NCBI RefSeq assembly: GCF_006345805.1
Contig: NC_042998.1
Location: 173,972,001-174,036,000, forward strand
DNA: 64,000 nt
DNA from: Octopus sinensis
Lineage: Eukaryota
Direction: 5' to 3'
A program made the translations under genes and the position numbers. Shown here one piece after another: positions 1 through 64,000 of the stretch. The notes beneath the pieces were generated by a model that ran no database searches, was not told the origin of the DNA, and saw only the letters and a list, made by a program, of their open reading frames with translations. Numbering within the stretch: position 1 is the first letter of the stretch; every line of letters begins with the position of its first letter.

Positions 1-44
1 TCCGCTCGAAACTAACAGTGCTGACAAATTCAAAATATGCAAGC

Positions 45-92
<48 letters not shown>

Positions 93-469
93 GTATATAT
101 GTTTGTATACATATATAATAAATCCCGTATGTATACACATAAGAAAACTATTCAAAAGAATAGTATCGCGGTTCTTTTGAAAAACTCACCCTCGGGAAAC
201 AAATGAATTGTTTGCCAATGTGCTTACAGCAGATTTTGCTTAATGTACTGTATTACGAGTAAGCACCTCAGCATTTATAGACTATTTCGTTACTAAATTG
301 TGATGCATATAGCTAATTCAAACATATGAATTAGCAAAACAAGATTAAGTTGGTATGAATACTGTTATATTTCATTTAAAACTATTATTGAACATAATAT
401 ATCTTATTAAGCGTATTTAATTCTTAAAGTGATTTAAAAAGGGAGGAGTTTCGGGAGATAAAATATAGC

Positions 470-876
470 TGCTTCCATCTATTTTCTCCGCCCACTATTC
501 CTGAGTGTCGTGAGAGTAGGATCTTCAAGCTACTCCTCCACTGGGTCCTATTAGAAGCGACCGTCCTTACCCTTTCCGAAACATGGATATTTTCCAACCA
601 TCTCGCTCTCGGTATACCCCTAGCTCTTTCACCCGTTGACTTGATTTGAAAAATCTGTTTTGTGATGTTTTCGTGCAACAGTCTAACCACATGTCCGTCG
701 TACCGGAGCTGTATGACCTCTCAATGCGGAGAATTATCTATCCGAGCTATTCACCCTATCGAATAACTTTCTTCCAAAGATCCGTTTCAAGGATCTTTGG
801 AGAAACCCCTTTTCTTCCGCTTGTATTCGCAACCGCACTTTTTCGATCGTTACACAGCATTCATAACAATACGTGA
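470..876 (-). mobile_element. RTE-clade LINE 3' fragment, frameshifted
   Basis: Minus-strand translation gives YCYEC..RIQAEEKGFLQRSLKRIFGRKLFDRVNS and QLRYDGHVVRLLHENITKQIFQIKSTGERARGIPRARWLENI..ASNRTQWR, matching the RTE C-terminal pattern (QLRWFGHV.R...G.R.RGRP..RW.D.I...A.NR..WR). Confidence 0.8.
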
Positions 877-1109
877 GGACAGGCAAGAAAATCGAATTGA
901 AGATAGTAAGTAAAATATATACAGAAGTAAAGATATTCTTTTAAGGTGCAGAAACCAAAATACTTAGAGGAAACGTACATATCCAAATACTGAAACTGTG
1001 ATACAAGCAAAGAGAAAGAAATTAATTTTTAAAAAATTGCGATGATTCTCAGCTTATAAGATATTAGAGCTGTGCCTTCATAGCTTTGACAATTTTGAAC
1101 CTTATCAAA

Positions 1110-1905
1110 GGCGACGAGCTGGCAGAAACGTTAGCACGCCAGGCGAAACGCTTAGCGATATTTCGTCTGTCGTTACGTTCTGAGTTCAAATTCCGCCGAG
1201 GTCGATTTTGCCTTTCATCCTTTCGGGGTCGATAAATAAAGTACCAGTTTCGCACTGGGGTCTATATAAGCGACTTAATACTTATGTCTGTCCTTGTTTG
1301 TCCCCTCTATGTTTAGCCCCTTTTGGGTAATAAAGAAATAGGTATTTCGTCTGCCGTTACGTTGTGAGTTCAAATTCCGCCGAGGTCGACTTTGCCTTTC
1401 ATCCTTTCGGGGTCAATAAATTAAGTACCAGTTATGCACTGGGGTCGATGTAATCGACTTAATCCCTTTGTCTGTCCTTGTTTGTCCTCTCTGTGTTTAG
1501 CCCATTGTGGGTAGTAAAGAAATAGGTATTTCGTCCGCCGTTACGTTCTGAGTTCAAATTCCGCCGAGGTCGACTTTGCCTTTCATCCTTTCGGGGTCGA
1601 TAAATTAAGTACCAGACGCACTGGGGTCGATCTAACCGACTTAATCCTTGTGTCTGTACTTGTTTGTCCCCTCTATGTTTAGCTCCTTGTGGGCAATAAA
1701 GAAATAAGAAACGTTAGCACGCCGGGCGAATTCCTTAGCGATATTTCGTCTGTCTTTACGTTCTGAGTTCAAATTCCACCGAGGTCGACTTTGCCTTTCA
1801 TCCTTTCGGGGTCGATAAATTAAGTACCAGCTGCGTACTTGGGTCGATCTAATCGACTAGCTCCCTCTCTCCAAAATTCCCGGCCTTTTGCCAAGATTAG
1901 AGAAG
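1110..1905 (+). mobile_element. Tandem array of four units of tRNA-derived SINE family A (Nin/Deu-like central domain)
   Basis: Unit 1 (1110-1340) has A-box TGGCAGAAACGTTAG and B-box GAGTTCAAATTCC. Units 2 (1341-1524) and 3 (1525-1706) lack the head; unit 4 has a different 3' end. All carry GTCGACTTTGCCTTTCATCCTTTCGGGGTCGATAAATTAAGTACCAG. Confidence 0.9.
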
Positions 1906-1939
1906 AATTTTGAACCTTGTCATTTGAACACCTCAGGCT

Positions 1940-3420
1940 TTACGATAGAGTCATTACCAAAGATATTAAGTGGGTTTCCACAATTATGACTTCTTACTTA
2001 AAATTAGTCAATAGCAAAGTAGTATCCTCCAATATGCTGCTCAAAAACTGTTAACGTTTGCATTGGAAATTTCTTGAATATTATGGCAAATTTCGATGTT
2101 CTAGAAACTTAAGTCTCTTCAATCAAATACACTCTTGTTAAGACAAAGGGAATTTGGGATATAAGTGCATCCTCTATTTTGTTGCATCCAGTGATAATAG
2201 TATTGGTGATGGAATTTAGAATAAGTTTCTTAATCAACAGTTCTCTACTATTGCATAACCGCGAGTGGTGTCTATTACACGGCAGCATTCTTAGGAACCG
2301 TATGTGTATTTTTAGCTGAAGTCTGTGTAGCGTAGATCTAAAGGTTCCAAAGAATTTTAAAATTCTACAGAATGGTGAACTTTCTGAAGACTGTTTCCTG
2401 GAGGCACTTGCGACAGCTGCCAATCGATGCTGTAGATGCAAACAGTCTCCTTCTTTTATCTTATTTTTATTTTTTATTTTTTTATTCTTTTGGCGCCCAG
2501 CCATTTATGAATTAGTTAATGTTGTTACAGTTTAAAGAACAACGCGTTTATGGGAGGTGTATCCATGGCGCCATTACTGCCAGAAGGCAATCAACCCTCT
2601 AAATGTTACAGTAATTTATGAGCAAAAGATGAAACAGTCGTCAATCTCCAAAAATATTAATTGACCTGTTTGTAGATTGTTTGAAATTTTGGCTTATATC
2701 CAAAGTGATAACGATTTAATGATGCTCGTGTTTCACTGGCTTTTGTTACTTTCGGAATAACTGGTCGGGGCTGACAGTAGCCACTTCACAAAACAACCGT
2801 TGCTTTTCCCATTTGAGATCTATTGCCGTGCAAGTCATATCCAGTTCCTCCAGAGCTCTCTTGTAAACTACTACGTAATTCATTCTACTTATTTGTCATC
2901 GCTTAAGAATTTGTTCGGTTCCAGAATCTTTGCAATCATTGAAACAGGTGTATCCTTTGCGGCCAAGTCCAAGCAAACTTCAAATTTGAGATTAGAATAT
3001 GATGTGCAGAAACCAGGAAGGTGTGGGGCAGCAAAACCTAAATAGGAAAATAACTGCACTAGTGATTCCCCTTTGTTTACTGACTAGTTGTCACTTCAGT
3101 TCTATCATCAACAGCAGGGACGCAAAATCTTACTTCTTGTAATCGAATCCTATCGAAAATTTTAAATAGGTTACCCTATTTCCCACACTAGCGTCGGGTT
3201 CATAATCATTGATATATGCTATTAATGTACCCTTATTATATGATACTTCTTTTCATATCTCTATTCGTAGATTAGTGAACTCAGTGTTGTTAAGTAAATG
3301 GAGGCCATATTTTTAGAGGTAATAGGCATCTATGTTTTTGTCGTTTGTTGATGAGGGCTGCTTTATATATGTTATATGTAATATGTCCCCATACAAGGCT
3401 ACATCTTTTGAGCGTAATAC
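1940..3420 (-). mobile_element. Decayed Helitron RepHel (PIF1-like helicase) remnant
   Basis: Collinear minus-strand peptides across frameshifts: KEVSYNKGTLIAYINDYEP, KQRGITSAV, FAAPHLPGFCTSYS..LDLAAKDTPV, KRALEELDMT, TVVL*SGYCQPRPVIPKVTKA, LHRLQLKI..LRML..RLCNSRELLIKKL..TIITGCNKIEDALISQIPFV, KRLKF..FAIIFKKFPMQTLTV. Order and content match Helitron helicase motifs. Confidence 0.8.
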
Positions 3421-3598
3421 TAGAAATGCACGGTTAGGTTATGATGATTTTTGAGCCAAGGGTAAGGTATACTGAATAGTTTACAGTGTCAATACAGCAT
3501 AACGAATGCTAAGACACAGAAGTTTCTGACCATGTTGCATCCTAGTGGACATGACTCTAGAGCAATCTAAGCATAAAGTATCGCTTTTACTCTCTGTC

Positions 3599-4017
3599 TA
3601 TTTCTTTTCTACCCACAAGGGGCTAAACACAGAGAGAGAGGACAAACAAGGACAGACACACGGATTAAGTCGATTATATCGACCCCAGTGCGTAACTGGT
3701 ACTTATTTAGTCGACCCCGAAAGGATGAAAGGCAAAGTCGACCTCGGCGGAATTTGAACTCAGAACATAGCGGCAGACAAAATACCTATTTCTTTACTAC
3801 CCACAAGGGGCTAAACACAGAGAGGACAAAGAAGGACAGACAAACTGATTAAGTCGATTTGATCGACCCCAGTGCGTAACTGGTACTTATTTAATCTACC
3901 CCGAAAGGATGAAAGGCAAAGTCGACCTCGGCGGAATTTGAACTCAGAACGCAACGGCAGACGAAATATGGCTACGCATTTCGCCCGGCGTACTAACGTT
4001 TCTGCCAGCTCGCGCCT
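3599..4017 (-). mobile_element. SINE family A dimer (full unit plus headless unit)
   Basis: Reverse complement of the 1110-1524 pattern: full unit 3787-4017, headless unit 3599-3786, same internal junction. Confidence 0.9.
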
Positions 4018-4389
4018 TCTTTTACTCTCTTTCTGTTTATCTCTTTCTCTTTATTTTTCTCTTCCTCTTTCTCTCTCTGTTTCTCTTTCTTATTCTTTCT
4101 CTCCCATTCATTCTCTTTGTCGTTCTCTCCGACTTTTTCTCTTTCTCTGTCGTTCTCACTATGTAGGAAATGCAATATTTGCAATTAACTTGAATTTCAG
4201 ATATTATAGAAAAAAAAGTACTATTCTGTACATTACAGTGTCTTTCAGTGACATTGTCAGACTTATAAACCTTGGCTTAGGCTCTTAATGCTTGATGGAG
4301 TCGAAGAGACGGTGTCATGCCGTGTTTTTGGTATTTTTAGATATTACTGAGGCCATCTCTTTCCACAATTAAGTATTGCCTATTTCTAA

Positions 4390-4397
4390 CAAAAAAG

Positions 4398-4432
<35 letters not shown>

Positions 4433-4760
4433 AGGAAGGAAGGAAGGAAGGAAGGAAGGAAGGAAGGAAGGAAGGAAGGAAGGAAGGAAGGAAGGAAGGA
4501 AGGAAGGAAAGAAGAAGGAAGAAGGAAAGAAGGAAGGAAGGAAGGAAGGAAGGAAGGAAGAAAGGAGAAGGAAGGAAGGAAGGAAGGAAGGAAAGAAAGA
4601 AAGAAAGAAAGAAAGAAAGAAGGAAGGAAGGAAGGAAGGAAGGAAGGAAGGAAGGGAGGAAGGAAGGAAGGAAGGAAGAAAGGAAGGAAGGAAGGAAGGA
4701 AAGAAAGAAAGGAAGAAGGAAGGAAGGAAAGAAGGAAGGAAGGAAGGAAGGAAGGAAGGA

Positions 4761-4823
<63 letters not shown>

Positions 4824-4850
4824 GAAGGAAGGAAGGAAAGAAAGAAAGTG
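4390..4850. repeat. (GAAA)n/(GGAA)n polypurine tract, about 460 bp
   Basis: Read directly; it generates the spurious ORFs at 4337-5084. Confidence 0.97.
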
Positions 4851-5180
4851 GGAGTAAGAGAGAGCAATCAGACAGACAGAAAGAGAAGAATCGACCTCTG
4901 TATTGTATCGACCCCGAAATAATGAAGAAAGAGAAAGTTGACAACAATATGCAGACACATACAAAAACACATACACATATACACAGACATATACATACAT
5001 AGATACATACAAATAAACTAAACTCATGCATACAGACAAATGCACACACATTATTGGCCTAGGCCGTGTATGAATTAATAGCACTACATGAAGTAATATT
5101 TCAAGTTTCGTGTTTTAGGAAATCATAGCCCATTCGAGTAGGGGGTTGTTGTTTGATGACGTATATCAATGTGTCGATGG

Positions 5181-5590
5181 TTTACTCTTTTACTTGTTTC
5201 AGTCATTTGAGTGCCGCCATGCAGGAGCACCGCCTTTAGTCGAGCAACTCGACCCCGGGACTTATTCTTTTTGTAAGCCCAGTACTTATTCTATCGGTCT
5301 CTTTTGCCGAACCGCTAAGTGACGGGGACGTAAACACACCAACATCGGTTGTCAAGCAATGCTAGGGGGACAAACACAGACACACAAACATATACACACA
5401 CACTTATATATATATATACATACATACGACAGACTTCTTTCAGTTTCCGTCTACCAAATCCACTCACAAGGCATTGGTCGGCCCGGGGCTATAGCAGAAG
5501 ACACTTGCCCAAGATGCCACGCAGTGGGACTGAACCCGGAACCATGAGGTTGGTTAGCAAGCTACTTACCACACAGCCACTCCTGCGCCT
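5181..5590 (-). mobile_element. tRNA-derived CORE-like SINE family B, full length
   Basis: Minus strand: A-box TGGCTGTGTGG, B-box GGGTTCAGTCCC, CORE-like TCTTGGGCAAGTGTCTTCT, internal AT/GT microsatellite, tail AATGACTGAAACAAGTAAAAGAGTAAA. Confidence 0.9.
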
Positions 5591-6144
5591 AATATTTTGT
5601 CTAATATATTTTACAGGAATTTGTCCAGATAGCATTTGACGATTGTGAGCTTAATGTCTGCTTAAATGAGGTGGGATCTGTTAATGAAAAAATAATGCTT
5701 GTTACAATGTTGGTATGTGATATAAGCTCGGGTTGTGTGTAGGACCTATGAACGTGGGCCAAGCCTTAAGTGACTTGTTATATTGATACTAACATCGTTT
5801 GGATAACATTGACGTTTATCTGTTATCTTTTGCTTCTTTCATGCATTGACCGCCTATAGCCGAACAAATCGAATACAGGACATATTTTTAAAGCACAGTA
5901 ACATACATATTTCTAAACCCTAGTAACAGTTAAGATACAGGGCTTTAAATACACCAACACCGGTTGTCAAGCTGTGGTGGGTGACAAACACTGACACAAA
6001 GACACACACAAATAGGTATGTATATACATACATACATACATACATCATACGTACGTACGTACGTACATACATCATCCTTAGACGTATACATAACCTCTAA
6101 CTCATAATTTATATGTATACACACACCCACAACACACACACACA

Positions 6145-6164
6145 ACACATATATATATATATAT

Positions 6165-6214
<50 letters not shown>

Positions 6215-6248
6215 ATATATATATATATATCTATAATATATATATATA
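6145..6248. repeat. (AT)n microsatellite, representative of many AT tracts (also about 47-110, 6745-6795, 12490-12630, 14290-14390, 15095-15360, 16510-16760, 18130-18250, 54510-54890, 55055-55135, 59235-59405, 62298-62345, 62585-62690)
   Basis: Read directly. Confidence 0.95.
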
Positions 6249-6302
6249 TTTTAAAATTATAAGTATATGAAAGAATGGAGTTGAACGACTAGTTAACAAA
6301 TA

Positions 6303-6399
6303 TCCTTTATTCTCGACATATGTTTCGAGGGCTGCATATTCCTAATTCCGAAGGAATAAGGGGTACATTATGCAGATTTCTCATCAGGAAAATCAAGGA
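6303..6399 (-). ncRNA. Type I minimal hammerhead ribozyme (left arm)
   Basis: Minus strand: stem I TCCTTGATTTTC / GAGAATAAAGGA, core CTGATGA, stem II GA..CTGCATA/TATGCAG..TC, GAAA, palindromic ACATATGT, cleavage triplet GUC. Confidence 0.85.
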
Positions 6400-6452
6400 A
6401 CTTATGTCGACATCAAAATGCACATTTGATGCATTTTGATGTCGACATAAGT

Positions 6453-6548
6453 TCCTTGATTTTCCTGATGAGAAATCTGCATAATGTACCCCTTACTCTT
6501 CGGAATTAGGAATATGCAGCCTTCGAAACATATGTCGAGAATAAAGGA
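6453..6548 (+). ncRNA. Type I minimal hammerhead ribozyme (right arm)
   Basis: Stem I 6453-6464 pairs with 6537-6548 (11 of 12 pairs); CTGATGA 6465-6471; stem II GAA+CTGCATA / TATGCAG+TTC; GAAA 6525-6528; CATATG then TC; predicted cleavage after 6536. Confidence 0.88.
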
Positions 6549-6755
6549 TATTTGTTAATAGTCATTCAACTCCATTCTTTCATATACTTATAATTTTAAA
6601 ATAAACATACAAATTTCCGCACGAAGACACGTAGTCTATGCCCTGTGGACGTAGCTTCAACCGTGTTCTTTCTTGTGGAATTGCTACCCATGTATCGGTT
6701 ATCTTTCGAATTATCCTTAATAAGATAATTCATTCAATTACTCAATATATATTAT

Positions 6756-6799
<44 letters not shown>

Positions 6800-6800
6800 A

Positions 6801-8004
6801 TTGGGTCATCCCATAAATAATGAGGTTTCTTATACTTCTTTTATTTTTCAAAATTAAGACAAGGTTCATTTTTAATCTAAAATATACCCTCCTTAATTTT
6901 TTACATTGTACCTCCGTCTATATGGTAGACTTGGAAGGCCCGCTCTTCCAAAATCCACTTGTCCGTGACGAAAAATACACCTCGAGTGCTGTTCTAACCT
7001 CGTCTACAGAATTCATATTTTTTCCGTCCCAGTGATTTTGAAGACTGCGGAATAAATGATAATCAAATGGGGCAATGTCCGGTAAATACAGTGGGTGGAG
7101 CATCGTTTCCCATTCAAACTGCTCCAACCTTTCGAATGTCATCCTCGCTGTATGTGGCAGAGCATTATCCTCCTGGAAGAACACCTTTCGTCTTGAAACT
7201 TAAGCCTCTCAAGCTGCTCACAGTAGATCTCCTTTCTTATCGTTTGGTTTGGGTTTAAAATGTTTTAGTCGACTAAACCTTTCATATGCCACCAAGCAGA
7301 TAACAACACCTTACGTGGATGAAGAACTTCTTTAGCCTGAGTTACCGGTGTTTATCGTTTCCCTACCTACTGTCTTCAGCGCTTGACATTTTTATAGAGA
7401 ACCCATTTCTCGTTACCAGTTACTCTTAGGTCCAAAAAAGCTTCATTCGTTAAACGTGACAGCAAAGAAGCGCACACATTTTCTCTCTGTGCGCAATTAG
7501 ACTCGGAATGTTTGTGAGAAACCCATTGACCGAATTTGTTGACTTTTCCGATGGTACGCAAGTATCGATGAATGCTTGAATGACCAAATTCAAGCCTCAC
7601 TGCTAGTTCTTCTAGGACGTCCTCATCGAGCTTTACAGACCTGCTCGTCTTTTAGGATGTAGCTTCCGACTCGAAATTTCTGGAACCCCCGTTGAAACTT
7701 GTTTACACTTATTGTCCAATCTCCATATGCTGCATTAACATTGCTCGCACTTTCCGTTGCGTTGTTGCCTTTATTGAACTTATAAAGGAAAATATGCCGA
7801 ATATGTTCCTTTGTCACTTCCATTACAGCTTTGAAAAAATAACTGTTAAAATCAAACTGCACTCTTCAAAACTTGCACTAAGAATAAGTACAAGGTTGAA
7901 TTACTACTTGCTTCTTTAGCAAGTTGATGTAGGGAGTTTATCCCGTCCCCCTCCGACTTTTAGTTCATGCATTATTTAAAAACCGCATTTATAGGATGAC
8001 CCAA
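6801..8004 (-). mobile_element. Full-length mariner transposon with inactivated transposase
   Basis: TIRs TTGGGTCATCCCATAAATAATGAGGTTT and AAACCGCATTTATAGGATGACCCAA followed by TA. Transposase pieces MEVTKEHIRHIFLYKFNKG (ATG at 7823), GQWVSHKHS..VTGNEKWVLYKNVKR, QEDNALPH..HPLYLPDIAPFDYHLFRSLQN. Confidence 0.93.
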
Positions 8005-8014
8005 TATATTTCCC

Positions 8015-8165
8015 ACGGTCTTCATTCAATTTCCGTCTACCAAATCCACTCACAGGGCTTTGATCGGCCCGAAGCTGTGGTAGAAGACACTTGCCCAAGG
8101 AGCCATGCAGTGGGGCTGAATCCAGAACGATGTGGTTGGGTGTCAAGCTTCATACAACACAAGTA
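8015..8165 (-). mobile_element. SINE family B 5' fragment
   Basis: TTTCCGTCTACCAAATCCACTCACAGGGC..GAAGACACTTGCCCAAGG matches 5445-5520. Confidence 0.8.
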
Positions 8166-9002
8166 GTGTGGCGCTAGCGGTGATGTTGGAGAAAATAATA
8201 TTTGTGTCTTTCGAGAGGATTACAATAGTCATGTACTGTCATACGGCTTCCTTTCAGTTGCAGTCCATTTTCTTTGAATTTTCTTTTTTTTTTTTCTTCA
8301 TTTTTGCGTGTTTCAATTCAATTCTTATAAGGATATGTTATGCATAGACAGGCCGTAATGAGCAGTAACCAGCAATATACAAGGAGAGACCAGGAGAGTG
8401 CAGAGAAAAGAAGAATGATGTCATTAGTATCTGTGGACAGTAACGTTGTAAAGTGATATGTGCACTCTGCGGTCCATAACGACTTAATCATTTGATTTGT
8501 ACAGATATGAAACTACATGTATATAGAAAATATGCACACCTTATAACGCGAAATATCTAATCGTGAAAAAAAAAACAGACTCAGTGACTGGAACTCATGT
8601 CAAGGGAAATAACTAATAAATACAAATTGAGAGTAATTTCCCCTGCTTACTGCGAAAATACTTCAGATAAATATTTGTTATATTTATTGAATGCTGGACA
8701 ATCTACGCGCCTGCTTCAATTTCTCAAGTATCTATTAATGTATAATGAAAAGCCATATAGAATTTCACTATTTCATCTGTTTATGATATGGTATAGAATT
8801 TTTTGTCGGTCTTGTTTTTAGCTGTAAGTTTTCTTTTTTTCTCTAGCATTGGCGTCGAGAACAAAATTGTTAATTCTGTCACTTGGTCAGCAGATGGTAA
8901 AATTTTGAAAATTTGGCTACTATTTTTAATTGGTATTATTGTTGTTGCTCTTTAACCCTAGGTCAAGTCTCTCCAATAATTCTACATAGTAGAAAGTATA
9001 CG

Positions 9003-9482
9003 AACCGTAACCATATCACTCTTCTAGTGACAGTTGTAACCTTCCCATTTTAGAAAGTAACAGAACGAGTGATCTGTGTCTCTGTCTATCTGTCTACCTG
9101 ACTATTGGTCTACATCATTAGTAATTAAATTCGAGCTCTTCCTTTACACATTTTCTCTCTCCTTAGGCGAAAGATCAGTAGAGAAACCTTAGATAAATCT
9201 TCTCCCGACGACTTATGAACAGAAGTTACTGACAAGTAACTGAATTTTAATTATCTTGACCATATCCGTGACCATATCTTGACCATAACCGTAACCATAT
9301 CACTCTTTTAGTGACAGTTGTAACCTTCCCATTGTAGAAAGTAACAGAACGAGTGATATGTGTCTCTGTCTACTTGTCTACATCATAAGTAATTAAATTT
9401 GAGCTCTTTCTTTTACACACTTTTTCTCTCCTCAGGCGAAAGATCAGTAGAGAAACATCAGATAACTCTTCTCGCGACCACG
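9003..9482 (+). repeat. Local direct duplication, two units of about 200 bp (9003-9210, 9288-9482)
   Basis: Both begin AACCGTAACCATATCACTCTT..AGTGACAGTTGTAACCTTCCCATT and end GGCGAAAGATCAGTAGAGAAAC..AGATAA.TCTTCTC; short GACCATATC repeats lie between them. Confidence 0.85.
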
Positions 9483-9976
9483 GAAACAATTCGCTGTAGA
9501 TATTCGAACACGAACCACAAACCTCACAGACGGTTGTTCTCTTATCTAACAAAGTGCTGAATAACCTTAGTATATGTTTTAGCAAGCTCCCTATTTAAAA
9601 TGAGAAATATGCACAAAAGATGCGTAGTATAAGTTCTCTTTACAAATTAAGTTTAAGTATGATCTGTAGTCCCCAAAGCCTTTGTAGAACATTCCAAACT
9701 TCAAAAGTTTTGTAAATAGATGGAACGTTTTTGAATAGAGAAACAAGCGTTAATGTACTTAATGTGACGGGACTGTACCTAGGGGAGGTAAGCATTGCTA
9801 AACAATGCGTAACTCAACCAAACAACAGAGAAGGGACACAACTTAAACCTAAAAGGGAATTCGACAAAAATACGGTACTTGAATTGATACATCTCAGACC
9901 CCAAATTTACTAAAACAGAAAATGTTATTTGGTGAGGGGGAGAGAGGTGGGATCTTCATCAGACATAGTGACAACT

Positions 9977-10029
<53 letters not shown>

Positions 10030-10067
10030 CTTCTTCTTCTTCTTCTTCTTCTTCTTCTTCTTCTTCT
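9977..10067. repeat. (GTT)n(CTT)n compound microsatellite
   Basis: Read directly. Confidence 0.97.
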
Positions 10068-10445
10068 TGTTTAGTCCTAAGGCTGACTCTGGCATTCCAG
10101 TCGTGACCATATTTAAGAAGGCTGTGCTCTTTCCACTTTTATGTAGATTGGTCGTAAAATTGATGGAGATTTGTTAATTCTAGCAGTTTGTACACCCATG
10201 TGAAAACCACGTAGTTGATTCATATTGTAATTCTGATGGCTGCAGAGTAAAACATGAGCAGATGAGACAGGGTTTTTCGTGAATGCTTGACCTGTTAGAA
10301 ATAGAAACAAACTCCCCCTCAAACCACATCCTGCGGTTTTAAAAAGCCAAGGACGCATTAAAGAATACAGTATGGCTACGGCTGGGTTGCTTTTCATAAT
10401 AGATCAGTAATATCAGGATTGAACTGAGATGGGGTTAAATAGCAA
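10065..10445. mobile_element. Short non-autonomous element with degenerate inverted terminal motifs (MITE-like)
   Basis: Starts GTTTAGTCCTAAGG..GGCATTCCAGTCGTGACCAT; its end reverse-complements to GTTGCTATTTAACCCC..AAAAGCAACCCAGCCGTAGCCAT. Confidence 0.45.
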
Positions 10446-10654
10446 CTTGGAAATTGCAGGAATTGCACTTTTGCGAATAAGGATTGGGCAAAGTGACGTG
10501 TGTCTAAGACATAGTCAGAAAAATGAGAAGAGAATCAAGCGATGAAGTAGAGTTACCAGAGTTAGAGGTAGAGGTCACGGAGACAGGGTAGAGGAGACAG
10601 ACACAGAGAGAGGGGGGAAGACAGAGAGAGAGAGGGGGGGAGATAGCTCAGGAA

Positions 10655-11450
10655 GCAGAAATCGGTAGCTTCTTTCGTTGTGAGGACGACCAGATAGTAA
10701 TTTTAATGAATCTTGAAAACAGATAAGCACAAAGGAAGCCTGCCTCGATAAATTGGGAAGTCTTAGAAAATGTCTACTTAGTTGTGTACATTTGTACATA
10801 GATAAAACACAGACATCACTGCTTGTCTGTGTTTAGTACTGTGTTTAACTTGCTTTTGTTGCTTAGTTCAAGGTTAACCGAGTACACCTCGGTTAAAAGG
10901 CATTCCAGTCTTGAGCAGACAATATTTTAGGCTTCTCCAGGACTACATCATCCCTGGTACTAAAATAATCCTTACGACCAGGAATCCACATCGGACTATT
11001 AGCACGGGACAAATAGAATTCTCGTGTAACTGTGAAAGGAGAACCTCCACTGTATGCGGCATAAAGATCTGCAAGTCGGAAAAGGGATGAGCAAAGACTC
11101 TATTGAATGAGCAGCAGTGCATTCTCCAGCATATGTGTTGGAAAAACAAAGCCAGAACTAGCAAAACAGCGTCATGGACATCCATGTTATTTGATATTAA
11201 ACGAGGAATTTGTACAGGCTCTTGAGACCAGACGCTGTAAGGTCAACTTGTCAACTGTAAGTCCAAAAGAATAATGCGAGACGTTGTACCGAAAAGTAAT
11301 ACAGAAATTGAATATGTTCATAGGGAAGAACATTCTGGAACACAAGATAGCCACATTCAAGCATATTGTTTATACTATATGCAGAGACGCTTGTGGCGTA
11401 AGAGATTCAAAAGTGAAATCCCCTACCATGAAACCCAGGCGCCAGTGAGA
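10655..11450 (+). mobile_element. 5' fragment of a HERO/NeSL-like RLE non-LTR element, paralog of 20505-21285
   Basis: Collinear similarity with 20505-21285, e.g. GGACTACAT.ATCCCTGGTACTAAAATAATCCTTACG, GGCTCTTGAGACCAGACGCTGTAAG, CCAG.CGCCAGTGAGA. Confidence 0.7.
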
Positions 11451-11902
11451 GAGAGAGAAAGTGAGACACAGACAGACAAACAACCAGACAGACAGACAGA
11501 CAGACAGAGGCAGGAAGCAAGAATTCTTCAACCAACGAGTTGTTCAAAAATGAGTGTACGACGCAGTTCGTCAATGGAGTTTTCCCCCTTGACTGTGATC
11601 TCGGGTGTTATCATCATCTACATTTTACTTCTTTCAGTCATAAGAGAGTGGCTGTCATGGGGCACAGCATTGAAGGGTTCAAGCGGACAAATCCACTCCA
11701 GCACATTTTTTTAAAAGTCTAGTACCTATTCTATCTCTGGTCTTCCGCCGAACCGCAAGCATAAGTGGACGTAATTAAAACAATGCCTATTTATCAACGG
11801 TTGTGGTACAAACACACACATATATACAAAAATACACACAAAACACACAACAAACACACACACATGTACACACGTAAATATATATACACATATATATATA
11901 TA

Positions 11903-12059
11903 TCCCCTCTTTCTCTTTTCTCGGTCTCTCTCTCCCTCTCACTCTCTCTCTGTCATTGTTCACACGTGACCATCGTCCATCTTTTTTTCTTCACATGACC
12001 ATCTTTCGTTTCCGGCACGGACGTTCAAAGAACGGACATGTTTCACTATCTCTCACACA

Positions 12060-12120
<61 letters not shown>

Positions 12121-12493
12121 ATCTTTCCTCTTTTCCCAAAATATTTCTTCTAGTGTCCACTATTTTCCTCTCGTTCTGATCTAACGACCCACCATGTTTG
12201 TTTTCGTTCGGTTTCATTGTATGTCCTCACTATCATGTTTTTGCTCCCAACCTTGACCCTCCATAAATCCTAAATATTATTTTAGAATTCATAGGAGCAA
12301 CAGTCTTCGAAGACTCATATTGTCGTTGAAAGTTCGAAATGAAAAGTAGATAGACAGCCGACAACTGATGAAGGGTCCTTCCTCTGTGTTTAGTTGTCCT
12401 GCTTTTTATATTCTCTCGTTGATTACGTATTTAACTCTTTTATTTGAGTATTTCATTTTATTTGCACCGTTGGTGACGCCCTGTACCTATATA

Positions 12494-12495
<2 letters not shown>
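11903..12495 (+). repeat. Repeat family X copy 1 (non-coding, ends CCTGTACCTATATATGCAT before (AT)n)
   Basis: Aligns along its length with 13760-14265; contains CAACTGATGAAGGGTCC at about 12362. Confidence 0.8.
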
Positions 12496-12529
<34 letters not shown>

Positions 12530-12544
12530 CATACATACATTCAT

Positions 12545-12606
<62 letters not shown>

Positions 12607-12632
12607 ATATATATATATATATATATATAATT

Positions 12633-13575
12633 AGTGAATGGAAGAAATGGAGTTGAACGAAGATTGTACAGAATTCTTTTATTACATTCTACACATGTTT
12701 CAAAGGACACAATTTTCCAAATTCTAATTAAATAAGGATACCATATTGCAGCTTTCTCTTCAGGAAAAAGCAGGAATTACGTTGACAGAACAAAACAAAA
12801 CAGAGGCGCAGCAAAGCAATTCGAACGAGGACGCTCCTTAAGAGCCCATGGTTAAACTGTTTATCAATGTACGTTGAAATCGGGGTTTGGTGGGGGCCGA
12901 CAAAAGGTCCGTTGGAATAATTACAGGTCAGGCCGCGGTCAAATCTGGTAGGTGAGGAATTAATGAGAACAAGGGGTGTGGAGATGTTCTGTGTGACCAA
13001 AACTAATGTTCTGAATATTTTAAGAATACAGGGTGTATTTTAGGGGCGAGACAAAACCTACCTAAAAGCATGTATGTGTATACTAGCCTATGTGTGCGCG
13101 GCCGTATGTTGGCGAGGGGTGCTAGATAATGAGCACTGCTGAAAAAACCTGTCAGGCGGCTGAAAAAAGTCTGTGTTCGTGTGTTAGTCTAGGCCTGCTT
13201 GTCTAAAAATTAACATCGTCAAAGAATCATAAGGGTATATATAATTCCAGCGTTTGCTTCCAAAAAAAAAAAACGACCAATCGCCTAATGGGAGTAATTT
13301 CCCCTTGCAAGAGTTATTCATAGATTTTTAAAAAAGTTTTTTCAAAAATTATTTCCAAAAATTATTTTAATTTTAATAGGGTAACAAGGTGTTAATTGTC
13401 TTAAGTGTCATTTATATGTAAGATAAGTATGACGCCGCCAATGGGGACATCGAAAAGCCGTCTGTAAAAGCCCGTTTACCAAACGGCCTCTGGCGAACAA
13501 TATGTGGAAAAGCTCAGAGTTACAAAGATTACACCTCCTTCTGCCCCTATCAGATTACACATCCTTCTGCCCCTA
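12633..13575 (-). mobile_element. Non-coding Penelope-like element remnant ending in a decayed HHR/pLTR of the same family as 6249-6601
   Basis: Minus strand: CTGAAGA (12763-12757), stem II GAAAG.TGCAAT/ATTGTG..CTTT, GAAA-CATGTG-TA (12702-12691); 3' flank TTCAACTCCATTT matches the 6.3-kb arms; (AT)n on both sides. Confidence 0.65.
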
Positions 13576-13759
13576 TATATATATATATATATTATTATAT
13601 TATATTATATATTATTTATTATTTAATACAACGCGACATAACCATTTCCATGCAAGTTTATCTTAACCTTTTTGATGCAACTCTCCACTCTATGCTGTTT
13701 CCTTCCTACATCCATCTCTAATTCGATTTTTCTCCGCCTCCCTCCTTCACCGCTTTCTA

Positions 13760-14265
13760 TCTCTATCTCCCTCCCTATTTCTCTTGTTTTCTTTTTCTCT
13801 CTCTTGTTGCTCACACGTGACCATCGTCCATCTTTCTTTTCTTGCACGACGTTCAAAAGAACAGACGTGTTTTTATCTCCCTCTCTCTTCTATCTTTTCT
13901 CTTTCCAAAACATATTTCTCCCAGCGTTTATTATTTTCATCTTGTTCTGATCTAACAACCTTCCTTGTTTACTTTCGTTCGGTTTCCTTCTATGTATCCA
14001 CTGTCATGTTCTTGTTCCCAAACTTGACTCTTCATAAATCCTAAATTGTATTATAGAATTTATGGGAGCAACTGTCTTTGAAGACTCATATTGTCGTTGA
14101 ATGCTGGAAATGAGGAGTAGATTGACAGCCGACAACTGTTGAAAGGTCCTTTCTCTGTGTTTACTTGTCTGCTATTCATTTTTTTCTCGTTGTTTAAGTA
14201 TTTAACTCGTTCGCTTACGTATTTCATGTTATGTGCCCCGTTGTCGACGTCCTGTACCCATATAT
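13760..14265 (+). repeat. Repeat family X copy 2
   Basis: CACACGTGACCATCGTCCATC..GAAGACTCATATTGTCGTTGAA..GACAGCCGACAACTGTTGAAAGGTCC..GTCCTGTACCCATATATGCAT. Confidence 0.8.
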
Positions 14266-14284
14266 GCATACACACACACACACT

Positions 14285-14385
<101 letters not shown>

Positions 14386-14394
14386 ATATCGCCA

Positions 14395-14600
14395 TGTTGA
14401 TTCGCTAGCCTCTGCACGCATTTTTTTCTCTCCTTGTTTCTCTCCGTGTTTCTTTTCTGTGTATCTCTCTGTTGAAGAGCGTAGACTCGAAACATAAAAG
14501 ACTTGTTTTATTTATATTCCTGGGCGCCATACTAATACAATTGTTTGTTTGTATTCCACCTGCCTTCGTCTTTTGTTTATTTTCATAAAGCTTCCCGTTA
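14395..14600 (+). mobile_element. pLTR-like repeat family Y with variant HHR motif
   Basis: CTGTTGA-A-GAGC-GTAG-ACTC-GAAA-CA-TA-AAAG at 14469-14500; downstream ATTCCTGGGCGCCATACTAATAC matches the 44380-44512 minus-strand copy; AT tracts on both sides. Confidence 0.6.
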
Positions 14601-14650
14601 TATATATATATATAATTCAGTTAGAGGTTATGTTAACCTCGTATATATAT

Positions 14651-14909
14651 GAAATTAATGAAGATTAGGAGAACGAAAATTTACACATACATATTTTATT
14701 ATGCAATTTTTATCATGTTTTATTATACAATTATTTACATCGTCCTTCGCTTGGACCTACGCAAGATTAGGCTGCAACCGTTGTCTGTCTTGATGTTAAT
14801 TGTTGGTTGCAGACGAAATGTGCTTACGTCTCAGCGAAGAAGGATGTAAGTAGCTGTATTAAAAAATATGGATGGGTAAATCTCTGTTCTCATGATCTTC
14901 ATTAATTTC
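14651..14909. repeat. Old imperfect fold-back (arms about 110 bp)
   Basis: GAAATTAATGAAGAT.A.GAGAAC / GTTCTCATGATCTTCATTAATTTC; inner TACATC.TCCTTCGCT / AGCGAAGAAGGATGTA and CTGCAACC / GGTTGCAG. Confidence 0.75.
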
Positions 14910-15165
14910 ATTATTTTATCTACAAAAGCTATGCAGTCCCTAAAATGACTGTTGGATTTACACAGTGAGGATAATAACCGAGTCTAGTAAATTATCATTA
15001 ACATTCGCTGTGGCTAACCGGCATCGAGAACCGATCTAAGGTAACCGTCAGGAATATATATCAGTTGAAACAATTTTTGGAAAGATTACTTTGGACATAT
15101 ATATATGTATGTATATATATATATATATACATACACACACATATATATCTATCTATCTATCTATT

Positions 15166-15214
<49 letters not shown>

Positions 15215-15309
15215 GTATATATACATATATATATATACGTATATATACATATATATATATATATATGTATGTATATGTATATATACACATGCATACATAC
15301 ATACATACA

Positions 15310-15340
<31 letters not shown>

Positions 15341-15419
15341 TTCTATTTATATATTATTTATATTATTATATGATCAAGTGACCCGCATCCATTTCCAAGT
15401 AAGTTTTGTCTTATTAATT

Positions 15420-16035
15420 ACGATGCGCACTCTTATTCTATCTCTATTCTTTCTATCTATCTCCCTCTCCTGTTCTTCCTCACTGTTTTACTCTCCCACA
15501 CTTTCGCTATTCTTCTCCTTCCCATTCGCTGTTCCCTCACTCTCTCTCTGTCTCTCACTCTTCCTCTTTGACTCTCTCGTTTGTCACACGTGACCAACGG
15601 CCATCCATCTTTTTTTCTTCCACTTCCTTCCTAAAGACAACACATGCTCCACCTGCCTCTTGCCAAAGCTCGTTTTTCCACCGTTCCCCACTTCAAATCG
15701 TCTAGACTTAACAGCCCTCACCGTTTGTTTTTACTGTTTTGTTCTCTGTCCTGTTTTTGTTGCTACTTTCACCCTCCGCAAAAAGCCCAAATTTTATTTA
15801 ATTTGCTTCGCGGGAAGGACTGTTATAACGAAGTCGCGACCTGTCCCTACCTATGAAAGGTGGACTAGATAAAACACGGGATAAAGGGAATGTTCTTTAT
15901 GCCGCCTGTCTCGTTTCTCTGTGTTTTCTTTGTTTCTTTCGCTGTTTGAAAAAAGTTCGTTTTGTATGTGTTTGTTTTTATGTTCTCGTTTCTCATTTCG
16001 TCTTCGTTTTTTGGATGTCCTGTACCCATATATGC
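15420..16035 (+). repeat. Element sharing termini with family X but with a different interior
   Basis: Contains TCACACGTGACCA..CCATCTTTTTTTCTT near 15585 and ends GTCCTGTACCCATATATGCAT at about 16017-16037. Confidence 0.55.
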
Positions 16036-16150
16036 ATGCATATACACATATATATGTATAGGTATATATACATATATACATATATATAGGCATGTAGGTA
16101 TGTTCATATATGTATGTATATATGCATATATTTATATATCATATATATAT

Positions 16151-16203
<53 letters not shown>

Positions 16204-16328
16204 AGAGAACAAAGGGACAAACACAGACACACAAACATACACACAAACACATATATATATATATATTTCGTTTTGTATTTGGTTTGCATGATTCCTTATG
16301 TGAATTCGTGTGTTGAAGAATATGTTAG

Positions 16329-16510
16329 TGTGACTGGCAAGAGACATTCTCTTTTAGTGTCTCATTAATATAAAATACTCATCGGTCTGATTATCACTCA
16401 TCTACTTATCTTTTTATGTATTTATTTAAATTAGTAAATGAGTAGATATCAGACCGGTGAGTGTGTTAAATTAATAAGGCACTAAAAGAGAATGGCTCTC
16501 TCCAGACACA
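16329..16510. repeat. Imperfect fold-back (arms about 80 bp), possibly a decayed inverted pLTR pair
   Basis: CATTCTCTTTTAGTG..ATTAAT..ACTCA.CGGTCTGAT..CTCAT.TACT is mirrored by AGTAAATGAGTAGATATCAGACCGGTGAGT..ATTAAT..CACTAAAAGAGAATG. Confidence 0.8.
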
Positions 16511-16525
16511 ATATATATACATATA

Positions 16526-16612
<87 letters not shown>

Positions 16613-16722
16613 TATATATATGTATATATATATATATATAACACATACATACTTATATATTTATATACATATAAAGATATATATTTCTGTAAATTTCAAG
16701 AATTCATTTATGTATACATACA

Positions 16723-16755
<33 letters not shown>

Positions 16756-17482
16756 GACAAGTTTCCATACAGTTTCTGTCTATGAAATTCAGTCACAAAG
16801 CATTGGGTGGATCCGAGGCCATAGCAGAAGACACCTACCTTACGTGCTACAGAATAGGACTGAATCCGTAACCTTATAGCTGCAAAGCGATATTCTTTAC
16901 TACCAACTTGTCGACATGAACTCAGTCTTATAGAAGGTCGGCATCTTTCAAATCTGATTAAATACTGTGGCTGTTACAAGAAAACCAAGCGTTGAAGGTT
17001 TAACTTTTGCTATATTCTTCACATTTTGCTGCAGTGAAATTCCAGAATATATAGATAATGTAAAAGTTTAAGTTGTAGATCGTTCAATAAATTATGTAAA
17101 TGTGTAATACAGTGCGTTATAGAATGTGTAATGTTCAAAGGGTTCCCACTCGATATGTCTAATTACAATATTACAAATGAAGGATTTTGTTAATGAAAAG
17201 AACGCGTGTGTGCGAAAGTTTATGGATGGGAGAACGGCGATACAGTATGTGAAAGCAACCCTCCAAATGATTTAAGAAGTTTGCTTCGCAATCTATCAGT
17301 GCAAGATTCAGTCGCACTGCGATAATTTTGAGGCGTATTTCTCTTTATATATTTATATATATATTGTTGTATTTAGGAATGGTCATTTTGCCAGTTTAGC
17401 CAATGAAAACACACGCACTATACATTTGGTGTTACTTTGCTTCAGCGTTATTCACTTTTTACGTTAATCTTAATCTTATTTC

Positions 17483-17527
17483 GGCCATAGATCTTTCGTC
17501 ACACTCCTGTGACCTCATCAGTGGTCC
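17483..17527 (-). ncRNA. Type I minimal hammerhead ribozyme
   Basis: Minus strand GGACCA-CTGATGA-G-GTCACA-GGAG-TGTGAC-GAAA-GATC-TA-TGGCC: canonical core, 6-bp stem II, palindromic AGATCT stem III, UA cleavage site, stem I CCA/TGG plus GG/CC. Confidence 0.88.
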
Positions 17528-17713
17528 TTTGCTTTCTTCTTTCTTATTTGTGTGTCTCTCCTCACACACATACATACACACACACTAACTAAACATAGAA
17601 ACACATAGAAGTATACGCATGTGTAAATGAAGACACATACAATAGGAATAGGTAATACAAAATGGCTGACCGTTAGTAAGGAGAGACACACAAATAAAAA
17701 AGAAGAAAGCAAA

Positions 17714-17758
17714 GAACCACTGATGAGGTCACAGGAATGTGACGAAAGAACTCTGGCC
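17714..17758 (+). ncRNA. Type I minimal hammerhead ribozyme (stem III palindrome mutated)
   Basis: GAACCA-CTGATGA(17720-17726)-G-GTCACA-GGAA-TGTGAC-GAAA(17744-17747)-GAAC-TC-TGGCC. Confidence 0.8.
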
Positions 17759-18153
17759 GAAATAAGATTAAGATTAATGTTAGAAATTAATTACGCTGAA
17801 GCAAAGTAACACCAAATATATAGTGCGTGTGTTTTTATTGGCTAAACTGGCAAAATGACCATTCCTAAATACAACAATATATGTTTCAACACACGATTTT
17901 ATATATATATATATATGTTGATAGAAATGGTAAGACAACAAAAGAATGAAAGAGACCTCGATATTATGAAGAGATGGTGGCGTGGATTTCCACTCCGATA
18001 TCCGAAACTCATGGCAACCGAATAATTGTCACATATTATATTTACACACACATACACACACACACACCACACACACACACACCACACACACACACTCACA
18101 CACACACACACACACACCACACACACACACATATATATGTATATATATATATA

Positions 18154-18233
<80 letters not shown>

Positions 18234-18756
18234 TTATTTATATATATATTTCTAAGGTTCGAGATAAAACTCCACTCGGTGATTTGCAATAAAAGTATAA
18301 AAAGAAGAAAAATCCACAGGAATTTTATGTTGGAAATGAAATATTTGCATAGTCGATCCGTTTCGCTTATGCTAATCATGACTGAGTATTATAATAAGCT
18401 TGCATTGCATCTTCGTAGGAGAACCGATATTTTGTAAATGAATCGGAAAGTAAATAAATTTTAGTAGAGGTAATCTGTGATTGAAATTATAAACAGAGGA
18501 GGTAATTACGCTTTTGTTTGGAAAATAAATTAGTTATATGTAGATCAAAACAGATATATATTGATAACTAAAATATTTACAAAGTCACAAATCGATTATA
18601 AGTTCACATAAAGCCGCGGTTGATATTTTTCAACTGAACCAAAACACGCCACATATAAATACAAATTTATCATCTTCGGAATGAGTTAAGTATATTCTAA
18701 ACGTAGATAAAAATATAAGGCCTTTTGTAAATTTTGAATTGCTCAGTAAAGGGAAA

Positions 18757-18960
18757 GTGGGCGCGCATGGCTTAAGCGTTGGATTCATGGTCGTAAGATT
18801 GTGATTTCGATTTCTAGACCAGCCGAAGCGTTGTGTTCTTGAGCAAAACACTTCATTTTCCGTTACCCCAGTTCACTCAGCTGATAAAAATGAGTAATCT
18901 TGCGACGGACCGGCTTCCTGTCCATAGAGGAATATACAAGCCCTGTGTTCCTTCCGGAGT
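18757..18960 (+). mobile_element. tRNA-derived SINE family C (CORE-like), degenerate
   Basis: A-box GCATGGCTTAAGCG, B-box GATTTCGATTTC, TTGTGTTCTTGAGCAAAACACTTCATTT, CAGTTCACTCAGCTGATAAAAATGAGTA. Confidence 0.7.
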
Positions 18961-20407
18961 AATGTGGACAAACTTGCAACGAAAGAAATTTGTCGAACAC
19001 CGTCCTTCTCAAACAGGATTCAAACACGGCGCTACAAATTTATCAAGCCTTTACTAATAATATGTTCTCAACTTTCAAAATAGTAAGCCGTTTCAGCTTT
19101 AGTCGAGTGGAATTGCAAAGCGTTAAGTCTGTTTTAGAGATACTAACCTGTGTGATACTAATAGCATATTACACAGCAGGCTTCTTTATTTGATGATAAC
19201 GAGATGACTTCAGTTTGATTTGAACTCAATAAATTTAGATTACGAACAACAACAGTTAGAGTATAAAGCCCGGCATCTCTTAAATGATTCATCTCAATTC
19301 CTATAAAGAAACAATTAGATTATAGTTATTCTCACTGGAAAAAATAATCACCATTTTAAGTAGCAAATAAAAGAAACGCCATTTAAACTATAATTAAATT
19401 TTAAAATTTCTTTGTAAGAATCTTTCCTTTGTAACACGGAAAAAGTTCTATTAATAGTTGTAAAACAATTAAATTGTAATGCTTCCTGTTCTTTTTTCTT
19501 TTCTTTTCTTTTTTACTATTATACTGGTACGCATCCTGGCTTTATACTTTTATTTATCAAGATAAAAATAACGTGTTAGAATTCATTTTTGAATCGTGTA
19601 TGCTAATGTTAAGCTGTGACACTCTTGCCTTTCCAAAATGTGAATTAAGTGGTTTTCAAAACGCATATCGATAGTGGTTTGTATTAATATTTCCAGCTGG
19701 TTCATAGTATTTTCGTCCTTTTACTTAAATAGCTTATATCTTAAATCGACTCCGAGGAAATATTTCCACAGTAAGTAGTAGAATGGTAGTACGAAGGAGA
19801 ACTATGGGTGTATTTAAGATAAAGGATATCCACGATAATAGTTCTATTGAATATTTATATGTTAAAATGGGGTCCATTTTTTTTGGCTGATGAATATTCC
19901 AAATGACAGTCGATTGGTAGATTTCACTTCAACTCATAAATAGTTTATTTCTGGCTGTTCCCTGTGAACTACGTTACTGTCATCTTATCAATATTACAGT
20001 GCTCTTGGTGAGCCAACAAGCGAGCCTCTATTCAAACTGAAGGAAAAATCAGCCAAATTTCTCATAAATCAAACGTTATTCTCTTTTAAAAAAAAATACG
20101 TAATACTGCATTGGGTAGATTAGATGGGATATTCATGGCGACAACGTTTTCAGTCATAAGTTTGCTCTGCCAGCCTCCACCTGAACATAAACAACTACAA
20201 CTGTCTAACGAAAGAACCGCTACGAAATTATTCGACGTGCGAGAAATAAGCCTCAAATATACATCAAATCACACCCAGCTTCAAGAAGATACACCGTTAT
20301 GCCTATGAAAACAGACATTGCAATCACATTTGATCATAAGCCTGCCAGATTAAATCTCGCTCGGGTACTATAAGCTACTGCTGCTATTATTGCTGCCACT
20401 GCTGCTG

Positions 20408-20441
<34 letters not shown>

Positions 20442-20504
20442 AACTACTACTACTTCTGCTACTGCTGCTGCTTCTACTTTATCTTATTATTGTTAATAGA
20501 CCAC

Positions 20505-22310
20505 GGGACAATCGAATCTGATAGTTTGTTTCGTTCTGAGAATTGAGCAGATTGTAATTTCAAAGGATCTTAAAGAAAAATAAGCTCAAAGTAAGTCTTC
20601 CTCGATAAACTGGGTAAATTTAGTAAATGCCTGCTTTACGTTGGTTGGGTACAGTTGTACACAGACAGTATAAGGCACTATAATAAACACAAACTTAATT
20701 GCCTGTTTGTGTTTAGTACTGTGATTAATTTGCTGTTGTTGCCGCTGTTATTTAGTCCAGGGCCAGACTTATATGAGTGCACCTTGGACAAAAGGCGTTC
20801 CAGTCGTGACCAACCAACATTTTAGGGCTATCAAGGACTACATTATCCCTGGTACTAAAATAATCCTTACGGCCAAGAATCCACATTGGGCTACGAGCAC
20901 AGGACTAATAGAATTCCCATGTAACTATGAAAAGAGATTCTCCACTGAGCGTGGCGCAACAGTGCATTTTCCAGCATATAAAATGTCGGAAAAACAAATC
21001 CAGAACTAGCACCACAGGGCCAGGACATCCATACTGTTGATTTAAAAGAATAATTTGTAGAGGCTCTTGAGACCAGACGCTGTAAGCTCAATTTGCCGCT
21101 TGCAAGTGCAAAAGAATAATGCGAGACATTGTACTAGAAAATAGTCCAGAAACTTAATATGCTCACAGGGAAGGGCAATCTAGAAGACAAGCTAGATATT
21201 GTTTATACAATCTGCATAGATGCCTATGGCGTAAGAAAGTCAAAAATGAAAACACATCTTGTAAAATCCAGACGCCAGTGAGATATGGATAACATCCGGA
21301 GGAAGAAATTAAGATCCAAAGAAACAGCTGAAAGTTTTTCGGAATTTAAGAAACAAGGAGTAGAAAAGCTCTGGAGAAACTGCAGAACGAGGCACAGTGC
21401 TCTCAGTAAAACAGAAGCAGAAAAGAAGCAGAAAGGAAATGATACGAGATTCCCTCTTCAGCGATTCCTTATAATTCGTCAGGAACTATTCGAGCAGCCA
21501 AAATCTTGGACACTTCCAGTAGACAAAGAAGTTATTGGGTAGTATCATAAGAAAACATTCAGACTCACAGAACGAGACGTCACTTCCAATCCAGGATCTT
21601 GTATGGTTTGCTTTGCCAGGATAATTGTGCGATGACAAACTACCAAAAATTGGCGAAGTAAGGAAGAAAGCCAGAACCAAACCATCGCCAGAGCCAAAGG
21701 GAATATCCTACCCGTTGTACAAGAGATGTCCCAGTGTCCTTGAGTGGCTCCACAATATAATATAGCCAGCGTGAGAGAACTTGATGATCAGTGACCAATG
21801 GATGAAGGCCGAAGAAGTATACAGTCCGAAAGAGGAAGTACTCAAGCGACATAAGCCAATTCAGACCAATATCATTTCTAAGCGAAATGGCAGCAAGGCC
21901 AAATAAATATCTCACAGAGAATATGTACTTGGATATGTGAGTCCAGAAGGAAGGCATTTTTGGAGTGTCAGGTTGTAGAACAGGCCTTAATGATTTTGAA
22001 GGCAATGCAAAGAGCAAGCGCAGAAATGAGAGACCTTAATGTGATACGGCTCGATGTCGAGAAAGTCTACACTTCGACCCTTCACCCAACAACATGATTT
22101 AACTAACTCCTGAAATGAATCATCTTCCAAAGACCATCCGTGGTTTCTCAATTCGATTTTACAATAAAGAGTACACCAAAGAGTATGTCTGGATCAGTTT
22201 GTAAGTGGGCTTAATAATGGGATGTGCAATCCTCCCTATACTGTTTGTGTTGGCAATGCAGGTCATCCAGAAAGCAGCAGTAGAATTGTCACCTGGATCT
22301 CATCGAGAAG
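20505..22310 (+). mobile_element. HERO/NeSL-like (RLE-type) non-LTR retrotransposon, decayed, RT-containing
   Basis: Peptides ELFEQPKS.TLPVDKE, DLVWFALPG, LPKIGEVRKKARTKPSPEPKGI.YPLYKRCPSVLEWLHNI, DQWMKAEEVYSPKE, VQKEGI.GVSGC, MQRASAEMRDLNVIRLDV, GLIMGCAILPILFVLAMQVIQKAA. Clade assignment is from memory of family motifs. Confidence 0.8.
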
Positions 22311-22445
22311 GAACAGAAACGACCTCCATACCGTTTCAAGGCGTCCTTTTAGCATTGTAACGCTAGGAGAAGTAACTCTGAGTGACTCATTGTTGTAGTG
22401 TTGATTTTGCACTGCAGTCAATAATATTAAGCGACTACATTTAAA

Positions 22446-22885
22446 GCGGGGAGCTAACGGAATCGTTAGCATACCTGGCAAAGGAATGCTTAGCAGCATT
22501 TCGTCCGTGTTCACGTTCTGAGTTCAAATGCTACAGGGGTTGGCTTTGCTTTTCATCTTTTTGGGGTCGATAAAATAAGTACCAGTTAAGAATTTGAGGG
22601 CCGGGGTCGATGTAATCGTGTTACCATAACCCTTGAAATTGCTGGCCACGTGCTGAAATTTGAAACCAATATTAATAGACTAAGCGAATCACTACGCATT
22701 TGTTTGTATGTGTATGTGTGTGTGTGTGTGGGGGGGTAAAGTCGGTGAGTTCAAATTCTGCCGTGGTCGGCCTTGCCTTTCCTCCTTTCGGGGTCGATAA
22801 AATAAGTACCAGTTAAGTACTGTGGTCGATATAATCGGTTGTCCCCCTTTTTCAAAATTGCAGGCCTTGTGCCTATAGTAGACAG
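22446..22885 (+). mobile_element. Two older SINE A-type copies (22446-22672, 22745-22885)
   Basis: GAGTTCAAAT..TTTGC.TTTC.TC.TTT.GGGGTCGATAAAATAAGTACCAGTTAAG. Confidence 0.8.
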
Positions 22886-23227
22886 AATATTTTGTGTGGT
22901 GTGTGTGTGTATGTGTGAGTGCGTGTGTGCGTTTGTGCGTGCGTGTGTGCATGTACGTGTGTGCATGTACGTGTGTGCACGTCCGTATGCGCACGCGTGC
23001 GCGTGAACGTATGAATTTGTGTGTTTATTCGCTCGGGATGAATGTATGTATTTGTTATTGTTTGCAAACGAACGTAAAAGAAAGCAAAACATTCTGAAAA
23101 ATACATACCTATTAGGAAGTCTTTGAAATTTAGCTCCGTTCATATACATAGAGCTTCGCACTTGGGGCAGTCGTTCAAGCAATTATGAATGCACTAAACC
23201 AGAGAAGAAAATTGATGGTCTTCTTGA

Positions 23228-23625
23228 ATCTAAGCCTATGCATTGTATCTTTTACTTGTTTCAGTAATTGGACTGCGGCCACGCTCAGTGGTTTTAGTCG
23301 GATAAATCGACCCCAGGATTTATTTCTAAGCCAGGCACTTATTTTATCGGTCTTTTGCCGAACTAAGTAACAGGGACTTAAATCAAACAACACTGGTTGT
23401 CAAACTGTGTGGGTGGGACAAATACAGAAACAACGACATGAACACATACGCACGCATATACACGACAGTGTTCCGCACAGTTTCCATCTAACAAATTTAC
23501 GCACACGCCATTGTTCTGTCCGGGGCTATAGTACAAGACACTTGCCAAAATGCCTCGCAGTTTCGAACAACCTCGAAACGACGCGACTCCAAAGGGAAAT
23601 TCTTAACCAAACAGCTATACCTGAG
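23228..23625 (-). mobile_element. Older SINE B-type copy
   Basis: CTTTTACTTGTTTCAGT..GACTGCGGCCA..TTTTGCCGAACTAAGTAAC..GAAGACACTTGCC-like blocks. Confidence 0.75.
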
Positions 23626-25184
23626 CATATATGTGGGTGTGTGCTTGCAAGCGTGCGGGTGTATGCGTGTCTAATTTTCACGTAAGATATTTCCCATGAC
23701 CAGACATGTTTTCATGATACCAACAGTCTAATTCGAAAACGAAACTTTGGAAGTCTCAATAATGTAAAATGAATAGATATAAGAGCACTAATAAGACCAT
23801 TAAAAAAAGATTCACAAGGAAATGAGGAAAATACTAAAGACCAAAATTGAACACTTTCATATATGCTTAAACGAAAAGCTATTTGTTCTCTATTAACAAA
23901 AACATGTGTATGTGTGCGTGTGTGTGCATGTGCGTGAGTGTGCGTGTGCTTGTGTGTGTGTCTGCATATATGTGCGTTTGTGTGTCTAACTACATGTTTT
24001 GTGCATACCTGTTTAAATTGGTACTAACACCAAGAAATGTAACATAGTCGTTCGATAATTTACAGATCGATAAAGTAAGCAATTCACTGACGATACATCG
24101 AAGAGGCCAGGGAACAGAAGAAAGAAGACATGCACCCAACACCGGAGCTGGAGACACCTCCGAAAGTGGGGGGGGGCACCACGTCAAAACGGTAGAGGAG
24201 TAGGGGCCGAAACCGGACGTGGTTCCTCCTGATGATGTCTTGAGCTAACTGGATCCTATAAAGGAGCTGTTGTGGTAGCAGACCATGAAACACGGTTGTA
24301 ATTCCTCAGTACTGGTGTTGATATGAACGTCTAAAACCGTATTTCACAAGTGTTACTCCAGCACGGCCGCAGTTCAGATACTGAAACCAATGAAACAATG
24401 AAAGGATTATATATTGCCCAGATAATTAACTGTCTTTGAATTGCTTGTTTTGTGTTTTGCATGCGATTTACTATTTACATTAAGCTGGTTATTTAAGAGA
24501 TTTACAAAACAGAAACGGAAATATACAAATTTACAACTCAGCAGCGTCACACAGATTTAATTTTATCGAATATAACTTGGGCTTCTTGTGTAATTTGCCT
24601 CTAACTTTATTTTATTATTCCGGCCATAGAACAAGATATACTAATGGGATGTGCATTGATCTTAGAGAATGAATACTTGTAAAGAAAGGCAACAGATATA
24701 TTGTGATATTGATATGTCTGGAAGAATTCAATATCAAGTATATCTTCTGGTTTCCTGGAATTGATAAAAGTTACATGAAGCATGATCTGCATAATTTCTT
24801 GATGGTATCGTTGTTCTTTGATGACGAAGTGGATAGTTATAGCAAACATTGCTGATGATGATGAAGAGAAGCTGGTGGTGGTGGTGGTGAAAGGGTTCAC
24901 AATGATGATGATGACGATGATAATGATGATGATGGAGGTGGTGGTGTTGGTGGTGTGTGTGTATCCATGTGTGTGCATGATGGTAATGGTAAGGAGGAGG
25001 AACTTGATGATGCTGGGTGTTGAGTAAGACGATGACGCCAACTACGACGACGGCAAATATGGAAAGGAGGAAGAAATGCAGCTGTGGAGGAGGGTTTTGA
25101 TGATATTGATAAGTTCTTTTTTCTGAAAATCAGTCTCACAACACCAACAATAACAACAACAATAATAATAATAATAATAATGAT

Positions 25185-25712
<528 letters not shown>

Positions 25713-26470
25713 AAACCCTGATGGAGTACCAGGCAGTGGCTCGCAAGGCTTCTGATCTTAACTGATTGGAAGTGTTATCATGTGCATTGTTTTGTCTTGG
25801 TATAAAAGATGGGCTGCAGCAAATATTCTGCTCAATACCATAGATTTGCTTGTCAGTTGATTGACCTTAACCAGTTGAGCATGTCTCTTAGTGGCTGACG
25901 ATATGTGCATCTCTGATCACGAGCAGATGTTGCGGGGGAGCATCATAGCCATGTGTTGAGAGGGATTCTTTGGGGTTTGAATAATTCACCTCTGGAAACA
26001 TGGGTGTTTCGTTCAACATCCTTAAACAACCCTTATTCAGGGACCTTTTGAGTGGGATAGGTTAATCGAACAGAAGAAATTTTTAACTGGGTCCCACCTG
26101 CAAGATCATGCGCTGTTTATCTTGATAATAGATCACCATGTCGCGCACATATGGTTGTGATGCATGTGCCTAGTGTACCCTTATCAGACGGGTAGTCATG
26201 ATGGGTATACTGAGCTTCCAGAAGCAGAATGTGTGGTGAGAGGAGTGAAACGGCATGGCACACCGTTTGCCCGAAATTGGCACAACGCGAATATAAACGA
26301 CGTTATGACAATGTGGCAAGAATGATCTATTGGGAGCTCTGTGGAAATCACGGCCTAAAAAGACCAAAGACGTGGTATGAGAATCCCCAGAAGATGTCAC
26401 CGAAAATGACAAATACAAAATACTGTGGGAAGTAATGATCCAGTGCGATCACCTGACCAGACATAGTGCT
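25713..26470 (+). mobile_element. About 500-bp non-coding block joined to an R4/Dong CCHC-knuckle fragment
   Basis: 26225-26468 encodes CRMCGERSETAWH.VCPKLAQREYKRRYDNVARMIYWELCGNHGL..WYE and ENDKYKILWEVMIQCDHLTRH. The upstream block starts right after (TAA)n and may be a 5' UTR. Confidence 0.7.
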
Positions 26471-26592
26471 TTCAAACTTGTCGATCACTTTCGCCATACC
26501 AACCTGACAAAGAACATAAACGTATGATATCCTATCAGTGGCTACAGGAGACACTCTGTATTAAAACATTCAACTCGAGTATCAACAAAATA

Positions 26593-27152
26593 TAGGGTTG
26601 TCCGGAAAGTTCGTGCCGATTTTTAAAGGAAAGAAAAAGGTCAATAAATACTTGCCATTACATTTTAAATCAACCAAATATGAACCATTTTGTTGCACAA
26701 TGCATCTCCATCGTTAACTTTAAAATACCCTCTTCCCAGAATTGAGGTGGTTTCATGGCAAAGAATTCATCAAGGTATCTTTTTACGTCATCCAAGGAAT
26801 TGAAATTTTTACCATTAAAACTATTCTGCAGAGACCTGAATAACTGAAAATCCAAAGGAGTAATATCTGGTGAATATGGAGGATGAATAACACATCCCAA
26901 CCGAGCTGCAGCAATTTTTGTCTGGTTCCCAAAGCATAAAGCGCCGAAAATGAACTTTCTTATCCTCCATTTTAAAGGGTTACAGAATTAACACAGTTTA
27001 TAGGGACATAAACCTTCTTCCATGAAGAGAAAGCTTAAACTGTGCTCTAAATGGAGGTGTTGTCAAATCCTATTTTATGGACACAACCATGTTCTAAAAT
27101 AAGTCGAAAGGTAAGCTACTATAAATCGGCCCGAACTTCCCGGACAACCCAA
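26593..27152 (-). mobile_element. Internally deleted mariner (560 bp)
   Basis: TIRs GGGTTGTCCGGAAAGTTCGTGCCGATTT / AAATCGGCCCGAACTTCCCGGACAACCC, TA on both sides; encodes HPPYSPDITPLDFQLFRSLQNSFNGKNF. Confidence 0.92.
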
Positions 27153-27399
27153 TACATCACCCCATACCATGATAAAATGCAGAGGGTCATATTGTTGCAA
27201 AGGGAACATATTCAAACATTTCTTTATGTCCATAGCAACTCTTTTAGTGAGACATTGTCTGTCTACTCTTTTACTTAATATTGATTTAATTGACAAATAC
27301 AGCTATAAGGGTACACATTTTTACTTATATCCAGTATATGAAGAAATATAATATTTACAAAGAAAAATACTGAGTTGAAAACTTTTTAACATTAAAAAT

Positions 27400-28150
27400 G
27401 AATTATTAACGACAGAAGCAGTAATTTTGCGATTCCCTAAAAGTAGTTTTATTGAAACAAAATTTGCCTATGTGGATTGTTTCCTCTCCATTTCGGACCA
27501 CTTTATTTGCCATAAGACTTTCTTCCTATTATTCACAGTGATGTGCTTAGCCGAGCTATTGTATTAATAACTCCTTGTAATAAAAGGACAGTAAAGACAT
27601 CTTATGGCTTTGTAAAGATCAGTTGGATTGGTCCATATAAATATTGTATTATCTTGTTTCTTCACAATCTTCAAATCTCGAAAACCAGGTTAATTGTTTC
27701 TTGAATGCTATAATACTATTTAACTCTATAGATTTTAATCTTCTTAATGCTTCAGGATTTCGTCTTAATGCTTCAGGATTTCTTCTTGGCATATGTATAA
27801 CTGGTGCTATTTAGATCATCAAAAGCAAGTCTTTATTCCCCTTCAAGAATATTATAACCTTCAAATATATCTGCAAACTTTTCTGATACATTTGAAATAT
27901 TTGATGTTATTTGTGTTGTAAGTTATATATCCCTTTGAAGTAAGTTAGGATTTATTTAATCTTCACCGCTAAGCATTGGTTTCTTAATTAAGGTAATCAC
28001 AATGAAGCACATTGAATTAGTGCAATCGCTTTAAGCAACAGTGATAATTACTTCTCTTGCAAGTGTCATTGTATGCTCTACAAAGGACTATAGGATAAGC
28101 AATACGTTTGGATAATTTTTTCAGCAACAGCCAGTATTATACACCTAAGG
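27400..28150 (-). mobile_element. Decayed Ty3/gypsy pol fragment (protease-RT junction)
   Basis: EKFADIFEGYNILEGE, APVIHMPRRNPEALR, DPTDLYKAIR resemble F.DVFEG.G.LPGEY..PVIHAPRRVPVALR..CLDPTDLNKAI. Confidence 0.65.
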
Positions 28151-28859
28151 CTAATAATATTCTTGTTTACTTACCATCAATTGACAATCTATCATAGCCG
28201 CAGTGAGTGGCCACCACCTAGTATGACTACAAACCATTTTGAGAGTGTGTCCATATCGACCATAATCTTTATGAAATACACTCCCTTCCCTGTAAGAATT
28301 TAGAGAAGCATGTTATAAAATTACATTACATTATACTTCGCTAATTATGTTTATATTTTACAAATAATTTTATGTAGAAAACATCAAAATATTTGAAATC
28401 ATTTTGATTATTTTCTTAAAGAGGTCTCTTTAGACAACCAGTGATAGCTGAATTGCTTGAATATGGCTGTTTTGAGTTTTGCAGACTTTTATTTATAACA
28501 GGTAATTCATTAAAAGTAAAACTAATGAATGACAATAAATATGAATCTTTGACAAGAAAAGAAAGGAGACTTCATAACTGCTTATGTGTATTTATTGCTT
28601 TTGATAGAAATAGTCGAAATAAATGAATGTACTTTAGAAAGTACTCAAGCAATTATAAATGTCAGTGATTTTTAAAAGTCAATTGAAAAATAATAATGTG
28701 TAAATAGTATTGCACTTTATAAGTACCATAAATATAATTGATACCAATGATTTTAAACAAGAAAATACAAAAATAACATCAGTTACCAATTATATTATAT
28801 CTTAATATCTTAATAATGAGAAAGAAGAAACGTGAACAATTATAAAAGAAAAAAATAAA

Positions 28860-29700
28860 AGACAGGAAAATAAATACTAAACACTTTTCTTGCTGCGCCA
28901 CCAACGACATATACTTTATATCAGAATTGAATTAGAATGATTTGAGAGATTTGCGTACAATTCTGGTTTCAATAGTAAGGCGACTCTTGTAATTAGTCTT
29001 AATAAAATTTATCATAGAAGACAATGTCTCAAGACTATTTCGATGAAAACATTGTTACTATTGCCAATGTATGATTTGCAGTAAACATTTCAGGGATGTA
29101 AATTCAGAGATGCGCCTTCTGCATTTTCTACAATATTCCTGGCACGAGTGTTCTAATTTAGATGTCAAGTCAGCAAATATTTGTCGCTAAATTGAATTAC
29201 TTTGTAAAATGACCATTCGCATCTCGGAATTTTTCAAATGAATTCCCTGCAATATTTCTGAATCCAGCTAATCTAAAGATACTCCACTCGGCTCACTTAA
29301 TGAATCTTGAGCTATCTTTAAATGACCTGAACTGATTAAATCTTTAAAAAAATCGATCAGTATTTGACTAAATAATTACTTTGGAATTCTCTGAATCTCG
29401 ATTTTCTAATGAATCTTAAGATCAACTATGTGCTTTTTTTAAATTTTGAAAAAATTGAATGTAACAATTTCATTTCAAAGGCTTTTATGTACTCAAACAT
29501 AACATCAAATGTTTTGATACATCGCTGTAAACTGCTGTTTAAATCATTTAGAAGTGACGAGAATCTGTAAAATTAAACATTAATCTAGAAATCCACACGA
29601 TTTTTTCGTCTGGAGTAGATGTATTTCATGCAAACACTAAACAAAATTTTAACGACAAATCCTTGATTAAGCTTGCGAGCAGAGTTGTCCTATGTACTGT
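28860..29700 (-). mobile_element. Decayed hAT (Charlie/SPIN-like) transposase remnant
   Basis: LNDLNSSLQRCIKTFDVMFEYIKAFEMKL, FADLTSKLE, IPEMF..LAIVTMFSS, SMIKFIKTNYKSRLT (dimerisation-domain-like). Confidence 0.7.
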
Positions 29701-30944
29701 GATTTTAACCGGACCAATAAATTCAGAAATTGTCTTTTACTGAGAGTGTGCGAGGAAAGAGTTACAATTTTCATCACATATTCAGGTTCATCAATACCAG
29801 CTTTTGTATACCTCATGTATAATACAATCTATACCTCATGTATAATACAATGTAAGGCTGCCAGTTGATGTCGAGTGTATCCAATAAAGGAGAAAGCGAA
29901 ATTGAAATGACTGTTTTGGAGAAGAAGATGCAACGTCTCAGACAGACACGTTCTTTAGGGTAAAGATGACAGGAGAGAAATAAAAGAAAGACATTAGAGT
30001 TTCATATCATATTCTACGTTTGAGAAACCGGATGCAGCTGACGAGGAACGCAGGACAACGTGAGCATGCATATGCAGACAGGAAATAAGAAGATAAATGT
30101 CTGAACGAGGAAAACGGAAAGAGAAATTAGAAGATAAATGTCTGAACGAGGAACACGGAAAGAGAAATTAGAAGAGGCTGTGATGGACATGAAAATGGCT
30201 GCAAAAGAAATTTGTGTTAAGAATACGAGTAGAATATCGCAAAGCGATATAGTGACAGATAGGAGAGAAGGAGAAGGCAGGAGAGAAGCAGTGAGACAGG
30301 AGATATTTTTTCATGATGTGGTGCAAATTCTGATTGAGAAATTTTAAATTAGGCGTTGTAAAATATTTACAGAAGTCGCTTGTCAACGTGTTAGACACAC
30401 CATCGCTGTCACAGAAGCTATTTTCGAAAAGTCAATTTGTCAGTTAGATCATTCGACTACTCTTGCTTTGCATGGTTCAACTCCAGAGTATACTAAAGTG
30501 AAGTTCTGGAATTAACTAGTCCTGCGTATATTCCTTCGAAAACCGAGGCCATTTTCGTAAGGAGTATAAGCTGATGGCATGCGGTGTGCTTTCGCTAATT
30601 ATTTTAGGTGCCTATGTATTCGTGAGGAAACATAAACTACCGTCCATACAAATTGAGCAATACTAGCTAACCGAGATTTGAAACGTTCTCATCTTAAATG
30701 CATAGAAACAGAATTTATATGAACCGATATCTTTTATTAGCTGTTTTGTTATGTTTACTATTTGTTTCTGCTCACCTGTAAATCCCGAATGTGCTAAATA
30801 TCTTTACCTTTTCTGGAATACTGTCACAAATGAATGGAGTATACTCTAACCATCATTTTTAATAGACTCCCTATCATTAAGTGACTTTCGATTTTGAGCG
30901 ATAATCTTTGAAATGCCAAAAATATCAGCAACTATAATTGGAAA

Positions 30945-31175
30945 GCAAGAAACATATTTCATTTATAATATCTTTTCAGTTGTTGCATTGACTGTGCAAA
31001 ATGCCTTTGTTGATTGAGGCAGCATATCAGATCGACATTTTTATTGAATGTCGGCTAGCTAGTGATAAAGGTACTTTCAAATTGTCTTTCTTTTCCTTGC
31101 TTAATATAATAGATAAAACGGATAGATGAAAACTTTTAGTTTCTTGGGTAATATCTCCGCGTAATAAAACATATT
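30945..31175 (+). repeat. About 220-bp direct repeat, copy 1
   Basis: TTTCATTTATAATATCTTTTCAGTTGTTGCATT..GCGTAATAAA.CATA recurs at 34205-34418, roughly 90% identical by eye. Confidence 0.9.
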
Positions 31176-34001
31176 TCCTCAAATATTTATAGCTTTATCT
31201 TCTTCTCGAAAAGATGTGTTCTCTATTTTTCTCTCTTTTAAGACAATGGCGACTATAAATAGTTTCGTGTTGCTACTTTACGGAAGAAATCCAACACAGA
31301 ACCCTTTCAGAACATACGCTGTATGATGCGTTATCGCATATTTTGGTAATGCTAAATCTTTCACTTCATATTTCTTGAAAATTTATGTTCCTCCTCCATT
31401 CGAATGGCCATTTTCGTTTCTTTGCAGATTCAGCTAATATTCTGATGCTAAAGTGGAAAATGCAATCTAAAAGTATTTTCACCGATAAACATAAATATAA
31501 GAATATAACTCACAGTGACAGACTACTCTAAATTCAATACAACTGGTTAAATTATCATAACTTCCCGGGCTCTTTTATATAGTTTCAAAGCTAAATTTCA
31601 CAAAAGATAATTAATGAGTAACGCCCAAGCAGAGAAATCTTAAAGCAACATATATTTGTAATACTTATGCACACAAATTTTAATAAAAGCTTGCTTGTTA
31701 TAGGCTCGTCCTAGAATTTATAACAATGCGCTATTTTAATATTGTGATTAATATGTAATACAGTAAAAGTATTCTGAATTTATAAAGAAAAGTTTATAAT
31801 ATTTTATATCATTACACTCATCAAACTCTGTAGCTGAAGTTTTATATCACACTAAATAGACAAAAATGGGGAAGAAAAGTTAAATTGTATTGGTAAAACA
31901 TACAAAATTTGTATGTGATGATTTTGATCTTGATCCTATGCGAATATCAATATTAATCAGGAAAATTCTTGACGATTAATAAAGTAGACAATGGGAAAAC
32001 CATTTATGAAATAATATAGCACTTCTCTTAAAGAGCCTCACGTAAGTAAAAAGCAAACATGGTTATTGTGTCAAAAGAAAATGAAATTATTAAGGAATGA
32101 ACATCTTCGTAAACAGTGAAACAGTAAAGTATGAAATGACCAGAAGTATTATGTTTTTACTAGGAACGATTTGTAGATGATTTCATGCTAACATTTAAAT
32201 TGATTTACAGAATCTGACGTACAGTTAGTTATTTAATGAGTATCTTTTATCCAGTCAGGAATACAAACTGTGTTGAATCGCGGTGGAATTGTGCACAAAA
32301 AATAAGTGAGGAATAGGTACGCATTACACACAATTACTCTTATATTATAGTTGAGTTTATGCGACTTTAAAATTGCTTTACGTCTAGGAAAACACTTTTA
32401 CTATCATGGAACCCTGAAACGAAGAAACACTCACGACAGACATTTGCAACAATATGGGATGCAGTCATGCAGATAAAGTGAGATGCAGAGAGAGAGACAC
32501 AGAGAGAAGGAAGTAAAATGAAAAACAGCAAGACACAAAAAACAGTAAAAGAGAATGGAGAGGAAAAGTCACATATTGTTTGTTAAGTTAAAATACATTT
32601 CCATCTATTCAAACAGCTTCTTCTCGTAGCCTGATCTTATAATACTAGAATTCAAATACGTTTAGGTATTACAGGCAAAGCTACTCTCAGAATTTCTAAT
32701 TATATAGAGACTTTCTTTTTTTAAAAAAAATGAAATCAACTTTGAAAACCTCATAGGATTTGCGAGCAACAAGGCTCATATTATGATTGGAAGCAAATGA
32801 GGAATTCAAAATCTTTCAAATCTGAAAACTCCCCAAAGCGTCATACAGCCTTCGTCTCGCTATTCATTGCACTTTCGTATGTTGAAGTATCTCAATTGAA
32901 CTGTCACTTATTTTGAAGAGTTGGCTATAAATATTCTTTTATATTTGTGCAGAGGAACTAAGCGCCTAATTAATTGTGAAGAATTTCAAAACATTAAGAA
33001 CATCAATGAATTCCTCAAAAAGAAATATTAAAAACTAATAATAATTCTATATGAATAGAATTAATGTTTACAGTGATCAATATTTGTCAGGATAGCCGAC
33101 ATTTATACTGGTGCTAATTTAGAAGGCATGTATCTGGATAATTCATTAAAAAATCTCTCCCAAAGAATTATAAAAATTTTTATTAAATATTTTAAATCTC
33201 TATGCTTGCCTTATTCAACAAATAATTTAAGTCTTTGCTAATTTAGAGTGACTTAAGGCGTTGAACATAAAAATATTACTGAGAGAGGGCAAAATATCCT
33301 TATTCTATTAGTGACGATATTTTCCAATAAAGCCATGAACAAATTAGTAAAGAAGGAAGGAAGTTAATACTCTAAGAACATCTCGTAATGCAGAAAAAAA
33401 GCATATGAAAAATGTAGGCTTAATATGTCCAGACAAATATGAACCGAATATCGTTTTATTTTGTCAATTAAGGATTAAATGTCTTTCACTGCTTCATACT
33501 TAAGCAGTTATAAAGTATGGCCCTTTGAAAACATTCACCTTAAGTTTATTAATATTAACTAAGTTATTATTCAAGGGCATTAACCGCATGAATTAGCGTC
33601 TATCCCATTATAACTGCATTTGGAGGAAATAAATATATTGGTATAATAATGAAGCAGCTGATGACGAATTTGTGGTTAAATATAAGGTTAATATATTTTT
33701 CTCTAAAGTGGCTTTCAGTTTTGTTATATGAATATATAAAATTTGATTAAATTTTGTTTTTGACATCTTTCACGATAAAGTTTGTCTCTGTTACAACAAA
33801 AATGTTAGCAGCTGTACTTCTGATAGAAACGTAATTTTACTTTGTTCAGTAAACAAAATGGTGCCCCTAATATTCTTGATAAAATTCATTTTTGAACAGC
33901 ACACAAAAGAGTTTCTTCTATTTTCATTATGCATTAGCATAACCACTTTCTCCTTTTCTGCTTCTACAGAAAATTTGGTTGGCGAAGAAAGGCAGCTTTA
34001 C

Positions 34002-34061
34002 GTGATACAGTTCTGCCAAAATTGCGTCTCCAATAGCAACATGTTCAAGTCCAATATCTTT
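34002..34061 (-). CDS. Candidate internal coding exon of an unidentified gene, KDIGLEHVAIGDAILAELYH
   Basis: Acceptor ttctttattttcgtattaaacag, 60 nt, donor CAC|gtaaag; strongly coding-like codon pattern (G at position 1, T at position 3). A second frame is also open. Confidence 0.6.
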
Positions 34062-34204
34062 CTGTTTAATACGAAAATAAAGAAGGTCGTATATGTGTGT
34101 GAAAAAATGTGTGTTGTTATTGTACCACCATCATTGTCATTCCTGCCTGAGTTCTCAAATAAACTGTAATATGTTTCAAAAAGTCTTGGTATTGGATGCT
34201 TGTT

Positions 34205-34418
34205 TTTCATTTATAATATCTTTTCAGTTGTTGCATTCAGTGTGCAAAATGCCTTTGTTGATTGAGGCAGCATATCAGATCGACATTTTTATTGAATGTC
34301 GGCTAGTGAGAAAGGTACTTTCAAAATGTCTTTCTTTTCCTTGCTTAATATAATAGATAAAGCGGATAGATGAAAACGTTTAGCTTCTTGGGCAATACCT
34401 CTGCGTAATAAAGCATAA
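34205..34418 (+). repeat. About 220-bp direct repeat, copy 2
   Basis: See 30945-31175. Confidence 0.9.
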
Positions 34419-35059
34419 ATATTATCCAACTTTTGCGAAACTGGTCAACATATAATCCACAAACTGGAATACAAATAATAAACGTCATACAAAAGGCAAA
34501 ACAACAGTAATTGTTTTTGGTTTAGAACTCAAATATAGTGATTCTAAGTTGAGAGAAATAATCGATACCACTGGTCCCAATACTTGACAAGTACTTCATT
34601 TTATCAGCCCCGAAAAGAAGAAAGTTAAACTTGACGTAACTTTGAAATCAGAACATAATGAATCGAAACAAATACCACATGCTCTTACGATTCTGCCAGC
34701 TCACATAGACACAAGCGCTTGAAAGATACGCTAAAATGATATGTGTTAAACAGGGGACTTAGGAATGCATGTGGATTGGGACAAAAGATAAGTTATATAA
34801 GCGATGTAAAAATATGAATTATTTAAGCGATGTAAGACGTTATACAATAAATAGAGACACGTTTGAGAATCTGTGGAAAACAATTAATCACATACATTAA
34901 TTGAAAGATTATAAAACAATCCTAATTTAAAACTGTTAGCATTGCGCCAAAAATTTGAAACCATTATTTATAGCTTTATCTTCTTCGAGATCCACCTTAA
35001 ACACGATTTATTATACATGCACACGCACGTAAGCTGACACAGAGCGGCAGGTATATAAC

Positions 35060-35167
35060 TAGACAGACAGACAATCAAACAGACAGACAGACAGGCAGGC
35101 AGGCAGGCAGGCAGACAGACAGACAGAGACACGCAGGCAGGCAGGCAGATAGATAGATAGATAGATG

Positions 35168-35262
<95 letters not shown>
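35060..35262. repeat. (GACA)(GGCA)(GATA)n compound tetranucleotide repeat
   Basis: Read directly. Confidence 0.95.
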
Positions 35263-35263
<1 letters not shown>

Positions 35264-38200
35264 TGTGTGTGGTGCATAAATGAATAAACGAAAAGATTCC
35301 CCAGTATGTTGTACAAAACACGTGCTTAATCAGACATCCATCTATAAATGAACCTTAGCTGCAAGTATCATAATACATGGATCATCATTATTTGTTAGTG
35401 AGCCTGATTCTCCCAAACCGAACCTGATCACATGTTAACATTGTTGTAGTTATGCCACCGTATGTCAAGTGGTTGTTTGAAACATGCCTTTTTACAACAA
35501 AGTTAGATCGCTGAGGAGAAGCACAACTCGTAATATAAATTGACTAAACAACCCCTGTAATTTAGAAGTCACTGCAAATATTGCGAACTTATTTCATTTT
35601 CCTTTAAAGGAACAGTTTCTAACTTGCCCAATATAGTACAACTCTGTTTAAAACATATACTGTTAAGGAATGGTAACTTTGCCTACACTATAGCGGGTCA
35701 GTATTACACGTCTTCTTTTACAACAATCGGCTTGCAACTAACAAATCAAGGTGTTGCCTTCACTGACGGGATTTGGTCTTTTTAGGGCTTCTGTATATAT
35801 AATTCCTTACACTCTAGTAGATTTCACGAGCAAATATTTCTATGACTACATACGTTTAAGTGGTAATTAAACATTTATAATTTCGCAGCTAAGTTACATT
35901 GATATTAACATATGAAGGAATTGCGAACCAGTTCTATTACCCATTCAACAGCATACTTCATCATAGCTATGTTGCTATGTACAGATTCACATCTGTCACT
36001 GTAACGATTCGTTCGAAAACAATTTCTGATATAAATTTCGATGTTATATTTGCACATTCGGTGTCAGATTGCCATAAGTTTGACCCAGCTTTAAATATGT
36101 TGATGTGGTTTAGAAGAACAGTCGTAAACTTATTGAACCAGATAGTTATCGATTCCAGCGGAATGGAAGGAAAAATTGATCCCAGCAGGATTTAAACTTT
36201 AAATTCGAAAAGGCTTAACCAAATGCCACAAGATATTTTATCCACCGCGCTACAATGTGTTATACTGGTGTTGTGGTTTGAACTGTCGCCAAACCTGTGA
36301 TCAAGCTTCATTAAAGAACCCAAATGCTAGTATATATTTCCTGGAAAAATAATGAATTACACCAATGTAATTCCCTGAAATGTATTCTTCAAATAACATT
36401 AATGAGGTTCAGCTGTTTATAAATCTCGCATCACAAATCACGCATCATTAATTGTTTCCTTACATTTCTTGCATTTGACAAGCAATTAAAATTTTAGCAA
36501 CGTTAGATTATTTGGAAGCAGACCATGACATAGATTCCGATTAACCATTCTACAAAGCCAGAATATTGATTAGGATCCTCAACGGTCAGCTATTTCAGTT
36601 GCTTCAAATAATGACTAGTATTATTTTCCACAGGTTTTTTGAAAATAGCTTTTGTATACTTGAAAGTATAATCTCATATTTTAGAGATTTCAACACGGAT
36701 GTAATGTATGACTAAATGAGTTTAGTCTGAATAGCCTTCAATTTCAAATTCAATACTCACAATGTTTTCCTCTCACTGCAAATAATAAATTAACTACCAA
36801 TATTTTACTGAATAGTTTATTTTAGATATTAAAACCATCTGAGATAGCGTACTGTTATTTACACAAACAGCATAGCTTTTTAACGTTAATAGTTGAAATG
36901 CAAATGGATATAAGTGAAAGTAACAAAAAGGAATAACTCCAGTATCAAAATTATTTGATGATGCTGACAAGAATAAGTGGATTGCATATTATCCAGAGCA
37001 AATACTTAGAGTAAATGAACAGCAACAAACAACGCAATGCAAGCAACTTATAACAAACAGCCTAGTATTTGCAAAAATAGGATTAAATGCAAATGCATGA
37101 CAGTGTAAATACATTATATGTGGCACACAACGAGTTATAGTGTAAAGAATCTTCGTAGAATATAATTATCTGAAAAAGAACAGCGGATCCTTAGCTTAAC
37201 AATTTAAATGTGTTCTTGACAAAAAAATAGTTAACATTATTATTGCTTATCAGTACCAGTTAATAAGATTATAGGTCACAGAATATTACATTTTTCGAAT
37301 GTGAATATGTGTGTGAGTGGGAGGATAAATATATCTGTTAAATATTTTCAGCTTGCTGTATGTTTTAGACATGTGAAAGACATCAATATGTGCGTGTGTT
37401 TGAGAATTTGAAATGTCATGTGGCGAAGAATCCTGTTGCATTCTTTCCAACATTAGCGAATGATTAGGAAACAATCCTTTACTTAGAAAGACATAGATTC
37501 CAGACGTTGTCTAGAAATAAATAAGTAAAAAATTGTGTAGCTGAATATAGGCAAGGAAAACTGAATCATGTTATTTTGTCAGTTCTCTACAACGTTCCAG
37601 TAACCGCGTCATGAGACAAAGATGAGACAAAAGAAATTAAGATTGGTGATCGATAGTATCATGTCACAAAGGGTTCACCAAAATTGCGATAGCAACTGAT
37701 CAAAACCGTCAGCCGTATATATGTATGTATTTGTGTGTATATATGTCTGTATGCCTATGTTTCAGAAACGATGAGAGAGAGAAACAGAGAGGTGGAAGAG
37801 ACAGATAAACAGACAGAGAATAAGCGTTAGTAAGAAAGATAGAGTGTAAGAAATAGAAATTGAGGAATACCGAATATAAGTTAGTAAGTGAGGAAGATAA
37901 GATAAAAGTTCTGCCGCAGATTGCAACCCCATACTATCCATGAGATTTACTGACAAATATTCGTTTTTAATGAAACTAAAAGCTCTTCCAACAAGGGAAC
38001 CTATACGTAATAGTTCAATTTGCAAGAAACAGTAGTCATTTCTCTCTTAAGTCACACCCTTCTCTCTTAGAAAAGGAGAAAATGTGTTGGATATTGTCCT
38101 CTGAGCAAAATGTATAAAAGGATGGGTTGGGATGGTCCTAGATATCTTTGATAATATGTCTGTTCAATCAGGGTTAGCCTGGGTCTGTACAGCAAAACAA

Positions 38201-38759
38201 TGATAACAATAACATTAGGCAGGCAGTAAGTATACAGTAATAAGCTATAGACTAGGGTAATGAAACATGCCTCAGCTGTGACACTGTACCTTAACTGATT
38301 TCTTCTTTGCAAGTCAGTGTGTGCAGTATGGATTTCAGCTAGGAAAAGTAGGGTATAAATTTAAGAATGGATCACTGAATCCAGGCCACAATGACCTTCA
38401 GTATTTCTCTTTTCCTCAACTTTGTACATAGGCCTCTGAAGCCCTACAAATCGCTCTTGGATACTGCCTTTCCTCTTCTAATGTATAAAACAAAAAATAA
38501 ATTCCATTTCAACAATATCGCCGTTAATATCACTATAATATGAATTCTTCTTTTATTACCATGTCATAAATTTACCAATAAAAGTAAGTATGGAATACCA
38601 TCATGAATAGAAAGCCAATTTGCCAATAGACTTCAGCATCTCCGCTTTCAGCGAAACAGCATATCTACTTTCAGAACATACAACCTGCCTTAGGATAAAT
38701 CCCTGCAGTAATTGACAAATTTATCTATTGACATCATAAACCTTGTGAAATCAGGTTCT

Positions 38760-38884
38760 TGCTAATAATGATTCTGAAGATCCGGATGATGAAAGTGATG
38801 ACGGCGATTACGATCATAAACATAATGTTTATAATAATAATGATGATGATTAAAGTCAGGTTGATTCTGAATGATTTGATAATG

Positions 38885-38933
<49 letters not shown>

Positions 38934-38938
38934 TGATG

Positions 38939-39005
<67 letters not shown>

Positions 39006-39125
39006 TAATAATAATAATAGATCACTGCTCTCTCTCTCTCAATAATAATAATAATAATAATAATAATTATTATTATTATTATTATTATATTATTATAATG
39101 ATAATGATAATAATAATAATAATAT
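38760..39125. repeat. (TAA/TGA)n tract followed by (TTA)n
   Basis: Read directly. Confidence 0.95.
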
Positions 39126-39129
39126 ATTT

Positions 39130-40260
39130 TAAGAAGGATTGACGTAACTCTTCACAAAGGTACACAGTCAAGAAGAAGAGAGCGATTCGATTGTAAGATA
39201 TTTTATTAGTTGAACGATATTTCAACAGTACATTTGTCTTTGTCAAGTTCAATATAAGAAGTGATAAAAATTCAAAATTACAGAAATTTAAAAGCAAAGA
39301 ATGAACGAGAGTAACGAGCGTCCACACGTTGATGGAATGACATCATCAGTTTTTAAGTTATAATCTTATAACAGGCGAAAAGAAAAAAACAGAAAAAAGA
39401 AGACGACAGAAGAAAAAGAAAAGCAAAAGAGAGAAAGAAGAATATTTGATCAAACAGTTTTGTATAAATTTGATGATATTCTCCTATCATCTTATTCATT
39501 CCTCCAGGGCGTGATGTTAATAACGCGTAAACATATTTCTCCTCATACATTCTGAGAAGCGAAAGTGAAGCAGATTCAGAATATTTTCTGAAAATATGCA
39601 ATTTCAAGTCCTCTTCAAAACTGCAGCCGTTTGAAATGAAATGTTCAACAAGTTCTGTCGAACTACTGTTATTGTGCCTGACATTGAATCTGTGCCTATT
39701 AAACCTTTTTGCTTAATTGTTTTGTTGTGCAACCAACGTAAATTAAGTTGTGTTTCGTGCATTCTGCAGCGTACATCAAATGGGAATCTTTACATGTTCC
39801 ACTTTCTGTATAAATCATAACATTTCTGTTATGATTTCTGATGGAATCCACTTCACTCACGTTGTTGCACAATGAACAGGGCTTACTTCTCTTTCGGCTG
39901 TTCTTTAAAGCACAGCGTGTAGATACTCCAATGTTCGTTTTCTTGGAGTCAGATATAGAGGTCAATAATTCTCTTATATTCTTATTCTGTCTAAAGTCTA
40001 CAATAGGCGGCTGAGTAAATATCTGTTTGAAGCGAGGATATTTTTTGCCACATGCTGGTAACTTTCATGCAACACTTTTGAAATTCCAGTGAAATGTCGG
40101 TGCCAGTTAATCACTAAAGGGATTCTGTCATCTATTGTATTGCGTTTGCTAAAATTAAGCGTATAGGTTTGACTATCTTTGCTAATCTTAGCTATTTCAT
40201 TTTCTATTTCCTTTGAAATCCCCGCTGGCATTTCAAAAGTGTTGCATAAAAGTTACCAGC
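39130..40260 (-). mobile_element. Penelope-like element 3' fragment with GIY-YIG endonuclease and CxxC linker (Neptune/Naiad-like)
   Basis: RIPLVINWHRHFTGISKVLHE, KPCSLCNNV, GTCKDSHLMYAAECTKHNLIYVGCTTKQLS, RFNRHRFNVRH..ELVEHF, YEEKYVYALLTSRPGGMN; 3' UTR runs into a TAA tract. Confidence 0.85.
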
Positions 40261-40844
40261 ATGTGGCGAAAAAATATCCTCGCTTCAAACAAATACTACA
40301 GCCAAAAGGGAGATAATTGAGAAAGACTTGAAAGTTAACGTAAGATCGTAATCATGTAAAGTAAATATAACAAATAATTCAGAATCACTGTCCTATATCA
40401 GATCGATCCCTAAATATAATCAATCAGTTCGTACCAGTCACGAGGCCAAACATCCCTGAAGGTTTCATTCGAACAAACAAACAAACAAACACGACTGAAA
40501 GAACAATAAGTCCGCTTTCGCTAAGGCGGAGATAATAATTAGAGTGGTGATTTGTCAGAATGATTAGCACGCCAGACGAAATGTCGTTAAACGTTAAGAA
40601 GTATAACATGCTTAGCAGTATTTCGTCCATCTTGATGCTGTGAGTTCTAATTCCCTCGAAGCTGACTTTGATTTCATACTTCCGATTCGATAAAATAAGC
40701 ACCTATCGCACCCTAGGCTCGATATAATCGATTATCCTCTTCCTCTAAAGTTTCACGTCTTGTGCATAGAAGAAACAGTTATTATTAGTACACATATAGA
40801 TACATACGCATACACACACACACAAGCACGCACACATAACTTAG

Positions 40845-43135
40845 ATAACTTAGCTAAGTTTAAGACAAATTTTGTGGTATCAGGGTCCATTAGAGTAGGG
40901 AGTTCTTGTTGGGTGAGTTATATCCAGGTATAGGTGGCTGATTTCGTATTCCTTGAAAATATTTGTTCAGATTCCGTGTAAAGGTCATTGAATCCTTTTC
41001 TTCTTTGATCTGTTTCAGGACACTGTTTAAATATGGTAGGGCCTGTTGAGGAAAAAAATTGTGTTGCAGTGAATTTGTGTGTTGTGATCCTGAATTGCAT
41101 AGAGGAAGTATGGCACGTGTCCCAGCCTTGGATGAGTTCTGAAACTATGTTGAGGTCGTTTGGGCAATGGTGGTAGTATATTCTTCACATCGTGCAAATG
41201 ATGTATCGCTCATGGCAGTGCTGGAGAGGACAGTGTATCGATGCTTTAAGGCGATCGCAATAATCGCAATAATCGAGATCATTCTTTTAGTTACTGTCCC
41301 TGGGGTGATTCAATTTTCGAAATATTTATTTTTGTATGGGGAGACCACCGGGGGCAGTAGAGTTCGAGGTGTGGCCGTACAAAGGAGGGGAAAAGGGGAA
41401 TGATGACACCTTGTTCTCTGGACAGAAGATTCTTAGGATCCAGGAGCACACCCTGCGAGCAAATTTTTGATGTGGGCGTTACAGCTCAGACTGTTGTCAA
41501 CAATTGCTCCTAGGACTCTGATATTACTAGATGCTGTTATTGGTTCCCTTGAAGGAAGAAAATATGGCTGTTTTAGCAAAGACTTTCTTCCAAAATGCAT
41601 CAGCTCAAACTTTCCCTCGTTTAGTTTCATTTTGTTTTTGTCTGCCCATTGATTTACAGGATGTAGATCAGACTAGAGTTCAGTTCGGTCTTCTTCTCCA
41701 TTGATACTTTTCTGGAGCTTGGATTCATCAACGAATATTTTCACTTTGCAGTGTTTTAATACGCTGGAAAGGTCGTTTATCTAGACTATAAACAGAAGCG
41801 GGCTCAAGACAGTCCCCTGAGGGATACCACTGGTGACATCTGCTGGGCTTGAGTGGATTGTATCGATTACATGTGATGTTCTGTTCTCCAGGAAATACTC
41901 AATCCAGTGTAGTAGTTTTCCACGGATTCCAACATTTGACAATTTTGACAGTAGGATATTGTGGTCGACTCTGTCCAACACTTTACTGAAGTCAAGGTAT
42001 ATAACATCAGAGTTCGAACCTGATCCCAAGGTTTTAAGGACATCATCGATGTTGTGTAAGAGCTGTGTTAGACAGCCGCTGCCGCAGCGAAAGCCACGCT
42101 GGTTTGGATTTAGAAGATTCTGGTTCTCCAGGAAGACAGCTATACTTGATTTCACCACACTTTCAAACACTTTAATTATATAGGACTTTAATGATATGAT
42201 ACGCATTCTTCAAAGCACTTTAGAGGTGCTTGGGGAGGCTTGTAGAGACCATCAATGGTTATGTCGTTGGCCTTGATGAATAATGATATGGACTCGCAGC
42301 AGCCATTGGAAAATATGTCTTCGGCATCAGTTGCAAAGGAGTCATGGAGAAAAATGGCTGTTACTCCTTTATTTCGGTCTGCGCAATCTGCACGAATGAT
42401 GGTGAGATTTTTTTTTGATTCACCTCGGCATCCATGTGAGTGCTGTTTACGTGAGTTTCAGGAAGGATAAAGAAAAGGATGCAGTATGCCGTTTCGGCAA
42501 ACCAAATCTCTATGTATGGGATCTTCCATTGTTTGAGTGAAAGGGTGATGCCACGTATATTTAGCAAGAATGTCGAAGCAAGGCTAGTTTGTATTGCTCT
42601 AAGTGCTTAGTCTAATGTGTTATGTTGTTCAGAGGAAGCAGTGAGGGTAGTTTTTGTATGGAGGTGTGTTCCTTGTTTTTTACATACACGGCAGTTGATA
42701 GCTCGTTGGATCTCCCGGCTTAGTTCGACCATCATATTTTCTAGATAAGTTAGTAAAAAAGAGTTACCTCTTTGGTTTCCCATTTGGTCATATGATACAT
42801 TGTTCATGTTTATGTTATTTGGTGTTATGATGTTCCCATAGTACTGTCTTCGTTGTTTGGTTTTAGGAGATGAAATGTGGTTGTAGTTTGTTTTTGATGT
42901 TATTGTTTTACTTCTCTGTTGCTGTCTATATTTTATTTTTCGTTTGTTTTCTGTCCTTCAAATAGTGGTAATTGCATTCTAGGTTAGGGCATATCAATAG
43001 TAACACAGAATTTGGGGACAGTTTAGGATGGGAGAATGCGCATCCGTTGCTTTTGTGCATCCATATTTAGGATCAGGACCATAGACTCTGTATTTAGGAC
43101 AATATTTGGGTGAATGTGCAGGCAGTTCTTTTCCA
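40845..43135 (-). mobile_element. CR1/L2-group LINE (APE-RT) with a large internal deletion and ORF1 CCCH-finger remnant
   Basis: RT: NQRGFRCGSGCLTQLL..VIYLDFSKVLDRVDHNILLSKL..SGIPQGTVLSPLLFIV and KLNEGKFELMHFG. APE: GNQRGNSFLL, GLYKPPQAP. ORF1: CLHIHPK.C..GCTK..SHPKLCP. Confidence 0.9.
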
Positions 43136-43191
43136 GTTATACTATATGGACAAGTGTCCTTAACAAGGGTACCTACACATATATATATATA

Positions 43192-44045
43192 CAGGGTGCG
43201 ATGGATAGATTGTCGTCATCATTTTATATCTTTATTTTGCGCATGCGCATTGTTTGATTTTCATTATGTCGACTACACAGTATGGTAGGGTCCATTGGGT
43301 ACAGTCTATAAGAAAAACAGCACCATAACGCAATTCACTGTCCTAAAAGTTTGGAAACGACATTCTACACTGCTTGTCATTCGCTCCAGAAGCTCCCATA
43401 CGAACATTTTGGAGTGTTTGGGGGTCAATCTGAGAAGAGTGCAATCTGGGCACACGTACCGATATCCAGTCAACATCATGGTCTTTGGAGTGATCGCTAG
43501 CGATAGCGACGTTCACTTCCCACACAGCCTCAGACTCAATACGGAGGCCTTCATCAAGTACCCGGAGGAGGTAGTGCTGCTCTGAGTCACGAGGGTGGTT
43601 GCAGGAAGACCCTATGCCTGGCAACAGGAACCTGCACACAAGCAGGAGAACACAGTCATGGCTGTCATAAAAAATTTTGCAACCACATCACCCCTACCAT
43701 CTGGCCACATAACACCCCAGACTGCAACCCCCTTGGGTATTATGTGTGGTGTGCAGTTGATCGAGAAACCAACAAAACTCCTTGTAACACCAAGATAACC
43801 TGAAGGGAAAGATTATAGCAGCATTCAGCAACTTAAACACTGAGATCGTCCAGAAGACTTGCAGGAGATTCCGAAGTCGTCTGGCAGCCGTGGTTGAAGC
43901 CAATGACGATTTTATTGAATAAATTTATTCTCTAGTATTTCAAGATATTTGTATGTAATTTTGGTAAATATATCTGTTAAAATGAGATGTCAGTGTTATT
44001 TTCATTTTTGCGTAATTTAGACGACAGTTCATTCACCGCACCCTG
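43192..44045 (+). mobile_element. maT/DD37D-like Tc1-mariner element, internally deleted
   Basis: TA-CAGGGTGCGATG..TTGTCGTC and GACGACAG..CACCGCACCCTG-TA; peptides NIMVFGVIASD, GRPYAWQQ, PDCNPLGYYVW.AV.RETNKTPCNTK, CRRFRSRLAAVVEAN. Confidence 0.88.
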
Positions 44046-44240
44046 TATATATTAGATAATAAAACGTATGGTATATACCTGGTAGCTTACCGGTAAAGTT
44101 ATACCCTTTAATCTTATGCTTTACTTTACACGAATTGAGAAGATACCTTGCGGAACAGTCGTTATTTTAACCAGTTATATTTGATTATCCGCCGAAGAGA
44201 CACATCTACACTAACGGATGCTTCTGAACGGGTTAAGTAT

Positions 44241-44280
44241 ACCACCCGTGAGAGATAAATGAGCCGAAACAATTGTAGTG
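44241..44280 (+). ncRNA. Decayed minimal HHR motif
   Basis: CAC-[CCGTGAGA]-..ATAAATGAGCC-GAAA(44266-44269)-CAATTG-TA-GTG. The 3' half is canonical with palindrome ACAATTGT; the 5' core is mutated. Confidence 0.5.
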
Positions 44281-44346
44281 ATTAATATTCTCATATCTTC
44301 CATCCCTTTCATTAACAACACACTCATACATACATGCATACACCAT

Positions 44347-44379
<33 letters not shown>

Positions 44380-44381
<2 letters not shown>

Positions 44382-44640
44382 GGGGGGGAGAGATCGCGAA
44401 AGAAAACAAAAGGCGAAAACAGATGGTGTAGAGAACAAACAGATGTATTAGTATAACGCTCAGGAATTGCAAAAGTCTTTTACGTTTCGAGCCTACGCTC
44501 TTCTACAGAAAGGAACACAGAAAGAAACAAATGTGTGTAGTGGCTACCGATCTATCATGGCGACTGCCGGACAAAAGGGTCACACAGGAGAGCGAAGACG
44601 TAGGGGAAATAACAAAGTAAATGTGATCCCCAAAACGAAG
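44380..44640 (-). mobile_element. pLTR-like family Y copy with variant HHR at 44477-44512
   Basis: Minus strand CTTT-CTGTAGA-A-GAGC-GTAG-GCTC-GAAA-CG-TA-AAAG; homologous to 14395-14600. Confidence 0.65.
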
Positions 44641-47600
44641 GTGCGTGTGTGTATGAGAGAGTACGTATGTGCGTGTAATACAATATATATATATATATAT
44701 ATATATTGTATTATATCATATATATATTGTATCATATGCTATACTGCTTTAGTAGAATTTAAGAGATGGAAATATATCTATTACTATGAGAAGTTGCTGT
44801 TAAGGAAGCAAACCCACCTATAACTGCATTATTATATTCCAAATATTTTGATTAGATTGTAGCCTTCTGGATAGGGACCTTGATCGTTGTTTTCAAACTT
44901 TAAATACCTCTGCGGGAGCCCTTGTCCCCCAGCAGTAAATAAGCCTCCAGTTAATCCATGTTTTCCTATTCCTCTATATTATATATACGAGGATGTGCCA
45001 AAGGTTTCCTTAAAATATTTAGTCTCTGTCATATCTATCTGTCTGCCATTATGTATGTATGTATGTATGTATGTATGTATGTATGAGTGCATTGTAAAAG
45101 TGATGCTAATAATTTGGTGTTAGAACTCATACATACGTATGAATAAAGCGTCGGATGAGAATAGACCGTAATATGAAATTAAACAAATGTTGCACATATG
45201 AACTAGGGTATGTATGTATACACACATTATGTATGTATATATATGTGTGTGTGTATGTATGTATGTATGTATGTATATGTATATGTATGCATGCATGTAA
45301 ATGTGTAAATGTTCGTGTGTGTGACAGAGTGCTTCTATGTGTGCGTGTGTGTGTCTGTGCTTGTGTGTGTGTGGTATGGGGTTTCTGAATGTGTTTTTAT
45401 GTAAGAACTTATAAAAGATATCGAAAACGCGCAGTTGTTTTTCTGTTTCAATATATGAAATTATTCTCAAATATAATTCTTACTAGTTTCATTTCTACTG
45501 GACATAATCTAAAACATTCGTGGGTGTTTTAACTGAAAGGTAACAGCCAGCCATTACCCATGAACATTAATATGATTATCAATTCGTAGGAATGAAAATG
45601 GTATGGAAAGCAAAAAAAATAAAAAGCAGTTCGTGAATTGTCCAGGTTATTTTAAACATACACCCACACACACACGCGCGCACACAGAGAAACATACATA
45701 AGTCTTTGTATGTGTATGAGTGTATATTATGTATGTTGTATATGTGTGTTTCTGTGTGTTTCTGTCTGTCTGTGTCTTCGTGTACCAACAAATAAATTTG
45801 CCGAGACTTCTTTCTACAGAATTGATATTAGTAGATTGTAGTTTAGATAAAATAATTGGAAATAATTGCGTCTCTTAACAATCAACCTGACAAACATTTG
45901 AAAATTTCAGAATAGAAACAAATTTCGGTATATTTCTTTACTTTTTCCAAAAGCAGAGTATTGACAGGAGCGTTAGAGCGTCGATTAAATGTGTTTCAAG
46001 AGAGACCATTATTTTCTCTCGGCGTATTTTAATTGAAATCTGCTAACACCAATTTTGTAGGAAGTAGAATCTGTAAATTTATTTTCTTTACATCACTAAC
46101 CATTGAGTACTAAAACATTCGCATGAAACTGGCTGCAACACATAGTCGTTTTTCTGTTAGATGTTCAAACATTCATCATTCGATCGCCAGAAGAATGATT
46201 CGGGAAATTTGGGATTAAAGTAGCATTTGCAATTCAAGTAGAGAAAAAGAGATGAGTGGAGTTTTGTTCTGAAAATAACTTGAGCATTAATGAATGTGAA
46301 GTAGAAAAACATTCGATCGTTGCAATTTTATTTGAATTCCTACAGGTCTTGTAAAACCAGAAGTATAAAAAGGAGAAATAAAATATCGCCGGAGATTAGC
46401 TAAATTTATCAAATCATGTGGCGATACATATAAATAGATTCGGAAAACAAGTCTTCCATTTAAATAAAGGATGGAGCAATTTCTTCCTCATGAAAGCAAT
46501 CTTGCATTATTTATTTAGCCTACTGCTTTCTCTTAAGACTGGAAGAAATGAAAAGCAAATAAATGAGATTGCGATTTTATTTTTGTATCCACCATGAAAA
46601 GTTAAACGCATATTCATCAAATTCTCACTCTTTAATTTATTATTATTACGTGTGTGTTTGTGTGTGTGTATGTGTCTGTTTGTGTGTGTGTGTATGTGTG
46701 TGTGTGTGTGTGTGTTAATATGTGTTTGTGTTTGGATTTACTTTAAGTATCGAAACCCCTTATGTATATATCCCATTGTTGTTCTTAAAATTAGTTTGAA
46801 ATATGAACAACCTAGCACTCACGCACACACATTCTCACACACACGAGCGCACGTGCGCGTACCCTATACAGATACACAGTTGGTTTTTTTCGGTGTGAAA
46901 GAAGGTATAATGCAGAGACAGTAGCTCCACAATCTCTGCTATGCTTGGACTATTTCCTGTGCAAAGCCCCCAAAGTAAGTACACTTACCTCTCCTCTACA
47001 CCACGAAGGAAAGACGTCAAAACGTTCTCAGCACCCAAGCAGTCAAAGGGTGCTAGATATTAGTTACGTATAACCGTACAGAACTGATTTAGGACCCATC
47101 CCTCCGGATTTTCTGCAAGGGTTTACTCTTTTACCCATTTTTTTTTAAATGCTGAATAAATTTCTCCATAGGTCAGCGAGGGTTTATTATTACAGCGGAT
47201 TGATTTATGCAGTCACTCCCGTTCTTTATTCCTTCAGATTTGTATTGGTCTGATGCAACAAGTACCGTGAGCCCTGTAGTTATCAGGATGCAGGACTTGT
47301 ATCGAGTTTTCTTAGATGAGCAACGAAAGATCTGAAGAACTTCAATCCGTCTTGAGTTCTTTGTGATGTCTCTGTGTGAACTTCCGGTAGCAGTTGCGTG
47401 ACATGCTAATTAAGTTATAGCTGATATCCTGACAGGTGTTACTACCCCGAATCGGAATAGACCTGAAGATACTGGTGGCTAAGAGATGGTTCAACACTCT
47501 TGAAAAACCTTGAACTGCCGAAATTTGGCCCTAATACTTGATGCAGTTTCAAGTCATACTCAGAACATTCACAAATATATACATACACACACACACATAC

Positions 47601-48253
47601 ACACATACACACATACATACATTCGCGCGCTCGAGCACGTACAGATACATTGTCAGACAGACAAACAAACAGGATTTGCTTGATTTTTCTCTTAAACGTG
47701 GAGAGCACGGATGTCTTTTCATTCATGATGGAGATCTAAACTTTTTTGCATGATACGATAATACCACTCACACTGACACATACTTTGACCTCATGGGATA
47801 TTTCATTGACTATTTTACCCTTTTGGCAACGGCCACCCATAATATACAACACATTATAAAGACGTTAATAAATATGTTAAAACTCAAGCGATGCCTGTGC
47901 TTATAGATTTAAACGAGGAAAGGTTTTACAAGGTCCAAGCCCACTGTCTCTTCAACGAAAGCATTTGCCACAAAAGCATTAATCTATGTCATTGAATACA
48001 AACGTATTTACAGTATCAATTACATCAGAGGTTTTCGTCTCCTAAAGAGAGATATGTCAATAAAGACTTCAGGGTCATTCACTGCAAGCATTTGGATGAC
48101 CGTTGAGTCTCTTGAGTTCATCCGCCCTTTGACAGGTTTTGTTTTTCATCCTGCAGAGTGTTCAAAACAAATAACATCCTTCTTATCAACTAAGTGGTGG
48201 CATTTTACTTGCCGATGGTCCATTCTACAGGTTATACTGAGGTAGATAGATAA

Positions 48254-48484
48254 GGCGGCGAGCTGGCAGAAACGTTAGCACGCCGGGCGAAATGCGTAAC
48301 CGTATTTCGTATGCCGTTACGTTCTGGGTTCAAATTCCGCCGAGGTCGACTTTGCCTTTCATCCTTTCGGGGTCGATAAATTAAGTACCAGTTGAGCACT
48401 GGGGTTGATGTAATCGACTTAATCCGTTTGTCTGTCCTTGTTTGTCCCCTCTGTGTTTAGCCCCTTGTGGGTAGTAAAGAAATA
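48254..48484 (+). mobile_element. Full-length SINE A monomer with 16-bp target-site duplication
   Basis: TATACTGAGGTAGATA at 48233-48248 and 48485-48500 flanks the element. Confidence 0.95.
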
Positions 48485-49556
48485 TATACTGAGGTAGATA
48501 TTCCCATTAACACTATATGTGACCTGACATGATATACATAAATACAGATATATGCAAACATAGATATATTGGTGCTTGAAAAGTAAATAGGTATCGAAGT
48601 TCTTTAAATTACATATCAGCTAAAGAAGAGTTGGCGGCGTTTAGATTGTAACACAAATGACTAGAGCTATCAGTGCAAAGTTTACAATGTACAGTAAATA
48701 TTAACTCTATGTAAGGTAAAGATTATCGTGAGCAATATAGCTCCTAGGGATTACAGTAGGATTTTTAAAAGGTTAGTAATGATACACAAGCAACACAAAC
48801 ATAAATGTAGAATATATTTGGATGCATATACTAAATATGTTATGATAAAATATCCATGAGCATCTCCCGCAAATTAAGAAAGTGTAAAGAGGGGATTTGA
48901 CCTCTTCGTGTGTTTCCGCTTAAAAACCGAGCCCAGAGTTATTCGCCGTAATCTCTCGATTCTGCACCTCATTTTTACAGTTGAAGAAATTAGGTCATGT
49001 CGGCAGAGAAATAGCTGTCATTTTCTGTAAATGAGAACAAGTTCTCAAGAACAAACCAGGTATTAATCCATTGATATACTTATTTGAACGGTGTCGTATC
49101 TTATGGAATACTGAAATAAGAAAATATCATTATTTCAGACGTGTATTGTCAGCAATTACATTGATGACATGGAGCATTAAGTCGACACTGGCCAACTTTG
49201 AAATATCAAATTTTCTGCAGCGTCACGATACATATGCTAGCTCAGTAAAACAAACCCAGAAAAAAGATAAGATCTGTATGATGGGAATTTGTTCCGCATC
49301 CTTGTTGCTCACAGGGTTTATCACTTTTTACAATCACCATATCTTTTTTTATACGTGGAAGAACATTCAAGATGAAAGACGTTGAACAGAAAACGTTATA
49401 GATTTTTGTTTCCAGGAGAACTCAGAATTTCTCGAACATTACCCTTCCTTTATATAATGATAGGGATTATATTATTGATAAAATAATATCTATTTTACTA
49501 AAATGATTTTTGTTTCTTTCTCAGTTTTTGAAAATGCGTAAAATAAATACATGCAT

Positions 49557-49557
<1 letters not shown>

Positions 49558-49588
<31 letters not shown>

Positions 49589-49895
49589 CATACATACATA
49601 CATACATACATACATACATACATACATGCATGCATACATGCATACATACATACGTGCATGCATACATACATACATACATACATACATACATACATACATA
49701 CATACATACATGCATACATACATACATACATACATGCATACATACATACCCACATACATATATACATACATACATGCATACATACATACATACATACATA
49801 CATACATACATAATACATACATACATACATACATACATACATAATACATACATACATACATGCGTACATACATACCCACATACATATATACATAG
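49558..49895. repeat. (CATA)n tract, about 340 bp
   Basis: Read directly. Confidence 0.97.
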
Positions 49896-50045
49896 CAGGT
49901 TTATGCTTGTAATTATTGTGGGCCTGGGATATGTAACACACTACCTAAGTACCAATCTTGAGGAATTAGGTTTCTCAAAACCAGAAGAGAGAAAGTTAAT
50001 TCGAAGACTACAGATCCAAACCTTCACTGGAACTGTAAAAATCTG
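49896..50045 (+). mobile_element. RLE non-LTR C-terminal fragment
   Basis: RFMLVIIVGLGYVTHYLSTNLEELGFSKPEERKLIRRLQIQTFTGTVKI. Confidence 0.65.
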
Positions 50046-50164
50046 AATATATATGGGCATGTCTAGATATGCATCTATATGCATGACAATACATACATAA
50101 AACAAAAAAAAAATCTGCAAATATACATACATACATACATCCATCCATACATACATACGAACAT

Positions 50165-50430
50165 ACATAATACACTTTCAGGTTTATACCTGTTATTATT
50201 GGAGCAACAGGATACATACCAATCCGTCTGAAGCCAAGTGTGGCTAAACTTGGGATCTTGGGAGAATACAAATCTTTGATTCATATGCGACAAATGTTCA
50301 CAAAATATGGAGCTATAATAATCTGCAAGACCTTAAGATTTAAAGAATAATGGTTAAAACAAGATACTTTCCTTCACAACATTGCTACCGCGTATGTGGC
50401 CGGTCAAAATTTACTCCAAAATTAAAAAGG
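50165..50430 (+). mobile_element. Second RLE non-LTR 3' end with 3' UTR
   Basis: FRFIPVIIGATGYIPIRLKPSVAKLGILGE..GAIIICKTL; preceded and followed by CATA repeats. Confidence 0.6.
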
Positions 50431-50713
50431 GAAAGGGAAGAACATACATACTTGCATACATAATACATAAATGTATGCATACACAGACGGACAAACAGAC
50501 AGATAGATAAATAAATACTGTATATATATATATATAAATATATATATATATGCGTATACGATCAATTCTTTATTTTGTATATTTTCATCCCTTCTTATAC
50601 GCATGTAATATAATTTTTCTGAATTTTCAGATTTTTCTATATTCTAGGCTACTGGTTTTAAATTGATGTTAATTAAATTAATATTCAATTTATCACCTTC
50701 ATTATTTAAATTT

Positions 50714-50778
<65 letters not shown>

Positions 50779-51835
50779 TGTGTGTGTGTGTGTGTTCGTG
50801 TGTGTGTGTGTGTATGTATGCACGTATGTATATATTTATGTATGTATGTATGTATGTATAGTACTATCCATACATTTAATGTAAGTGTAAGCATGTGTTC
50901 GTGCGTGTGTGTAGAAATAGATTATCTTGACTGGACATCGTATATTTCTAAAACATGCCACGTAGTGAAAGGCTCACGGCTATTTAAATATTTCCAATAT
51001 AATTTAGAAACAACTATATTGTTTTCCTTCACAGAAGAATGCTTATTCAGTCTTGTCCTCTGCAAGTCATTGATTATAATACAAACCTCGATTCAAAACG
51101 TTTCTTTACAACTTTCACGGTTATTCTAAAATTAGATAGCAGGTCTTTTCGTAAACCTGACTGCAGCAAAATATTTAGCATTACAAATAGTCTGAAATAA
51201 CGGGCATTCATGCCAACAACCAACAATGCTTGCCAATTTTGCCAATTTCTAGCGACACGTTTTGAATTAGTTTAAATACATATGAGCCGTATCGATATTT
51301 TGTTAGTAAAAATATTGGTAGTGTTTTCTGTAGATATTCGAGTAATATAAGGAGATAAAAGTGCTTTCGCACATAGTAATCATATTGTGTGTGAACATAG
51401 TATTTCAAATAAAATTTGACGAGATCTGCAAGTCCCTAAAGTGAATGATCGGTCACTTTGAATAAACGTTAAGTTCTGAACGAATTGTCGGTCCAATGTG
51501 TAGTTTCGAATTATTTCACTTTCAACAGCAGCTGACTTCTTTCAGATACACGCTTAAGAAAAGTTTTCAATTAACAAGATATATAAGATTTGTGTCTCTA
51601 TCTAAAATTCTAACCGAAAGTTATAAGCTATTTACTTCATGTTAAATTCAAAGAGAAACACATTTGAAAGCAAGTTATTAAATATTTTATGTATTTAAAG
51701 AAGATGGAAATAGAATTTACGTTCTTCCACAAAATTATCCAATTTCTGCATTCTAAGTAAAGCTCAAAATCTAATATGGCAATACAGAATAAATTTATTT
51801 AACCCCAACGTCTGTCTGTATCACTTTTACCTTAC

Positions 51836-51889
51836 CTAATATTTGTTCAATGATAGTGACATCTGCCATTGCTCTCATCCTCATTGCCT
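51836..51889 (-). CDS. Candidate symmetric phase-1 exon, (E)AMRMRAMADVTIIEQIL
   Basis: Acceptor ttaagtttatttcag, 54 nt, consensus donor TAG|gtaagg; only one frame is open. Confidence 0.6.
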
Positions 51890-52508
51890 CTGAAATAAAC
51901 TTAAATCGGACAAAATCCAATTTCACTACACATCGTGGCTAATAAAATAAATCAATATATTATTAGCTATTTATTTTCGCTAATATATCGATCCAGTTAG
52001 CTTAAATATATATTTTCCATCCAATAAAACCTTCTAGAGTATATATAAAAAAAGAACATTCAAAAGCCTACCAACCACGTGATTGCGTTGCAACTACCAG
52101 GATGATACCAATATTTCAGTTCTAAGAAACTTTCTAGCGTTTTCCTTTAAATCCACCTACTGCATCTTGTCATCCTCTCCTTGTAATCGTGCTTCACTGC
52201 TCTAAATATATGACTTTAATCCTTTCAAACCAGAACTGCAACCCCACTGAAATTAATTCCCAGCTCATGTTTTTTCTTACACATAGATAGGTACAGAAGC
52301 TGAAAGTGAAAATAAATTTCACTCATCTCTAGCGCTCTAACCTTTCTACTTGTATAAATACCGATGATAAAATATCCCACTATTTACAACTAACATTTTC
52401 TTTTCGTATACATTCTTAGACTTACACCTATCGCTACGCATTTAATATAAACATCAACTTTTGTATATTTGGATAAATATATGATAGAAAATCTATCGGC
52501 CAGTTTAA

Positions 52509-52724
52509 TACTCTTTACTCTTTTACTTGTTTCAGTCATCTGACTGCGGCCATGCTGGAGCACCGCCTTTAGTCGAGCAAATCGACCCTAGGACTTATTC
52601 TTTGGAAGCCTAGTACTTATTGTATCAGTCTCTTTAGCCGGACCGCTAAGTTACGGGGACGTAAACACACCACCATCGGTTGTCAAGCGATGTTGGAGGG
52701 ACAAACACAGACACACAAACATAT

Positions 52725-52797
<73 letters not shown>

Positions 52798-52958
52798 TAC
52801 GACGGGCTTCTTTCAGTTTCCATCTACCAAATCCACTCACAAGGCTTTGGTTGGCCCGAGGCTATAGTAGAAGACACTTGCCCAAGGTCCTACGCAGAGG
52901 GACTGAACCCGGTGTGGTTGGTAAGCAAGCTACTTACTACACAGCCACTCCTGCGCCT
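52509..52958 (-). mobile_element. SINE family B, full length
   Basis: Same head, CORE-like block and tail as 5181-5590, with a longer internal (AT)n. Confidence 0.92.
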
Positions 52959-53541
52959 AATGTTGAACTTTTTTTTATTTCTGCCGACTCATCAGTGTGG
53001 TAGAGAAAGTTAAGGCATTAATTTAGTCGTAGCAAGCCATAGTAGAATCAGAATCCATTCCTTAATCTAGAGACAACTACTGAAAGATTCGAAATTTCAA
53101 ATAAATTCAACTCATCAATTAGTTTATGCAAATTAGTACACCCTCTGCCCTCATAAAACGACTGGCTGTTACAAAATATAAACATACAAACAGTAATTTC
53201 ACTAATACACATTCCAGTCGAATATCTAAGATAACAAAAATATAGAAGTGTGCGTATTCGTGTGTTTGTAGGAATTTATCTGTATAATTTATTTGTACAA
53301 TGTTCTTTCTAATCTATATGACAGCTAACTACTTTCTTAATTTCGAAACCTCTAACATATAACTTTACACATAACATATTTACTCCCTTAAATACAGCAT
53401 TTTAAAACAGATGTGATACTGACGAACAGCGATGCTAATAGGATGCTAGACGAAATATCTACTGCATCCTTGTAAGCATTATTTCATTTATTACTTTTGA
53501 TGCTGTTAGCTCAAATACTACTGCGGGTAAAGTAAACTTAC

Positions 53542-53597
53542 CAGTCAACTATTGGCTTTGGTGTAATGGACTTGCCCCTTCTCTTCAAATTCTCTGG
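53542..53597 (-). CDS. Candidate exon, PENLKRRGKSITPKPIVD(W)
   Basis: Acceptor cattctttctaattctcaag (alternative cag 4 nt further in), consensus donor CTG|gtaagt; one open frame. Confidence 0.45.
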
Positions 53598-53649
53598 CTT
53601 GAGAATTAGAAAGAATGATTATTGATGCTGTTATTATTACTATTATTGG

Positions 53650-54225
53650 ATAAGGCAGCGACCTGACGGAATCGTTAGAGGCATTTCATCCGTCTTAACG
53701 TACTGAGTTCAAATTCCGCCGAGGCTGACTTTGCCTTTCATCCATTAAGGGACGGTAAGGTAAGTACCTGTTGAACACTGGTGTCAATGTAATCGATTAT
53801 CCCGCCTCCCCTTAGATTTCAGGCTTTGTACCTATAGTAGAAAGCATTATTTTAACAATTGGCGAGCTGGCAGAATCGTTAGCACGCGGGCGAAATGTTT
53901 AGAGGTATATCGTTTGTCACTACATTCTGAGTTCGAATTCCGCCGAGGACTACTTCGCCTTTTATCTTTTCTGGGTCGATAAATTAACTAACAGTCAAAT
54001 ACTAGGCTCGATGTGATCGATTGTTCCCCTTCCCACAAAAATCCAGGTATTTTGCCTATAGTAGAAAGAATTATTGCAACTATTGGTGAATTGGCAGAAT
54101 CGTTAGGGAGTCAGACACAATAAAACATTCCAGCCCTTTATGTCCCGGTTTCAAATCTGACCAATCTAAACTTTACCTCTCACACTTTCGGGTCGATAAA
54201 AGGAAATACCAGTCAAATACTGGTG
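53650..54225 (+). mobile_element. Three head-to-tail older SINE A-type copies
   Basis: GGCAG/ACGGAATCGTTAG heads near 53660, 53870 and 54095, each followed by a B-box and GTCGATAA-type blocks. Confidence 0.8.
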
Positions 54226-54244
54226 TTTTAGGAAGGGGTGGGGT

Positions 54245-54398
54245 AGGAAATTTCGCCAGGGAAATGATTTTTTTTTCACAGACGGTGCCCAACTGACCAT
54301 ACTAAACTCTGTAGTCGACTAAATGGAAAACAAGCAATGCGTATGCGCGAACTTAAAAATATAAAGTGGTGACAATTTATTCATCGCTCCCCGTGTAT
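54245..54398 (-). mobile_element. Solo 5' end and TIR of the maT family seen at 43192
   Basis: Reverse complement TACACGGGGAGCGATGAATAAATTGTCACC..GCGCATACGCATTG..GTCGACTACA matches 43190-43290. Confidence 0.75.
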
Positions 54399-54408
54399 GT
54401 ATGTTATA

Positions 54409-54509
54409 TTGTTTAGTACTGCTTCTTCAGAGCTTTCTAGATGTCGGCTACTTACGTTAATTACTGCTTTCACGGGTGGGTGAAAGCTCTGAAGAAGCAG
54501 TACTAAACA
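54409..54509. repeat. 28-bp perfect inverted repeat with 45-bp spacer
   Basis: TGTTTAGTACTGCTTCTTCAGAGCTTTC / GAAAGCTCTGAAGAAGCAGTACTAAACA. Confidence 0.9.
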
Positions 54510-54513
54510 TATA

Positions 54514-54559
<46 letters not shown>

Positions 54560-54838
54560 TATATATATATATATATATATACATATATATAATTATATTA
54601 ATTTTATACACACACATATATGTACATATATACATATATGTATATATATGCGTGTGTATAAAATTAATATATATATATATATAATATATATATATTATAT
54701 ATATATATATTTATATACATATATATATATATATATATACATATATGTATATATATATATATATATATATTTATATACATATATATGATTATATTAATTT
54801 TATACACACACATATATATACATATATATATATATATA

Positions 54839-54882
<44 letters not shown>

Positions 54883-55053
54883 ATATAGCAAGGAAAAATT
54901 GTAAAAATGCAGAATGCTCGATTGAAAGAAAATTTTAATGAAATGAGAAAATGAAAAAATATATATATATATATTTATTCAAACCGGTTTTCGTCATAGT
55001 TTGACTTATCAAGAATAGTTAGGTGAAAAGGTTTTTTAAAAATGAGAAAGGGG

Positions 55054-55117
<64 letters not shown>

Positions 55118-55134
55118 TGTATGTATGTATGTAC

Positions 55135-55830
55135 ATATAACTTCAGTTCCCACCATACATAAAGAGAGAGATTGTTCAATTCCTACAATCCGTTAAGAGA
55201 GGGATTGCTCAGTGCCTAAAACATCGACCAAAGGATATATGTAGCGATCCTGATACACACCAGGAAGAAATGATCAAGCTAAGTAACAATCTATAAGCAA
55301 CAACTACCCCAAAAACATACTATCCATTTCAATTATAAAGAAAAGGGGGGATGAACTCTATAAACTGGCCACAGTCTGTTTACCCTAGGTAAAAAGGCCT
55401 CTCCCAAAAGATACAAAAGATATGCGGCCCATATGCCATCGAGATAGAATTCAAGAGTAATCCAACACTTCGCAAATATCTCCTTCGAGTAAAACCACCA
55501 GTAGAAGAGAATGTGATCAAAAACTGCATGCACGCCATCCCATGCGGCTGTGGTAGGTAATACAAAGACGAAACATGCCGGCCCCCTCAAAATAAGGGTC
55601 GACGAACATCGCAAAGCTGTGACAGGAGGAGATATTGATAAATCGGGTATAGCTGATCAAGTATGGAAAAACGGAGACCATCTCCCGCCTGTGGGAGGAA
55701 GTTAAAATAATAGACAGAGAACACAACTGGAAAATAAGAAACCTAAAGGGAGCAGCTCATATGCTAGAACCGAGTGCCGATACGAGTAACATGGGAACCA
55801 GTATTAAGGAAGGATAGGAAAATATTAGAT
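55135..55830 (+). mobile_element. Penelope/Poseidon-type PLE fragment (RT thumb plus GIY-YIG)
   Basis: FSSHH..KRGIAQCL..ICSD..QEE..NNYP, VCLP*VKGLSQKIQKIC, FKSNPTLRKYL, IPCGCGR*YK.ETCRPLKIRVDEHRKAV..SGIAD.VW..DH, WEEVKIIDRE.NWKIR. Confidence 0.85.
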
Positions 55831-55934
55831 TTATAAGCCGTAAAAATTAACTCCATAATTGCCCACAGACATATGGCGTAGTGCTTAAGAGCGCGGGGCG
55901 GTGATCAGAATATCAATAATAATAATAATAATAA

Positions 55935-56055
55935 TATCATCGAAAAATACCTTAGGAATGAGAGCCCAGGTTCGAAATTTCCCCAAGACACCTGGTGAAA
56001 CGTTGTATTAACAACAAACAAGATCAGGACAAATATCCGTCAAATGTAAATAATG
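55935..56055 (+). mobile_element. pLTR-like segment with an HHR lacking stem II
   Basis: AGACAC-CTGGTGAAACGTT-GTATT: the 5' core and GAAACGUU overlap on GA; follows a (TAA)n run. Confidence 0.4.
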
Positions 56056-57712
56056 CAAAGCGGATATTTATGTTTATCAAAGGTAGAAAGTCTTCCTAAA
56101 TATGTGTGTTAGTGTGTGTTTTGTATGTTTTGTATTACGCTAAGAGGTGATGTACTGCACTCAGCTCGAGTCAAATATAGCAAACCGCTCCAAATTATTT
56201 TTATGGTATTCGTATAGATGATATCGTTTTGTAATCGAGTCGTATTAGTTGTAATAATGAAATTAAACTATACAGTGATATTTGGAAATACGTTAATATG
56301 TGCATTTCAAGTTTGCATAATATATACAAGGAAATGCAACCATTACGTAAAACCTTGCTCAGTTTAAAGACTTTCAAAAATATCCGATTTCAGCTTTCGT
56401 GTACTTTCCATCACCTAAAGCCCATTCACAAGGCATTGATCAACCCGAGTTTAAGATAGAAGTCACTTACACAATGTGTTACTGAATGGCACAGTTGCAT
56501 AACACATTTTGGCTGCGTATGTGCCTTTATCAATCATGTACGTATATAAAACATATCACACGCATAAGCATATGAAGAGAGAAAGGAAGCGAAATGATTC
56601 GAAATGCCTGAGTCCACATCACCATGAATGCTTACGAATATGTAAAATGTGAGGAATGGATTGATGTGAGCACAGTGAAAGATATATCAACGAAAAGAAA
56701 ATCGTTACTTTAAACTTGTAGGAATAGTATAGTCATAAGTGAGTGGCATGGTTTGCCTATGTACACTTCATGAAATGATTTGTAAGCGATGAATCATTCT
56801 AACCATACATGTTTTAAGTTCAAGTCAGCCGTTGGGCATTGACCGAGAGATCTCGCCCCGTAGAACACAATGTTACGACGATTAATGACAACAAAAAGAT
56901 GAAACCAGATTGTGTGTATTGTTGAGAGTTTAGGGGCAAGGAAATTCTATGTGCTGAATACTAGAGAATGAACGTTTAAACCCAGTCTCCGTCGTTAAAC
57001 GACAGATCAACCGTGCAAGAACAGATTCGTCATCAAAGGGATTTCAACCAATGCAGCCCCATTATTTTGAGAATTTAGCAATACTTTGACGACTTAGTTC
57101 TTCATCTTTCAAAACAATAGGGTGGGATTCGAAAGACTTAGTATACGACTTCTAGCAAGAGATGGCCACATAGAATCTCCTTCATTCCCTTTAAGCATTG
57201 AATGTTAAACTCTAATAGTTTTATACTGTGATTTAGTTTCGACTCCGTCTCAATACTGTATCTTTTCATTCACTTTACTAATAGTCTCTAGTCTCCGATA
57301 AATGTGTAAGTCTCCCACTAAGAAATCAAAGAGCGGCTGCTTGGTATAAATAGTAGAACACCAAACAAAATACGTTGTAGTATTTTATCTTATCTTGTAT
57401 GTTTTGAATTCAAATCCCATCGGTGTTAGCATTGCTTTCATACGTACATTGTCGATAAAATAAGACTAGTAATTGGCGATGCTTCAGTTAAAGGTGGCAT
57501 CATTGACAAAAGAAATCAATATTTGCTCCGCACTTATTTCAATGCTTCATATAAACGGAGAGTTTCCATTTCTCCGATCAACGTTTTAAACATAAACACA
57601 CACACACACATACACACACACACGCACACACACACACGCGCGTGTGTGTGTGTATGTATGAACATATGTTTTAGAAGCATATTTTATTATATATACGTAC
57701 ACACACACACAC

Positions 57713-57762
<50 letters not shown>

Positions 57763-59259
57763 ATAAATATATATATATAACATTATATACGACGTTAGCT
57801 AGTTTGAACTTGTCGACAACGTTTCTATCTTTTCGCAATGAAATCTTGCCAGAAAACTTCTCGCTGATAGTTTTTACTTATTAGTTGATATTATATTACC
57901 AACATCTGAATTAATTTTCTGTTTTCGTCTAGTGACGAAATAAAATAGTAATAAACGCCAAATATGATTTTACCTCTTTTTGAACATCGTTTTTTTTTGT
58001 TTTTTGTTTTTATTTTTGTCGTTATCTAAAATCCAGCATGAAAGGCAATACAAGAGGAAGACTTGTGGGAGAAAAGACATCCACTTATTTCTTTCTCAAC
58101 GCCTCAACATGATAGCAGTTATATCGTAAGCTGTTAGACATAAGTTCCCTTTTACTGTAATATGTTAATATACTTACGCGTTAAACCTATTATAGTTTTT
58201 AACATCTTTCTCAGTATATTTTCAAACAAATTTGCTTGCTATATTTCTGCTTTCTATTATCGCGTTAGAATTCACTAGAAAATAGTTTCTTCCGTGTTAT
58301 TAGCGGCATTAGTAACCTTAGTAATATAATGGCACTGAAACGATTTCAAATTGACATACTTATAATTTGCCATATCGAAACGAAATCATTGAATTAAAAT
58401 ATGCTGCAGCTATTTTAAATTGAATATGAAACATCCATGTGAAATCATGAACTTCTTGTCTCCTTCCTTCCCTTCATCTCTCTCCTTATTTAATCATCCG
58501 CATCAATAGCTTCTTTCATCTCTTCATCATCCTCATCTTCTTTATCTTCACCCTCATCTCTCCATCTCACACCTTATTCTCATCTTTAGCATTCTCTTCA
58601 TCATCTTCATTGTTATTATTCGTATCAGCATACTCATATTGACTACTCCACCTCTGTCATATTTCTTATCTTCAACTTCATCCACTTCATCTTCATCTCC
58701 CTCTCCTGATCCTCATATTTATCTTCCTAATCATAATTTCCTACCCCTCCTTCAGCTTTCCTCCCCCATCACCATCGTCTTCATTCCCCACTTTCTCACT
58801 TGAAGCATTTATGAAAAGTTTAGCCATATTTTTCATAATGCCCGGTCGTTATTTCTAAATTTTTGAAGAACAGAGAAGGGACGGCCAGCAGGCTTGTGAC
58901 CACCATATTGTATATTATTGAATCTTACTGTATATTTGCCTATATAATATATATTTTCTGGAGTCGGCATAATTGTAGAGAACATCTTGGCATTTATTGT
59001 GGCAATTTGCTAAATTATGGTTACATTCTAATATACCTTGGGATTCTGAATGCTTAGTATGTATTCTAAAATTTATGTTGATTATGTTAATTATGGACGG
59101 CAAGTAACATGGGATTAATCAAGTCTAGGTAGTTCTTACAATCAAATAATGCTACAGTTGGATATGAGAATATCTATGAAGACAGACACATACCTTCTCC
59201 TTATTAAGTAAACTCCCAGTTCTCGTTCAAAAGCTATATATATATAAATGCATGTATAT

Positions 59260-59394
<135 letters not shown>

Positions 59395-59633
59395 TATGTA
59401 TGTATATACGTTTGGTTGACGAGTTCAGAAATAAGTGAGATTCAGTTGAATTAAGTACTTAAGTTGAAGTACCAAGTCATTCCAGTATTATCCACACAGC
59501 CCGAAATAAGGTGAATAAAATCAAGCAACAGAATATCAAGTAGTGATGCAGTACGACCGTTTCAAGCGGCTCCATTTAATTGAACAATGCAATCATAACA
59601 TTAATTTAAATGTAGTGCCATCGTCAACTGCAC

Positions 59634-59762
59634 AAATAAATAAGCAGAATTTTACCCAGTCGGACACGTTTATATAATTTTTCTCAAATATTTTAAGAGA
59701 GCAAATATTTGAGAAAAAATATATTAACGTTTCCGACTGGTTAAAATGTTATTTATTTATTT
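59634..59762. repeat. Hairpin of about 130 nt with a 9-nt loop
   Basis: TTTTACCCAGTCGGACACGTT.ATATA.TTTTTCTCAAATATTT / AAATATTTGAGAAAAAATATATTAACGTTTCCGACTGGTTAAAA. Confidence 0.85.
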
Positions 59763-59764
59763 GT

Positions 59765-60198
59765 TCAGCAGAAGATGGCACTGATCCCCACCACACGCAC
59801 ACACTACAATCACAATGTTAGATCTTTCCTTGGTGAAATCTTTCCAAACAGGTGGATTGGACGAAGGGATTTCGTTGAATATCCTCCGTGTTTATCAGAC
59901 TTCACAGAACAAGACTTTTTTTATGGGGATACCTATCGCTGATTTGAGAGCAGCTACTGAACGAGAATACACACAAATATCAAACGTATTGTTTTGTGAT
60001 GTTTGCGATTCCATTGCTTCGCGTTGTCAGTAATGCCTGGACCAGAACGAACGTCAGTTTAGAAGCAGGCATTGACAAAACAATAAAATAATGTTTGTAG
60101 ATTCTATTAAATTTTGAAAATGAAATGTATTTTTTTATAAACACCTACCTTACAATTATTTATAGTGTGTATGCATTTTTTGGTGGGGGGACACCCTG
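59765..60198 (+). mobile_element. Tc1/mariner-superfamily 3' fragment with TIR
   Basis: HYNHNVRSFLGEIFPNRWIGRR..EYPPCLSDFT..DFFLWGYL..IASRCQ*CLDQN; ends GGGGGACACCCTG-TA. Confidence 0.8.
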
Positions 60199-60341
60199 TA
60201 TATATATATAGTTTAAAAAATCTTTTTTAAAAGAATACTTGCATAGTATTCAAATATAAGTGGCATTTTCCTTGTTTCTGTCTGACTCTGTCTCTCTTGT
60301 TTACTCTTGTGGGTTCGATGTCGTTGTGGATACTTGGCAGG

Positions 60342-60490
60342 GAAGAAGAAGAAGAAGAAGAAGAAGAAGAAGAAGAAGAAGAAGAAAAACAACAACAACA
60401 ACAACAACAACAGCAACAACAACAACAACAACAACAAGGAGGAGGAGGAGGGGGAGGAGGAGGAGGAGGGGAGGAGGAGGAGGAGGAGGA
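60342..60490. repeat. (GAA)n(CAA)n(GGA)n compound trinucleotide repeat
   Basis: Read directly. Confidence 0.97.
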
Positions 60491-61399
60491 AAAGAAGAAC
60501 GCGGGAGTGCCATGACAGTAATAGGATGTTAAATGTGCCCTGAAAGTGACTTGTTGTGGATGGTAGTAGTCATTGAATTCTTGAGACAGCTCTTTTGAAT
60601 GTTTTGTTTATAAAATTTGCGTAGGTGTTATTCTAAACAGCAATAGTGGTTAAGTTAGGAAGGAGGTGGCGAAGAGGAAGAAGACGAAGAAGAAGAAAGT
60701 GAAAGAGAATGGAGAATAAGAAGGAATGTAGGTGGCATGATAATAGTAGGATGTTAAATATTCAAGTGACCTAAAAGTGACCCGTTATGGATCATAGAAG
60801 TTATTTGGACTGTTTTTTAATGAATTCTTAGGAATCTCTTGAATGTATCATTTTTAATATTTGTGTGTGTGTTTGTGTTATTCTAAGGCCATAGTGAATA
60901 TGTCATTTGTTGTTGATGCGTTCAAAAGGGGTCCGCATTTTGTAATAAAGAGAGTCTTTTTACTAATTCGTTGCCTACAGGTTGAATTGTCAACGTTCTG
61001 AGTTCAAATTCCACCGAGGTCGGCTTTGCTTTCCACCTTTTCGGGGTCCATAAATTAAATACAAGTGAAACACTGAGGTCAATATAATCGACTAATCCCC
61101 ACCTCACAAATTTGAGGCTTTGTGCCTCAGTACAAAGGATATTAATGTACTTTTCATGTTTATATATCATTCCCATTTCTAGATTACCGTATACTAACAG
61201 TCTGGATAACTGCTTTTTATCAACCATTTACTTGTGTTTGTGTGTGTGTGTATGTATGTGTGTGTGCGTACGTGTATGTGTGTGTGTAGAATCTACACAG
61301 CGTGTCAAATTAATAGGCGGCTCAGATGTTCCGCAATAACAGTATTTATTCGTTCGAATCCAGATATTTTTCTCCTGCATGATGATAACACCCATCTGC

Positions 61400-62296
61400 A
61401 TGCACTGTACCCAAAGGAATTTGAGCCACCCATACGTAAAGAAATAACGGCCACTTTTGTTAATAGGCATCATTTTTAACGTCCTAGATTATTAGATAGG
61501 TTTAATAAAAATTCTAATTATGCAAAAACAAACATTTATTTAATGTGACAATTAATTTTTAACAAATATAATCATAACGGACTTTATAATGAACATAATA
61601 TGTTTGAATGAAAATAATACAAGAAATATGACGTCATATAGTCAATGATGGATGTATGATCTTCCACATGAGAGAACGTCCCTGACGCGTTTATCCATTG
61701 AATTTGTCAAGGTAACTACTTCATCTGGTGTAATACTGTCAACAGCATCCACAATAGCTTCCCAGAGCGCATCTTTCGTTGAAAACTGTCGTTCAGCTTG
61801 ATATATCTTCCTCTTCAGAACATTCTGTAGATTTTCAAATGAGTTTAAGTCGGGTGAAAACGCTAGCCAATTCGTCAAACGGTGTCCAGAGAACCCTGGT
61901 TCTTGTAGGTATTCCAGAGATTTCTTAGCTGCATGGGAACGCGCATTATTTTGCATGAATACCAGCGTTCTATTTAATGAAATTTTCTGCTTCTTCAACC
62001 ATGGCTTAAAATTGTCCCTTAAAAAGGAAAGATAGGCATTAGATGTCATCTTTATTCTGTCTCCAACTTTCCAATGACCAACCAACTTGTCTCCAATTGC
62101 AACCCATCCTTTACTCCACCTATCTGGTTAGTCTAGGGTAGCACGGCATTTGTCAGTAAAGAGGACTTTTGAAAAATCTAACTTCATGGAGTCTTCTGCC
62201 CATTTGTCTCTATTTTCTTTATGACCTTAATACCTTAAAGATGTGAATTTATTTTACACATTCTAATTTGTCTCCACAAATTTAAGGCTTAACGTC

Positions 62297-62298
<2 letters not shown>
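61400..62298 (-). mobile_element. Tc1-like (DD34E) transposon, 5'-truncated at (AT)n
   Basis: DFSKVLFTDKCRATLD, VFMQNNARSHAAK, WLAFSPDLNSFENL..LKRKIY (ORF 61642-62085). Confidence 0.88.
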
Positions 62299-62344
<46 letters not shown>

Positions 62345-62347
<3 letters not shown>

Positions 62348-62580
62348 CGGTCAGTAGCGACACCTGCGGGTCTGACTACGCTGCATTCATAAAGGGCAAC
62401 AACCCTGAAACATGTCTGCAGATGTCTGACTAGCAAGGTGAAGCGGCTGACCTCCCCTGTTCGAAGGGTGTAATGGACGCAGGTTCGTGTGTCATATAGC
62501 TAGCTAGAGGCGATGGCCTCTTGGAGCTAATCAGCAGCAGCTTTAGTCTTAATTTATAGACTGCCATATTAGTATGGCGA
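62345..62580 (+). mobile_element. AT-embedded GC-richer element containing an HHR-shaped motif at 62381-62421
   Basis: CTGCA-TTCATAA-AGGG-CAACAA-CCCT-GAAA-CATG-TC-TGCAG: all three stems perfect, 5' core mutated. Confidence 0.6.
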
Positions 62581-62667
62581 TAACTATAATAATATATATA
62601 TAATATATTATATATATAATATATATATATATTATATATATATATACATACATACATACAACATATC

Positions 62668-62708
<41 letters not shown>

Positions 62709-63774
62709 GTGTGTGTGTGTGTGTGTGTGCACGTGTGTGTGTGTGTTATGTATGGGTGTGAATCCGATAGATAGGAGTATGTCGATTTTTCCCCTCATAA
62801 AATAAGGTCCTAGTGTCATTTTAAAATAAATATTAGCGCTGTATATTACAACGGACCTGTGCGCGTGTGTGTAATGTATGTTTATATGTGTGAGTATGTA
62901 CATACATACACCTCTGCGTACGTGCGTGCAACGTAAAATACCCTTAACCATCTGAACCTTTGAGTTGAATCCTCTTTGTATACTTCAAGTTCGAAATATT
63001 TAATTCTCTTCATATCTTGTAATTTGCCCAACTTAACCATTATTTTCCAATTTATTTGTTATTGGAGAAGTTAATCAGTAATCAAAAATATTATTCAATA
63101 CAAGCATTTTTTTTTATCTCTCTTGGTATTTAATTCGAAGTAGTTTATGTCGAGTTATGCGCTTCGACGAAATACATAATGCAATATTTGTAACTACACT
63201 TAGCCTTCAGCCAAAACTGTATCTATCAAGTCATATCATTTTATAAAAGTAAACCACAATTAGTATTTAAAGGTTGTGGTTTGAGGCCTATATTGTCATT
63301 CATTCCTCAATAGAAAATGTTATTTATAAAGTTGGCGCTGATTAGAAGGCTGCAAGTAACAAGGGATTAAATGAATTCAATAATTTCTTCTCAGAAACAA
63401 ATTGCGTTGGAGTTGAGTAGTGAATACCTGTAAATACAATCATGCATTTCAATATGGCTAATGAAATTCGTGAAGACCGGTTTCCTCTTGGATATTCTTA
63501 TGAGATGTGTTCTATTTAGTGCTTCATTAAATTTACACAATGATGTATTGATCATTAACTATCTTATGTATGTCAGTTATTATGGAGCGTAAAAGAAAAA
63601 ATTATCGAAAATTTGTATCTCTGCTTACAGCAAAAAAATTCCAGTTCAATAATTGTTGCTATTATATCTTACTGAAATAGAGAGCAACGAAAGTTTCGGA
63701 AGTAAACCAATGAAGCATGCTTTAACTCTTTACTCTTTAGTTGAATAGAGTAAATAATGCGTAAAATATTGTGC

Positions 63775-63868
63775 AGTAATCCCTTCGACTATCACGGGTA
63801 TTACGTTCCAACACCCCACCGCGATAATGAAAATTCGCGAAAATCCGCGAAGTACAAACAGTACTGTA
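63775..63868 (+). mobile_element. pogo/Tigger-like terminal fragment
   Basis: CAGTAATCCCTTCGACTATCACGGGTATTACGTTCCAACACCCC..CGCGATAATGAAAATTCGCGAA resembles Tigger-type termini; interrupted by a SINE B. Confidence 0.5.
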
Positions 63869-64000
63869 TACTCTTTACTCTTTTACTTGTTTCAGTCATT
63901 TGACTGCGGCCATGCTGGAGCACCGCCTTTAGTCGAGCAAATCGACCCCAGGACTTATTCTTTGTAAGCCCAGTACTTATTCTATCGGTCTCTTTTGCCG
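63869..64000 (-). mobile_element. SINE family B 3' part, truncated by the window edge
   Basis: Near-identical to 52509-52640. Confidence 0.92.

What the first reader, a model, noticed from the sequence alone, without database searches (positions are those of the whole stretch)
6249..6601. Second, unrelated HHR family in a 353-bp near-perfect palindrome with a 7-nt spacer
Seen: arms about 96-97% identical; each has a 12-bp stem I, CUGAUGA, an unusually long branched stem II (53 nt), GAAA, palindromic ACAUAUGU and a GUC site. The long stem I and extended stem II differ from the shortest PLE HHRs and could add tertiary contacts. A 7-nt spacer also makes this a cruciform-prone, long dsRNA-forming locus.
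Basis: partly seen in the sequence, partly recalled or inferred. Interest (0 to 1): 0.85.

Follow-up and report, generated by a model that had tools for sequence, protein, structure and literature searches.

The report
Head-to-head hammerhead retroelement copies
The 353-bp palindrome, in what is very probably an octopus genome, is two back-to-back copies of a small non-coding mobile element carrying a convincing self-cleaving hammerhead ribozyme with an unusually long second helix; it is a new example of a well-known kind of animal genome parasite, not a new kind of system.

Summary
Arms 6249-6422 and 6430-6601 are 97.1% identical around a 7-nt spacer. Read outward from the centre, each arm carries a type I hammerhead (HHR). 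Rfam Hammerhead_1 matches both arms end to end (29 bits, E about 8e-6), but only when the speed filters are relaxed. The score is below the gathering score of 34 because helix II carries a 49-50 nt insertion. Helix II is an interrupted hairpin, not branched.

A third, solo copy (12627-12797, minus strand, 70% identical, decayed) shows that the mobile unit is the ~173-nt arm, not the palindrome. Two of the three 3' ends run directly into (TA)n (chance about 1e-4). The window holds another outward-facing inverted HHR pair at 17.3-17.9 kb and a decayed Penelope-like element (PLE).

Best reading: a head-to-head double insertion of a non-autonomous PLE/retrozyme-type retroelement. PLE proteins are known to cleave and extend both target strands, and inverted copies are a known PLE signature.

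Not shown: self-cleavage, covariation (three copies are too few), a link to a specific autonomous PLE, and independent confirmation of the assembly.

Verdict: a new member of a known kind, of modest interest.

The parts
6149..6248 (.). (TA)n microsatellite directly abutting the 3' (outer) end of the left arm
   Evidence: The TA/AT dinucleotide fraction is 0.92 against a window mean of 0.20.
6249..6422 (-). Left arm: one ~173-nt copy of the element, sense strand on the minus strand, 3' end at 6249
   Evidence: 97.1% identical to the right arm.
6303..6399 (-). Hammerhead type I motif of the left arm (stem I 12 positions, CUGAUGA, 54-nt helix II, GAA, ACAUAUGU, C17 at 6315). Predicted cleavage is between 6315 and 6314.
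   Evidence: Rfam RF00163 matches 6393-6309 at 29.1 bits, E=8.5e-6, model positions 1-45 of 45. Descriptor hit.
6423..6429 (.). 7-nt spacer CATTTGA. Together with the first bases of the right arm it forms a short tandem duplication, CATTTGATG|CATTTTGATG.
   Evidence: read directly from the sequence.
6430..6601 (+). Right arm: second copy of the element, sense strand on the plus strand, 3' end at about 6590-6601
6453..6548 (+). Hammerhead type I motif of the right arm. C3-A9 is 6465-6471, helix II is 6472-6524 (tip cUUCGg at 6498-6503), G12-A14 is 6525-6527, helix III is 6528-6535 and C17 is 6536. Predicted cleavage is between 6536 and 6537.
   Evidence: Rfam RF00163 matches 6459-6542 at 29.2 bits, E=7.4e-6, full-length model. 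The HHR-compatible fold is -16.2 against an MFE of -17.8 kcal/mol.
12627..12797 (-). Third, solo, diverged copy of the same element (70% identity). Its HHR core is intact except the free position N7 (U->A) and H17 (C->A). Stem I is degraded and there is no inverted partner.
   Evidence: BLAST, 162 nt, E=6e-11; alignments A1 and A2; no RF00163 hit.
12563..12626 (.). (TA)n tract directly abutting the 3' end of copy 3
   Evidence: TA/AT dinucleotide fraction 0.97.

Best explanation
The locus is a head-to-head (inverted) pair of copies of a short, non-coding retroelement of about 173 nt that carries a hammerhead ribozyme. The element is a non-autonomous derivative of Penelope-like elements (PLEs), the same broad kind as animal non-LTR retrozymes. 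It is copied into the genome by PLE-type target-primed reverse transcription next to a (TA)n tract.

Each arm is an RNA-sense copy with its 3' end pointing outward, which is the geometry expected from one integration event. Either (a) both cleaved target strands primed cDNA synthesis on the element RNA, as PLE protein does in vitro, or (b) one cDNA snapped back and copied itself. Option (b) would also explain the equal arms, the 7-nt loop and the presence of (TA)n on only one side. I cannot separate (a) from (b).

The ribozyme is a classical type I HHR. It has 6 bp of helix I before an interruption, the G10.1-C11.1 pair, and a 2-bp helix III with a palindromic AUAU loop that lets two molecules form a double hammerhead. 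Its helix II is extended to 53-54 nt by a hairpin insertion. The ribozyme's role belongs to the element's RNA stage: processing multimeric or read-through transcripts, and possibly making circles.

At this locus the ribozyme is most likely inert, because a transcript through the palindrome would fold into a hairpin with ~173-bp arms.

Shown: the sequence anatomy, the Rfam match, three copies, the (TA)n association, and PLEs in the same genome. Inferred: mobilisation by a PLE, the way the palindrome formed, and catalytic activity.
For: - HHR identity. RF00163 matches both arms over the full model at 29.2 and 29.1 bits, E about 8e-6. The core CUGAUGA/GAA/A15.1-U16.1/C17 and G10.1-C11.1 are all present. 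The HHR fold is within 1.6 kcal/mol of the MFE, and the homodimer MFE is the double hammerhead with an 8-bp helix III (-43.0 against 2 x -17.8 kcal/mol).
- The unit is the arm. A solo copy at 12627-12797 aligns to arm positions 11-165. It keeps every conserved core base while differing at 30% of positions overall. Its only core changes are at N7 and H17, the positions free to vary, and 11.1 C->U keeps a G.U pair.
- Retroelement-type junctions. Two of three 3' ends abut long (TA)n tracts, P about 1e-4 by chance.
- Non-coding. A 61-aa translation of the element has no relative among 1.84 billion representative proteins.
- Context. A second outward-facing inverted HHR pair lies at 17352-17889. 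A decayed canonical PLE at 55141-56015 starts at a (TA)n tract. The same head-to-head layout surrounds a PLE with ORFs in L022.
- Literature. PLE insertions are 5'-truncated and often have an adjacent inverted copy, carry HHRs near their 3' ends and prefer (TA)n targets (PMC8557442). PLE protein cleaves and extends both target strands (PMC11167929). Animal retrozymes are PLE derivatives (bioRxiv 10.64898/2026.07.22.740005). A small palindromic helix III and dimeric action are typical of metazoan type I HHRs (PMC4209133).
- A natural mutation spectrum between the arms: 3 transitions, one of them CpG->TpG.
Against: - The Rfam score is below the family's gathering score (29 against 34), and the standard scans missed the motif.
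- Three copies, two of them near-identical, give no statistical covariation. There is 1 double-sided change, and 185 of 500 shuffles do as well. Helix II of copy 3 folded alone is no more stable than shuffled sequence, z=+0.5.
- There is no sequence link to any PLE ORF or pLTR. No further copy was found in about 155 kb of other eukaryotic DNA, about 60 kb of it Octopus.
- The right arm's 3' end does not abut (TA)n, and copy 3 has (TA)n only on its 3' side. Simple insertion into the middle of a (TA)n tract is therefore not what is seen.
- The unit is not unusually self-paired as linear or circular RNA, z about 0. There are no tandem copies, so the retrozyme hallmarks are absent.
- Cleavage is untested, and PLE HHRs are often poorly active in vitro (PMC4209133).
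Confidence: 0.6

Rival explanations
1. The arms are randomly 5'-truncated 3' tails (pLTR fragments) of a longer, autonomous PLE that carries this HHR, rather than unit-length copies of a short non-autonomous element.
For: Heavy 5' truncation and adjacent inverted truncated copies are the norm for PLEs (PMC8557442). In L022 an inverted ~165-nt HHR-bearing fragment abuts a PLE that has ORFs. Copy 3 could extend further 5' than can be judged, because the arms stop at the palindrome centre.
Against: All three copies start within about 10 nt of the same element position, which is unlikely for independent random truncations. None of the PLE tails recovered here resembles this element (window 55.1-56.0 kb, L019, L020, L022). 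The 500 nt upstream of copy 3 is unique and has no PLE coding signal.
Confidence: 0.2
2. A fold-back DNA transposon or MITE whose long terminal inverted repeats make up the whole element. The hammerhead-like motif would be a chance resemblance.
For: The structure is a near-perfect palindrome. It sits in TA-rich DNA, where a TA target duplication cannot be excluded. Mariner-type transposase remnants lie 0.3-1.3 kb away.
Against: A solo single-arm copy exists, so the arm is the mobile unit. The HHR match is full-length with E about 1e-5 per arm, and the core is conserved in the 70% copy. A second, unrelated HHR family has the same outward-facing architecture.
Confidence: 0.06
3. The palindrome is an assembly or long-read chimera artefact built from a single genomic copy.
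For: PLE tandem and inverted structures are known to cause assembly problems (PMC8557442). No independent assembly of this locus could be reached.
Against: The arms differ by 3 transitions (one CpG->TpG) and 2 non-homopolymer indels. The palindrome is small, internal and flanked by unique sequence. A second, older inverted pair (92% identity, 110-nt spacer) lies 11 kb away.
Confidence: 0.05
4. A host hairpin-RNA gene (miRNA, endo-siRNA or ADAR-substrate precursor) that is functional as a palindrome.
For: Generic miRNA-precursor models score on the palindrome centre (mir-561 at 56.7 bits). The read-through hairpin is extremely stable.
Against: All the miRNA hits are far below their gathering scores (56.7 against 90) and are symmetric on both strands, as expected for any long hairpin. 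The sequence is a repeat with a diverged solo copy. No expression or conservation data are available.
Confidence: 0.03

Closest known systems
Classical metazoan type I hammerhead ribozyme (Rfam RF00163; Schistosoma, newt and mussel satellite/retrozyme HHRs)
   Same: Full conserved core; type I topology; 6 bp of helix I before an interruption; the G10.1-C11.1 pair; a 2-bp helix III capped by a palindromic tetraloop that allows the double-hammerhead dimer (PMC4209133, PMC7229834).
   Different: Helix II is 53-54 nt, made of 3 bp, an internal loop and a long hairpin, where about 4 bp plus a loop is usual. This drops the score below Rfam's gathering threshold. There is no recognisable loop 1/loop 2 consensus. 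The genomic arrangement is inverted rather than tandem.
PLE 'min-HHRs' (Cervera & de la Pena 2014, PMC4209133)
   Same: The motif sits near the 3' end of a retroelement copy, has a palindromic helix III and would probably act as a dimer. It shares a genome with canonical PLEs.
   Different: It lacks the hallmark unpaired base between A9 and 10.1, and it has a long rather than a 4-5 bp helix I. The true min-HHRs in the window (17.5 kb) and in L020/L022 have those hallmarks and are not matched by RF00163.
Animal non-LTR retrozymes (PMC7229834; bioRxiv 10.64898/2026.07.22.740005)
   Same: A short (170-400 nt), AT-rich, non-coding unit with a type I HHR, now argued to be a non-autonomous PLE derivative.
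   Different: There are no tandem direct repeats here, which is the defining arrangement. The unit is not unusually self-paired as a circle. CircRNA is untested.
PLE complex insertions (Craig et al. 2021, PMC8557442; Frangieh et al. 2024, PMC11167929)
   Same: Outward-facing inverted copies, a 3' HHR, association with (TA)n, and a biochemical basis in cleavage and extension of both target strands.
   Different: No RT/GIY-YIG ORF is attached. Both arms have the same length, whereas a PLE usually shows a full copy plus a truncated inverted copy. (TA)n is present on one side only.
Naiad 'HHR_half_core' cases (PMC8557442, methods)
   Same: CUGANGA and GAAA are separated by an unusually long distance (35-50 nt there, 53-54 nt here) in a clade that targets (TA)n.
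   Different: No sequences were available for comparison, because the supplement is not held. The paper reports that cephalopod Naiads are old remnants. This is a lead only.

Membership tests
Hammerhead ribozyme, type I (RF00163) | Conserved core C3-U4-G5-A6-N7-G8-A9 ... G12-A13-A14 ... A15.1/U16.1-H17 | tested here: met
   All positions are present in both arms. They are also present in the 70%-identical copy 3, where only N7 and H17 changed.
Hammerhead ribozyme, type I (RF00163) | Three helices around the core with helix I open (type I), and the G10.1-C11.1 pair | tested here: met
   The CM alignment covers model positions 1-45 of 45 with all modelled pairs formed. The HHR fold is within 1.6 kcal/mol of the MFE.
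Hammerhead ribozyme, type I (RF00163) | Score at or above Rfam's gathering threshold (34 bits) | tested here: not met
   The scores are 29.2 and 29.1 bits. The shortfall comes from a 49-50 nt insertion in the helix II tip. The motif was missed entirely by the standard filters.
Hammerhead ribozyme, type I (RF00163) | Compensatory base changes supporting helices I and II | tested here: inconclusive
   Only 3 copies are available. There is 1 double-sided change (2 under a manual register), and 185 of 500 shuffles reach this level.
Hammerhead ribozyme, type I (RF00163) | Site-specific self-cleavage after H17 | not testable with these tools
   This needs an in vitro transcription and cleavage assay.
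Penelope-like element (autonomous) | ORF with a PLE-type RT plus a GIY-YIG endonuclease | tested here: not met
   There is no ORF in or next to the arms or copy 3. The translated element has no protein relatives. The PLE remnant in the window (55.1-56.0 kb) is unrelated in sequence.
PLE-type insertion signature (applies to non-autonomous derivatives) | HHR near the 3' end; 5'-truncated or inverted adjacent copies; microsatellite (TA)n bias | tested here: met
   The HHR cleavage site is 65 nt from the 3' end. The arrangement is an inverted pair. Two of three 3' ends abut (TA)n, P about 1e-4. Criteria are taken from PMC8557442.
Animal non-LTR retrozyme | Tandem direct repeats (two or more units), each with a type I HHR | tested here: not met
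   Only an inverted pair and a solo copy exist. No direct repeat of the unit occurs in the window.
Animal non-LTR retrozyme | Expressed as a self-cleaved, circularised RNA | not testable with these tools
   No RNA data are available. The circular fold is not more stable than shuffled sequence.
Fold-back / MITE DNA transposon | The element is always bounded by terminal inverted repeats and a target-site duplication | tested here: not met
   A solo single-arm copy exists at 12627-12797. A TSD cannot be scored in TA-rich flanks.

The most novel reading that the evidence does not exclude
This could be a cephalopod lineage of very short (~173-nt) hammerhead retroelements that PLE machinery integrates as unit-length head-to-head dimers at (TA)n. 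On this reading the 50-nt helix II extension would be a functional module, such as an RT/EN recognition site or a tertiary-contact element. The resulting perfect hairpin loci would be a recurrent source of long dsRNA for the exceptionally active ADAR editing or small-RNA pathways of coleoids.
Probability: 0.12. Interest if true: 0.55.

Novelty: new member of a known kind. Interest (0 to 1): 0.3.

Why it matters
The locus adds a hammerhead variant from cephalopods. The searchable literature holds no dedicated report of HHRs or retrozymes in that group.

It also shows that a good type I motif can be lost to Rfam's filters and thresholds simply because helix II carries a long insertion. Standard annotation of such genomes will therefore under-count ribozymes.

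The symmetric 2 x 173-nt dimer is about the simplest natural example of the inverted structures PLEs make, and how those structures form is explicitly listed as an open question (PMC8557442). A genome-wide census of this family could help separate two-strand priming from snap-back synthesis.

Otherwise this is ordinary repeat content.

Tried and rejected
- Rfam at gathering thresholds on the whole window, and at E<=10 on 651 nt, gave no hammerhead hit. This turned out to be a filter effect (then 47, 49). The miRNA hits are generic hairpin matches.
- Exact-pattern scans of the metagenome, prokaryotic-genome and viral collections with a 20-base motif conserved in all three copies returned only chance matches of about 24 nt.
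- I tried to reach more copies through proteins. The element's longest translation has 0 relatives among 1.84 billion representatives. A Tc1-like fragment gave one O. vulgaris locus with no copy. The PLE-endonuclease remnant gave O. sinensis, O. vulgaris and ENA loci with no copy.
- I tried to find the orthologous or identical locus through the mariner remnant next to the palindrome, and through exact ORF look-ups. Nothing usable came back. Empty-site and independent-assembly tests were therefore not possible.
- The supplement of Craig et al., which holds the Naiad HHR_half_core sequences, is not held.
- Rod-like or circular stability of the unit: z about 0, so no support.
- 'Branched' helix II is not supported by any fold.
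- My first impression of two compensatory swaps in helix II depends on the alignment register and is not statistically supported.

Full report
**The observation.** The sequence at 6249-6601 is a near-perfect palindrome. The left arm is 6249-6422 (174 nt), the spacer is 6423-6429 (7 nt) and the right arm is 6430-6601 (172 nt). A global alignment of one arm with the reverse complement of the other shows 3 substitutions and 2 one-base indels, which is 97.1% identity. All three substitutions are transitions and one is CpG->TpG. The indels are not in homopolymers. This looks like natural divergence rather than read error.

Read outward from the centre, each arm has this layout: a helix I 5' strand, CUGAUGA, a 53-nt (right arm) or 54-nt (left arm) helix II, GAA, ACAUAUGU, C, and the helix I 3' strand. 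In the right arm C3-A9 is 6465-6471, G10.1 is 6472, C11.1 is 6524, G12-A14 is 6525-6527, A15.1 to U16.1 is 6528-6535 and C17 is 6536. The mirror site is after C6315 on the minus strand.

Two details need correcting. Helix I spans 12 positions but has an A.G mismatch at the 7th position and one G.U pair. Helix II is predicted to be an unbranched, interrupted hairpin: 3 bp, a 2x2 internal loop, 7 bp, then a distal hairpin with a cUUCGg tip in the right arm. It is not branched.

**Is it a hammerhead?** Rfam at gathering thresholds found nothing in the window. A permissive scan of 6100-6750 returned only generic miRNA-hairpin matches caused by the palindrome centre. Both results were filter artefacts. 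When only the single-arm motif is scanned, Hammerhead_1 (RF00163) matches 6459-6542 (+) at 29.2 bits, E=7.4e-6, and 6393-6309 (-) at 29.1 bits, E=8.5e-6. Both matches cover model positions 1-45 of 45 and every modelled pair is formed. The only departure is a 49-50 nt insertion where the model expects a 10-nt helix II tip. The score is below the gathering score of 34, so formal Rfam membership is not met. Rescaled to the whole window, the E-value is still about 4e-3.

My own strict descriptor expects 0.115 hits per random 64 kb. The hammerhead-compatible fold (-16.2 kcal/mol) is within 1.6 kcal/mol of the MFE, and the MFE keeps helices I and II. Two molecules co-fold into the classical double hammerhead with an 8-bp intermolecular helix III (-43.0 against 2 x -17.8 kcal/mol). 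That is the behaviour described for metazoan type I HHRs with a small palindromic helix III (PMC4209133).

**A third copy, and what the unit is.** BLAST of one arm against the window finds a solo, diverged copy on the minus strand at about 12627-12797. It is 70% identical over 162 nt and covers arm positions 11-165 (alignments). Despite 30% divergence, all conserved core bases are retained. The only core changes are at N7 (U->A) and H17 (C->A), the two positions that are free to vary. The change 11.1 C->U keeps a G.U pair, and ACAUAUGU->ACAUGUGU stays self-complementary through G.U pairs. Helix I has decayed and RF00163 no longer matches, so this copy is probably dead.

The existence of a solo copy shows that the mobile unit is the ~173-nt arm and not the palindrome. 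Covariation cannot be established with three copies. The formal count gives 87.8% of cells paired, against 27-44% when partners are slid. It finds only 1 double-sided change, and 185 of 500 shuffles reach that level. Two apparent compensatory swaps in helix II depend on the alignment register, and helix II of copy 3 folded alone is no more stable than shuffled sequence.

**Junctions.** All three copies share the same 3' end (...CAUAUACUUAUAAU...). In the left arm and in copy 3 this end runs directly into long (TA)n tracts (TA/AT dinucleotide fraction 0.92 and 0.97, against 0.20 for the window). The window has 24 (TA)n tracts covering 1.9% of its length, so two of three oriented ends abutting a tract has a chance probability of about 1e-4. 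The right arm's 3' end abuts unique sequence instead, and copy 3 has no (TA)n on its 5' side. In each case (TA)n therefore lies on one side of the insertion only.

**Context.** The window is eukaryotic and very probably octopod.
- Transposase and PLE remnants have their closest named relatives in Octopus vulgaris, O. sinensis and O. bimaculoides.
- SINE-like repeats match O. vulgaris and O. sinensis loci at 88-98% identity.
- A second, unrelated inverted pair lies at 17352-17565 / 17676-17889 (214-nt arms, 92% identity, 110-nt spacer). It carries outward-facing HHRs with every PLE 'min-HHR' hallmark: a bulged base after A9, a 6-bp helix II, a short helix I and a palindromic helix III (PMC4209133). 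RF00163 does not match it.
- A decayed canonical PLE (RT/EN junction plus GIY-YIG, with frameshifts) lies at 55141-56015 and starts directly at a (TA)n tract.
- PLE loci fetched from O. vulgaris (L020) and from an unidentified ENA eukaryote (L022) carry min-HHRs. L022 shows the same head-to-head layout around a PLE that has ORFs, with a 7-nt filler inside the inverted junction.

**Mechanism.** The literature describes exactly this architecture for PLEs. Insertions are strongly 5'-truncated and often have an inverted truncated copy immediately adjacent. HHRs sit near the 3' ends. (TA)n is a preferred target in some clades (PMC8557442). A purified PLE protein cleaves and extends both target strands, unlike R2 and L1. 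It is predicted to be a homodimer, and HHR cleavage was not needed for insertion in vitro (PMC11167929). Animal retrozymes, which are short HHR-bearing tandem repeats, are now argued to be non-autonomous PLE derivatives (bioRxiv 10.64898/2026.07.22.740005).

The geometry here has the sense strands diverging from the centre with their 3' ends outermost. That is what cDNA synthesis primed from both nicked strands would produce. It is equally what a single cDNA would produce if it snapped back and copied itself at the 5' end of a short template. Snap-back would account neatly for the equal arms, the 7-nt loop and the one-sided (TA)n. I cannot discriminate between the two mechanisms with one locus.

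All three copies begin within about 10 nt of the same position. This favours a discrete short RNA, possibly a circle linearised at its AU-rich priming site, over random truncation of a long PLE. That point is an inference.

**Function at this locus.** A transcript through the whole palindrome would fold into a -279 kcal/mol hairpin that buries both ribozymes. The HHR is therefore most likely a relic of the element's RNA stage rather than active here. The dsRNA, cruciform and editing ideas are plausible consequences but remain untested.

**What failed.**
- Pattern scans of the public DNA collections gave only chance matches.
- The translated element has no protein relatives.
- About 155 kb of other eukaryotic DNA, about 60 kb of it Octopus, contains no further copy.
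- The orthologous or identical locus could not be reached.
- The supplement holding the Naiad 'HHR_half_core' sequences is not held.
- The unit is not unusually self-paired as a linear or circular RNA.

**Verdict.** The palindrome is best explained as an ordinary product of PLE-type retrotransposition of a short HHR-bearing non-autonomous element. It is a new member of a known kind. Its notable features are the long helix II insertion, which hides it from standard Rfam annotation, and its cephalopod origin. Interest is modest at 0.3.

Noticed in passing
window 17352-17565 and 17676-17889: A second inverted pair (214-nt arms, 92% identity, 110-nt AC-rich spacer). Each arm carries an outward-facing PLE-type min-HHR (+17706-17768, -17535-17473) with a bulged G after A9 and a 6-bp helix II. 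Helix III is the palindrome AGAUCU in the minus copy. Short TA tracts lie at both outer ends. RF00163 does not match it.
   Followed up: partly
window 55141-56015 (+): A decayed, 5'-truncated canonical PLE (RT/EN junction plus GIY-YIG, with several frameshifts) that begins directly after the (TA)n tract at 55057-55111. Its 3' tail (55975-56015) aligns with the min-HHR of an O. vulgaris PLE (L020 11934-11868), but the ribozyme core has been deleted (cacCTG|GTGAAACGTTGT).
   Followed up: partly
window 6801-7937 (-): A mariner/Mos1-like transposon remnant with frameshifts (HTH_48 E=8.6e-16; transposase relatives 36-48% identical), 0.3 kb to the right of the palindrome. It is separated from the palindrome by 143 bp of unique sequence and another (TA)n tract (6753-6794).
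   Followed up: partly
window 39702-40064 (-) and 41784-42209 (-): A LINE-type RT fragment (RVT_1, E=2e-15). About 1.7 kb downstream of it is an ORF with a CxxC ... GIY ... YIG-like layout that has no Pfam hit. It is unclear whether the two belong to one element.
   Followed up: no
window 6408-6448: The palindrome centre contains a short tandem duplication, CATTTGATG|CATTTTGATG, that spans the 7-nt spacer. Each arm also has the 10-nt palindrome ATGTCGACAT 9 nt from its inner end. Both could be footprints of how the two copies were joined.
   Followed up: no
window 1116-1858, 3598-4019, 5181-5586, 48252-48485, 52511-52757, 63869-64000: SINE-like repeats shared with O. vulgaris and O. sinensis loci at 88-98% identity. 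Together with abundant (TA)n, (CA)n and (TACA)n tracts, they support an octopod origin for the window.
   Followed up: partly
L022 8173-8335 and 10967-11105 (ENA ERZ21867824, unidentified eukaryote): A PLE with RT/EN ORFs (8678-10660, +) is flanked by outward-facing min-HHRs. The upstream one lies in an inverted copy of about 165 nt that contains a 7-nt filler, GTACGTC. This is the same head-to-head architecture as the finding, but it is not flanked by (TA)n.
   Followed up: partly
window 6100-6750, Rfam scans: Rfam's default and 'evalue' filters both dropped a full-length 29-bit Hammerhead_1 match, which appeared only when about 116 nt was scanned alone. HHRs with long helix II insertions are likely to be missed systematically in genome annotation.
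   Followed up: yes
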